Source: Moniliella sp. 'wahieum' (lineage: Eukaryota). From it: 64,000 nt of DNA. Positions 1-64,000 of this stretch are shown piece after piece; the stretch's first letter is position 1, and the number at the start of each line of letters is the position of its first letter. Below the pieces are notes generated by a model that worked only from the letters and a program-made list of their open reading frames with translations, made no database searches and had not been told where the DNA came from. The position numbers were made by a program, and so were the translations under genes. The DNA lies in assembly GCA_003971905.1 (NCBI GenBank), contig RSEE01000011.1, forward strand, positions 62,001 through 126,000, in the 5' to 3' direction.

Positions 1-103
1 GCGGGTTGGGCCAAGTGGCGCTGCGTCGTGGAAGGTGTTGTGGCGGGCAGGCGCGGGCAGCCTCCGTCCCCCCACCAGCCTCCGCATCAGCATCGCCATC
101 ACC

Positions 104-1788
104 ATGGCCGGCCGTTTGGGAATGATGCAGCCGCCCGTCATCGTGCTCCGCGAGGGCACCGACTCGTCCCAGGGCACAGGCCAGCTGCTCAGCAACATTG
201 GTGCGTGCCAAACCGTTGTGAACTGTGTCGCCTCCACCCTCGGCCCGCGCGGGATGGACAAGCTCATCATCGATGGCCGCGGCAAGAGCACCATCTCCAA
301 CGATGGTGCGACCATCCTCAAGCTCCTGGAAATCGTCCACCCAGCTGCTCGCACCCTGGTCGACATTGCCCGCGCCCAGGACGCCGAGGTGGGCGACGGC
401 ACAACCTCGGTGGTGCTCTTGGCCGGCGAGATGCTCAAGGAGGCCCGTCCGTTTATCGAGGATGGTGTTTCGCCCCACATTATCATCCGCGCTTTCCGTA
501 CAGCTGCCCAGATGGCGGTCGAACGCGTCAAGCAGTTGGCCGTTGCCATTGACCGCAACGATCCTGTCGGCTTCCGTGACCTCCTGATGAAGTGTGGGGG
601 ACTGCGATGAGCTCCAAACTCATCGTATCGCAACGCAGCTTCTTCAGCAACATGGTTGTCGATGCTGTCCAGACGCTTGACCAGGACGACTTGGATGAAA
701 ATTTGATTGGGATCAAAAAGGTGCCTGGCGGCGGGATGCAAGACTCGCTGTTGGTCAAGGGCGTGGCGTTTAAGAAAACGTTTGCGTATGCTGGATTCGA
801 GCAACAGCCCAAACGGTTCACCAATCCCAAGATCTTGAATCTGAATGTTGAGTTGGAACTTAAAGCAGAGAAGGACAATGCCGAGGTTCGAATCAACGAG
901 TGGTGAGCGAGTACCAAGCCATTGTCGATGCCGAGTGGAACATTATCTATGCCAAACTCGAGGCCATCGTCCGCTCGGGAGCGCAGGTGGTGCTGTCCAA
1001 GTTGCCGATTGGCGATTTGGCTACCCAGTTCTTTGCCGACCGCGACATTTTCTGCGCTGGACGCGTCGCAGCGGACGACATGCAGCGGGTGATTCAAGCT
1101 GTCGGAGGATCGGTGCAGTCGACCGTGTCGGACTTGCCCTGAACACCTCGGCACGTGCGAGCTGTTTGAGGAGCGTCAGATCGGATCCGAGCGGTTCAAC
1201 CTCTTTGAGGGGTGCCAGGCAGCCAAGACGTGCACCCTCATCCTCCGTGGCGGAGCGGAACAGTTCATTGCTGAAGTGGAGCGGTCGTTGCACGATGCAA
1301 TCATGATTGTCAAGCGAGCGATCAAGAATGGTTCGATTGTCGCCGGTGGTGGGGCGGTGGAAATGGAGCTGTCGAAATACCTGCGCGAGTATGCCAGGAC
1401 GATCGAGGGGAAACAGCAATTGATCATTGGTGCGTTCGCCAAGGCACTCGAGGTGATCCCGCGCCAGATTGCGGACAATGCAGGGCTGGACGCGACGGAT
1501 TTGCTGAACCAGTTGCGGATGCGTCATGCCCAAGGCCATGCATGGGAAGGCATTGACATGGACACGGACGGCGTGGCGAACAACTTGGAAAAGTTTGTAT
1601 GGGAACCGTCGCTGGTCAAGATCAACGCCATCTCCTCAGCTGCCGAGGCTGCCACGCTCATCCTTTCCGTGGACGAGACGATCAAAAACCAACAGTCTGA
1701 GCGGCCAAACCCAGGCCCGGCGGCACCGCCTGGGACAGCGCAGCGCGCATTGCGCGGTGCTGGACGTCGGACCGGCGGGCGTCGTTGA
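104..1788 (+). CDS. CCT7: T-complex protein 1 subunit eta (chaperonin CCT7); split by 3 apparent indel frameshifts (~600, ~903, ~1140)
   Basis: Motifs [82 protein letters not shown] and [11 protein letters not shown] across consecutive + ORFs. Confidence 0.95.
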
Positions 1789-2262
1789 ACGTGTTGTCAA
1801 TGCTAGCGCATTCTCCGGTCTTTTCCCATGGTATCATTAGTATCATTGCTTTGCATGCTGGCCTCAGGCCCATCATGTGTCAATCAGTGAGGATAAAACA
1901 GGCGCCCTTCATGAGATGCAGCGAGATGGAAACATGCATCGTTGGGATATTTTGTAGTGGAGAGGAGGGAGCGCCAAGGGTATAGAGACTGATGATATAT
2001 GGGTCGCACAAGTCGGATTATGGTCGTAAAGGGATGGGTGGGGGGGGGGACTGGACGAATAGAGGGGATAGGGGTACGCGGTCATTAGGAAACCAGTTCG
2101 ATGAACCACAACAGGGGGAAGGAAGTGACTAGCCAGTATCAAGTCTCTGCAACCGGGCCAGAGGCGGCGAGCCAAGAGGGAGAGACCCACGCGTCAGGCA
2201 TCTACAGTCGCGCGGGTACGATTCAAGCTAAGGGTCAACAAAATCGAACCGGTTGTTGCTAG

Positions 2263-5200
2263 TCAAGGCCGGCGCAGGACGGAGCGGAAGCAGGCAGAGG
2301 GGGCACGCACCAGTAAAATGTGCTCGGCAAAGCGTAAAAAGCGTTTGGCGTATTCAAGCGGAGTGATCTGGCCAAGAGTCAGTTGGGATGGGTGTATGAA
2401 GACGACGCTACAAAAGCCAAACGTACCACTGTTGGTTCCCCGGCCGGGCCAATTAGGCCAGTACCTTTCATGAACGTTTCCACTCTTTCCTTCCATTCGT
2501 AAGGACGAAAGTAGTCTGGTCGATGGGCGAGGATCCCCCCAAGTCAAAGTCAGCACATCAGAAGCTTACACATGCTTATTAGCCTCAACGGAGGGGGGGG
2601 GGCGTACCGACAATCCCAACAACCAACTCTTGCGAAGTGGGAGCAACGCCAAGAAGAAGTGAGTAGTCCATCATCCCTTGTTGGGCCAGGAAGTGCGCGT
2701 CGTTGGAAAGAGCGGAAAAGAGGTGGTGTTTGCAGTGCTCTGTGACAAACAGGGGCTGTTTTTCTGGTGCCGCCAGTGCAGCAAAGTTGGCATCAGTAGG
2801 ACTGTTCCTTTGGCTGCTGGTTCAGGGGCGACAAAGCGGTTGCGCAACGACCCCTTGAGATCAAACACTGTCTCCACCTCGCCCGGGACTGAATTGGAGG
2901 AGCCGTAGCGGTCATCATCAGAGGTGACCTGCCGGCCGTAGAACAGATCCTCCATCACGAAACAGTCAATATGCTCGTGTTTGTGCAATGGTCCCTCAAA
3001 CAGCTCCACTCGGAACAGGCCCAAGACGCGGGCCAAGGCCGAGGGGTGGGCAGGACGGTTGATGCCAAGGCACGTGGCCAAATGGGCAAAGTACGCGGGG
3101 GCAAAGGTGGTCAAGGCATTGAGCTCGGTGCGAGTGAGAGTTTTGATGATGAATCGTCGGTCCATCGAGCGGTAGAAGGAGGCATTGGACTTGCCCCCCT
3201 TGGCCCTCCACGGCTGACACCGTGCGAGCGAAGCAACAAACGCATCATGTTCGATTTCTACCGCCTGGCGCAGGGCAGCAAACTGTTCGGCATAAAACAC
3301 CCGGATAATCAAAAGCGGGGCGCCCGGTGCATCGAACTGGAACCGCATATGAGTGCCTGTTGGAGTACGCAATGTGGCACCCAACCCGCCCTCACTTTGG
3401 TTCCACACCGACGGATGGAGGCGCTCCATCTGCAACGCGTACTCATCGCTGCTGAGAGTGAGAGCGATGGCCGAGATGGGCTCCTTGCTCCACAGGGGCA
3501 TCGAAGCTTGGGGAAACAAATGGATCCCGCGCAATGGCCGGTCCAATGGCGCCAGACGGTCCGAAGCTGATCCCCACAAGTCAGCCAAACTGCGAAAAAA
3601 GACCGTTCTCTCTCTCCTTCCTCCTCCACCGATGCCCACGATTGGCGTCCCGATTCCACCTCCCTCTTCGCCGTATCGCGAGACAAAGGGGCGGGCAAGG
3701 AGAGGGCACGTGAATTATCCAGTAGGCGCGAAGCAGCGGGCACATCAGTACTCGTTTCCGGTTCGGACACGGATTCGGCTTCCGACTCAATGTCTGACTC
3801 GTCCCACGTCGAGTCAGACAGAGCTTCATCGACATCACTAAAGACGACAACTTGGGTGTTGCGACGACGCCGGGCCCGTGCACGGGGGTAGGGATGCAGG
3901 TGCAGGTGCAGGTACGGATAAAGGTGAAGTCCTGCAGGCCGACCAGGGCGCTGCACTGCTGCCGTACGCACCAGAGCAAGCGGCGTCGCCGGGTCGAGAG
4001 GAGAATGGATGAAGAGCGACGGGCTTCGAGAGGAGGGCGGTCGCGAGGGACCCGGGGCATAGGTGGGGGCGAAATGCTGGCCGAACCGGACGGCTGGCGT
4101 GGTTGGGAAGTCGAAGAGGCAGCAACCTGTTGCCCCGGTGGCCCTGGATAGGGAACCGAGCGAGCGCGGGCGCGACCCTGGATCGGGTGGGTCACAATGA
4201 TTCCGAAGGCGCCCGACCGCCCGTCTCGTCCGTTGAGCCGCTGCAGCTAGGGTGCAGGGAGGAGGGATCGCAAGATCGGCTGGTGCCGGGGTGCTGTCTG
4301 GCGAGGGGGATCGTGCCAGAGAAGGCAGGTTCCACATTCCTAGGCCACTGGCCAAAGACAGCCGATGGCGCCACTCGTTGCGAGGAAGAAATTCAGACTC
4401 GTATTCGGCCAGGCGTCCCTCCCATTCGTCCGCCTCGGTCCCCAGCTCCCGCCAGAGGGTTAGTACAGCACTCAGATCCGAAGAAGCGAGGAAACGACTG
4501 TGCATCGTCCGGAAGAGGGATTCCTCTGCCTTCAGCAGGTCTGTCAAAAGCCTCGCCCCATTCAGGGCGGCCCGAACGCGCACCTCCGTCTCGGACCCCT
4601 TTTCGGCTTCGGCCATCAGGGTATCCAGGCGCGCTCGCGCACTGTCCCACCATGCTGTCGCACGAGACAGAATGTGGGCCAGCTCATCGATCCGCCTGGA
4701 ATGTTGTAAGTCGGCTCTTGGGACTAGCCTAGCTGCCGGGAGGTCACTTCAAATGTGACGAGAGGGGATACCGAGTTCAACCTTGCGACCACGGCAGACA
4801 AAGAGATGCATGCCCAAGTGAGAGCAATGAAGCGGTGGGCCATACAGAGCCAGCAACACGACTTGGGTAAACGAAAGGGAGCGTTCGTCTCCCAGACGTT
4901 GCATGTCGGTACTGCGGTGGCATAAAGGGCAGGTATGGCATCGGAACACGGAAGCATCAAGTGGCGACCCCGACGGATGTCCCGAGACTCGCACATCCAC
5001 TCTCTTGCCAGCATGGAAAACGTAGTTGTGTGCTCCCCCCCACGGAACGGCAAGTGGGCAGGGGTAGTGGCTAGATCCGAGATGGCCCGAGCCAGACACT
5101 TGTCCCCCTCTCCGTACAGCGTAATTTCGACCCAAGTTGGGGCCGGCACTGACTCTCTTCTCCCCCGCCACGGTGCAAGTGACGAGCTGCATCCAGATTA

Positions 5201-7270
5201 GCTTTTCACAGGGCAATGTAGGCAGAGCCCCCTCCGTACGGGATTGATACTGGTTCCATGCTTCAACTTGTTGGCAGACACGGTTGGTCAAAGTGGTCAG
5301 TTCCACTTCAGCTATGCGCTCGTCCGCTTGAGCACCAGCATTGGAGAGGCGCATGCTCTGAAGTATCGATTCGTGTTCCAAACCCGTCACTCTTCCTTGT
5401 TGTTGTTGTTGTTTTCCCCTTTGTATCAAAGGGCGGAGGGTGCATAATCGTTTGCGCACAACCGCCAGTTCATGCGACAACTTGACCAGCTTTTGAATGG
5501 GTTGGGGCGGGGGGATACGAATGGTACAAGAGAGATGTGGCCCCGTCAACATACTGGGATAGGTACGCCGGATGGAGGGTAGAAGGGAGCGGGACGAGAT
5601 GCTGAAGGGCAAGAGGGCGGAAATGTCGCAGGCAGGCGGACGCGAGCCTGAGGGGTGTTGGGGAGATTGGAGGTTCTCCAAACTTGTTCCATACGAAGGT
5701 TGTACGCCACATGGGCCACTTGGAGCACATTCACCAACATACTCCAATCGTCTCAGCGAGCTGGGCCGATGAGAAACGAGCCAATGGAGCTTTGGTTGAG
5801 CTTGCCCTGCAGTTTCATCAATGCCAACGCTCGGCCCGCCCCCACCGACGGGTGCAGCATAAAGTCCTGAACATCAAAAAATGTCGCTTGCCCAACAACG
5901 TGCGAAGATTCCAAGGCACAAGTGGACACAGTAATCGCGGCGCCAGTACACTGCCTAATCGCATCCAGTTCCGAGGCGGTACAGCCAGGCAAGAGCGCCA
6001 CGCCCGTTCGCTCCAACTGGTCGACCACCCATCGAGACACCAGGCCTGAACCGCTAATGACGAGATGAGGTTGTGGGAAAGGAGGGCACGAACAAGGTGG
6101 CGCAAGTACGCATCTTCTTCCCGTTGTACCGTCGCAAGGTCCACCACCCCTGCCTCGTCTCCCAAATAGGTCAAAGGGAAAGAAACGATGAGCACACGGG
6201 CCGAGGAAAGAGGCAAGAAACGACGCATGCCCTTGGATGCCACATCCCTGAGCGCCACCACGCCTTTGACATACCGTACCCCGGCGCGTCCAGGAAGGGG
6301 AAGCACGCGAATATGTTTCCGCAGATCCATTTCGCCATCCTCAGGGTCGAGCTGAAGACGGGCATTCGCTTTGAGCGCTAGCTGGACCACCGTCTCTCGC
6401 CAGCTTTGGTGCGAGCCCAGTAGCTTGGCGGCATACGACCACAGGTACGTCCTTTCCTCTGCCCCAAGCGAAGGAAGAAGGGGGCTGAGAGGACTGATGA
6501 GACGGGTGGGAATCGGCACATCTTGCTCTTCATTTTTGGTACTCGGACAGGGGTGCCGGATGGCACTCGAGAGTAAGGAGACGGGCACCTTTCTGGCTCT
6601 TCAGGCGCAGCTGAAGCCGAGAGATGATCGTAATTTTGGGCACAGGCAACGCATACACGGGACCGGGCAGGGCCAGCAGGGTGATAATGTGGCGCGTGGC
6701 GCTAGTGCACGATGCACAAAAGATGCTGCCACATAGACGGCAATCTGCACCGGCAAAATGGACATGTCAGAATTCGTGTCGGGTAGATTGGGAGGTACTC
6801 CCCCCACAAAGCACTACAGGCAGAAGTGGGGTATATAAACGAGACGTACGATGGCGCCGGCACAGTAGGTGGAAGGCACGCTCGCAGCGTGTACAGGCAG
6901 CGGCTGCCTTGTCGGGCATCCAGTTGGGGGGGGGCTGGAGATGACTGACTCAGTGTCATCGGTGTCGGGGTCATGGAGGAAGGTGTGCCAGGCAGGGACC
7001 GTGCGTGCTGGTGACGGTGGCGCAAGGGATGGTGAAAGCGGCAGCTGCGGTCGGGGTTGCCGACGTTGAGGTTGATGCGATTGAGGTGGAAGCTGATCGT
7101 GCGCGTGAGGCAGCAGAAGGGGGGGCAAATCCGAATCAGGATGGGTTGGTGGGCAGCGGCGGGAGGACGAGAGCATGCCAGAAGGCGGTGAACCTGCTGC
7201 GAGTCGCTGCGTTGTTGCGGCCTGGATCGCACGCGGGAGGTTCGAGGCCAAAGCTTACCAGCGATGCCAT
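2263..7270 (-). CDS. FAB1: 1-phosphatidylinositol-3-phosphate 5-kinase Fab1/PIKfyve (FYVE, CCT-like and PIP5K domains); multiple frameshifts, ends approximate
   Basis: FYVE-type CRLCGSIFCASC at ~6700-6745; CCT-like block (YVKGVVALRDVASKGM, EEDAYLRHLV); kinase motifs GGKSNASFYRSMDRRFIIK, FDLKGSLRNRFV and ITPLEYAKRF. Start ATG at 7270 is a guess. Confidence 0.85.
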
Positions 7271-7741
7271 GCGTACATGCGCAGTGGTGAAGAGGGAAGG
7301 CAGAGCTGGAGGTGGGAGGGCGTGGAGTGGTGTGTTGGTGCGAGGGGGGGGGCAGCATATGACATGGATTGGAGTATGCGACTGCGAGGGATGCCTTGGG
7401 TAGCCCAGTGAGTATACTCTCCGTAGGGTGCGGTGCTATGGCAGAAGGTGTGGGCGTCCACTGCATGATCGATGATCACACCTCGGCTTGTCAGGGCACA
7501 TTTCAGCTCGCTCGCATTTGGGCTTTGCACCCGACTGGGAAAGCAGCGCACAGGGCAGCGCTTGCCCCCTCGGCATTCGCTGGACGTACTATAATAGTGA
7601 GCGCCCAGGCGCTCAGGCCGCCTCACTTGAGGCCTCAGGCTGAGCTGAGCCCTCCGTGGGGTTATCTTGCAGAGTGGCTGTGACTCGGGACTGGGATGGA
7701 ATAGCAGGCTGTAGCGTGCTGTAGCCGGGTGCCCATCCGCT

Positions 7742-7765
7742 TGAAGCTTGAAGCTTGACGCGTGA
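7742..7765. repeat. TNA/4-bp-palindrome run TGA-AGCT-TGA-AGCT-TGA-CGCG-TGA
   Basis: Direct reading; upstream of FAB1. Confidence 0.85.
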
Positions 7766-8186
7766 CGAGCTTGAGTAGCTTCCTGTAACAGGAATCTTTT
7801 CAGCTCTTCAAGCTCTTTAAGCTTCAAGCGGCGCTGCCCGCACAGTCCATCCAAGCGATCCCACCTTGCCGGCTATCGACCAGTGACTTCACTTTCACTA
7901 GTGACCTAGTGACCTAGTAACCGGCCCCCCCTGACTACGGCAGACCCTGCCCGCCGCACCTTATCCATGTCGTCCAGGCCACGCCAGCTTCTCTCGATCA
8001 ATCTATCTATCACACGCCACGCGGCAGCCGCAACGAGTAGCTAGCAACTAGCAACGCGTATAGTAGCGGCTGCAGCGGCTGCAGCATGAAACGGCTCTTG
8101 CGTTTTGAACGGTCCGTTTTGCATTTCCCATTCCAGGCCAAGCACGTGCCATTTGCTAACGGTACTGATACCCCCGCGCCCCACCC

Positions 8187-9213
8187 TCAGGCAAAGTATT
8201 CCGGCAGTAGGAAGCTCAGGTTCTTCTTGGCCTCGGCCGGGATGGCGTGCGGTTTGGTAACAATGGCAAACTTCATGCTGCCCCGCAGCGCCTTGTTGGA
8301 CGCCGACTCGGGATTGGCCGCCTCGGCATGCACCGTGTCCAGCACTCCCAGCACCACTTCTTGCGACGCAACCACATTGTGCTGCAGCACCGCCATCACC
8401 TGCTCCACCGTCACCGCGCCCTCGTGCGCCCGCCACGCATCGTAGTCCGTCGCGGTCGCCACCAACACATAGCCCAACTCGGCCTCGCGTGCCAGCTTGG
8501 CCTCGGGCAGGACGGACATGTTGATAATGTCGCCGCCCAGCTGGCGGTAGACGTTGCTCTCGGCCCGGGTGGAGAAGGCGGGGCCCTCCATGCACACCAC
8601 ACACTTGTCCCCGTGCACCTGCACCTCGGGAGCGGCTTGGCGAGCACCTGGCGCAACTTGTTCTCCACCAGCGGACGCAGATGCTCGTCAAACGGATCGC
8701 CAAACATGGCGTGGGCCACGACCGACGACTCGGCCCCGTCGCCAAAGAACGAGGCACGGCGGACCCCCTTGGTGCGATCGAGGATCTGAGAAGGAACGAT
8801 GAAATCCTTCGGACGCACCTCCTCCCGCAGACTGCCCACGGCCGAGAAGGCGAGGATGGTGCGGACACCGAGGTGCTTGAGGGCGGCAATGTTGGCCAGG
8901 GCTGGCACCTTGCTGGGCGGCACCTCATGGGCTACGCCATGGCGAGCAAGGAATGCAATGTGCACGCCGCTCGGCAGCTTGGCAACCGTAATGGGCGAGC
9001 TGGGCTTGCCCCAGGGCTAGATACGAGGCAGAGATGGTGGTTAGTGCACGATGCTACGCCTGGGGGGGACGGAGGTGAGCCAGGAAGGGCACACACGGTA
9101 TCAGGGTGCACCTGGGTGACAACCTCGACGCCGCGAAGGTGGTAGAGGCCAGAGCCGCCAATGACGCCCACGCGAACGCCGAGCTGCTGCACTTGAGCGA
9201 CGGAGAGGGCCAT
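8187..9213 (-). CDS. MEU1: S-methyl-5'-thioadenosine phosphorylase (MTAP); one intron at 9017-9096
   Basis: VGVIGGSGLY, IAFLARHG, ANIAALKHLGV, MEGPAFSTRAES, INMSVLPEAKLAREAEL, TDYDAW; intron GTGTGT...CTAAC...TAG on the - strand. Confidence 0.93.
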
Positions 9214-9845
9214 GGTGAGGATGGTGGTGGGGGGCTGGAGCGAAAGCGCACGTGAAGAAAAAAGTTGAACGCGAAGACAGGCAATGGGTACAGCCAGCCA
9301 CAAGCCGCACGAAGCCCTGGAGGGTAGGCTTATTGCAGGTCTCCCGCCCAGCGGAAACTGCGCGCGCAAGCCGGTATGCCGCGGGTACGGGCGGAGGGCG
9401 GAGATAGCGGGGACTGAGTACTGACGCGACGGGGAAGAGGCGTGACGCGTGAGTGGCAGCACTGCAATTTCACTCGGGGCACGTGATCGGGGGGGTTGGG
9501 GGTTAAATGAGGGGGTGGTGACCAACACCTGCAGGCTGCAAACAGGAAGCGGGGGTTTAATGACCCTGCTGCGGCCCTTGGGGTGCTCTGGGGGCGGGAG
9601 AAGCGGCAGGAAGGACACAGACAGAGCACCCGCTCCAGGCAGGCCGCAGGCACTATCCCACACGCCCCGCCGCCGCGACGAGCACAGCGCCGCATCTCAT
9701 GGCCGCCACAGACTCCCACCCTGCCTCCCGCAATTCCCTCGTCCCACAGCGCCCCAGCACAGCGCCTCGCTTGCCTCCTCCAAGCACCACCCCGTCGCAC
9801 CGCCCATCCCGCTCCTCTGCCCCACCACCACCACCTCCTACCACC

Positions 9846-12800
9846 ATGAACGCCCACACACCCCCACCCAACCCCCGTCCTGCCCCTCCCATCGCCCACC
9901 CATCACCCCAGCCAGACGTGCAAAACGTTCGCCCCACCGCCCTCCCCCCCCTGCCACCCCGCCCATTTGCCACCCGCACCATCACCCCCTCCGTGCCACC
10001 CACACCTTCTTCCATGTCCGCCCCCCCCCTCGCGCGCACAACCCCCCCCCCAAGCGTATGTGTATTCCTCTGCTCTCCTTTCTTTTCTCCCCCCCCCCGC
10101 TATAATCTCTGTATAGTGATGCCAACTCTGACGCCCCTCCTTTTTAGAGTCCACTCGCACCATGTCAAGAGCATCAGCAGCGCCACACAGGCCTGCCTCC
10201 CTTCCTCCCCGTGCCCACCCGCAGCCGGTCTGCTCCCAAGGCCGGCGCCTCTCCCTCGGCCAAACAAGCGCGACGGCCCAGCCGCTGGTCACGTACCACC
10301 AACCAGCCACAACCTTTGCCGCCGCCGCCCAGCATGCCAGCGCCACTCTATGGGTATCCGGTAGGAGGGTATGTGCCATACGCTGCGTATCCATGGCCCA
10401 CCGCCCCGATGTTTGTCCCGCCACAGTGGGGCCATCAGCTCCCCGTTCCGCCCGAGGCAGCTGTGCCGTACCCTCTCCCGGTCCAGGCCTACCCTTTTCC
10501 CAACCCGATCCATCCCCTGCCATCTCCCCAGCACCCGCCGACGAAGCCACGCTACCCCGATCCTGTCCCATTCAACCCAGCATTCTCCTTTATCGCCACC
10601 TCCCCCCGCCCTTGATCCGTTAAGAGGGACAATAGAGGCGGTGCATCTAATGAAGGAGATAAACGAGAACAATGAGGTGCCGGACTACTTGCCGTCCCCA
10701 GCTGTCTCGCGCAAGGTCAAGATCATCAACCCCGCAACGGGGAAGGAGATCGAGTTGTCCAATATAGTGGAGCACAATTCAGATGGACCTTCTTCGATGC
10801 TGGGGCCGCCGTTGGAACGCACCGGGGAGGATGGGCTTGGGGACAACGAAGAGATTGGATCCAAAAGCGATCAAGAGACCCCAAAAGCGGACAATGTGCT
10901 TCCAACAACGCACCAAGAAGACTCTCCCGATGATGTCCAAAAGAGCCACACGTCTACTGTTGTGATGAGGCAGAACCAGATGGGTCCAAGGCCTGTGAGA
11001 GAAAAAGTGCAGAGCAACGAATTCAAGAAGACGCGGTCGTGGAAGAGGAGAAGACTCTTCCACAAGCTGCCATAAGGCGGGCTTGAGCCTTGCTCTTGAT
11101 GCCTGTGAGATTAGCCACAAAGAAGGCCTCCCCTCCCGCGGAAGGGACAAGGAAGTGGCAAACCAGCCTTCCACCCTCGTCACTTCAAGTGACTCAAGCA
11201 AGTCAAGTGATTCTCACCATTCACTGTCTTTTTCTGGGGAAAATTTAGCAGGATCAGAACTGAGCAAGTGGGGAGGAGCAGGGCAGAGGAGATGGTAACA
11301 TCCTGCTCTCCTCACCCTCTCCCCTCCTTGGCGCCAGCGATCTCATCCCCACTTCCTTCCCCACCGCCAATGAGGCTCGCCAGGCGGTTGAGGATGTCTC
11401 ATTGGTGCAATCTCCCAAGGGCATGTCCCTTCCTTCAATTGATGAACCCAACTCGAGGAAGCGCGTCCGATACAGTCGAGACTTTCTTCTGCAGTTCTCC
11501 TCGCTGCCTAACTTGCCACACCCAAACCTTACTTTACTCGGAGCCATGGGCCTATACCGCTTTTCGCCTCGCAAATCGAATTCGGAGGGGTGGCATAAAC
11601 ATGGCCGTCGTGGTTCTCGCGCGGGCAACACCAAAGGAAGCGCCTCCTTCGGTAAGCCGATTGCCAAGAGCAGCGAAGAACGTCTTGCGTCGAACCAGCG
11701 GCCCAACAATGGCGGCCTTGCGATGAGGAACAGTCCTTCCCGTTGGCCGATCCGTTGGCGACCGTGCGCGGTGAGGCTACGGGAAGCAGCAATGGTTCTA
11801 GTTGGGGTCCATCAGGGTCGAACGGAGGCAGCCGTCGCAAAGTTGGCGACGGGGGTACCTGGCGTTCACGGCATTGGCATAATGATTCTTCTGCGAACGC
11901 CACCCGATCGCTACCTGGTACCCCAGCAGGGGGAACCCGTTACCTTCAGGGACCTCAGCCATTGGAACGGTTCGATGGAGGTGCGGTCCAACCTCTAGAG
12001 CAGTCTGAGCATCGCTGGGTCCCACCCAGTAGCTTGGGTGAACGGATTTGTCAAGATTCGAAGGAGCATCGGGCGCGCAAGGTCAAGTCACTGCTGAACA
12101 AATTGTCGCCAGCCAACTTCTCCTCTGTCGCATCAAAAGTTCTGGAGCTGGCCCAGCCGAGTGCGCAAAGAAGAAGGTTCGGAATCTGATGCGGCAATGG
12201 CGCAAGTGATCGAACATCTGTTTGAGAAGGCGACGGATGAGCCTTCCTTTTCTGCGACGTACACTCGTCTCTGCACCTACCTTCATGAAACCTTGGCAAG
12301 GCAAGTGGTTCCTCTGGTTCAGCAATGGAGTCGCCGCACGCCACGTCGCAAAGCGAGACGGGCCAACGGTTCCGGCGTTTGCTCCTCCGTCGTTGTCAAC
12401 TGGTGTTTGAGACCAACTGGGCTCATCTCCAAGCCACCCGTGCCGTCGACGAAAGCGGCGCGGCGATTGAGGCAGCGCTTGCCGAGCGGTCTCGCGTGCG
12501 GAAGCTGCAAGAAGCGGAGATGTTGTCGGACGAGTACTATGAAGCGCAAAAGGCCAAGCGGCGTAGCTTGGGCTTACTCCAATTCGTTGGGGACCTGTTC
12601 AATGCGGAGATGCTCGGGGCGGTGTGGTGGTAACGTGCATGTCGACGCTCCTGAGCCACTCATCAGAGGAGCCGGCGGAAGAAGATATTGAGTCGGTGGG
12701 GAAATTGGCTCGAGCTGCGGGGCCGAGGTTGGACCAAATGTTGGCCCAGGCTCGGCACACTAACGATGGCCCCGAGGGCAAAGTGGCCACTCTGAAGACT

Positions 12801-13871
12801 CAAGTTGGCGAATGCTATCGCATCATGGCTTCCTTGAGCAAGACAGAGGAGGTTCCGAGCCGAATGCGGTACATGCTGCAAGATTTGCTGGCGCTACGGG
12901 CGAAAGGCTGGAAGACGGGATCTCCTTCCTCTTCGTCCTCCACCTCGTCCCGCCCCCTCCGCCGGTTTGCGGGAGGGGAAACGAACGGACGGGAAGAAGT
13001 TCGTGGCCCTCAACGTCCTGACAAGTTCAACCGCGATCGAGGAGGGCGGCGCATGAGCACACCCCTTTCCCTGCCTGACACGTCCCGGTTTGGCCAAGGC
13101 ATCCGTCCTTCCCCTGCCTTTAAGCACACCGGCCGGCCCCACTCGATCTTTTCGCAACCCCGAAAAGAGGGAAATAAGGCAAACGTGATCCCGAGGGCAA
13201 GCAACCAGTTTGCCCTCTTGGCCCAGACGGAAGATGCGCCTCCAACCCCGACGAGGGTCCAGCCTGACCCCACCCTTTCCTTGCCCGTCCCTCTCGTCCC
13301 GCACGATCCGCCTGCCTCTTCTCATCCTCCGTCGGCCTCACCTGTGACGGCAAAGGTGGTGGTAGGGGAGGAGCAAGTGCGTCGCCGGATGGAGTCCAAC
13401 TGGGCCGAGTGGATCGGGGTGTTGGATGTGCAAGAGGCCGTCTTGGCACTCGACGAGCTCCCTCCCGAGGTGCATACCACATGGATGGCAGGTGCCATGG
13501 ACCGTGTGCTGGACGGCGCTCAAGCTGGCGTCGACGCAACCGCACGGCTGTGGACCATGCTGCGTGCCAAAGCAAGGGTGGGCCTAGGCGACGCGGAGGT
13601 GGAGCGGGCCTTTGCGCCAGTGCTGCAAGGTGCTATGGAGCGGGACGTACCCTGCCTGTGGGACCGCCTGGCGCAGTGGCTCGTTGCAGCCCGAGTGCCC
13701 AGGGCCGAGGTGGAGGTGTGGGCCGAGCAGGGGCTGCGCGCGCCCGACGACCCGGATGGCGAGGCGGACGAAATGGAGCAAGAGGTGAGCTGGGCGCGCG
13801 CGCGGCTGCTCGCCAGCCTCGACGCCCGGCTGTCCGTAACCCAGGCCCAAGCCCCGCCAGGCAACACGTAA
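9846..13871 (+). CDS. Translation initiation factor eIF4G (eIF4E-binding motif, MIF4G domain, probable MA3-like C-terminus); frameshifted, probable intron ~10055-10147
   Basis: YSRDFLLQF (YxxxxL-hydrophobic) at 11471; RKVKSLLNKLSPANF, LFEKATDEPSFSATY, KRRSLGLLQFVGDLF, SRMRYMLQDLLALR; Pro-rich N-terminus. Confidence 0.88.
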
Positions 13872-16452
13872 GTTCTCATCTCAACGATGGGGAAGAGGCG
13901 AGAGGCGCACGCCGACCCCCCCCCAGAGCTAAGGCTCGTTTACTTCTCCGGTTCGTGGGCCCTGTTCTGTGATCCGGTCGTATTGGATTGTGGTGTTTCG
14001 GGTAGACGGGTGTCGTGCCAAAGGCTGCACAGGGAGATGGGTGGAGCAGATAGTCGGCGAACAACACACGACAGAAAAAAATAGCATTTTGAAGATAGAA
14101 TCTGGCCCGGGGTGCTATTCCTCTGTCCTCTTTGGCGGTATACCCGTACTATAGACTGATGCCTGTGGTGCTTGCTGTATATCTGGGTTGTAAAGTGAGG
14201 TACTCGCATGTGTCTGGGCTTCTGTGCTCGGGCAGGGGTCAGATCAGAGACTCCTGACCACAACAGAGCGGCAGTACCTATTACACATCCCAGATGGATT
14301 CATCTAGGACGCTCACGACGTTTGATACATTAGTTCAAGCTTTAAGTCCTTCAAGCCCTCCTCCACTTTCTCCCCCCCGCACGTCCAAAACTCCGACGAG
14401 GGTTGCAGATCCCATACAGGGTTCCCCCTCCGATTAGGGTGTACACTTCTGACCCTTTAATTGCAACCAAAAACTCCCATCCGCCCTCAAGCTTCAGCGT
14501 CAGCACCCCAGTGCACAGCTCCGCTTCCGCCCTCTCCGTTGTGGGACTTCTCTTAGCTCGCTTGGGCGTATGGACTTTGGCCCCTACCTTGGCCAGCGCC
14601 TGTGTGTCGCGTACTCTCCCCGCAAGTACACCATCCTGAACAAGTTGCCTGCCGTGGGCGCTCGTACTGGATGCTTGCGACGGATGCCCGGGATTGGCAA
14701 GTAAGAGTTGGCCTGGCAACTGGCTGTCCAAGGGGTCCATCTGCTCCTTGCCTCGGGCTCCCCTTCCAAGCTGGCTACAACAGCCTGAGATGGAAGTCGC
14801 CACACCCTCTTGGCTCTCATACAGGGGGATGATGTGGGCCTCGGAGCATTGATGTACTGATAAAGCGACCGGACGCGTTTACAAAAAGAGCTCTTTGGGA
14901 AGGAGTTACCATCAGGCGCTATAATTAAAGGATGCCTCCCGCCCCGCACCTGATGTGTATCAGACTGAGACGCCGTACTAGAGGGCCCTTGGGCCACTAT
15001 AGGCCCGTATGGGCAGGATCGCGGTTCTGATCAGTTGGGTGACCCTGTATCCACCTCTCGACTATGCCCCCTTCCAGTTAGGAGGGACTTATACCTCCAG
15101 CCCATCCGTAGAAGTATCCACAATCCATCTGCTCCTCTTTCCTCCATCTCCTGTTTCATCCCGAAGACAATATGTGCATCATTTGAGGCTTGAACGTTGA
15201 ACGTTGAACATCTCATAGAACCTCCCTCATACGCGGGCATGGGACAAGGAACACGCGAACACGGGAGGATAGGCAAGCCGGTTTTGGATGGCAGTATAGA
15301 AGAGCGACTGAAGCGTTACGGAAGGCGGTATGGCCAGGTCTGGCCAGCGGGCACAGCCTGCCATTCCTCCCTTAGTCACTAGAGCCACTAGTCACACAGT
15401 CCCTAGTTGCAAGGTTACGGATGCGGTTAATTATAAGTGCCTTACTTACTGCACCGGCGGGTCCCCGCAGTGTACCCGCGCCGCGACGCTCAACAGCCTG
15501 AACCTCCATGCCGTGCTCCACGTGCGTGGAACGTACAAGGGTCAGGGTCAGGCTCAGGCCGGCCGATCAACCTCGTCAGCGCCGCCAGCAGACGCCAGCG
15601 CGCTAACCTCTGCCAACCTCGACCGACGGTGGTCGCGCCCGTGAGAACTGAGGCCATGAGGGCCTGAGGACCGAGTCGACGATCATCGATCACCATATAC
15701 CCGCCGCCGAGGTGTGGGTGGATAGGATGGGTTCCCACTGCCCCTACTGCGGCGAGCGTGTGCCGGGTTATGCATTATGGAGCTGCTCGTGCGAATCTGT
15801 GGCGCTTCCGGCAGGCGCGCCCCTTGCCGGAGTCGGGGTGTCGGCATGTGCACGTGACGTGTGCGGGTGCGCGCATGCACGCAGCCAGAGTGCCTCCGTC
15901 GTGCTGGGCGCTGCTAGGCACTGCGACGCACTGCAGCGCCCCCGCTGGCCACACTCGCCGGCTGCCGGGGCCACGCGGGTCACATGCCGCAGGCCGCATG
16001 CTGTGCGGCTTACGCCACATGCCAGATGCCAGTGCTCACCGCCCAGGAGCCACCTAGCCCTGGTCACCAGCGCACTAGCCCACTGTACCCACTGGTCACT
16101 GGCCACTGACTATAGTTAAACACGTGCTGCTCTGGAGACCTGATGGTACTGAGCAATCGTACGCCTGCATTATGGGAAACTGCTGCCTGCTATCGCCTCT
16201 CCTCTCCGCCCAGTCGGGCATCGTTGCCCGCACACACACATTGACAACATTTTCCCCGCTTCCTTCTGCCACTCCAACCCCCATCAACGCCAACGTTCAA
16301 CGTATACTCTCAACCCTTCCCCTTGCGCCTGTTTTCAATCCATCCACAACGACGTGCCTCCCTCGCTGCCCTCGGTGCCCAGCTGGAGCACCCCTTTCAC
16401 CACCGTTCACTCCCGCTCCAACCACCACTACCATTCGCAAAGGGCAGCTACG

Positions 16453-17481
16453 ATGCATACCCTCGCCCTCCTTCTCGCCTTACTCGTCGCCTCCGCCGCC
16501 GCCCTCGCCCATCTACCAGGCTACTATAACCCGTCCCTAGGAGGCGGCGACAATATGGCCCACTGTGAGTTTCTTCCACCCATTTCTTTTGCCTCCTTAC
16601 TTCGCAGCGTTGGCGGGCCATACTACACGCCAACGCGGATGGTGAAGATGACGTGTGCTCTGACTCCCGTTATTTGCGTGTTGTGTGTTCCCTTCAGTCC
16701 CCTGGAGCTATGTCCTTCTTGGCGAGCCGCTCAACGTTATCATTTCAGGGCATTCCGCCCCCTCGCTGCTCACTCTAAACGGTCTTTTGGAATGGGCCGA
16801 GCATTTGGGCTATGGGCGTGAAGTGCGTGCTTTCCCTCTCCTTCGTGCATCAAATGCAAGAAAGAGACGTACTGACATTCTGATCTTGCGTAGTGTTTTG
16901 GCTTACATGAGGGCAGCAAACAACAGGCCAATTTGGGGGACGGGAATGGGTGGCAGGACCAGCAGCTTGAGCTACGATGGCTGTATGGCAACAATCCCGT
17001 TCTAGGAGCATGCGACGAGACGTTCCGTGGTGGCAGCCACTTTCGCGCATACCAACAAGCAGAAACCAAAGCCTGGTTTCTTGCCGCGTCGAACGAGATG
17101 AACATTTTTACTCACCATCGCATCGCGGTACGTTTAGGGACCCCTTTGGATGGAGAATCAGGTGGGTATGACAGAGACTGACTCTAGGGACGTTTGGCTC
17201 TTTCGTCGACGTTATTTTACTTGGTGACAGACGGATGGATACGATGCGTACGTCTGCTTCTTGCTGCGATATACACTTCCATGATACTTACCCTCTTCTT
17301 TTTTCAGTGGCAAGACCAACTTGTCAGCAATGCCCAGAAGCTCGTGAAGTTCAAGGGGGAAAAGTACAACACGACGTTTCACTACATCGACGGTTGGCTA
17401 CCCACTGGCTCTCACAATATCCACCATCATGTAGCAATTGACGGACGCACAGCCGTGCTGACCATCGAGAAACTCCCATAA
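16453..17481 (+). CDS. Small secreted protein of unknown function, 5 exons
   Basis: Signal peptide MHTLALLLALLVASAAA; GT-AG introns at 16565-16697, 16823-16893, 17128-17230 and 17248-17307 join GEPLNVIISG / ECFGLHEG / ANLGDG / GGSHFR / DGRTAVLTI (one frameshift near 17310). Confidence 0.75.
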
Positions 17482-18910
17482 CCTTTGTTTTTGCCGCGGC
17501 ATATACCCACCTGTCTTCGTGCACGCCTCGACGGACCCTTCTCACGCGTCTATGACCTCGATGACGGGAATACCTCTTCACATCCTAATCCCCGGCTTTT
17601 TTGAGCATATGCTTATCATCTCTGTATTTTCACTTGTCCCACACCTTTTCAGTACATCACCAGTACATGCATTATGACTATTTACCATCACTATCGTTCG
17701 CCACTAATCTTCCTTGCCCCCACTATTACCTATACCAACATGCTATATAGCTCTACGTTTGTGTTTATTATTAGCTGTTCTGTTACCCGATCATACCCTT
17801 TCAGACGCACACTCCCATTTTTGTCGACATAGCTATGTCAGACTCACGCCATGCTAGGGGGCCCCAGGCCCACTATATATAGGCCCGAATGGGCACTATG
17901 GTGCATGATTCTCTTCATGTTAGGAGATCTTGTGTCCACCTCTCTATCGACTCTGCCGCCCTTCCTTCTGAGAGGTACATGTATCTCCAGTCCGTCCTTA
18001 GATGTATCCCCTCCATTTCCTCCCTTTCCTCCATCTCACGTTTCATGAAGAGCGAAGGGCAAGTACGGCTCTCTCTCTCTTTTGTGTCTCGATCTTCTCC
18101 GACTGCTACATCTTGTCCCTTTATCGGCGAGGTTCATATCTCAATCTCACAGCTTATATGCTGGTTTAATCAAGAGAGACCCGTGCCAGGTGATACGGCA
18201 AGAGCTGCATTTGGGCATATCCCCCGCATCAACTGCGTCAACGTTCAACGTTCAACCCATTAGTATACCGTCCTCTCGGAGAGATATATCAAACGTATTA
18301 TCTAGTCTCGGAGAGCGCTCGCGATTATTATAAGGGTGACTGTGCGGCATGCGATGGATGCACCATTGCCTCTCCTGGTGTTACGGTGTGAGGCCGAAGT
18401 TTTCCTGGCTGTACATCTGTTATGCCGCAGCACTCGGTATTAGTGCCACCCCGAAAGTGTTTTTGGCAATAATGAAGGGGTCTCTTGTGGGTAATATGAC
18501 CGAGAGAGTTGTATTTTTTCGGAAACTAAAGGTGCCCCTTCCTTCTGCCTTTTTACAGGGGCTTGCTTCCTCATGGCTGCCCGCGCAAGCTAGTCTGTGA
18601 GGATCAACTGTGCTTTCGACTTTTCACAGAGAGCGATGAACTCTTCGTCGTTGATGAGACGACGTACAACGCGGTGAACGCGTTGTCTCTTCCGCAACGC
18701 TTGGCGTGTCAAACGCGCAATATGAAAGTTTCCAGTTCTGGCCCAAAGCAAACAGCGGAAATACCACTGCTTAATTCCGCGCTTCGCCACCATCGTTGGG
18801 CACTTCAAACTGCCTCGTGCCTGCGGTAGATGAGATCGGCCACACCTCCACCCCGCACCATCTCGCCACCCCTTCCATCCTTCTGTCTCCTGCCATCCCC
18901 TGCGTAGACG

Positions 18911-20020
18911 ATGGACGCGACGCAGGCTGCGGGTCTGGTCCCCCTTGCTGGGACGCAGTTGGGGGCACCCGAACCCCATATCACCATTCGGCACATTGAC
19001 GCGGAGCGGGTGGATTTTATCCTCGAGGACTGCGATATGTCCTTCGCCAACTCGCTTCGCCGTGTTATGATTGCTGATGTGCCCACTGTTGCCATTGACA
19101 CGGTGGAGATCAGCGAGAACACTTCGGTGATCCCAGACGAGTTTCTTGCGCATCGCATGGGCCTCATCCCGCTCATCTCGACTGACACGGATCGGGTGCT
19201 GGTGGATGCCCGCGATTGCATTTGCGAAGAAGGATGCGAGCGGTGCACTGTCGAACTGACGCTTCACGTTCGGTGCTCCCGTTCCCAACGGGCTACCCTC
19301 GACGTGACCACGGCGGACTTGATTCGATCGGCGCTGGGCGAGCCGTACCCGGGCGATGAGATGATGAACAGCGAAGGTCCCTTCCCAGCCAACCCCAACA
19401 AGCATCCCGACTTTGGCAAGCCTACCTCGCAAGTCGGCACGGCGCAGCCCGCCATCCTGATTGCCAGGCTGGCTCCTGGGCAGGAGCTCAAACTGCGCTG
19501 CTTGGCCCGCAAGGGGTTTGCCAAGGAACATGCCAAGTGGTCTCCCGTCTCGGCGGTAGGGTTTGAGTACGATCCATGGAACAAGCTCCGCCACACTTCG
19601 TACTGGTTCGAAACGTCGGCCGAGGAAGATGGCCCTTGTCCCGCAACGCACCATTTGAGGAACGACCGGATCCGGATCAGCCCTTCGACTACAATGCTGT
19701 GGCCAACCGGTTTTTACTTTGATGTGGAAACGGTCGGCAGCATGTCACCCCAAGAAGTCGTTGAGACCGTACGTTTTCTCCCCGCCCTTTCTTCCAGTGT
19801 TGACCACCGACTGACGCGTTCCCTTTTTGGCCTCTGTCTCCTTCTGTAGGCACTGAACATTCTCGAGTCTCGTACTACCCAGGTGATTCAAGGGCTGGGT
19901 GTCCAAGGGCCCGACATGGCCATGGACACGGCCATGGGCATGAACGGGAATGGCCTCAACACACCCTATGCGCCCATGGCCGAGTCGAACGGATACGCCA
20001 ATGGTGCCATGGCCTACTGA
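18911..20020 (+). CDS. RPB3: RNA polymerase II subunit RPB3; intron ~19769-19849
   Basis: FANSLRRVMIADVPTVAID, ENTSVIPDEFLAHRMGLIPL, Zn site CICEEGCERC, KGFAKEHAKWSPV, FEYDPWNKLRHT. Confidence 0.95.
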
Positions 20021-21087
20021 TGTCGGGGTGGATGGCGGGGGGGAATGCACATTCGCCCAGTTGGGTGACCACAGTTGTCTGTGGCCATCTTGCCTCAAAA
20101 ATGTACTTGTTGCGCGAAAGAAGGGCTGGGGCCGATTGCTACACATATACTACTGCAGACAACCAATGTTTTCTAGAAAGGTATGGATTTCAGGAGCGGA
20201 TGTCCGACAAGCGTAATGACACGCCAACCCATGACGTGTGCAAGCACACGCGGGCTAGGTGCAAAGTGATGCTTGGCGAGCATGTTCTGGGCCACGCATG
20301 AAACTCGTACGCCAGTAGAGAGGCTGGCGACGAGCGATTAATGGGCCCATTACCTGTCCTCGGCACAGAAGAGAAGAAAAAGCAACGACAACGAGAAGGT
20401 TAGCAGTGTGTGCATTCGACATGCATTGCGATGCACTGGCTTGGGCTTGGTGGGAGGGTGGGCGGGGGGCCTGGATGGCCGAGGCGAGCGTGGTGGTTGG
20501 ACAAAGAAACAGAACCGGCTTGTTCAAGCTGAAATAAGAACAAAACTGGGCAGCCTCCACCGCGGAACGAGGCGCGGAACTGCATCACGTGCTGCTGCCT
20601 AAGATGCATGGGTCGTGTTCGCTAGGGTTAAATGGCGGGAGATGCAACTTTCAAGCTTCAAGCGCCAAAGACACTGATGATGTCATGCATACACTGCCCC
20701 TGCAGCAGGGCTGGAAGCCTGAATAGTGACTGCCCTTGTGCTCGCTCGCTTTGTCCAGATACAGGACCAGTGTCGCATATCACTCGCAGGCCTTGCCTTG
20801 TGCCCGTGCATGCCGGGGCCGGATTTGTCAGGCCCACAGGCCTGAGCTCAGGCTCAGGCTCAGAGGCTGGACCCATGCATTCGGTAACCGGTAATCGAGA
20901 AACAGGCATCATGCATCACTCATCAGCGGACATCAGTGCATCAGCTGCCATGGCCTGGCCCCCCTTCCCACCGCTTCCTGAGCCCGACCACCAGCAGGCT
21001 CAATCCACTCGCCTCCCTCCCCAACCTCGTTTCTGCATTTTCCCACTTCTCCTCGTCTCTCCTCAAGCGACTTACCCCAACGAAAGA

Positions 21088-22602
21088 ATGCCTCTCAAGT
21101 ACGAAGAAGTTGCCAAGCACACCTCGCGCGACTCGTGCTGGGTTATCGTGCATGGCAAGGCATATGATTTGACCGACTTTCTCCCCGAGCACCCGGGGGG
21201 AAGCAAGATTCTACTAAAGTATGCAGGCCACGATGCCACCAAGGCGTTTGACCCCATCCACCCTCCCGGCACTCTCGAGGAAAACCTACCAGCGGACAAG
21301 TGTCTCGGGCCGGTCGACCCGGCGACGCTTCAAGGTGGGGTGGCGTTGATCGACAGTGAGAAGCCGGGGGCCGAGGCAGGTAAAAAAGCTGAGCCCGACT
21401 CGCCTGACAAGGTACCTCCGCTGGGCAAGGTGCTCAATCTGTTTGATTTCGAGGTGGTTGGCCAGCGTGTGCTGGATCCCGCTGCCTGGGCCTACTATTC
21501 CTCGGGCGCTGACGACGAGGTGACGCTGCGTGAGAACTCGGCGGTGTTTGGTCGGGTTTGGTTCCGGCCACGCATCCTGCGCGACGTGTCCCACGTTGAC
21601 TTTTCCACTTCCATCCTCGGTCATCGCACCTCGCTTCCTGTTTATGTTACGGCCACTGCACTGGGTCGGCTGGGCCACCCCGACGGGGAGAAGAACCTGA
21701 CGTGGGCGTGTGGCAAGGAGAATGTGATCCAAATGATTCCCACCTTGGCCAGCTGCAGCATGGACGAGTTGGTGGAGGCGCGCACCCACGAGGACCAAGT
21801 CCAATTCTTCCAGCTCTATGTGAATGCGAACCGCAAAGTAACAGAACGGCTTGTACGCAAGGCGGAAGAACGGGGAATCAAAGCGCTGTTTATCACGGTG
21901 GATGCGCCGCAGCTGGGGCGACGGGAAAAGGATATGCGATTGAAATTTGACGATGTGGGCGCGCAAGTGCAGAATGACGAGAAGGAGGATGTGGACCGGT
22001 CGCAAGGCGCAGCCCGTGCTATTTCCTCCTTCATTGACCCTTCGCTCAGTTGGGATGACTTGCACTGGTTCAAATCCATCACCCGTCTGCCGCTCATCCT
22101 CAAAGGCGTTCAGTGCTGGGAAGATGCCGTGATGGCGGCCGAGGCTGGTTGTGCTGGCATTGTTATCTCCAACCACGGAGGCCGACAGCTTGACTTTGCC
22201 CGCTCGTCAATCGAAGTGTTGGCAGAGGTGGTGCCAAAGTTAAAGGAGCGCAACTTGTTCCCCTCCCCTTGCTTCCAGATCTTTGTCGATGGCGGCTTCC
22301 GCCGTGCAACGGACGTGCTCAAGGCCATTGCGCTGGGGGCAACAGCAGTGGGGATTGGGCGGCCGTTTCTGTATGCGTATTCGGCGTACGGTGCTGATGG
22401 GGTGGCTCACGCCTTGGGTTTGCTCAAGGCGGAAATGGAGATGAACATGCGCCTCCTCGGGGCGCGTACCTTGCGGGAGGTGACGCCCGACATGATCGAC
22501 ACACGCTCCCTTTACTCGCACATCAACCCCACCCCGTACTCGATGGGCTCCCAAATCTGGCAAGCACCTAGCCTGGCAGTGTCCAACTCTTCCAAACTGT
22601 AA
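21088..22602 (+). CDS. Flavocytochrome b2-like protein (cytochrome b5 domain + FMN-dependent alpha-hydroxy acid dehydrogenase), C-terminal SKL
   Basis: Uninterrupted ORF; haem-binding HPGG; AWAYYSSGADDE, FFQLY, TVDAPQLGRREKD, LKG, SNHGGRQLD, VDGGFRRATDVLKA, GRPFLY; ends SSKL-stop. Confidence 0.93.
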   Translation: MPLKYEEVAKHTSRDSCWVIVHGKAYDLTDFLPEHPGGSKILLKYAGHDATKAFDPIHPPGTLEENLPADKCLGPVDPATLQGGVALIDSEKPGAEAGKKAEPDSPDKVPPLGKVLNLFDFEVVGQRVLDPAAWAYYSSGADDEVTLRENSAVFGRVWFRPRILRDVSHVDFSTSILGHRTSLPVYVTATALGRLGHPDGEKNLTWACGKENVIQMIPTLASCSMDELVEARTHEDQVQFFQLYVNANRKVTERLVRKAEERGIKALFITVDAPQLGRREKDMRLKFDDVGAQVQNDEKEDVDRSQGAARAISSFIDPSLSWDDLHWFKSITRLPLILKGVQCWEDAVMAAEAGCAGIVISNHGGRQLDFARSSIEVLAEVVPKLKERNLFPSPCFQIFVDGGFRRATDVLKAIALGATAVGIGRPFLYAYSAYGADGVAHALGLLKAEMEMNMRLLGARTLREVTPDMIDTRSLYSHINPTPYSMGSQIWQAPSLAVSNSSKL

Positions 22603-23998
22603 AGCACCCAGCCCGCCAATCACGTCAATTGGCCATCACTGTGGATACACAGCTTGCTCAAGCAAGCGTTTCGCTTTGCCATACTTGAATTTCTACATCA
22701 CCACGCGAGCGTTGGGTGGGGTCGGGGGGGAGGGAGGGGATCACCATCTTTCCCCCCAACAGCTCCCATTTTTGGGGGCTTCATACCATCATTTCCCCAA
22801 CTCCATAGCTGGAATAGAAGGGAAAGCCTCATGTCGAGACGGGCAATGGATTGGACATGAGCTAGAATCTGGTCTGGTGATGCTGCGGACTTTCATATTC
22901 CTGAGGCGCTCAGCCGCTCAAGGGGGGTTACTGCGATGTGCTTACCAGTCCGAGGAAACCATGGCAGTGATAGCTTGCAGCTGCACCTCAGTACTCAGTA
23001 TCCTCGTCCAAAATCCTTTGGCAGGCCGAATGGTGGCCGGCGGTCACGTGATGCGTGCGAGCATCAGATGTGATATCGCACGCACACGTCCTTACTCAAT
23101 CACATCGATTGCGATTGCGACCTTGCGCCAGCTCGGCAGGCGGCATCGCGCATCCTCAATCCCTCGTCCTTCGTCCCCGGTCCGGTCACGAGCTCACCGG
23201 TCCGGGGCTGCTTGAAGAGTGACTAGTGAGTGCGTGTTGGCCTGAGGCACTGGGACGCAGTGGCAACGCCGCGGACATGGGGGCTAACCAGCTGAGCCCT
23301 GCTGTGGCCGTGCTGCGCCTCGCCAGGCTTGCCTCAGCGCCTCAGCGCACTAGTCACTGAGCTGAGCGCAGCCGCAGCGCCTCAGCCTGAGCAGGACGCC
23401 ACGCCCGGACCTGCAGCACCTCGCACTGCGGCAGCTACGGCACAGCGGCAGCGCACTGCCCCTGTGCGTCGGGGGTGGAACATTCGGCTAGCGCTGGCCC
23501 ATCGGCACGCATGTCGGCTGCCCCAGAGTGGCGCCATGCGTGGGCCGTCCGGGCGGCTGCGAGCAGATCGCACTAGTTCCTGGCGCGCCGCTGGCTCGGC
23601 TTCTTAGCTTCTTTGGGCATCTGATCGATGATCGACCAGATCACATCTCAGATCGGGCCAATGAGCCGGCGCTGTCCAGCACGGCGTCAGTGCTGCGTAG
23701 TGCGGCGTAGTGCTGCCCCGTGCTACGCTAGCCTACGCTCTGTTGTTTGCTGTGCCGTGCCACGAGCCAGGCAGACATCCGGCAGCAACCTGGGGCTGCC
23801 ACCGCCACCGCCTCCCTCGCCTCCCCCATCCCCACTTCTCCTTTGGCCAGCTCTGCGAGTAGCCTCTTTCCTACCTGCACTCCCACCCGCGTCCTGGCTG
23901 GCGTCCTGGACCTCCATCCCGCCTCGCTCTCACCAAGCTCTATCCGCCAAACTCACCTCACCATCTTTTTTTCACACCGAACGCGCCGTTTGGTAACA

Positions 23999-25236
23999 AT
24001 GAAGTTCGCTCTCTTCTCCTTCACTACCCTCCTCGCCGTTGCCCAGTCCGTCCAGGCACTCCATCTCGGCCTTGCATGGGCTGCCGACAACCATGGGCCC
24101 ATGAGATGGTTGGAAACCCCGCGGTCAACAGTTACCATCACTGGGAGGTGCGTTCTTCCATTTCGTCTTCTCTGCGACTTGTCGCTGAACCAGCCTGAAT
24201 TTTTGTGTGATAGATGGGCCACATTCCCCAGCTTTCCCACGCGGGTCTCCAGTTCGTGCCCACGCGCTGGGGGTACAAGAAGAACAAGGACTGGCCTCGT
24301 CTGCGTAGCCTGTTCCCCAAGTACCGCTACCTCCCTTTCCTTCTTGCTTATAATGAGCCCGATGTATCGTCTCAGTCCGACTACTCGCCTCAGGACGCTG
24401 CCGCGGCGTTCCAGCGTGAGCTTGCTCCCCTGCGTCAGTACGGCACCCGTATCTCCTCCTCGCCCCAGATCTGCTGGAACGCGGACTGGCTCGAGCAATT
24501 CACCCAGTCCCTCGCCAATAAGGGCGGGTACTACGATTTTGTCGCTGCTCATTGTACGTTCCCTTCCCTTGTCGTGCTTCCTGACCGATGGAGACAACGG
24601 ACTGACATTTCTTTCTGTTCTCGCCAAGACTACGGCAGCTGGAAGTCGATCGACCAGCTAAAGAGCTATGTTCAGGGCTTGCACCAACGTTTCGGCAAGG
24701 ACCTTTGGATCACCGAGTATGGAGTCACTGCTTCGTCCAACCCGTCCACTGCGCAGCCAAGCATTTATGATTGATGCTACCGAGTTCTTTGCCTCGACGG
24801 TTATGTCAAGCGTGCCTTCCCCTTCGGCATGTGGGCCACCCCTCCCGACAGCTTTGTTCGGCGCAGAACGCGGCGTTTTTCCAATCCGCAGCCTGCGCTC
24901 GCTCGGCAAATACTAACCGTGCGTACTCGGCCTCGAAGCGCTCGCTCTCCGGGCATCTCCTCATTCGCGCGTGATGCGCCGCCAGCGCAACCTTCTTGCC
25001 CGTCTTGCCCAGCCCGACCCTGCGGATGGGGAGAACTGGGACAATGTGACGGAGACAGTCCACTGCGACGAACAGTGCCAAGGCCGTGCTCATGGCTTGC
25101 CAAGATCAAGGATGCCCCACCTTTCAACAACGCCTCGGCTCGTGACCCGGCCCTTGACCATGACTACAAGCCCACCGTGCCTATTGAGGACTTTGTTGCA
25201 GAGCCCATCGCGGCGGACGACGACAATGACTTGTAA
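23999..25236 (+). CDS. Secreted glycoside hydrolase family 128 (Asl1-like, putative beta-1,3-glucanase); introns ~24148-24213 and ~24554-24628
   Basis: Signal peptide MKFALFSFTTLLAVAQSVQA, GLAW, YHHWE, catalytic YNEPD and LWITEYG. Confidence 0.8.
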
Positions 25237-27275
25237 TGTTGTTCGTCTTTGTGTGTCGGAACACTTGCCCGATCCTGCTTAATTTTGCGCTTCTCCTCGT
25301 TTTTGCTTGCACCTTCACGGCTTCCCACTTCCACCCTTCGCTACCTGATCTTCACTTGCACATTTTCTCTTCTGCCAGTCACGGTCTCTTCTTGCGTTAC
25401 GGCCTTGCCATGGGCCATACCTCCTGTCTCCCTTCTCTATCCGCGTCTTTCTTTTGTTGTTCCTTTGTGTCGGTTCTCGCCTGTGATTTGGCCCCAACTG
25501 TGTCGGTTTGGCCAGGCACAAGGGTGGTTCCCTTCCCAGTACAGGCTCCTGGTGGGCCCCGTCTTGGCGTGCTTTCATGTCGCCAGTGTTAGTACTGCTC
25601 CAATGACACTTTCTTTCTTTCTTTTACCTGCTGTTGTTTTGTTATATCTTTTTGACAACCTTGTGCATAGACACTTTGTCTGCGCTTCCTCGCCCTTCCT
25701 TCAATCCGTTCGAAGACCTGATCGAATGGCCCCTGCATTCGCTATGTCACTACATTCAGCCTTTACCCCTAGAGGCAGACAACCGTGCTGCTTTGGCGTA
25801 CGTGGTTCACCATGGTTACTTGCTTAACCTGGCTTGTTTGATTCATAAAATCAAGTGGCGGATTCCAAGTTGGAAAGATGGATCTCCCGTCATGGACCTT
25901 ATGCAGCCCCTCCATAACGCAGCTGCGGCCCTTTTGGAAAGGCTATACACCTTGCGAACACTTCATTCTCTCTCCAGCGTGGTGGGCTTGAGATCTGAAT
26001 TCCTGCCATCAGCACCGCATCCCAAAACCACAGTCCCAGTCCCTTTTAATCTGCCCCGGTTCCCATCGCATCACCTTGCTGCTGCCTCTCCCGAGCAACT
26101 GTTGGGACCCGCGGTCCCGTACATGGCCAAGGCGCCTTTTCACCCTTTGCCCCTTATTTGACCTCCGAAGCCTCCACGTGTATACTCAGGCTTGTTTGAA
26201 CCCCTGTTTCCTCTAGGTGTGGCATGAGGCTTAGACCTAGCTACCACCACCGCGATTGCATTGCTCTACATTTCCAGAGGTTCATCACCCAACCCTTTGG
26301 GTTCCTCCGGTCTTACAACAACATGTGAGGGGTTTTGGTGTGATCACAATCAGTCGTGATCGCGCTCACAACCGTAGTTTTTTCCCCCCATACGTGCTAA
26401 CGGCGCCCGGGTGGGGAGGAGTATGCTTCTTTTGTGCACGACGGGTGTGTTGGAGAAGGAAGTGGCAGTTGTGACAAATGTACAAGGGCGGGTGTGTGTG
26501 TGGGCGAAGAGTTTGAGAACAAGGCAGCAAGTCCACCGAGAGAACGCTCAGAATATTGGAGCGGTGGCTGCCAATGCGTCCGCATGCAAAGCAGAGACTG
26601 CCCTGTGGTGGGCTATCCACCTGGGCGTGGAGGATGGAGAGCTGATCCGATGAGTTGGGCCCCTTCCTGGCGAGACAGGGAATGAGGACAGGAACAACAG
26701 CAGGGTCGGGCGGACCTTTTCTTCAGCGTCGCGGCAAGTGGGCTGGAGTGGGACGGGGGCAGTAGCATGTGGAGGGGGGTGCGGTGTGGTTTCCTAGTAG
26801 TTACTAGAGTTACTAGGTTCCCAGCACATTGCACACGCAGACGTATCTACGCGTTTACCCCGCTTACCCCTCCGTGGGTGGCGCCAAGCCCGCGAGTGCC
26901 AAGCCCCCGTTGAAACATTGGGCGTGCCGGGCGGCTGCGTTCCGATTGTGTGCTATCGATCATCGCCCGTCGGGTGGCGCAGGGCCACCGTGTCAGGCAC
27001 GTGACTGCTGAGCTGGGCCTGTCTGCTGGGCACCGGTGACACTCACGCGTCGTAGCCGTGTCTGCCGGCTGGCCGGAGGCCCAACTACTTACGGCTACCG
27101 CGTCGCCCCCATCCACCCGCCATCGACCGCCCGCATTCTCGTCGACGCTCAACCTTCCGGGTGCGTGTTGGGCTCAGCGCGCAGCCCGCGTTCCACATCC
27201 ACGCTTCCGCCCACCACCATCACCACCACCACCCGCCCCGCACTGCTTCCATCGCTGCCACCTGGCACTGACGAA

Positions 27276-29428
27276 ATGCGGCGCAGACGCGACTCGAACG
27301 CCAGCTTTGCCTCGGCCGCTTCTGCACGCACAGTGTACTCGAGCTTCTCTCTCGCCGCCTCGGTCTTTGCCGCCTCCCACCCGCTCCCATCCCTCCCACC
27401 CAGCGTCCAGCTCGACTCCACCCCGCCCATGCGGTCGCCTCCTCTCCGCGCCCCCTCGCGCCCGCACCCGCACCACCTCCAGCGCTGCCCCCGCCCTCAT
27501 TCGTGCGCTGCATGATTGCTACGTCGCTGGCCGCTACGCGAACTGAGCGGCACCATGGGCCTCGGCTCTGGCACTGGCGCTGCTTCCGCATCCGCTGCTG
27601 CTGCTGCTACGGCAATCGCTACTTCCCCTACTGCTGGTGGTGTGCCCCCAGCTCCCGCCGCCGCACCGCCTCGTCCGTCTCACTAGCCTCCTCCACAATC
27701 GACCTCGAACTACGAATGAAGACGGTAACCGACCCTCGTCGCCTCGAGTGGGAAATTCAAGCTTGCTCCACCAGTACTCCTCTTGCGCGCATCTTGCCCT
27801 GCTCGACCGTGCCGCCGAGCTGGGCTCGTTGACCAGTATGGCCCGCCTCGCTTTGCTCTACGCATATGGGGTCCAGCGCCACCACCCTCCTCCTGTGGTC
27901 GTGTGTTCTGCCCGAGAACCTCGTAGGGCTGTGCACTGGGCCATCGTGGTCTCCATGCTGCCATGGATCAGAACGATGTGGCCACTGTTGTATCTTTGGT
28001 TGCCTTGCTGTCACGGTGTGTGTGCGAGCGTCGGCCTTGGCTTGGCCCGCGCTCGACACGTTCCGTCCGCAAAAGTCCACGCTTGCCTCTTCCCCTGCCT
28101 CCTCCATTTTGCCCACCTCCACCCCAGTGCGCGCGCCAAAGAAGAAGAACTGTTGTCTGCCTCAGCTCTGTGGGAATGGATTGCCTCGCTCACTGACACA
28201 GTTGAGCCTTTTCTCTCCACCACACTTCCGCTCTCCCAGCGCCTTCGACGACCACCGACGATGTCGACGACGAAGAGGAACCTACTCCGGTGGATGTCAC
28301 GGCTAGCATGGCACAAGTTCACTTCCTTTTGCTCTGGTGAGCTACGCGACTGGCTGGCTGATTTGGCTCAAACCCCCGAGGACGCCATGCTGGATGCTGA
28401 CCAGAGCCGTGACCTACTGGACTGGCTCAGTGCCCCCCCGGCGCCACGATCTCAGGAGGAGGAGCCGAGCAAGGCCCACAAAAAAGAGGTGCACGCTGCG
28501 GTGCAGGCCGTGATCGAGGCTGGACAAGCGCTCAAGGGGGGGGTGGTGATACCAGCGGAATTTCAGATGGCTCGATCCCGTTGGGTGTGCCCGAAGGGCT
28601 GTACACGGCGGTACAACATCTGAGCAAGGCCTTGTCCCTTTCCTTGGAGGAGGAGGTACCTGTCAGGGTGCCCATTCCCAAACCCCCGTCTCCTCCCAAG
28701 CATCGCAAGGCCGCATCCCTCGCGCCTCCCGTCAGCCCGCCCACAGTACTTCCGCGCCGGCCCTCCAAGAGTGGTACCACCGCGACCAGTACCCCCCTCT
28801 CCCCCTCGGGCATGACGGCCTTCCCTTCCGCCCGGCCCACGTCGCTCTTCCTCCCTCGGCAAGCACCTCTCTTCGCTCTCATTTGGCCCCCCGTCCTCGC
28901 ATTCCCTCTGCCCACGCGGCGCTCAGTGCGTTTGCGCCATCTACCCGCGTCCCATCCATGCCACCGGGCCAAGAAAACTTGGCGTCTCCCTTCCCGCGCG
29001 TGCGCACCGTCTCTAAGGCTTCGACCGCAGCCCCGGCTCCCACTCGGCTCCGGACGCCAAGCACAGCTAGCTCCACCGCCCGTTCGTCCCGAGGCGCATT
29101 AAGCTTGTTGGGCCAAGCAGGATCGGGTCGACAGAGCCTGCGTGCCACCAGCTCCATCTCAGTTTCTACCTCAATGGAAGAACCTACCCTGCCACCCACT
29201 TTGGAGCATACCAGCTTACCCAAGCCCAGGAACGAACCGACCCAGGCAGAGAAGCCATCGTCACAGGGTCTGCACCAGTCGCTCGCCGCCCCCGAAGAGG
29301 CGAGCATGCTGCGTACCGACCAGACCTGCGTCACATGTGGACGGAGCGTGCGCAATGGGCCGTTGGACCGACACGGCCGCGTGTTTTGCGGGCGCGAGTG
29401 CCGCTTGGCGGCCAAGAAGGTGGTATGA
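27276..29428 (+). CDS. Hypothetical protein with a SEL1-like repeat, long Ser/Pro-rich region and C-terminal Cys4 motif; frameshifted
   Basis: LDRAAELGSLTSMARLALLYAYG resembles a SEL1 repeat; ends CVTC-x16-CGREC. Confidence 0.55.
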
Positions 29429-30201
29429 TTGATTATCTTCCCACCGTGGTTCTTCCCTGATTGATGGACAGCGGTCCTGTTGACCGTGTCCAGCCTGGAA
29501 GAGCATCAGGGGGCGGGAGGTGGAAGAGAGAAGGAAAAGGGGCTTCTATCATCCCCTTTTCCCTCCCTCCCCCGCTTTCTCTTCTCTCTTTCTCTCTTTC
29601 TCTCTTGCCCACGTGCTACATGGACTGACAAAACTCAATTTTCAATACTCATAATCATCCCACTGTATCAGGCACTTTCTCTGCAACGAGTCGTCTTTCC
29701 CTCCCCTCTAGATCGCGTCCATTTCATTGACAGAGCTTAAAGCTGGGACAGGGGGAACGCTACGTCTAAACCTAACCGTTCATCTTGCGGGGGTTACTTA
29801 GGGGCGCCACCAGGGTCGAGGAACCAGGGGGATCGCCAGGATATCAGGACCCTCCGGTTCTCGACATCCGGTCCCATACCCTAGGAAGCGCGTGTGGACA
29901 CGGATGAAAGTGGTTGACATCCGAGCGAGAAACCATTTCCACTGAGACTTAGTAGCCAAATCCTTCCAATGCGCAAAAACAACTTGCCCGCTGTATAACA
30001 AGGAAAGCCATCCGGCCATACAGGCTTCCAAATTATACACGCTGTTTTTGTCAGTGCAAAGGCAGAGCATAACCCTAGCGACCGGAAAATGCCCCTACGG
30101 TATATGAAACTTTCGTGTGGTAGCTTGGGCTGCCGTTGTGTGTGCCCATCGTCTGCGACGATTGATTGGCTTTTCCTGTACCATCACCTTACTCCTCCAC
30201 T

Positions 30202-31027
30202 ATGGCAACCGACAGGGAATCTGTCTTGGCCCAGATCGGCGACGCATGCCAAACATACACCGATTCCCCCGCTCCCACTGACAAGGAAACGTTGCGGAGG
30301 GAGGCAGGGGTCTGGCTCAGTTGCTGGGGCCGTGCGACAAGCCAATCGCTCCGCCGCTGAATCGGCTGCGTCCGGTCGGGCGCAGGTAGCAGCGCGGCAA
30401 GCGGCCGAGCATGCCCAGCTGCGCCTGGCAAGTCTACGTGCGGAGCGGGCGCAATCAAGCAGGCCATCGCTGCCTGTCGCCGTTTCCGTGCGCTGTACCC
30501 TACCATCAGCCTGCATTCGGAGGAGGAGTTTGACCAGCTGAGGAGCAAGGACAGGAGGAAGCATGATGCCCCGGCCGACAAGCCCGCGGCCGAGAAGGAG
30601 GAGAAGGACACGGATATGGAAGAGGCAGATGGGGGCGCTGCATCAGCGCAGACGCCGGCTCCGGCGTCGACGGACCCCGAAGGGCGGCGGTCGAATCAGA
30701 GTCGTCGCCGCCAGGCCCTGCACCGGGAGAAGAGACGGCGCACGATCGGATGCTGGCCCGGCTTCAGTTTGAGCTGGAGGAGCGGCGGCGGCTGGAGATG
30801 TGCGTCTGGGGCTGCAGGCGGAGCGGCTCAAAGCGGCAGCGACCACGCGGCAGCGCAAGGCGGAGCTGCTGCGGCTGGAGCAGGACATTCAGAGTGTGAT
30901 GCGGGTGCGTGCGGATTCTGTGTTGGTGTGTGTGTGTGGCGGCGGGCAGAGTGCTGACGCAGCAGGATGCTTGGGTGGACAGGCGGCGCGGCCGATTGCC
31001 CAGTCGCTGGACAAGTTCCTCGAGTAG
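30202..31027 (+). CDS. THOC5: THO complex subunit 5 / Fms-interacting protein; frameshifted
   Basis: Reading across frames gives ACRRFRALYPTISLHSEEEF (~30472-30531) and MLARLQFELEERRRLE (~30750-30797), characteristic of the FimP/Thoc5 family. Confidence 0.72.
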
Positions 31028-31201
31028 GCGCACGCCGCATCAATCGAGCCCATCATAACCACCGCAGACAATCTGTTTCTTTTCTGAGTGCCATAGACCT
31101 GCCGTCTGTCCAGTGAAAGTTCAGGCCAGCTGCTGTCGCCAACTAGGCACGCAGCGTGTTGATCTCGGCCGCACCCAACCACCGTCACCACGCGCCCGGC
31201 C

Positions 31202-34200
31202 ATGGACTCGTTCCGCATGCCTTCTGCACCGGGCCGGCCGTCGCGCGGAGATGGCGACGACACCTTTGCCCCCCGCATCCGCGCCCCGGGCTCGTGCTCC
31301 CCCTGCCGCTGTCCTTTGCCGGTGGCGCCAGCAGTGGCCCGCGCGGCAGCAACGGCCCCCGTGCCGCCCCCAGCGTCGGCGAGGACAGCGCCGATGGCAG
31401 CACCAGCATGCTCACCCGCGCTACGCTGCCGCCCATGGCGCGCCACGCCCCCTCGCACTCTCCCTTGCGCCCCATGCTGCTTCTGGACGCACACGCCCTC
31501 CGCCTTCCTGGACGACTCCACCAGCTCGGTGGTGCGGGACGACGAGCTGGCCAACTCCAGTGGCCTCCTCTTTCACGCCCCCATTTTTGCTCCCATGCGC
31601 CCAAACAGGAGGAACCTCAACCCCATTTCTGAGAGCGTGCTGTCGCATTCGCCCGTCGGCCCCGCCTTGGGCTGCCCCGCTCTCCCTCCCACACCCCCCC
31701 AAATGGTCCGAACGCGCCAACGGGCTCTTTCACCCCGGCCGGGCCTGCTGGCCCTACCCTCGCTCCCCCCCGGATCAAGGCCAAGAGGAGACTGGATCAG
31801 GGCCTGAGTGACTCGTACTCGGTTCATGCCTCGAGCCCGCTCCGCGCTACCCTCGGGCACCCGCGCATGGACGTTTCGGATGGCCCCGAGACGCCTGTGC
31901 ACGCGGAGGAGGCCATGGCAGAGCCCTTTGCGTCGGACCCCCCTCTGCAGCAGGACGACGCTAGCACGACAGGCCCGACCATGACGCAAAAGCTCCGAGT
32001 TTGGATGCACGACGCGCTCAAGCACCATCTCTACGACACGGCCATCTTTTGGGGTGACAAGCTGCTGTCGCTCGAGCGGGGCGAAGAGGCTTACAATGAC
32101 GCCTACTTTCTTGCCTCGCTTATTTTTACACGCACCAGTACCGCAAGACGGTCGCCCTTCTTACTGCCCCCCTGCCTGCCCCGCCAGGGGACGCGGAGGC
32201 GGACGGCTTGGCGCCCCCACCTGTGCCGGCAGCCATCCAGCACATGTGGCTGACCCTTTGGTTGCCGCGCTCAATGGCACAAGAGAGACGGCCTTGCTTC
32301 CGCTTTCCTCGCGCCGCGCGTCCAAACGCAAGGACCGCGCATTTACCGTCTCTGGCACCGGCACGGCTAGTGACGAGGACCCATCTCTGGCCCCCGAACC
32401 GTCCGAGACGGAGCCACTTGGGGCAGAGCGGATCCCCGCTCCTCCCAAGCCGGAGGAGGAGATGGATGTTCAGGCCGAGGCGGCAGAGGCCGATGCTGCT
32501 ACCTGGGCTGCGACCGTAGCGGAGGATGCGACGGAGGGCCAGGCGTATGCCTGGATGGAAGATGTGGACCAGTGCATGGCCAGTGTCAGCTCGGCCGCGC
32601 CGCCGCGACGAGGGCCCGTGCCTGGTGAGTTTCAGCCAGGCCTGCCGCTACTTGGCAGCACAAGCGTTGGTCCGCATTGGACGGATGTATGATGCGCTGG
32701 ATTTATTGGGACGCGATGCCGGGCGGTGGCGGGGAGCGAGCCAGACATTTGAGAACGACCGGCCCTCGATGGCGGGATCAAGCTCGTTTCGTCGGCATGC
32801 CACTTGCGTGGCTTGATTTACCTCCGTCTGGACGATTTGGACCGGGCCAAGGAGAACTTTCTTAAGGCTTTGGCTTTGGACGTGAAGAATTTCGATGCGT
32901 TTGCCGCGTTGGTTGAGGGCGCCTTGGTCCCTCCCGATGCGCTGTGGGACTTTGTCCAGAACTTGGACTATGCTGCGCAGAGTGAGGGCGTCATCTCCCA
33001 GGGCCAGCGGATCAATGAGTTGGAGATGGTAAAGGAGCTCTACCTCCTTCGTCTGCCTACCGCTTCCGCCGACCAGGCCCATCGGGTTGGACAGGCTCGC
33101 CAGGTGCTGGCGCGTGAGTTTGGGATTACGCTGCTCAACCCGGATGTGCTCCTATCGGTCGCCGAAGAACTTTACACCCCCGATTGCGATGGGAAGACGC
33201 CCATACGGTAAGCCAGCGTATCATGGACCTTGCACCAGATCATCTGCGGCTTTGTGTGGTGCACGTGGGCAGCATGGTCCATGTGCCACGATTGCATCCT
33301 GCCCTCTTTGCGTTGGCCCATCGGCTGGTCGCGTCGGATCCGGGTGCGGCGGTGAGCTGGTACGCTGTCGGTGCGTGGTACGCTGCGACGGGGCGGTGGC
33401 TGGATGCGCGACGATACTTTGGCAAAGCCTCGCTCCTCGATCCACGCAGTGCACCGGTCTGGCTCGCGTTTGGCCACTCGTTTGCGTTACAGGGAGAGAG
33501 TGACCATGCAGTGGTGGCCTACTCGACGGCGGCGCGCAAGTTTGTCCAGTCCCCGCTCCCGCCCATCTTTATTGCGATGGAGCACATTCACCAGGGCAAC
33601 TTTCGACTTGCGCATCTCTTCCTCTCTGCCTCCCAGCAGGCTGGGGACGATCCGTTGGCCCAAAATGAACTGGGCGTGGTGGAGTTCCATGCGGGCAACT
33701 ACGAAGCGGCCCAAGCGGCGTTTGATGCGGCGCTGACGATTGCCAAACAGGGCAAGCATGCACTGGGGCCGTGGGTGCCAACGTTGCTCAACTTGGCGCA
33801 GACCCAACGGTTGCTGGGGCAGCTGGACAGCGCCTCAGCGTCTTACACCTTGGCACTCGAGTTGGACCCGCACTGCGCCCCGGCCTACTTGGGCCTGGGG
33901 CTGGTGCAGTTGGCGCAGGACCGGGTGGGCGAGTGCATCACCTCGTTGCACCAAGCCTTGGCTTTGGATCCTCGCGATGCAGGGGCCACCATGCTGCTGG
34001 AATATGCGCTGGCCGAATGGGCCACGACGTCCGGCGGACTTTTTGACATGCTCGACCCCGAGGTGGTTCAACGCTTGTCACGTCCCACGCCCCCGCCCCC
34101 AGAACAACGGCGCTGGATACGAGCCAGAGCCGGAGTGCCCACTCGGTGTCTGCCTCCCTCTCCCGTTTCCCGACCTGTCTCGGTCACACGATGCGTCGCA

Positions 34201-34306
34201 CTATTCGCACTCGCACTCTACCGAGACGTCGGTAGGTCGGCTGTCGCAGTCGCAGAGTATGCTGCTGGATGAATCGGCGAGCGCGAGCGATATGATGTTT
34301 GAATAA
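31202..34306 (+). CDS. CDC16: Anaphase-promoting complex TPR subunit Cdc16/Cut9/APC6; frameshifted
   Basis: LRVWMHDALKHHLYDTAIFWGDKLL, AKENFLKALALDVKNFDAF, VSWYAVGAWY, WLAFGHSFALQGESDHAVVAYSTAAR, DPLAQNELGVV, further TPRs. Confidence 0.88.
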
Positions 34307-34324
34307 GAAATACGATGCGGCGGG

Positions 34325-37300
34325 TCACCACCGATGTTGCAGCCAGCAGAGGGCAGCAGGAATGAGTACAGAGTGAGGAGTGAAAAGGTGAGCTGGGACT
34401 AATGCACTAATGGGCACTAATGGGATATCGCTGGGGAAGAAGAGGATGAACAAGGGACATGCAAATGTGAGAGGGGATGAATGGGTAAAAAATTGAAGGG
34501 ACGCAATGCAAAGAGAAGGAGGAGATGGTCCTCTTTGGTGGAGCAAAAGCAAGATGCAGATAAAAGGAGAGGCTATCGGCTCAAGCATCCGAGCTGAACG
34601 GGGTACGGGGAAAAGCAGGCTGTCGGGAGTGGCAGCGCCCAGCACGCCCTCGAGATGCAAGCCAATGTGAACAAAGAGCGTTGCATGGGGCAACGGGTTC
34701 AGATGGGCATCGTACAGGCGCAAATGGTGGTAGCCCTCGGCGAGGGAACCAATGCTGGCCATGTGCGCTGCTACCAGCTTCCGACCCGCTTCGGCCTCCT
34801 CGGAATGGGAGCGGCGACGGAGGGGGGCGAGCAGCTTGTTCGGTTTGCGCATCTCGTCCTCAGCATGGGACCAGACTTGGAACCGGACAAAAGCCAGGTC
34901 CAACAGTCCGCCCGTCAAGCTGCGTAGGTTTTGGTCTCCCGCCCGCGCCGACGCACCGCACACAAGCGGCACGTCCACCGCCACCGACAGTTCCTCTTCC
35001 CAGCGCGGGTTGAAGCCGTTGCGGGAGACGGGTGGGTACTTTGCGGTTCCGATGCTTCTCCGTTTCGCGTCGGATTAGCTTGGCCAGCTGCCCAGCCGAG
35101 ATGGCGCGCTGATCTTTCCACTGCGGCGGCGTGTGCAACGCCAGCGACACGGACGGCGACAGCAGCTCCTCCTCCACACGAGGTAAGAGTTGGGCCGACT
35201 TGACCTGCACCACTAGGCGAATCCGGACGGTAGCCGTCGGCTGGTATGGGTCGCGCAACGCGCGAGGCTTGAGTACGTACCCGGCCGCTGCGTTGCGGGC
35301 AAATAGCGCATGCGACAGTTCCAAGCCCAAATCACTCGTTTGCCAATTCAGCGCTACCTGTTGGCACCCGGCCATCCAGAACGCCAATGGGTCGGGGTTG
35401 GCCGAGGTGTGCTTTCGCCGCGCTACATTGTGCATGAGCGAGGGGTAGATGCGTACCAGGTGAGTCCGCGCGTGGTCCACCAACTGGGACAAATGTTTCT
35501 TGCCTCCAGCTTCGGAGAAACTCAGCATCTGTTCCGGCGGCGCGGGGTCAAACCCACGAAACTTGACACCGACCGTGTACACCAGAAGCTGGGCCAGGCG
35601 AGGCGACAAGGCTCGTTTCGACGGCCGTAGTTTTCGTCCGAGGCGACCAAAGTTCTCGTCCGTGGTTGAGGCCTCGTCAGAAGCACTGCATCCTTCGCTC
35701 GACGAAGTCAATGAGGGGGTCAAGAGCAGCTCATCATCCCGGGTTGGAGAGGACAATGACGATTGCGATGATGGCGATGGCGAGGGCGAGGGCGATGGCG
35801 AGGGCGAGGGCGATGGCGAGGGCGATGGCGAGGGTGATGGCGAGGGTGATGGCGATAACGATGACGACGGCGATGGCGAAGAGGAGAGGGATCGGGATGA
35901 AGAGAACGAAGACAAAGGTGAGGTGTTGGGGGTCGGCGGCTGAGCTGCGTGATCGGGGACATGCTTGGCCTTGATCAAGATCCGTCCCCTCAGTTCCCGC
36001 GGTGAGGGCAGGTTGGGCGCATGGACCGAGGAGGGCAGACGGTGGGTAAGCAAGGCCGGGCCCAACTCGGTGCGGAGGATGGAGGCAAGGCGGTCCTGTT
36101 GCGGCAGAGTATTGTGCACCTCGAGACAGAGAATCAGAGGCCAGGGGGAAGCGGCAAACGCGTAGCGTGCCACGGCGCGCAACGCATCCCGAATGCCCAA
36201 CCGCGTGGTCCATGTTCGACCATGTGTCACCACCGGTTCGCCCTCCGCACCGTCCCAGCAATCAATCTCGATCGACCGTGCACCCGCTTGAAGCGCGCGA
36301 ACTAACCCTTCCACCTCGCTGCCCCCGACCAGTTGGCCCGACACGGTAGGTGTTGTGGCTGGCCGCAATGAAGTACTCGTTCAGAGGCCGGTCCATGTCA
36401 TGCGCACAGCCATCCTCCTCTGCAGAAAGCGCCGGCGGGGCAGGCTGCGGCGTGGCGAGCGCCAAAAGCGCTCGGGGGTGTGGGCCGACAAGCGCTGCAC
36501 ATGGGGGTGGGACGGGACTTGTTGCATCTGGGGCAGCGGCCAGGGTGCATATCGATCGGCTATCGCGCAATTGTCTGCGCTCAGCAAAAAGGTGGTAAAC
36601 CCATCGAGCGTAAGCAACCCCGTTTGTGCGTCGGCATACTTGCGGACCAGCATGGACAGAGCACCGTCGTCCAGCACCATCTGGTATGCCAGCAGGGTCA
36701 GCAACACATTCTTACACAACAAGACACCATACTGGGGAAGATGGGGACGAAAGCACGGACCTTTTGCTGGTGTGCCAGAAAGCTCCCAAATTCTTGCTGG
36801 CTCATCCCCGCGTCTGGCTCCGACCAGGCGGCGTAGATGGCGTCCACCTCAGGCCGGTGCGTGAGGAGCCGGACAAAAACGTGGAACTGGGCCAGGTCCA
36901 GAGTACCGGCCGCGCGGGTATCGGCTTGAGCAAAGAGGCCCGCCAGCGTCGCCTGGGAAGCGTGAATGCCGAGTTGGCGGCACAGACGCACCGTGGCTGC
37001 CAAGTCGAGACGCTCACCCGGGGAAGGAGGAGGGACCAAAACCGCAGCGTGGGGCGGCACCGCAACCTCGGTCAGACGCAAAAGCGCGGGAGGCGAAAGG
37101 GACGTGGGGGCGGTCAGCGGGGGCACCGGGGTCGGGCCGAGAAGAGCATGTTGGGCGAGCAGAAGGAGCTGAAGCGCACGCCGCCAGCAGGCAAAGCTGG
37201 CGTCCGACAAGGCAATGAGGTGGAGCTGTTTTTCACAGGCGGGTCCCCGGGCCGAGCAAAAGCCGGTAGCAGACGGTAATCCACCGAGATTCATGTGCAG

Positions 37301-37898
37301 CCGAAATACTGAGCGCCTCCCGGTCTGCTACAGCGGCTGCCCCAGCACGGAAGGAAACGAGAGAGGCGAGGGTAACGCGGTTGGATTTTTTGCTCGCCCA
37401 CGTCATCTCTCCGGCGACAGCGTCGAGACGGAAGCGGAAGAACCGCTGACGGACCTTGCGGGTGGTGACTTTAAGCATCACTTCCCCATTTTTGGGCGGT
37501 AGGGCAGTCGAGGGGGTGGGGTGGGAGGGCAACGGTGGGGTGAGAGCGGAGGAGGCAATCCGAGCATCAGAAGAACGACGACGGACCAGCGGGATGGTTG
37601 AGAAGACGCCGACCGGGGACGGGAGGCTGCGGGGGTGAAAGCGCCGGGCGAGAGAAAAGGGGCGGTCAACAACAGGCAACGTCGCGGCACGTGCAGGGAG
37701 GCGAAGCTGGGGAAGAGGTTGAGGCTGAGGTTGAGGTTGAGGTTGGGAATGATGAAAATGCAGAGGCGGATGCGGACAAGGGTCAAGAGGAAGATGGGGT
37801 GGAGGGTAAAGTGAAGGGGGAGACTCAGGATCGAGCTGGATTAGTTGGGGCGCCACCACTGCGCCTGAACTGGCAGAGGCGGGCAGGGGAGGCGGCAT
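34325..37898 (-). CDS. PLC1: Phosphoinositide-specific phospholipase C (PH-like, EF-hand, X, Y and C2 domains); frameshifted, 3' end uncertain (may stop near 34580)
   Basis: DMDRPLNEYFIAASHNTY, RSIEIDCWDG, VTHGRT, LEVH, LVRIYP, GCQQVALNWQT, GYVLKP, C2 ending EGYHHLRLYD. Confidence 0.9.
35773..35856. repeat. Hexanucleotide repeat GG(C/T)GA(G/T) x14, encoding poly(Ser-Pro) in the PLC1 X-Y linker
   Basis: Direct reading of the sequence; the - strand ORF translates SPSPSP... Confidence 0.9.
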
Positions 37899-39822
37899 GG
37901 GGAGGTGGCAAGGTAGGCTCGGACTGGTGGCGGATGATGGGCATGGTGGATAGCGACACGGACATTGGGACCACTGGGGTAGCGCGAGGGCAGAGGTGGT
38001 GGTCTCAAGGGCTCGAAGTGTAGGCTGGGATCGGGACAGTCATGGAGGCGATTGGGGGGGGGGGGGCAGAGGGGACGCCAAGGTTGAAGGACAGAAAGGG
38101 GGCAAGCAGGCGGAGCGGCCGAGGACAAAAGAGTGGAGGGGGTTCTACCGGTTACCGTCGAGGCGCGGTGAAGCCGTGAAGCTTGAACCTTGAAGGCGAG
38201 GTGCCGGAGCGGATCCAGCCGTCTTTGATGACTCGATAGCCCTCGGACGAAAAAAGCCAAGCCAAGCCGAGCAAGAAGGAGTGGGAGCAGTGCGATCAGT
38301 ACGTCCTGTCGATCAGATCTGCAAGTTCCGGCCGGCCGTACCAGCAGCGCGCACAACGGGAGGTGGTATAGACTGAGCCGGGTGGAATGGTGCCGGCTGG
38401 CGTTGGAATATAAGGCGCATCTTCCGATCCAGATCTTCCCGTTTGTTGTCTGTTGTCCGTTTTCCCCGACACGACTGACTGCGTTCGCTCTGCCTCTCGC
38501 TGGGCCTGAGTCTCTGGTTTGGCCTGGGCGCTTGGCGCACAACCCGTCGTCATCGCCTCCTCGATCATCGCCCCCGGCCACGCTCGGATGGGTGACACGG
38601 ATGCGGACGCGCTGACGCATCACACATCACACATCAGGCACCGCCGTCAGGCGCCACTGCACCACAGCAGGCCACAATCATCCAATGAATCATCTGCCAG
38701 ACATGGCCGATCATCGATCACCCATCCTATCGCGGGCCTATCGACGGCAGTACACTGCCCCTGTCCTAGTCCGTTAGCACCCACAACGAGGCTGGCGCTG
38801 TGCGGAGCAGGGCCAGTACTCACGCAGTGTATCAAGTACGCTCAGTCGCAGTGCTCAGTCGGCCAGTGCCGGCTGGTGCCAGCAGCGTCGATATCGCAAC
38901 GCGATCAGCCGTGCTGTGCTCGGCCGTGCTCAGCGCGCCGCGGCTCGGCGGCCCAGCCCTGCGCGGCCTCCGCCATCTTCTTCCCTGCTTTCCCGCACCT
39001 TGGCTCCCCTCGGGCCGGACCGGACCTGTTGGAGAACAAATAGACGATAGACGATGTTGGCAGCACACACTCCCATCCGCCCCGCTCCGCCTCCTCTCCA
39101 GCCGCCGTCGCACTGATTGCACTTGGCTCAAATAGTCCATCGCGCTCGGGCGCAAACCGACGCAAAGCAAAGCCTGCGAAAAGAAGCGCCAGCCAGCCCA
39201 TTCTTTCTCGTAAAGCTTAACTCCTTCTACAGATACCCATCCTCCCAAGCCAATCCCATTCGTATCTTTTTCTATAGGCAGCATCGACATCCACCCTCAT
39301 TTTTTCTCTTCTTCGCGCGCCGCGCGTATCGCCAGGTACATTGTTAGCGCAGTAGCGTTATCGCTCCCTTCTTTTTCCGTCAACGCCGTCGCTGCACACA
39401 CTTCAGGGCTTCAAGGACCAAATATCACTACGTCACAATGAAACATGTCAGACCATTGACATATGGATCCCCGCCCCACCCCCAAACAGCGTCTATGCGT
39501 GGTCATGCATTGCCTGGCCACCAAACAGCAGCACCGCTGGGGCTTTTGTCCCACCCATGCACCCGCCACGCACGGTGCCAGGCCCTGATTGGGGGCAGCA
39601 AAAAAGAGTACCAGATACGAGGAAGAGGCGGGCAAACTCAAACAAGGACAGAGAACCAGGACAGGCAGAGGGCGCCAACGACACCCAGAGGGAGGCAGCA
39701 CAGCAGGCAAACGCGATCCAATGCAGTGTCAGCGCCAGTTCGCAACGGCACTCTCCCTTGGTCGTTCTTTGGCTTTCCTACCACATCCGGCACGCTCAGC
39801 CTCCGGCCCAGCGCACTGCACT

Positions 39823-41328
39823 TTACGGGAGCGTCTCCTTTTCCCCGCTCACGGCGTCGTGGCCGAGGGCGGCCCTTGTACAGATCGACCGAGGTGTGTG
39901 CATGCACCCGGTTTCCCACACGCCGGTGAAGATAGGCGTGGTACGACTCGGGCCACGGGCCGGGTTGGCCACCGTACACCAACCACCCGGGACAGCGGGG
40001 GCCTGCGAGCCGGCTTGCTGCAGGGGCGTGGAAGTGTGCGAAGCCGGGGCGGAAGGAGCAGGTGCGGTCTTGGTCGACGCGGACGGGTCGAGCGAAAGGG
40101 CATCCAGGTGCTGGTCCAGCGCCGCTGCGCTCGCCGCCTTTTCCAGCGGGGGCGAGAGGAGGGAGCCAGCACAGAGCTCGCACCCGCCTCGTTGCCTGCC
40201 GCTGTGGTCCCACCGAGCGTGGCGGGCGCATGATCGGCACACGTGCAGGTGCCTCCCAGGTGGACGGCAGTTTTCGGCAGGGATATAGTCGAGTAAGATC
40301 GACTTGTAGTCGGCGCCAACAATGTCAATCTTCTCCCGTGTCGCGACGGGAAGCCAGCCTTTGATGTAGCCAACATGGTAGCAAACACCCACGGCGCATT
40401 GATGATCTGCACCCGGCCCGACAGCTCGGGGAAGTTGTTGTCGAGAATGCCGAGCAAGGTTTGCAGCTGCGCCTTCATGGCCCAAAACGTGCCCAGCCCC
40501 AGGCCTTCGACATTGACAATCATCAGGTTGTCCTCGATCGGCCGCGGCACCTGGGCCGACGCGCAGGCATACTGGTACCGCACCGCCGCCTCGAGGCTGA
40601 CCGAAAACTTGGCCACAATGTCGGCCGGGGTGACCTGTTGAAGATGGCCGTCGTGTTGATCCCAGCCAAGTCCTGAATAAACACGGGGCGGCCAAGCTTA
40701 TCGGTCTTGTGGAAGTACATCCGCCATCCAAGCTCACTCACCTCCCGCTCCTCAGGCCAAGTCCAGCCCGATGCCAACTTGTCCTCCAACGCCAGCGGCG
40801 GCACCCCATCGTACGACGCTTGCGCCAACGCCGCCTGCGCCGCCGCTGCTCTGGGCCCGACGCGGGCACCACGGGCGGCGCATCGTACTTCCACTGGTGC
40901 GCACGCACGTACATCTGCACCGCTTGCGCCACGTTCCACTCGCGCGCACGCAGCCATCGCAGCAGGTGGACACGCTGCTGCACCACCACTGGCTGCGAGC
41001 CCCCACGCACTTCCACCTCAGTGGGGGGCGGGCCGCTGTGAGGCGCCGGGCAGCTGGCCATCAACCAGGCCGGGCAGCGTCGGCGTAACCGATTCGGGGC
41101 GCAGAATGGCAGCGGGTACGATGGGATCGTAGGGGGTAGGGAAGAAGCGCAGTTCCTTCATGTCGTACAGAGTCATGACAAACTGGGCCAGGAGGGCTTC
41201 CTGTTGCGCACTCATGTTGCCCACATGGCCAGAGGGATGGAAAACGCCTGAACGACGGGGTCGTTGGCGTAGGGGTCCGGCGGGAGGAGGGAGGAGCTGG
41301 GCGCCGGCGGCGACGGTTTGGACGACAT
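39823..41328 (-). CDS. Sec14-like CRAL-TRIO lipid-binding/transfer protein; frameshifted
   Basis: GHVGNMSAQQEALLAQF, LLRWLRAREWNVAQA, MYFHKTDKLGRPVFIQDL, LDNNFPELSGRVQIINAPWVF, LLDYIPAEN. Confidence 0.85.
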
Positions 41329-41925
41329 GCTGTGAGGATGGGGTAGGATGGGATGGGATGGGACGGAGAGGAGATAAGAGGAGAGGAGGTGCGATGGGCT
41401 GGGGGGGCCAGGAGAACGGCAGAACAGACGCCAGGACGCGGGAGGGAGGACCAACACAGACAAGCCGGCGGGAGGCAGGGAGGCAGAAGAAGGCGGCCGG
41501 GGCGAGAAGGAGGCAGCCCAGCCAGGCCAGTGGGAGCACCGCGTGCTGAGCTCAGCCTGGCACTGAGGTGGAGCGCAGGCGGCCAAGCGCCCCCCCAGTC
41601 GGCCGAGCTGGACGGTGAGTGCCCCACCGGTGATCCTCACCCGTGCGCGCCCCTGCTCACCGGTCGCGTCAGACGCAGGGCGACACTCGCCGCCCAGACG
41701 GCCAGTGTCCGTGCGCAGGTGCGTGGCAGCTGCCCCCGTGCCCCGCCGCTTCGAACGCGTCGCCCCACGGGGCCGCTCAGGCTGTTCCCCTGCCGACGAC
41801 AGTGGTGTCGTACGAGCGGCCGCGGTGAGTGATCGGTGACCGGTGATCGCATGCATCACACGCATCCATCGTCGCTTCGTCTATTCCGCACTTCCCCTGC
41901 CCATCCCGCAGGTGCGTGACCGAGG

Positions 41926-41952
41926 CACGTGATGGTCACGTGTCACGTGTCA
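41926..41952. promoter_or_regulatory. Cluster of three CACGTG E-boxes (two as GTCACGTG, Cbf1/USF-like) upstream of the Sec14-like gene
   Basis: gcacgtgatggtcacgtgtcacgtgtcacc; RTCACRTG is the established Cbf1 site in yeast. Function here is inferred only. Confidence 0.4.
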
Positions 41953-42208
41953 CCGTCCCTTCGCCGCCCACCTTCCCCATCCCCGGCGCCCACCCCACCG
42001 TCCGTGCGGGGCCCCCAGCGCAGCGCAGCTCAGCTCAGCGCAGCACAACGCAACACAGCTCAGCTCAGCTGCCACCTCACTACCCCTTCTATACCCGCAC
42101 ACCTCCCCCCAGCATTCCAGCGGCATGGATTGAATTGCAATAACCTAGTGCGCCTCGTCTTCCTTGCGGTCCGCTGCGGCCCTTTGCACCGCCCAGCAGA
42201 GTGACCGC

Positions 42209-43923
<1,715 letters not shown>

Positions 43924-44565
43924 TGTTGTCAGAGCCAGGCTGGTGGGGGTGGGTAGTATGCAAGAAGCGCTGCCCAGCGCATGAGAAGAATGGAGCACGG
44001 CCGCCGCGCAAGGCACTGCCCCCTGCCAGCGCAGCCACCGAAGCAGACCCGACACTGCCCCCCCGCTGCGGTGGAGGCGGCAGAGTGCTGGCAGCTGCCG
44101 CCCGCCCGGCCGGGAGGCAGGCCATGACACTGGCGCCGTGCGGGCCTGCGTCCAGCGTTACGTGAGCACTCAGGCTTAGAAATGGGCCGTCTGAGCCCAA
44201 CCCTAGCAGCAACCCTATTGCTATCTCTACGTCTGACCCCTCTGACCTCTTGGCCTGTAAAGCTATAAGCTGCATCCTTTAACGTCTTTAACCCTTTATC
44301 CTGTTGCTTCTACTTCTGTTCGCTGCGTGTCGCCTGACGCTCATCGAAATACACCCTCGTCCTGGCCGAGAGTCAGGAAGATGGGGCCAGGTGGGCCGAA
44401 AGTAGTGCAGGCCACCACCTCGGGCTCTCGCTGGATCCAAACCACAACACAAACACAAGCACAAAAATCCATCTATCTACAAGAAAGTAATGCGTTGTTG
44501 CATCCCGGACACGCAGAAAGAAGATCGATGCTTTTGGAGGCGAACAAGGAAGGCCGAAACGAAGC

Positions 44566-45996
44566 TTAGCCGATCAGGTCGCCCAACGCGTTCATCTCGG
44601 GACCGCCCGATTCGCGCAACCCATTTCAAAGTACGAGTAGATGGTCGTCACAGCCATTAGGATGCCTGTGCCCGAGCCAAACGCGCCAATCAAGTCGGCC
44701 GCGACCGAGAGCGCACCAATCGTGGCGCCACCCCAGGCAGCGGCAGTGGGGATGATTTTCTTCAGTTCCTTGTACATGGACCATCGCGGTGGCCGGCCAT
44801 GACCATGCCATTGTCCTTCAGCTGCTTGGCCACGTCCCGCGGGCCCGAGCCCGACACGTCAATCCACGCCTTGGAGATCAGAGCGCACATGACCAAAGTG
44901 AAGGCGACATTGACCAGGGTGTGGATCGGGTCCTTGGCTGCGTCGGACAGGGACGTTGGTGGAGAGAGGTAGTAGGACAAGCCGCCAACGGCATGCAGCT
45001 GCGGCGAGTCGTCGAGCGGCTCCCACACACCCAGCAGACGCACAAGCAAGTGCGACGGGAAGCGCGAGGAGAGCATTTGCGAAATGATAAACACATTGCT
45101 GGTCAAGGTGCTGGTGAGCATGATGGGCATGTTGGATATAGAAGAGCTTGACGGGGTACCGCCCCTGCTGGCCGCGGAAGCGAACCGATTTGATCGGGAT
45201 CTCAACGCGGAAGCCTTGGAGGTAAATAACGGCAAGGAAGACCACAAGGGTGGCGAGGAGGTTCATCACGTTGGGCAAACGGTCGCGGAAAAAGGCCTCC
45301 TTTAGCGCACGAGTCTTGTCGTTCCAGGTAAAGAGAAGGTGCACCAGGGCAACCAGGGCGCCCTCAAACTCGGGACCACGACCAGTGTTAACCGTGGTGG
45401 GGCTAAACGCCTTCCATACAATGCTCTCGCAAATGTTGGTAGCAATAAACAGGCTGATTCCCGATCCCAGGCCGTACCCCTTGACCAACAGCTCGTCCAA
45501 CAGAATCACAATGAGTCCAGCAACGACAAGCTGGAGATGAGCAGCAGGCAGACCCGGCGCCGAGCTGCGAGGGGGGGCCATACAGACCGGACAGAACGTA
45601 TACCGTAGCCTGGCCGAGCGAGATGAGAATGGCAAAAAGTTTCTGAGCGCCACCAAAGAGGGCACGGTCCTCCTTGAGGCTAAAGTCAACCTCAATGAGG
45701 TTGGCGCCAGCGAGCAGCTGCATGATCATGCCCGAGGTGATGATGGGACTGATTCCGAGTTCCATTAGTGTCCCGCGATTGGAAGCAAGGATGACACGCA
45801 TCCAGTAGAGTGGGTCGGAACTGTCGGAGGACATGATGCCATAGAGAGGGATCTGCGACGAGACGAGAAAGATGCCGAGCACAATGGCGGTCCACAGCAC
45901 TCGACTGTGAAAGGGCACCTTGCGTTCGGGGGCAGCAACCTCAGGAAGGACCCCCATAAAGGGACGCACCAGCGCCAAGAAGCGGAACGAGCTCAT
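44566..45996 (-). CDS. SEC61: Protein translocon subunit Sec61 alpha; frameshifted
   Basis: [74 protein letters not shown]. Confidence 0.95.
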
Positions 45997-46469
45997 CCTC
46001 TCCCCACGTGCGAATCTGAGGCCAGGGTCGGGAGTATGGGGTGGTGATGGTAGGCAACCGACTTCCTTCGCAGTCATGCATCATGCCATCCTGCAAGGAG
46101 CCACACTGCGCCCCACCACGTGGCACATTTGGCGCTGTACATATTCTGCCAACCCTACTGCTGCGGTCACGTGCTGAGACCCCTCTCCGGTTTTGGCTGG
46201 CCATGGCCTGCCTCCCTTGGGGCGAAAGTGGACGTGGCGGCGTGCACGCGTACACATCGATGGTCCACTGGGATGCATTTCGTGGGGAAGCGAGCGAGGG
46301 AGAAAACAGGGTAGGACGTCTTGGTCCGGACGAGGGAGGAGAAAGATGGCTTCCAGGAAACCAGAACAGGGCGAATCAACGAGTCTTGTGTATTGTTCAT
46401 TGCGCATTGTGCATTTGGCAAACGTTAGCCATCACCGTGCAAACAAAAAGGCCAACGAACTGGCCAGGC

Positions 46470-48083
46470 TCACAAATGGGCAGTAGCGTCCTTCGACCAG
46501 GCCTTGGCCCGCTCCTCATCCCACACACCCTCGCGATGGAGGAGGCCATGGACATGCTCCTCCGGGTCAGTGCGGAGGAAACCGGAGGGGGAAAAAGCAG
46601 CACGGATGTGGCTGATGAGGATGTCGGGGACCTCGATAGCAGGAAAGTGGCCCCCAACCTCGGCCTGGGCGGCCCAGACCAAATTGCTTTGGGTTTCGAG
46701 CCAGCGCAGACTTGGCTGCATCATCTCGCCAGGAAAACGACTGAAGGCGAGGGGTTGTTTTACGTAGAGTGCCGAGTGGGACACGAGCGCTGCAGCATCG
46801 GGGTTAAGGCTGTATGGCAAGAGACTGGTGCCGATACAGCCAGTCTGCCAATAAAGTGTCATGAGGGACAAATACTTGGTCAGTCCAATCGCGGGCGACG
46901 CTTCTCGATCGCACCCATTGCCACCAGGCTAGGTTTGTCCGTCAACAAGGGATACGTGATGGCGCTGGTGTACGACAAAAGACCTGCGGGTGAGTCAAGC
47001 AGAGCATGCATCACCGCCCCCGGCCGATACTTTTGGATGTAGTAGTACGCCCATCTTCTTCACGAGTGTAAGTCTGGCCAGCCACAGAGATGAGCAAGGT
47101 TGGTAAAGGAGTCCTGATCGCCTGACAGAAAAAGACAAAAACGTACTTCTCGACTTGGTTTTGGTGTGACCTTACCTGTCTTGGCCTGAAGCGGCGCTTT
47201 GCCCGAGCTCTTACCTTGACTTTTCGCCTTGGCTTTGGTCTTACCCCCACCCGAGGCCGGCGGATGATGAGGCCCAGGGAAAAAGTTGAGATGGACAGCT
47301 TTAACAGCGGTGCCGGGCAGATTGGCAAGGACACGGGCATGCAAAGAGCCCCAGTCGGTGCCATGCACAGCATAGCCAGACCAAATGCTGCCGCTGCCTC
47401 CTTGCCCGTAGCCAAGGCCGTACATCAGCGCATTGAGAATACGCGCATAACCAAACATGTCCCCGATGTAATGTTTGCTTGAAGGCGGAGGGGTGCTCCA
47501 TACGAACCCAGGAAGGGATGGAATGACGACATGGAATGCAGGGTCAGAAGGATCGCCTGTAGGTTCAACGGTTAGTGGGAGGGGGACTAGTGGACGTAAA
47601 GCGGCGGGCAAGAGGGGAGCGAGAGATACATACTTGGGTTGGTTAGCGGCTCAATCAGCTCCCAAAACTCGAAGAAAGATGAGGGCCAGCCATGCAGGAG
47701 GAGAGCGGAATAGCATCTGGGCGGCGGGAGCGGCGATGAACAAAGTGCAGCTGGTGGCACCAGTCGATATCCGCCACGTAGTGGGGGTGCTGTTCCAACG
47801 TAGTCTGGAAGGCGTCAAAGTCAAAGATGCTGGCCCAGTAGGCCAACTGATCCCGTAACAGCGTCGGGTCGGGCGCCTGCTGCCGGGAGGGCATGTCGGA
47901 CGGCAAAATTTCCCAGGGCAGCGTCCGGTCCGCCGAAGCGAGGCGGGCAATGGCCGGGTGCAGTCGTAAGCGCAGATCGTCGACCATGCGCGGGGAGGCC
48001 ACCTCCGGCTCGAACGGCTTGAGCCTCCGCACAGGCGGCACAGGCTCCGAGAGTGCCTTCTCTGTTGTCCATTTGTCGACCAT
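46470..48083 (-). CDS. Microsomal-type (EHN + alpha/beta hydrolase) epoxide hydrolase; probable short introns, frameshifted
   Basis: LHFVHRRS, HGWP (across a frameshift), FHVVIPSLPGF, nucleophile GTDWGS, AVHLNF, GGHFPAIEVP; ends ATAHL-stop. Confidence 0.85.
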
Positions 48084-49006
48084 GGCGGCTGGTGTGGTGG
48101 TAAGCGCGGGAGGGGGGCAGACGAACGATCAATCGATCAACGTTCAACCCATAAGGGTTCATCCTGAACGGCAAGGCTGGCCTGATCAAAGGCACGGTGG
48201 CGCTTCGGCTTTGCCCCACACTGAGGCGCCGGACGGAGCCGAGGGTTACGTAAAGCCGCCGCTGCCCCCTAATGCATTTGGGGGAGGGTAGGCGGCCGCG
48301 GAGCTGGGTGCGAGACTTGTGTGGCCAGCCGAGCCCTCCGCCACCACACCGCCACCACAGCCGGGTCGGCCGGAATGCATAATTGCGCAACCGGATGCCG
48401 CGCATGGCCAGCGCCACGAGTGGCGTGCCAACTATCGAGTTCCCACGCTTCCTCTGCACCTATGGGAACGTGGAAACCATATCGAATTTCGCCTCTGATC
48501 AGTATCACTTGCAACAACTACTAGTAGGTTGCCCTCTCAGAACAATTGCCGTTAACCACCACCAGGGGAATATTGGCCACATTCCATGCGGAGAGATAAC
48601 TAGGTGCTTGGCCCTGGGGACATGCCCCTTAGCACTCGCGCGCTCCCCGCACTTTACTGCGACATGTAGCTTGGGCGCCTATGGACCCGATTACGAATGG
48701 AGAGAAGGAAAAGTACAAAAAGGGCTTCATTCAGGAGTGTCCCGGTAGGAAGGAGGGGAAAATGAAGGTTGCCTCACCTCTGCAGATCAGAGACCGGCAC
48801 GGATCTCAAAGACAGGGGGTGAGGGCGATGGGGTAGTCGAGGGGTAACTTGTAAACTATGATGGAAGGAAAAGTCGCAGAAATGAAGGTGACATGAAAGG
48901 CGTAAAGGGTGAGTCGAAGCGTGGGCGATAACGTGAAGGACCACGAGGAGAGAACGAGGAACCAGACCGGGGAGATATGGAAGACCGTGACAAAAAAGGA
49001 AGAGGA

Positions 49007-50888
49007 TTAGATACTCTGGGCCCCAGGATCCTTCGCCTCCTCCACTTCAAGCTCGCGGGTAAGCTTGAGACATGCGTCCACATTCGGTTCGGCGGCGGTC
49101 ATGACCAGCGCGGGTGTACGACGGACAAACTTGGCACTCGCGTCCTGAGACGCCAGCATCACCCCTGGCTCTGCTTCCGCAACGGGGTGGTCGCCCCAGT
49201 ACCACAGCCTGCGGTCAGGATTAGCTCGGCCGATCCGTCCGAGAAACGGGGGGAGCGCTGTCTCCTTCCTCTGCTGCCAGCCTCTCGTCCAATACAGGGG
49301 CCGAAACCGCCGTCGCGTCCCGTGAGACGTGCGGGCTGAAGTGTAGCGACGCGAAGTCCATGGTCTGGCCTGATTCTTGGGCAAGAGCTGACCACTCGGC
49401 ATGCATCTCCCCGCCTCGGCTTGGAACGCGGCGATAAAGCCCGAGGGGCACCTGCTAAACTCGACCTCCCCAAATGCAGAGAAAGCTGGAGGGGGTGTCC
49501 ACTGTGCCGAACTTTCATGGTATGCTGCAAGCCAGGGTGCTGAAGTGCGTCTTGAGCCGAAATCCGCTCGAGCGGATCCCAACGAAGACATTGGCGGATC
49601 AAGTCAACGGCCAAAGGGTCGGTATCGGGGAACTGTGCTTCAAGTGAGGGCTCGGGCCGAGGACCCCATGACAATACGATGCGTTGGGCCGATTGCGAGG
49701 AGGAATGGGCGAGCAAGTCAGGGGACGGGCTACCAATCACGTTGTAGATCCGTGATAGTTGATCGACGTAGTCCTTGCCCGGGAACAAGGGTTGACCTAG
49801 CAGGAGCTCAGCGAGGATGCACCCTACCGACCACATATCCATCTCGGGGCCGTAGCCCTCGCGGAACAGGAGCAGAATCTCGGGCGAACGGTACCAGCGC
49901 GTGGCCACATGGCCAGACAAGGGCGCCGGGGTAAAAGAGGCGGGTGGGCTGGTCACCTGTGTGCACGCGCAGCTTGCCTGGATGCCAACCAGGCGGAGGA
50001 ACAGCGGAAACGGGTTCATTGTCGGGGCAACGACAGCATGGAGAAGAAAGGTGCTGTGCGCTAGCGGCGTGTTGCAGGGCTGGACTTGCTTTGGTAGAAA
50101 GAGAGGGCGTGTCGGACCAAGCGCGAGCCAAACCATAGTCGCAAATGCGTAACGCACAGTCTGAATTGACTAGCAGGTTGCTCGGCTTCAGATCCCGATG
50201 GACAATGTGGGCAGCGTGTATGTACCGTACACCGCGCAATAGTTGGACGGCAAAATATTGGAGGTGAGCGTTGCTTAACGATTGACGGGAGCGGATGATC
50301 TGTAAAAGGTTGGCTTCCGACGGGGCCATGACCAAGTAGATTTCACCCAACTCAACAAAGGTAGCGTCAAAATCGAGAAGGACAGTGGAATTGTCGCACA
50401 TGCTCAGGTGACGCAGGATGGCAACTTCACGAAGTGCATGGCGAGCGACACCACCATGTTTGAAAATGCGGCTCATTTTCTTCAGGCTAAAAAAACGAGT
50501 CAGTGCGGGGGCTCAAGCCCTTGCGCCAAGAGAGATCATTGTTACTCACGCGACCGTCACGTTGAGAACCGAATCGTGAGCCAGAGCTACACAGCCATAG
50601 GAGCCAACACCGAGCGCACGAACGAATTTGTAGCGCTGGTGGACGTGGAAAGGGACGCCAAGGCACTCAAATGTGTGGTAACCATGCTGGCGAGTCGGTC
50701 GGGGAAAAAGTGGGGTACAATTGTGCCGGGAACATTCGCTGGCGCGGGCGCCGCCCGGGATTGGACGGCAGCATCAGATACACCTCGCCGGCGGCCGACA
50801 ACAGGAGCACGAACAGAAACTGGTGAACAGGATGATGGAGGTGGGATATGCAGGGGAAGCAGCAGTGGGGGGGGCAGGCACTGCACAT
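49007..50888 (-). CDS. MAP kinase family protein (Slt2/Mpk-like) with a non-canonical activation loop; intron 50487-50549; ends approximate
   Basis: GVGSYG, VA/LKK, RHALREVAILRHL, HRDLKPSNLLVNSDCALRICDYGLAR, VATRWYRSPEILL, DMWSVGCILAELL, LFPGKDYVDQL. Confidence 0.85.
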
Positions 50889-50985
50889 GGTAGGCAAGGG
50901 GGGGAGTGGGGGGGGCACGTCGAGCGCGCTGAAGGGGGCAGCAGGTGAAAGGGGCACAGGGGGGCGTATGAACGAGGCGATGAAT

Positions 50986-51032
50986 ACGGCGCTCACGGCG
51001 CTCACGGCGCTCACGGCGCTCACGGCCCACGG
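50986..51032. repeat. 9-bp tandem repeat (CGGCGCTCA) x4 plus a degenerate copy, upstream of the MAPK
   Basis: cggcgctca cggcgctca cggcgctca cggcgctca cggccca. Confidence 0.85.
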
Positions 51033-54000
51033 CGGGCAAAAGCGGCGGAGCAGGAGTGAGGGGCGGTGGGGAGAGGGCATGCCAGGTGGGGGATGACGGG
51101 GGATGGCGGTGGCGGTGGAAGTGGTATTAATGCACACGCGAGATAGGAAAACAAGAGGGCGCTTCTAATGTTGTGGCGAGGAGGGAGATGGTCCACGCGC
51201 GCGCGTGTGCGCGCAGGCGCGTACTAGCACAGTTTTTTTCAGCATCCCAAGCAAGCGAGTGCGGTTTGTGGGCGTACGTGCCATGTGAAATCTGAGATTC
51301 TAAGATCCAACCCAGGCTGGCCTCTGGCCCGTGGCCCGCTCGGCTAGACGTGGGTTTTGTAGGGCGCTGCACTGTGTTGCGGTGGGGGGTGTCTACCCAT
51401 CGACTTCTCAGCACCGAGCGGGACCATCGATCGCCATCGACCATCACTAACTGCATCACGGCCATCGTCAACGTAGTTCAACGAGTTCAACTGGACGTTG
51501 GATTCAATGTTCAACCGAACGTTCAATATATTCAACCCCCCCGTTCGACGGCCGAGGAGCTGAGGTGGGGCCGTGAGATGCCTGGCGCGTTATTGGTGAC
51601 GGCTCGCTGAGGGGCAGCGAGTCATCGATCATCGCATCAGAGCTCAGCCTGAACAACGCAGACGAAGCACGCGGTGGGAGTGTTACATGTTACTAGTTGC
51701 TGCTTTCGTCCTTGCCACCGGCACAAACGTCGTTCATATCACTGGCCAACTCGCATCTACCCGCTGTTACTCGCTGTCAGCGCCAGCTCAGCACTCGGTC
51801 CTAAGTTTTCCCTCTATTTTGCCCATGAAAAGCTTGAAGATAAGAATCGTATTGACTCTCCATTTGCCCTTGCCTGTCGTCTCCCAGGCACCGAGGCAAC
51901 GCTGAGGAGCTGAGGCCCATATACATACCGCATACAGGCTCAGCGCTCAGTGTGAGCCTCAGCCGCACTCAGCAGCCGCGGAACGCGAACCCCACAAATG
52001 GGGGGACTCGAAGCTTGGAAAGCTTAAGCTATTGTAAGGGCTTGAAGATAGCACTCTTATCATTCGTAAAAGCTTCAAGCTTCAAGATAAAAGGACAAAG
52101 GAAACGCCGTGCGCCACTGCTGCTGCAGCACTTATATCAGAAGAGGCTCTTCGCTCATGCAGCGTGTACAGCTATAATCCGTGCCCCCATATCCAAGGAG
52201 GCCGAAAACAGTCGAGGAGAGTCATCGCCAGCAGGTGAGGCCACCGCTGCCCTCTCAGTGACTCCCCCCATTCTTCGCTCCCAAGAGGCCGAATGTATAG
52301 CGCGAGTGGATGCGAATGAGCGTGGTAGACATGTGTACAAAGCGATAAAAACAAACGATAAAGGGTCTCCAATGATATAGATTCTTCCCGTCGATCAGTA
52401 TGCGTTTCTGTAAAGGAGGTAAAGGAGGGTGTCTACGGTTTAGACAGCACTGCATTCGCCCTCCGTCTTTGCAGGGGGGCTAGAACACTCCACGGCGGCG
52501 ACCGGAATCCGGCTGGTTTGATCACAAGCCAACAGGAAGGTTCACATCAGCGTTGCCCGAACGAGAGATCCATTGGCTAGATGCACCAGCTACCAGCATC
52601 AATAACAAGTTTGGTTTTGACATTTCTACCTGGACAACACTGCCGATCAAACGAGCTTAACATTCTGCGTATCCTCGTTCATCGTCTTGGCAGCGCAGAT
52701 ATGACGTTGTTTCTGTACAGGTGTGACTCCACTCTACTTTGCATTTTGGAAGCATAGATAAGTAAAGTTCAACAGTAAAAGTGTTAAAACGACCCCTTCT
52801 TTGTCCTAGCTTCTCCCTCTCACAAGAGACTTGTCGGCACTGCCACCTCCTCTTTCTTTGGACAGCTGACAAAGTAACTAAATGTTCAGTGTAGATTCGG
52901 TCGAGGCGACGATGTGTTCTTGACGATGAGTACTTCAAACGAATTGTAACATCTGCTTCTCAAAGCTCAAGCGAACCGGCGGAGAGAATCCTGGATTTGG
53001 CGCATGCACAACCAGTTGCACAGAAAAACAAAAACGGCACGTCGTGTCTCTTCCTTATCATCTGGATCCAGACCAGCATCTCGGAGATCGCGCAGTCGAC
53101 GAAAGTGGGAGCGGAAGTCTGGGTTGGCCTGGACCGACGACACCATCGTTCGCTACTGCCGCTGCCCTCAACGTCCTCAACAGCTGTTGCAAGTGGCGTA
53201 GAATCGGATTTGGGAGCGAAACGGTGGCTAAAGAGTTTGGGTTGGCTCGCGCTCCCAAATTGGGAGGCGTTCGTTCAACTTCACCTGGATGGTTTCGGCA
53301 AAGAGATCATCATGATTGCGATCAGCTCAACCAACCCGTCGAGCGACGCTCTGTCCCTTGGCTACGCCAGCATCGAAAGGTCACGGTCATAATTCTGTTC
53401 GCAAAACGCGTTGGCCAATGACTTCACTCGCATCTCCGCGGTGGTCGCGAGCACGTACGCGTCATCTTTGTGGATGAGAGGCACAAGATGTAGCTCGAGA
53501 AGTAATAGAGCACTCGTTCCTCCACAGACCAAATATACGCGGTGCGGGCAGTGCAGTCAAATTGTCGGAGTAGATGAAAAGATGGAATTCAAGACCAGCA
53601 TTCGCCCGCTCTGCGTCCAGCGCTATCGTGAAAGAGAGAAGTATGTGTTTGTTCGACAGAATCCGATCCACTGTCTGAATAAAGAAGGCGCTTGGTTCCT
53701 CAAAGTTCTATGCTCGGAATCCCAGCGGGTGAGGGTTCATCAGTGGTCATGTGGTGCTTTTGCCGCCTACCACCCAAAAAACGAGTTCCTTCTCTACTGC
53801 GAGTTGCACAGGAGGGCACACCACAGTCCTTGTGAGGGTTGTAAATATGCTGCCCGAGCGATCGAATCGACTTTTGACCCAAGTGACTGGCATCAGTTTC
53901 TCCAATGTATGGCTGAGCAAATCCGTTCTCATCACTTCGGCCCAAGCCCTATACAGTAATGCAAGGTGACAATCAATAGAGAGGGGCCGCTCCCCAAAAG

Positions 54001-55223
54001 AAGTCAGCCCCGAAGCGAGAGCCAACCTAACCTTGGGCTGACGAAAACGCCTGATATGCTGATGGTATAGCGAAGAGCTGCGCGTTCTGAACCACAATCC
54101 CAATTGTCTTCTTATTGCTAGAGTCGATGGCTGTCAATAATGCGCGGCGAGGGTGAAGTGATCCAGAGCGCCATAGGCGGATGACTACATCCAAGTCCTC
54201 ACCGAGGCAACAACAATTCGAGTGCAATTGCTGGGAGATTACGTGCGATGATATACACAACTCCCTTAGTTCACCAAATGACTTTAATGACTGACCGTAC
54301 CTCTGTGGCTCCAAATTGATCTTGGTTGCATTCCACCCTACGCCCGAATGCTGTGGTTTACTATTCGAGCGGTTTCTGATGGCTTCCAGGCTATATAACT
54401 GGCATCGACCCCAACTTTTCTGGACGTTGATTTCCCCCGTGTCGGCACCCACCTTACCACTCACCGCCTCCACTTCCTCCCATTATAGGCTCTGTATTTG
54501 ATGGTATTTTTCCTAAAAGGCATAATAACTCGATCTCCCCTCTCATTTCCTTCGCCTCCCCGCGGTTCATGAAATGTTTGGTACAAGATACTGAGCCGCT
54601 TTGTGCATAACGAATACCGACCACTCACCCTCTCGAGTGGCATGAGATGCCCGCAGCTCTTCTAGTATGGTAGCTGTCTCCTTGCGCGTAATATAGAGAT
54701 GAAACAAAGAGAAAAGATGATTGAAAGTCATCGAGGGCGAGAGAGAGAGGATTCGAGGGGTTGAGCTTCAGGGCGCTGGTTGAGAGATGATCGCCATCGA
54801 TGCCCAAAAATCGATAAGCGATCGCGATTAAAGCGATCGTAAACGTGTAAACAAAACGATCGTTCCTGATGCATGATATGCATGAAGGCATGAAACGTGC
54901 ATGAACGTTGAACACGTTGAACGTTGAACGTACTGAACGTCGATCGAGAAACTCTCGATTAACGATCTATTCAGACATAACGTTAAACGTTAAACACGTT
55001 AAACGGTAATGCTTAAAGCCTTTAAGATGCTGTTAAAAACGATAAAAGAACGGTATGCGTTAACGCGTTAAGCTCGTTAAGGCCGGCCTTTTAGGCTACC
55101 TAAGCTTGGCTTTGAGTCGTTAGAAATGGTATTACGTTGTGCCGCTGGCGATTCCCAGTTTCAGGTTACCGATTAGATCGATTGTCGATTATCGATTCGA
55201 TTATCGATTATCGATGTACCTGG

Positions 55224-55258
55224 CACATGTCACATGTCACATGTCACATGTCACATGT
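55224..55258. repeat. (CACATGT) x5 perfect 7-bp tandem repeat, i.e. TCA-CATG units
   Basis: Direct reading; contains four overlapping GTCACATG. Confidence 0.9.
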
Positions 55259-58200
55259 CATGCACATGTTATACCTGCGGGCAGCTGTGCCGGCGGAAGG
55301 AAAAGATAGTTTGCTGTGCGATGGGAGTATTAGCACATGTAATACATACCTGGGATGGCGCAATGCTAGGCGCTGTGCACTGGGTGGGGGGAGGCGGTAT
55401 AAACGACTACTACTTCAAGGAGAACGAGAAAGAAATCATCGGAGTATGTAGTCAGTACGTCCGAACTCAGAATGCGGAGTACAGTGTACATGGATGAATC
55501 GATGAGCGCTGAGCCAATGATTAATTTATCACTACGCCGCGGCTACTGTAACGCGTGACGTATGGCCTGTGACACATGTGGCGGCCGTTGACAACGTTGA
55601 CATGGTACGTTGACACGTTGACACGGGAGTCCCTAAGGCCTAAGGCCTAAGGTCCTAGTTTGTCCCTCCTGCCACCGGGAATTGGTATCGGCCAGGGTAG
55701 GAAAATTGGCGACCGAACGCATCGAACGTTGGACGTACGTATACGTTGAAACACTGCCCCATCGATCATCGATATGGGCTTTCGTCTTTACATAATTCTA
55801 GCACTGCTCTACCGCGAACCCGTCGACGGCTGTCTCAAAATTTACGCCTAACACGATCATTGCAGCGCCCGCCGGCATGTGCTGAGGACAAGGCCGCATG
55901 CCACCTGTCACACTCAGTGTCACCGGTCACATGTCACATGTGCCGGTGACCGGCGACGCAGGGACGCAAACAGAACCTGTGACAGGTGACGTAGGTTCTG
56001 ACATGCGACATCGCGGCTGACATCGACAGAGCTGCATGCCGTGTGCGCCACGGTCTCGTATTTGTTTACCTGCTCTCGCCATCAACGTCATCTATCACCG
56101 CGTCATCGCCCAAGTCATCATGCATCCTTGAAGCTCAAGCTTCACGCTTCAAGCTTCACACCTTCATGACGCAGTCTCCAGCTCATCAGATGGGCTGATG
56201 TCAAAACTCGATGATCGATCTTTTTCGTCGTTTGGGGACGCAATCTTATATTCAACATGCAGCGCCATATAGCGTGTTGCCGAGCACACAAATATTCAGC
56301 GGGAGCACACTAATCATCTAGTGCTCTCGGCGCTCCCTCAGCGCCTCGGCACAGTCGCTCGCCATGAATACCGAGCGTACTGAGCGCTGAGTAGGTCCAG
56401 CCTGAGCGTGGGTCTCAGCGCTGAGTACCTGAGTATGAGACGCGCAATACTCTCTATGTGTTCAACACAACGTTCACCATTACTTTCTATGTTACAGAGC
56501 CCACCAATCGGGTTCAGACTGGAAGCTGTCCTCATCGATCGTGACAAAACTGGTAACCAAAAATAGACGATGGGGATTGATTGCTGATGAGCGAAGATAG
56601 TAAAGAGTTGCGGTGAGGGAGGGAGGAGAGGAGGAGGATGGAGTGAAAGAGAGGGAAAAAAAAACTAAGCTACGATTGCCGAAGCTTCGAGAAGGAGGCA
56701 CGTCGGACTGTCGGACTTCCCCCGGGCGGATGTAGCGGAGCTAGCTGACGGATGGAAGTGGTTGGGAACGTCGGAGTCCGGCTATACCTGGCACACTGCA
56801 CTAGTGTCCCAACGACACGCGTGCCTCGTCGTAGTCCGCATCACACGGAGCGCCTCTCCCGTGCTGTTACGAACAGAGGATCATTAATCAGTAATCATTA
56901 ATCACTATACACAAGCGCCAGAAAGTAGGGCAAAAAGTTTTTGTAATTCAGACAGGCACGATCGTCGATGGCGTATCGAAGCCGAAGATATTGTGCGTGG
57001 AACTCCGCCCCTCTGCGCTGTCTTACATTTCGTCCGTATTGCCTGCTCCCCGGTCCCCCGTCCCGTGGGCCTGAGATTTTGTTTGGAAGACGAAGGGGGC
57101 ATTTGAGTTTGCGGGGGGTGATGTGAAACTCTGCAGCGCTTGTTGAAAAGCCTGATGTACATACTCATGCATGATGCATGATGCATAGGGCCTAGGGTGC
57201 AATATGTCAGCCTGAGCATCCTGAGGGCCTCAGCCTCAGGGGCCAGGATGGGGTTTTTGACATATATTTTAGTAACAAAAACGCGGCAAATTTTGAAGGC
57301 TGGTGGGGTTTAACATGTAACAATGCCTAGGATACGAGACAGGGGCTGGAGGCTGAAGGAACCTTCGTTTTGGTGCCTATGGTACGTATCAGGCATCGTG
57401 CGCATCATGCAACTTACAGTACGGCCGACGCAACGTCTATTGCACAGGCTGAGCCAGTATTATTAAATTGATCGATGATCTAAAACTAATAAATAAGGCT
57501 GCCATAGTCGGGGCAAAAGCAACGAGCATGGACTCCCAGAAGTACACTTCAAGGAGAGAAATGACTTGGTTTGTCATTCACTGGCGAAGCCTGATGCCTG
57601 AGGCCGATGAGGTCTCAGATGGAAGTTCGCGCATTAGGCACGGCAATAGGAAGGGAGCGGAGGAAGGATTGCCAAATTGTATCAAGAGACCCGTAGCAAA
57701 GCCTATATAGGGACCAAAAAGGCGGACCTTTTATGCTAAGGGCGAAAGGGAAAAACCAGTTGAAGGTGCCTCGGTTCATGTTTTCTTCTTGAGCCAACTT
57801 TACAGCGTAGGGATAGTCTGTCGACGCCGACGCCCTACTTGGCGGACGAAGCGGACAGGGGGATCGCAGAAGGTGGGGTACGAACCCCCAGGAACCGGGC
57901 GTCGGATTGCTGAAGTGCAGCGTTGTGCAGACCCAGTACTCAGGACGCCTCAGATCCCCCAGTATCTCAGTAATACTTAGTACCCCGGGGCAAACAGTAC
58001 ACAGTACTCATCTCAGAGGCTGAGCTCAGGGCGAGGTCCTCTACAGATGATATAACTTGTGGACATGTGACATGTGACGTGGGACAGTTGACAACAAGGC
58101 GAAACAGCCGTACACCGATCGCACACCGGGTATCATATACGTGTACGTACTCAGTAAAGACACCCACCGGATCCACCATCCATCGATCATCTTGATCGCG

Positions 58201-58709
58201 GACACGCCCATGTGCGTCTGCGACAGACTAAGACTAGACCCCGGCCGTCTGCGACAGACCACAGAATAGCCCCCATCATGCATCCTGCATCTCATGCAAC
58301 ATGTCACAGTGCGCCACCACTAGGCATGTGAAATGGGGCAGGGGCAGCGCTAAGCTTAAGCTTTACGCAGCACTGCCTCCATTTCGGCTGGACCGCTGGG
58401 GATTCGGTCGTGAGCGCATGATCGATGATCGATGATTGGCTGTCCGGTCTTCCGGTGACCGGGACGCCATGACGCGGTGACTAGTGACTCCGCCGGGGAG
58501 GCCAGTGCCCTCCAGCGCCTCAGCGCTGATGCATGACGCATGCTTGATGGCCCTGCAGAGTGAACGGCGGGCTGAGCGGCTCCGCGCTGAGGGAGGCCTC
58601 CAGATCCGGTGCGGCAGGAGCTGTCAGCAGCCCCGTCTTTGCCTTAAAAGACAACACACACCGCCTACCCGCCCCTCCCTCCCCCGTGTTTCCCCTCCCA
58701 CTCGCCATC

Positions 58710-59912
58710 ATGTCATTCCTCCCTTCGTCTCTCCACATCCTCGCCCCAGGGTGCGAGGAGACGCTCCTGCACGCCCCTCGTCGGCGCCCCGACGCAGCTC
58801 GCAATGCTGCCCACCTTGTCTGGTGGCGCATTTGCCACAGCGCAGCGACACTGGACCCACTCAGTTCACCCAACTTTCCCCCACCCCGGCCACTCCCACC
58901 ACGCCGCGTCTCCCCCCCCTCCATCTGAACCCACTTCCTCTCCCGCCTCCTCGGTGTCCTCATTGGCATCCGACGTTGCCTTCGTCCCGACGCAGTTGCA
59001 GCCCCGAGGGCACAGCTCTCGGCTTCCAATCATTCCTCCCACCACCCAGCACATCGCCGCACGCTTAGCCGCCAGGAGATGGCTAGTCAGCGTCAAAATG
59101 TGTACATTGTCCGCTGCGCCCAGTGCGAACAAGTTCTTCACCGACGCGGGATGAAGGCGGTGCTGTGCTCAAGCCCCACGTCACACTTTACAGCACCGAC
59201 GCGATGCCCGCCAACTGCAGTGCTGTTATACCCCCGAACCCCTCCTGGGCAAAGTCTGCTGGACTCGGACGTGCCGCAGGAGCGGACGTGCAACTGCTTG
59301 ACCCAGACGCTCGGATGGCATGGATGCGGGAGCGTGGTGGGTTACAATGTCATTGCACCCTGTGCAAATGCAGTGGAAACGTTGCCAAGCACAGCCAAGG
59401 TTCAAACGGGTACGTCTTTCTTCTTGCGCTCTCATCTCTGCTCACCTTACTCACATTTCGTTGGTATCATGACAGGCATCGCATCGTTTTCCACTGCTCT
59501 AAATTAGCATCACACCCAGGCGCTATGTGCGGGGCGAGCGCGGGGTCAACGTCATGAACGTACCACTGCGGCTCAAATTGCTTCTGGAAGAACAAGCGCT
59601 TTTGGTTTCGCAAATCCAGTGTCTTCCTTCTTCCTCGCGCTCGGAATCGGCCGACGGGGGTGAGACAGAAACGGATTCGTCTCATCACGCATCGTTGCAA
59701 GATGACACCTGGTCGTTCTCCAGAAACGGCTGTGGACGGTCAACCACTTCCTGCGCTTACACTACACGTCACTCCTCAAACAATTTGATCGGGGTGCTCG
59801 CATCATTCTGGAGGGCGAGCCGGTATATTGGTCGGACATCAACCAGGAAGGCGGGGACGGACGCAACCTGTGACCCGGAGGAATTCTCCATTTGCCCTTG
59901 ACGGCCAGATAA
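58710..59912 (+). CDS. FAM72-family protein; probable intron ~59410-59475, frameshifted
   Basis: VYIVRCAQCEQVLHRRGMKAVL, LYSTDAMPANC, RTCNCLTQTLG.HGCGSVVGYNVIAPC, NGHRIVFH match the FAM72 Cys-rich core. Confidence 0.75.
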
Positions 59913-60948
59913 CCGTCCCTGGTTTCTACCTGCTTCTCACCCATCCATCATATATTATCTCTGCTCACCCGCGACAACATGCAAGGTCGCCTAGCCCGTT
60001 GTGGCTTCCAACGTTTGATACCTCTTCACCTTATTTACACACACACCCCTCCGTCTGGTCGCCGCGTCCGCGTTACGATCGCGCGTGGTGGGCTGCCCCT
60101 CCCCCCCCGCTCGCGTTCTCTCTAACTTCATCATCACTGTTCCCTTAATATTGTTCCCTGAGCCCACTCTTTTCATCATCTGTTCTGCTGGCCAGTGCGG
60201 AAGATCTTCATGGAAGAGAAGTGTCAAGCACTGGCCACAAGCCAGCTCCTCACTATCCATTTTAATCTCCTCCCACTCTCTCACATCCCGTGCATCGATA
60301 TTAACTCCCCTCCACATCTGTTTTTTGCTGTCCTCATGTTGGTATACATCCCTCACTGGCCTTGTTCGGACTCGATTGGCAAAATGGATCCCCCTCACAG
60401 TCACAAGTCGCAATAGTTTTCGGGGGTGAGTGGAGAGGGTATAGCGGCTGGGCTCTCTTTCCAACGACCCCGACATGTGTAACGATTCTTCAAAGTCTAT
60501 TTCCGATCTCTGATCAGGATCTCTCACCCCTCTCGATTCCAGCCCCTTCCAATCTTTTGCGCGGGCCATACCCCTAGGGCTAACAGAGCCAACAAAAAAG
60601 AGTGGGGCAGATGGATGGGGATGTGGGTGTTGAAGCTGATGGTGCGCAGTGTGATGAATCTAAACCTAAGTGAGCGGTTTTATGATGAACACCCTGATAA
60701 TGGAAACACAGGCTGCTGTGGCACACGCATAGTGTGATTTTGAGCCGAGACATCTTCAAAGGCTAGGCACTAAAAGGCGACCAGACCGAGACGTGAATAC
60801 AGCGTGAATATTGAATCCCACAGGGAAGACCCTGTAGCCTCTACAGAAAATTAAAAAGAGGAACTGAACACATTGATCGCAGGGGGGGAAGGGTCTATAT
60901 AAATGACTACTACATACTATAACTGGGCTAGAATATGTGCGTACAAAG

Positions 60949-60981
60949 GTACTCAGTACTCAGTTGAGTACTCAGTACTCA
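60949..60981. repeat. TNA/4-bp-palindrome run GTAC-TCA-GTAC-TCA-GT-TGA-GTAC-TCA-GTAC-TCA
   Basis: Direct reading. Confidence 0.85.
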
Positions 60982-62831
60982 CGGCCCACCAGGGAAGACC
61001 GGACACACAGACTTTTCGGCCGTTGCCGAGAGCGGAGTTCGGACTTTATGTTGCGTTTCGGCAGGCAGGACATGATCATATTGTGGTATGCGTGTAAAGG
61101 GAGGAAAAAGAACGATGACTGTGTGATAGGGGTCACATCGGTCAACACACAGGTCTCCACGACCACATGTATTCTTCTTTGTCGGGCGAGAACCTCTGCG
61201 AGAGCGGACAGTAAAGGTCGGATGAATCACTGAGAGCCGACCTGGCAAACGAAGCGCTCCTTAGTTCTGGCCCGATGAAGGTTTGTAATAATGCGTTTAT
61301 GAATCCGGCAGCCGCCTCACCTATGGCGCTCTCTCTCATATGACCTCACGATCATCACTCCGATTGCGAGATCGCGCACAAAACACGTGCCTTTTTTCAG
61401 CTTTTGTTGGTGACGTGGATGGACGGCCCCTCCCTTCGGAGGCGCGACCCACACACATTTTCTAGGGATGCTTCCTGTTTGGAGAGGAGATACCCACTCA
61501 CATTTTATCCACAGTCTACTATTGATGGATCTCCATAGAGGGCGACAAGTGAGAAGAGGTGAGAGAGGTTCAGTATTCTTGTACTCGGTGCGTCTCGGCC
61601 CGCGAATCAAGTGGTATACTTGTTGGCATACTCGATAGACAATTCTCTCTCAGAATTATGTACACAGAGGAACCCTTTGATGTGAGCAGACTCTGGCTCG
61701 ATCAAGGCAGGGAAGACCAGGCTAGAGGCCCCCAACTTATATTGCATCAAAAGGTATCGGCTGGACTAGTCTCGGGCATTAGCGGATCGTTTAAGAGCAG
61801 GTTCTTATTGAAGCCGGGCTTTTTGGTGGGATGGAAGCTGTGACGAACATGGCGATGAATTGAGCCAGAATGATTAATGACTTCCGATCGATGATCCTCG
61901 CCCTGTGGTTGCGGAACTTCGGGCAAAAAAAGGTACTATATCCGCAATGACAGCAATGGACCGGAGGCTTTGATATTGGTACCGAAGAAGAGGAGGTTTG
62001 GTGTGTCTAACAAACACCTCCTTATCCCCTCTCTGTGCCTTGCGACAGTCGGGTGAACGGGAGTCTGAGGGAGCTGGTGCTGAATGCAGAAATCGAAATG
62101 CGGCCGCCAGCCAAAGCGGAAAAGAGGGACCCAGAAGAAACCGACCGACGCACTTTATTGCCCATCACACCATGATTGGGCGCAGCAGCCCCGTTTTACG
62201 GTTATCATGGCCGGTTTTGAGAGCGACGGGGTGTGTGTCCTCGAGGTATGCTGGGAAAGAGAGCGAAGGGGGCATTATATGCTGAGAAAGAGAGCGAAGG
62301 GGGTATTTTTTTCGTCCCGAGTGCAGTCATATACAGAGCCACAGTGGCACCGGTTCATTTTGGCGTCTTTACTAGCACACATGGCTCTTCGTTCCTGCTG
62401 CTTATAGTATTGGACCACATCGGACGGCCTATCAGTCTCATCGTACCCACCCCCATTCACATATGCTACTTGGGACTACACCTCAATAACCACATTACAC
62501 ACCGCTTGTTCAGTTCGCCTGTTCATTCTCCCCAATCGAGGAAGTGGTAGAAATACAGGGCCATCGCATCGCACCCAACAGCATCCATGCCCAAACGAGC
62601 GGTGATGACACCAGCACAAAGGCTAAGCCGCTCGGGCGTCAGCCTAAGGGGTCGCGCGCGTCGCACCAAGCCAGAGGGGTGCGGGGGTATATGTGGCCGT
62701 GACGACATATACCAGTGTGCGCGACAAGAGAACCACGCGGAGAACCGCAGGCGTGCGGGGATTATGCGAGCGCACAGGCGCCACCAGCCCCCGTGCAACG
62801 ATGATGACCAGGGAGAGCCAAGAGACTATCA

Positions 62832-64000
<1,169 letters not shown>

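Follow-up and report, generated by a model that had tools for sequence, protein, structure and literature searches.

The locus and its copies

The window is the whole analysed stretch of 64,000 nucleotides (C11:62001-126000), which lies on one contig of a 69.5-Mb assembly with 223 contigs. About 1% of the genome was read for the analysis. The FAB1-type PI3P 5-kinase gene is located at 2671..7270 on the minus strand, with a PF01504 match at 2671-3714 and a probable ATG at 7270-7268. The MTAP-type phosphorylase gene, recognized from its open reading frames and a PF01048 match, is located at 8187..9213, also on the minus strand. The scarred stretch described here runs between the stop of the MTAP-type gene and the probable start of the FAB1-type gene.

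This locus is present four times: on C11, on C28 (93%), and on C21 and C36 (86-87% in the coding part). The four copies form two close pairs, which suggests that the assembly combines two subgenomes or species, each with two haplotypes. The start region of the FAB1-type gene is kept in all four copies. Close sister copies were seen at every tested locus, including C17/C62, C4/C16 and C8/C23. For one window protein the best named relatives are smut-group fungi, with 67-72% identity. Housekeeping genes, including the one at 8187-9213, are broken over several frames, and 1259 one-base indels separate the haplotypes. Both are probably long-read errors, so calling a single gene copy "decayed" would be unsafe.

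Several other features were observed. The region 52000-58500 has lower GC, few genes and the peak density of the repeat units described below. At 29706-29994 lies the truncated 3′ end of a LINE-like repeat, which is dispersed and occurs in many copies among the fetched loci. Among the haplotype differences at 14385 and 18010-18039, C28 carries a 148-bp insertion opposite 14385 that looks tRNA-like by eye, as well as an LTR-like insertion of about 180 bp that is also found elsewhere in C36. Opposite 55214-55239, C28 has a 670-bp insertion that adjoins an ATCGATT array; it contains pieces resembling the internal repeats of the element described below, and a LINE-like 3′ end. No terminal inverted repeat (TIR) element with a 7-bp duplication was found in the large haplotype gaps near the window. 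Repeats of the first 264 kb were considered as TIR elements and rejected, as they resemble the LINE 3′ end and an LTR instead.

Palindromic spacers follow the flanks of a TNA site

The first-pass annotation listed ten stretches, starting upstream of the FAB1-type gene, in which TNA triplets are separated by palindromic tetramers. All ten were recovered at their positions, and the excess of palindromic spacers is real. Of the 176 TNA-N4-TNA sites in the window, 74 contain a palindromic spacer, where Markov simulations of order 1-4 give 5.7-9.0; ordinary palindromes of 4-12 bp show no or slight enrichment. Sorted by triplet pair, palindromic spacers occur at 63/108 sites with the same N, 7/27 with complementary N and 4/41 of the others; the excess therefore lies almost wholly in same-triplet pairs. 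It requires a 4-nt spacer and the T-N-A register; in other registers, same-N pairs gave 3/53 (ANT), 6/108 (CNG) and 14/155 (GNC). All 16 tetramer palindromes occur as spacers. One 17-mer of this type had 2280 matches in the genome and its reversed control had none.

Runs occur at about 0.8 per kb in the window, which extrapolates to about 57,000 in the four-copy assembly. More than one unit is carried by 126 of 665 runs. As this is above the level of random re-hits, hot spots or slippage must be added. A 24-mer of the finding had no match in prokaryote genomes and one match in metagenomes. That match (L163) is a bacterial-looking contig with two opposed heptamer arrays at 441-570 between genes; one arm contains the 24-mer and the second has non-palindromic spacers. 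The arrays are probably the product of an unrelated process. Since a bacterial array can hold the same 24-mer, a single run is not diagnostic and the case rests on statistics.

We write each 7-bp site as ab-TNA-xy. In a right-type unit the spacer is xy followed by its reverse complement, and in a left-type unit it is the reverse complement of ab followed by ab. At least one flank is fitted by 41 of 53 window runs (12% expected). What is inserted is the adjacent flank in reverse complement, as in a hairpin footprint, and this bears out the earlier suggestion that the symmetry is generated by reflection. Class counts were made in 264 kb on asymmetric sites only, where the two types can be separated; most of the 20 added stretches were chosen near AGCT arrays, so that density is biased and the rule is not. 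We counted 121 right and 91 left units of 7 bp, 19 and 13 of 8 bp, and 15 and 12 of 9 bp, against 0-5 per class for reversed but not complemented controls and 0-4 for other registers. The 8- and 9-bp units keep one or two extra bases of the other flank, and in the 9-bp class the complete 7-mer stands on both sides of two inverted bases. Retained targets of 5, 6 and 7 bp are thus all present, up to the length of the 7-bp duplication made by the element described below. Plain 7-bp duplications are no commoner in the TNA register (27) than in other registers (18-43).

Palindromes centred on the end of the duplication are even in 967 cases, against 8-26 in other registers. Odd palindromes of the Ac/Ds type number only 41 and 57 (8-84 in other registers). 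A minor class consists of 10-bp palindromes. A copy of TNAxy follows 40/214 of them in the TA register and 0/24, 9/152 and 0/124 in the others. Among single units, 104 of 539 mismatch the flanks on both sides.

Mixed runs, in which one palindrome gives way to another, were collected from 722 kb of unique 31-mers (n = 34). The first spacer copies the left flank in 26/34 and the last copies the right flank in 24/34, where a control with swapped flanks gave 2 and 1. Both flanks are matched in 17/34 and neither in 1/34. Two blocks are present in 32/34, and the two three-block runs are exceptions. As the first-pass annotation had argued, slippage cannot make such a switch: mixed runs, and first units too, differ from the adjacent 7-mer. 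Its proposed count of neighbouring units gave a divided answer. Palindromic neighbours are mixed in only 36 of 189 cases, against about 89% by hand calculation from unit frequencies if neighbours were independent of each other, and here the expected surplus failed to appear. Among 183 comparisons in which the unit next to a palindromic one was unlike it, that unit was also palindromic in 72, whereas random tetramers would give 1 in 16; in this form the expectation held.

In the FAB1-type promoter, the run at 7740..7767 has four TGA triplets separated by AGCT, AGCT and CGCG between the flanks CT and CG. It reads as the site CT-TGA-CG with two left and one right 7-bp unit, and its spacers match both flanks. 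C28 lacks the CGCG unit (window 7756) and one AGCT unit, and its right flank reads TGA-CA. At 7628..7639 a 5-nt inverted copy (7628-7632) precedes the site CC-TCA-GG (7633-7639). It is unchanged in C28 and is probably a long P-nucleotide variant. The site CT-TCA-AG at 7806..7828 carries a 9-bp and a 7-bp unit, read from the sequence and, for the 9-bp period, by TRF. Its middle triplet TTA (7817), which C28 shares, is probably a mutated TCA. At 7882..7922 lies the site AG-TGA-CC; it carries two 8-bp units (C+CTAG), with a pair of 5-nt inverted copies upstream. The unit at 7902 falls in the (1,4) class, and in the alignment with C28 the third triplet, TAA, reads TGA there. The parsing of the first-pass annotation needs correction here, even though its stretches exist. 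The TAA-CCGG at 7918 is no unit, as C28 has TGA-CC-G there; its C-CTAG spacers belong to the regular 8-bp class; and TGA-GGCC-TCA and TCA-GCGC-TGA form the separate 10-bp class.

Elsewhere in the window, left-templated 7-bp units lie at 9413..9426 (site AC-TGA-CG) and 9441..9454 (site CG-TGA-GT), and C28 has the empty site at both. The left-templated unit GG-TAA-CCGG-TAA-TC at 20883..20896 is also in C28, where its second triplet differs by one substitution. At 48127..48148 the empty site GA-TCA-AC is followed by an 8-bp left unit (A+TCGA) and a 7-bp right unit (ACGT). C28 has only the bare 7-mer (15-bp gap, unit 48129), so the window run follows from it by one 8-bp left and one 7-bp right event. 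The mixed CCGG/CATG run at 55918..55940, where C28 lacks 26 bp, breaks the left rule, as its left flank and first spacer mismatch. The 10-bp palindrome TCA-GCGC-TGA is followed by a GTAC spacer at 56415..56428 and by a TGCA unit at 58520..58538. Both are the same in C28, and we infer that the former belongs to the 5-nt inverted class.

Clean indels between haplotypes peak at 7 bp (5 bp, 16; 6 bp, 20; 7 bp, 36; 8 bp, 6; 9 bp, 10). Of the 36 7-bp indels, 18 fit a predicted allele; 4 of the 18 are at the same time plain duplications, and a few fit loosely. A stricter alignment-free test gave 33 fits, where seven controls gave 0-2; no fewer than 8 of these fits come from shared array units that match in both directions. 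When 161 unit sites were compared with the sister copy, 83 overlapped a gap (small assembly indels included), 67 were identical, 10 were non-palindromic and 1 had another palindrome. Paired compensatory change, which had been offered as a source of the switches, finds no support in these numbers, and mixed runs grow by whole units.

A candidate element and a model of excision

Searches with end sequences found about 20 ends of a TIR family with CTCACTG..CAGTGAG termini and subterminal short repeats, with copies on C29, C34 and C35 among others. Of six copies with both ends, five are bordered by an exact 7-bp NN-TNA-NN duplication directly outside these termini. TNA is in position at 19 of 20 ends, which are partly non-independent. 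Five 4.9-kb copies are 5-24 substitutions apart in 4400 columns and are therefore young and recently spread. Their transposase frames share breaks; C(2)C and H(3)H-like motifs were recognized by eye in the broken frames. No intact or autonomous transposase was found in the approximately 1% of the genome that was read.

Two of the copies have unusual junctions. The sixth two-ended one, a 4.9-kb copy on C11 (L069:2241-7089; C11:228241-233089), is flanked by two unlike NN-TNA-NN sequences, and the C28 stretch opposite does not align at the element region. This copy is possibly an element-linked rearrangement. At the C8/C23 element (L117:1499-1500 versus L118:1500), two additional bases separate the 7-bp target from the element end in one haplotype; they equal both the reverse complement of the flank and the first two bases of the element. 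An apparent inverted junction lies in C8, on the side facing the C23 element; it was discarded, not being that of the element itself.

The pieces of the element reading frames had no Pfam match and no homologue in a further search; only two weak matches were obtained (E 2.6e-4 and 6.3e-4). The best one, P0001 (E 2.6e-4), in turn matches a PF02992 locus on C34 at 1e-13, and its Atlas look-alikes carry DUF4218 (20%), Transposase_21 (12%) and Plavaka (11%). Through this two-step chain the transposase remnants look CMC/EnSpm-like.

One derivative of 378 bp on C20 lies inside an LTR, where a copy of one 7-mer adjoins it on each side; its counterpart locus on C22 is empty. At the same site in 94 other LTR copies, 89 are empty with one copy of the 7-mer each and four are scarred: one has a 9-bp right unit, one a right and a left 9-bp unit, and two a 7-bp left unit with one substitution. 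The remaining copy has an unrelated 3-bp insertion, and no simple GAT expansion occurs among the 94. This site fixes the polarity and brings element and scars together at a single target. Empty, occupied and scarred copies were seen side by side only at this paralogous LTR site, which provides the link; an allelic pair, the element on one haplotype and a scar on the other, was not encountered.

We consider it probable that the runs are excision footprints of a cut-and-paste DNA transposon that has repeatedly inserted and excised at the same sites. The agent is likely the CTCACTG-end family or its relatives. The element would insert at ab-TNA-xy and duplicate 7 bp, as observed for this one TIR family. 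On excision, each flank would be sealed as a hairpin at the very end of the duplication. A host nuclease would then open the hairpins 2 nt past the tip and leave 4-nt palindromic 3′ overhangs, as the products and the biochemistry of Artemis suggest. The left overhang would be xy plus its reverse complement, and the right one the reverse complement of ab plus ab. End joining that keeps one overhang whole, plus 0, 1 or 2 bases of the other side, would give the observed +7 (commonest), +8 and +9 bp classes. Because 4-nt overhangs on both sides of a 7-bp duplication would leave the 3-bp TNA core double-stranded, the register would be fixed. A model with a 5-bp duplication did not suit the 8- and 9-bp classes and was changed to 7 bp. 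A Tc1-like scar made from the two terminal bases of the element was also rejected: spacer content depends on the flank, and all 16 forms occur.

A scar has two TNA sites and can thus be re-hit. A left and a right event at one site would place two different palindromes in one TNA register with the left type first, which is the order observed in mixed runs. The gain of units in single steps is likewise observed. Complementary ab and xy would allow the two overhangs to anneal. As every scar creates such a site, homogeneous runs may be favoured; they may additionally extend by slippage, which could have the same effect and from which they are indistinguishable. Against the excision reading stand the missing intact transposase and the weak matches of its pieces, the few element ends beside so many scars, the missing allelic pair of element and scar, the C11 copy with unlike flanks, the single units that match neither flank, the 55920 run and the three-block runs, the surplus of multi-unit runs, the bacterial array with the same 24-mer, and the ends and duplication length published for CMCT elements.

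The same chemistry may have been carried out at most scars by another agent, such as a different superfamily with 7-bp duplications (hAT7, MULE-like) or a free-acting or host-adopted transposase, with which the CTCACTG family shares only the target. The small part of the genome read leaves room for such an agent, and both 7-bp duplications in hAT7 of rust fungi (PMC12730594) and flank hairpins in MULEs (PMC5499845) have been described. Nevertheless, we regard this as unlikely. Profile searches for hAT, KDZ and Harbinger (PF05699, PF18758 and PF13359) had no match, which weighs little as the controls of the first two had none either, and odd palindromes of the Ac/Ds type stay at background. A PF02992 transposase-like reading frame at L026:587-2751 (C17), with a copy on C62, has no TIRs nearby. 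Its 14, 18 and 16 substitutions at the three codon positions are even, which argues against purifying selection and gives it the look of a neutral relic. Two PF02992 loci were rejected as agent: no TIRs lie within about 10 kb and tblastn gave no significant match to the 4.9-kb element.

It is quite unlikely that the units arose independently of any transposon by template switching or fold-back in replication or repair, with the self-complementary TNA ends as microhomology. In its favour, element ends number about 20 and scars, by extrapolation, tens of thousands, a roughly 1000-fold difference; no active transposase was seen; and the product can be drawn as five bases forward, two to three backward and forward again. 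However, the same microhomology is available in ANT, CNG and GNC, where there is no excess. The full 7-mer repeated in the 9-bp class has the length of the duplication of the element, and element, empty site and scars share one LTR position.

Selection for symmetry, named by the first-pass annotation as an alternative to its generation, fared poorly. Protein-binding or cruciform palindromes kept by compensatory change would accord with the promoter location outside conserved blocks and with the single palindrome-to-palindrome haplotype difference. Spacers substitute at 14/312 positions and nearby flanks at 80/1367 (p = 0.41). Shared spacers thus decay about as fast as their flanks, and neither compensation nor selection is needed. 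Spacers are not conserved but follow the local flank in all 16 forms, units are often haplotype-specific, and the promoter of the other subgenome, though poorly alignable, lacks these runs. The slower or compensatory substitution and the retention in orthologous promoters that mark conserved cis-regulatory palindromes are therefore lacking in these comparisons. Outside the blocks conserved between subgenomes lie 26 of 27 runs, although these blocks contain 717 of 1866 TNA sites, as expected for frameshifting insertions. We find selection very improbable. An artefact of sequencing, amplification or assembly is scarcely credible, since for all the 1-2 bp indels and broken frames of this assembly the units avoid conserved blocks, 67 of them are identical in two haplotypes and some carry later substitutions common to two copies.

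Meaning and relation to known systems

With excision footprints as the preferred reading, an odd repeat pattern becomes a countable record of past transposition. The scars would bear indirectly on the cutting of a CMC-like element and on the point at which a fungal host opens hairpins. They would also provide a route to microsatellite-like arrays and promoter palindromes without initial slippage or selection. The FAB1-type promoter has the hexamer ACGCGT, which we take to be an MCB-like motif, in one haplotype only, and scars could create allelic regulatory differences of this kind.

More tentatively, an unclassified CMC-related lineage with CT..AG ends, a 7-bp TNA-centred duplication and RAG-type flank hairpins may frequently insert, exit and return to its own scars. 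It would be a main indel process in the non-coding DNA of this fungus, seeding 7-bp arrays and 6-bp promoter palindromes at about one site per kb while few copies are left.

The literature searched, mostly freely accessible main texts, contained no account of iterated footprints across a genome or of CMC elements with 7-bp duplications; such families might appear in the tables of PMC12730594. A direct study of the chemistry of CACTA excision was not found in the same literature either.

Flank hairpins are formed by hAT, Transib, MULE and RAG (PMC5499845). The hAT7 elements of Pucciniales are likewise fungal TIR elements with 7-bp duplications (PMC12730594). Here, no hAT similarity was detected, in a weak search whose control also had no match, and the footprint geometry is not Ac/Ds-like. 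The MULE Muta1 also makes flank hairpins on excision, but more than 90% of its excisions in yeast are precise according to the same account (PMC5499845). Ac/Ds in plants, S. cerevisiae and C. albicans leaves a duplicated target with short palindromic insertions and small deletions, by way of flank hairpins (PMC5873905). The complement of the border base forms the centre of its palindromes (PMC5873905), which are thus of the odd type that is at background here, and hAT duplications are usually 8 bp.

The CMCT clade comprises EnSpm/CACTA, Mirage, Chapaev, Transib, Plavaka and ESTA, as well as Lanisha (PMC12730594). The element resembles it in the TIRs with subterminal short repeats and may do so in the transposase remnants (by the two-step chain) and in putative C(2)C and H(3)H-like motifs seen by eye. 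CMCT elements mostly have CA..TG ends and duplications of 2-5 bp (PMC12730594, section 3.1); in Cryptococcus, CNIRT6 duplicates 3 bp and CNEST TA (PMC12810828). In contrast, the element here has CTCACTG..CAGTGAG termini, that is CT..AG ends with CAC from base 3, and a 7-bp TNA-centred duplication.

Compared with the P nucleotides of V(D)J recombination, the runs here are germline, genome-wide and far more stereotyped, have a 7-bp TNA target and are repeated at one site. The geometry, with its many even and near-background odd palindromes, is nonetheless that of V(D)J P nucleotides and not that of Ac/Ds. At V(D)J coding joints the hairpins made by RAG are opened by Artemis:DNA-PKcs, mainly at +2, which leaves 4-nt overhangs (PMC2175297). 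In both systems an even palindrome is centred on the untrimmed flank end, in keeping with +2 opening and a dominant 4-nt overhang.
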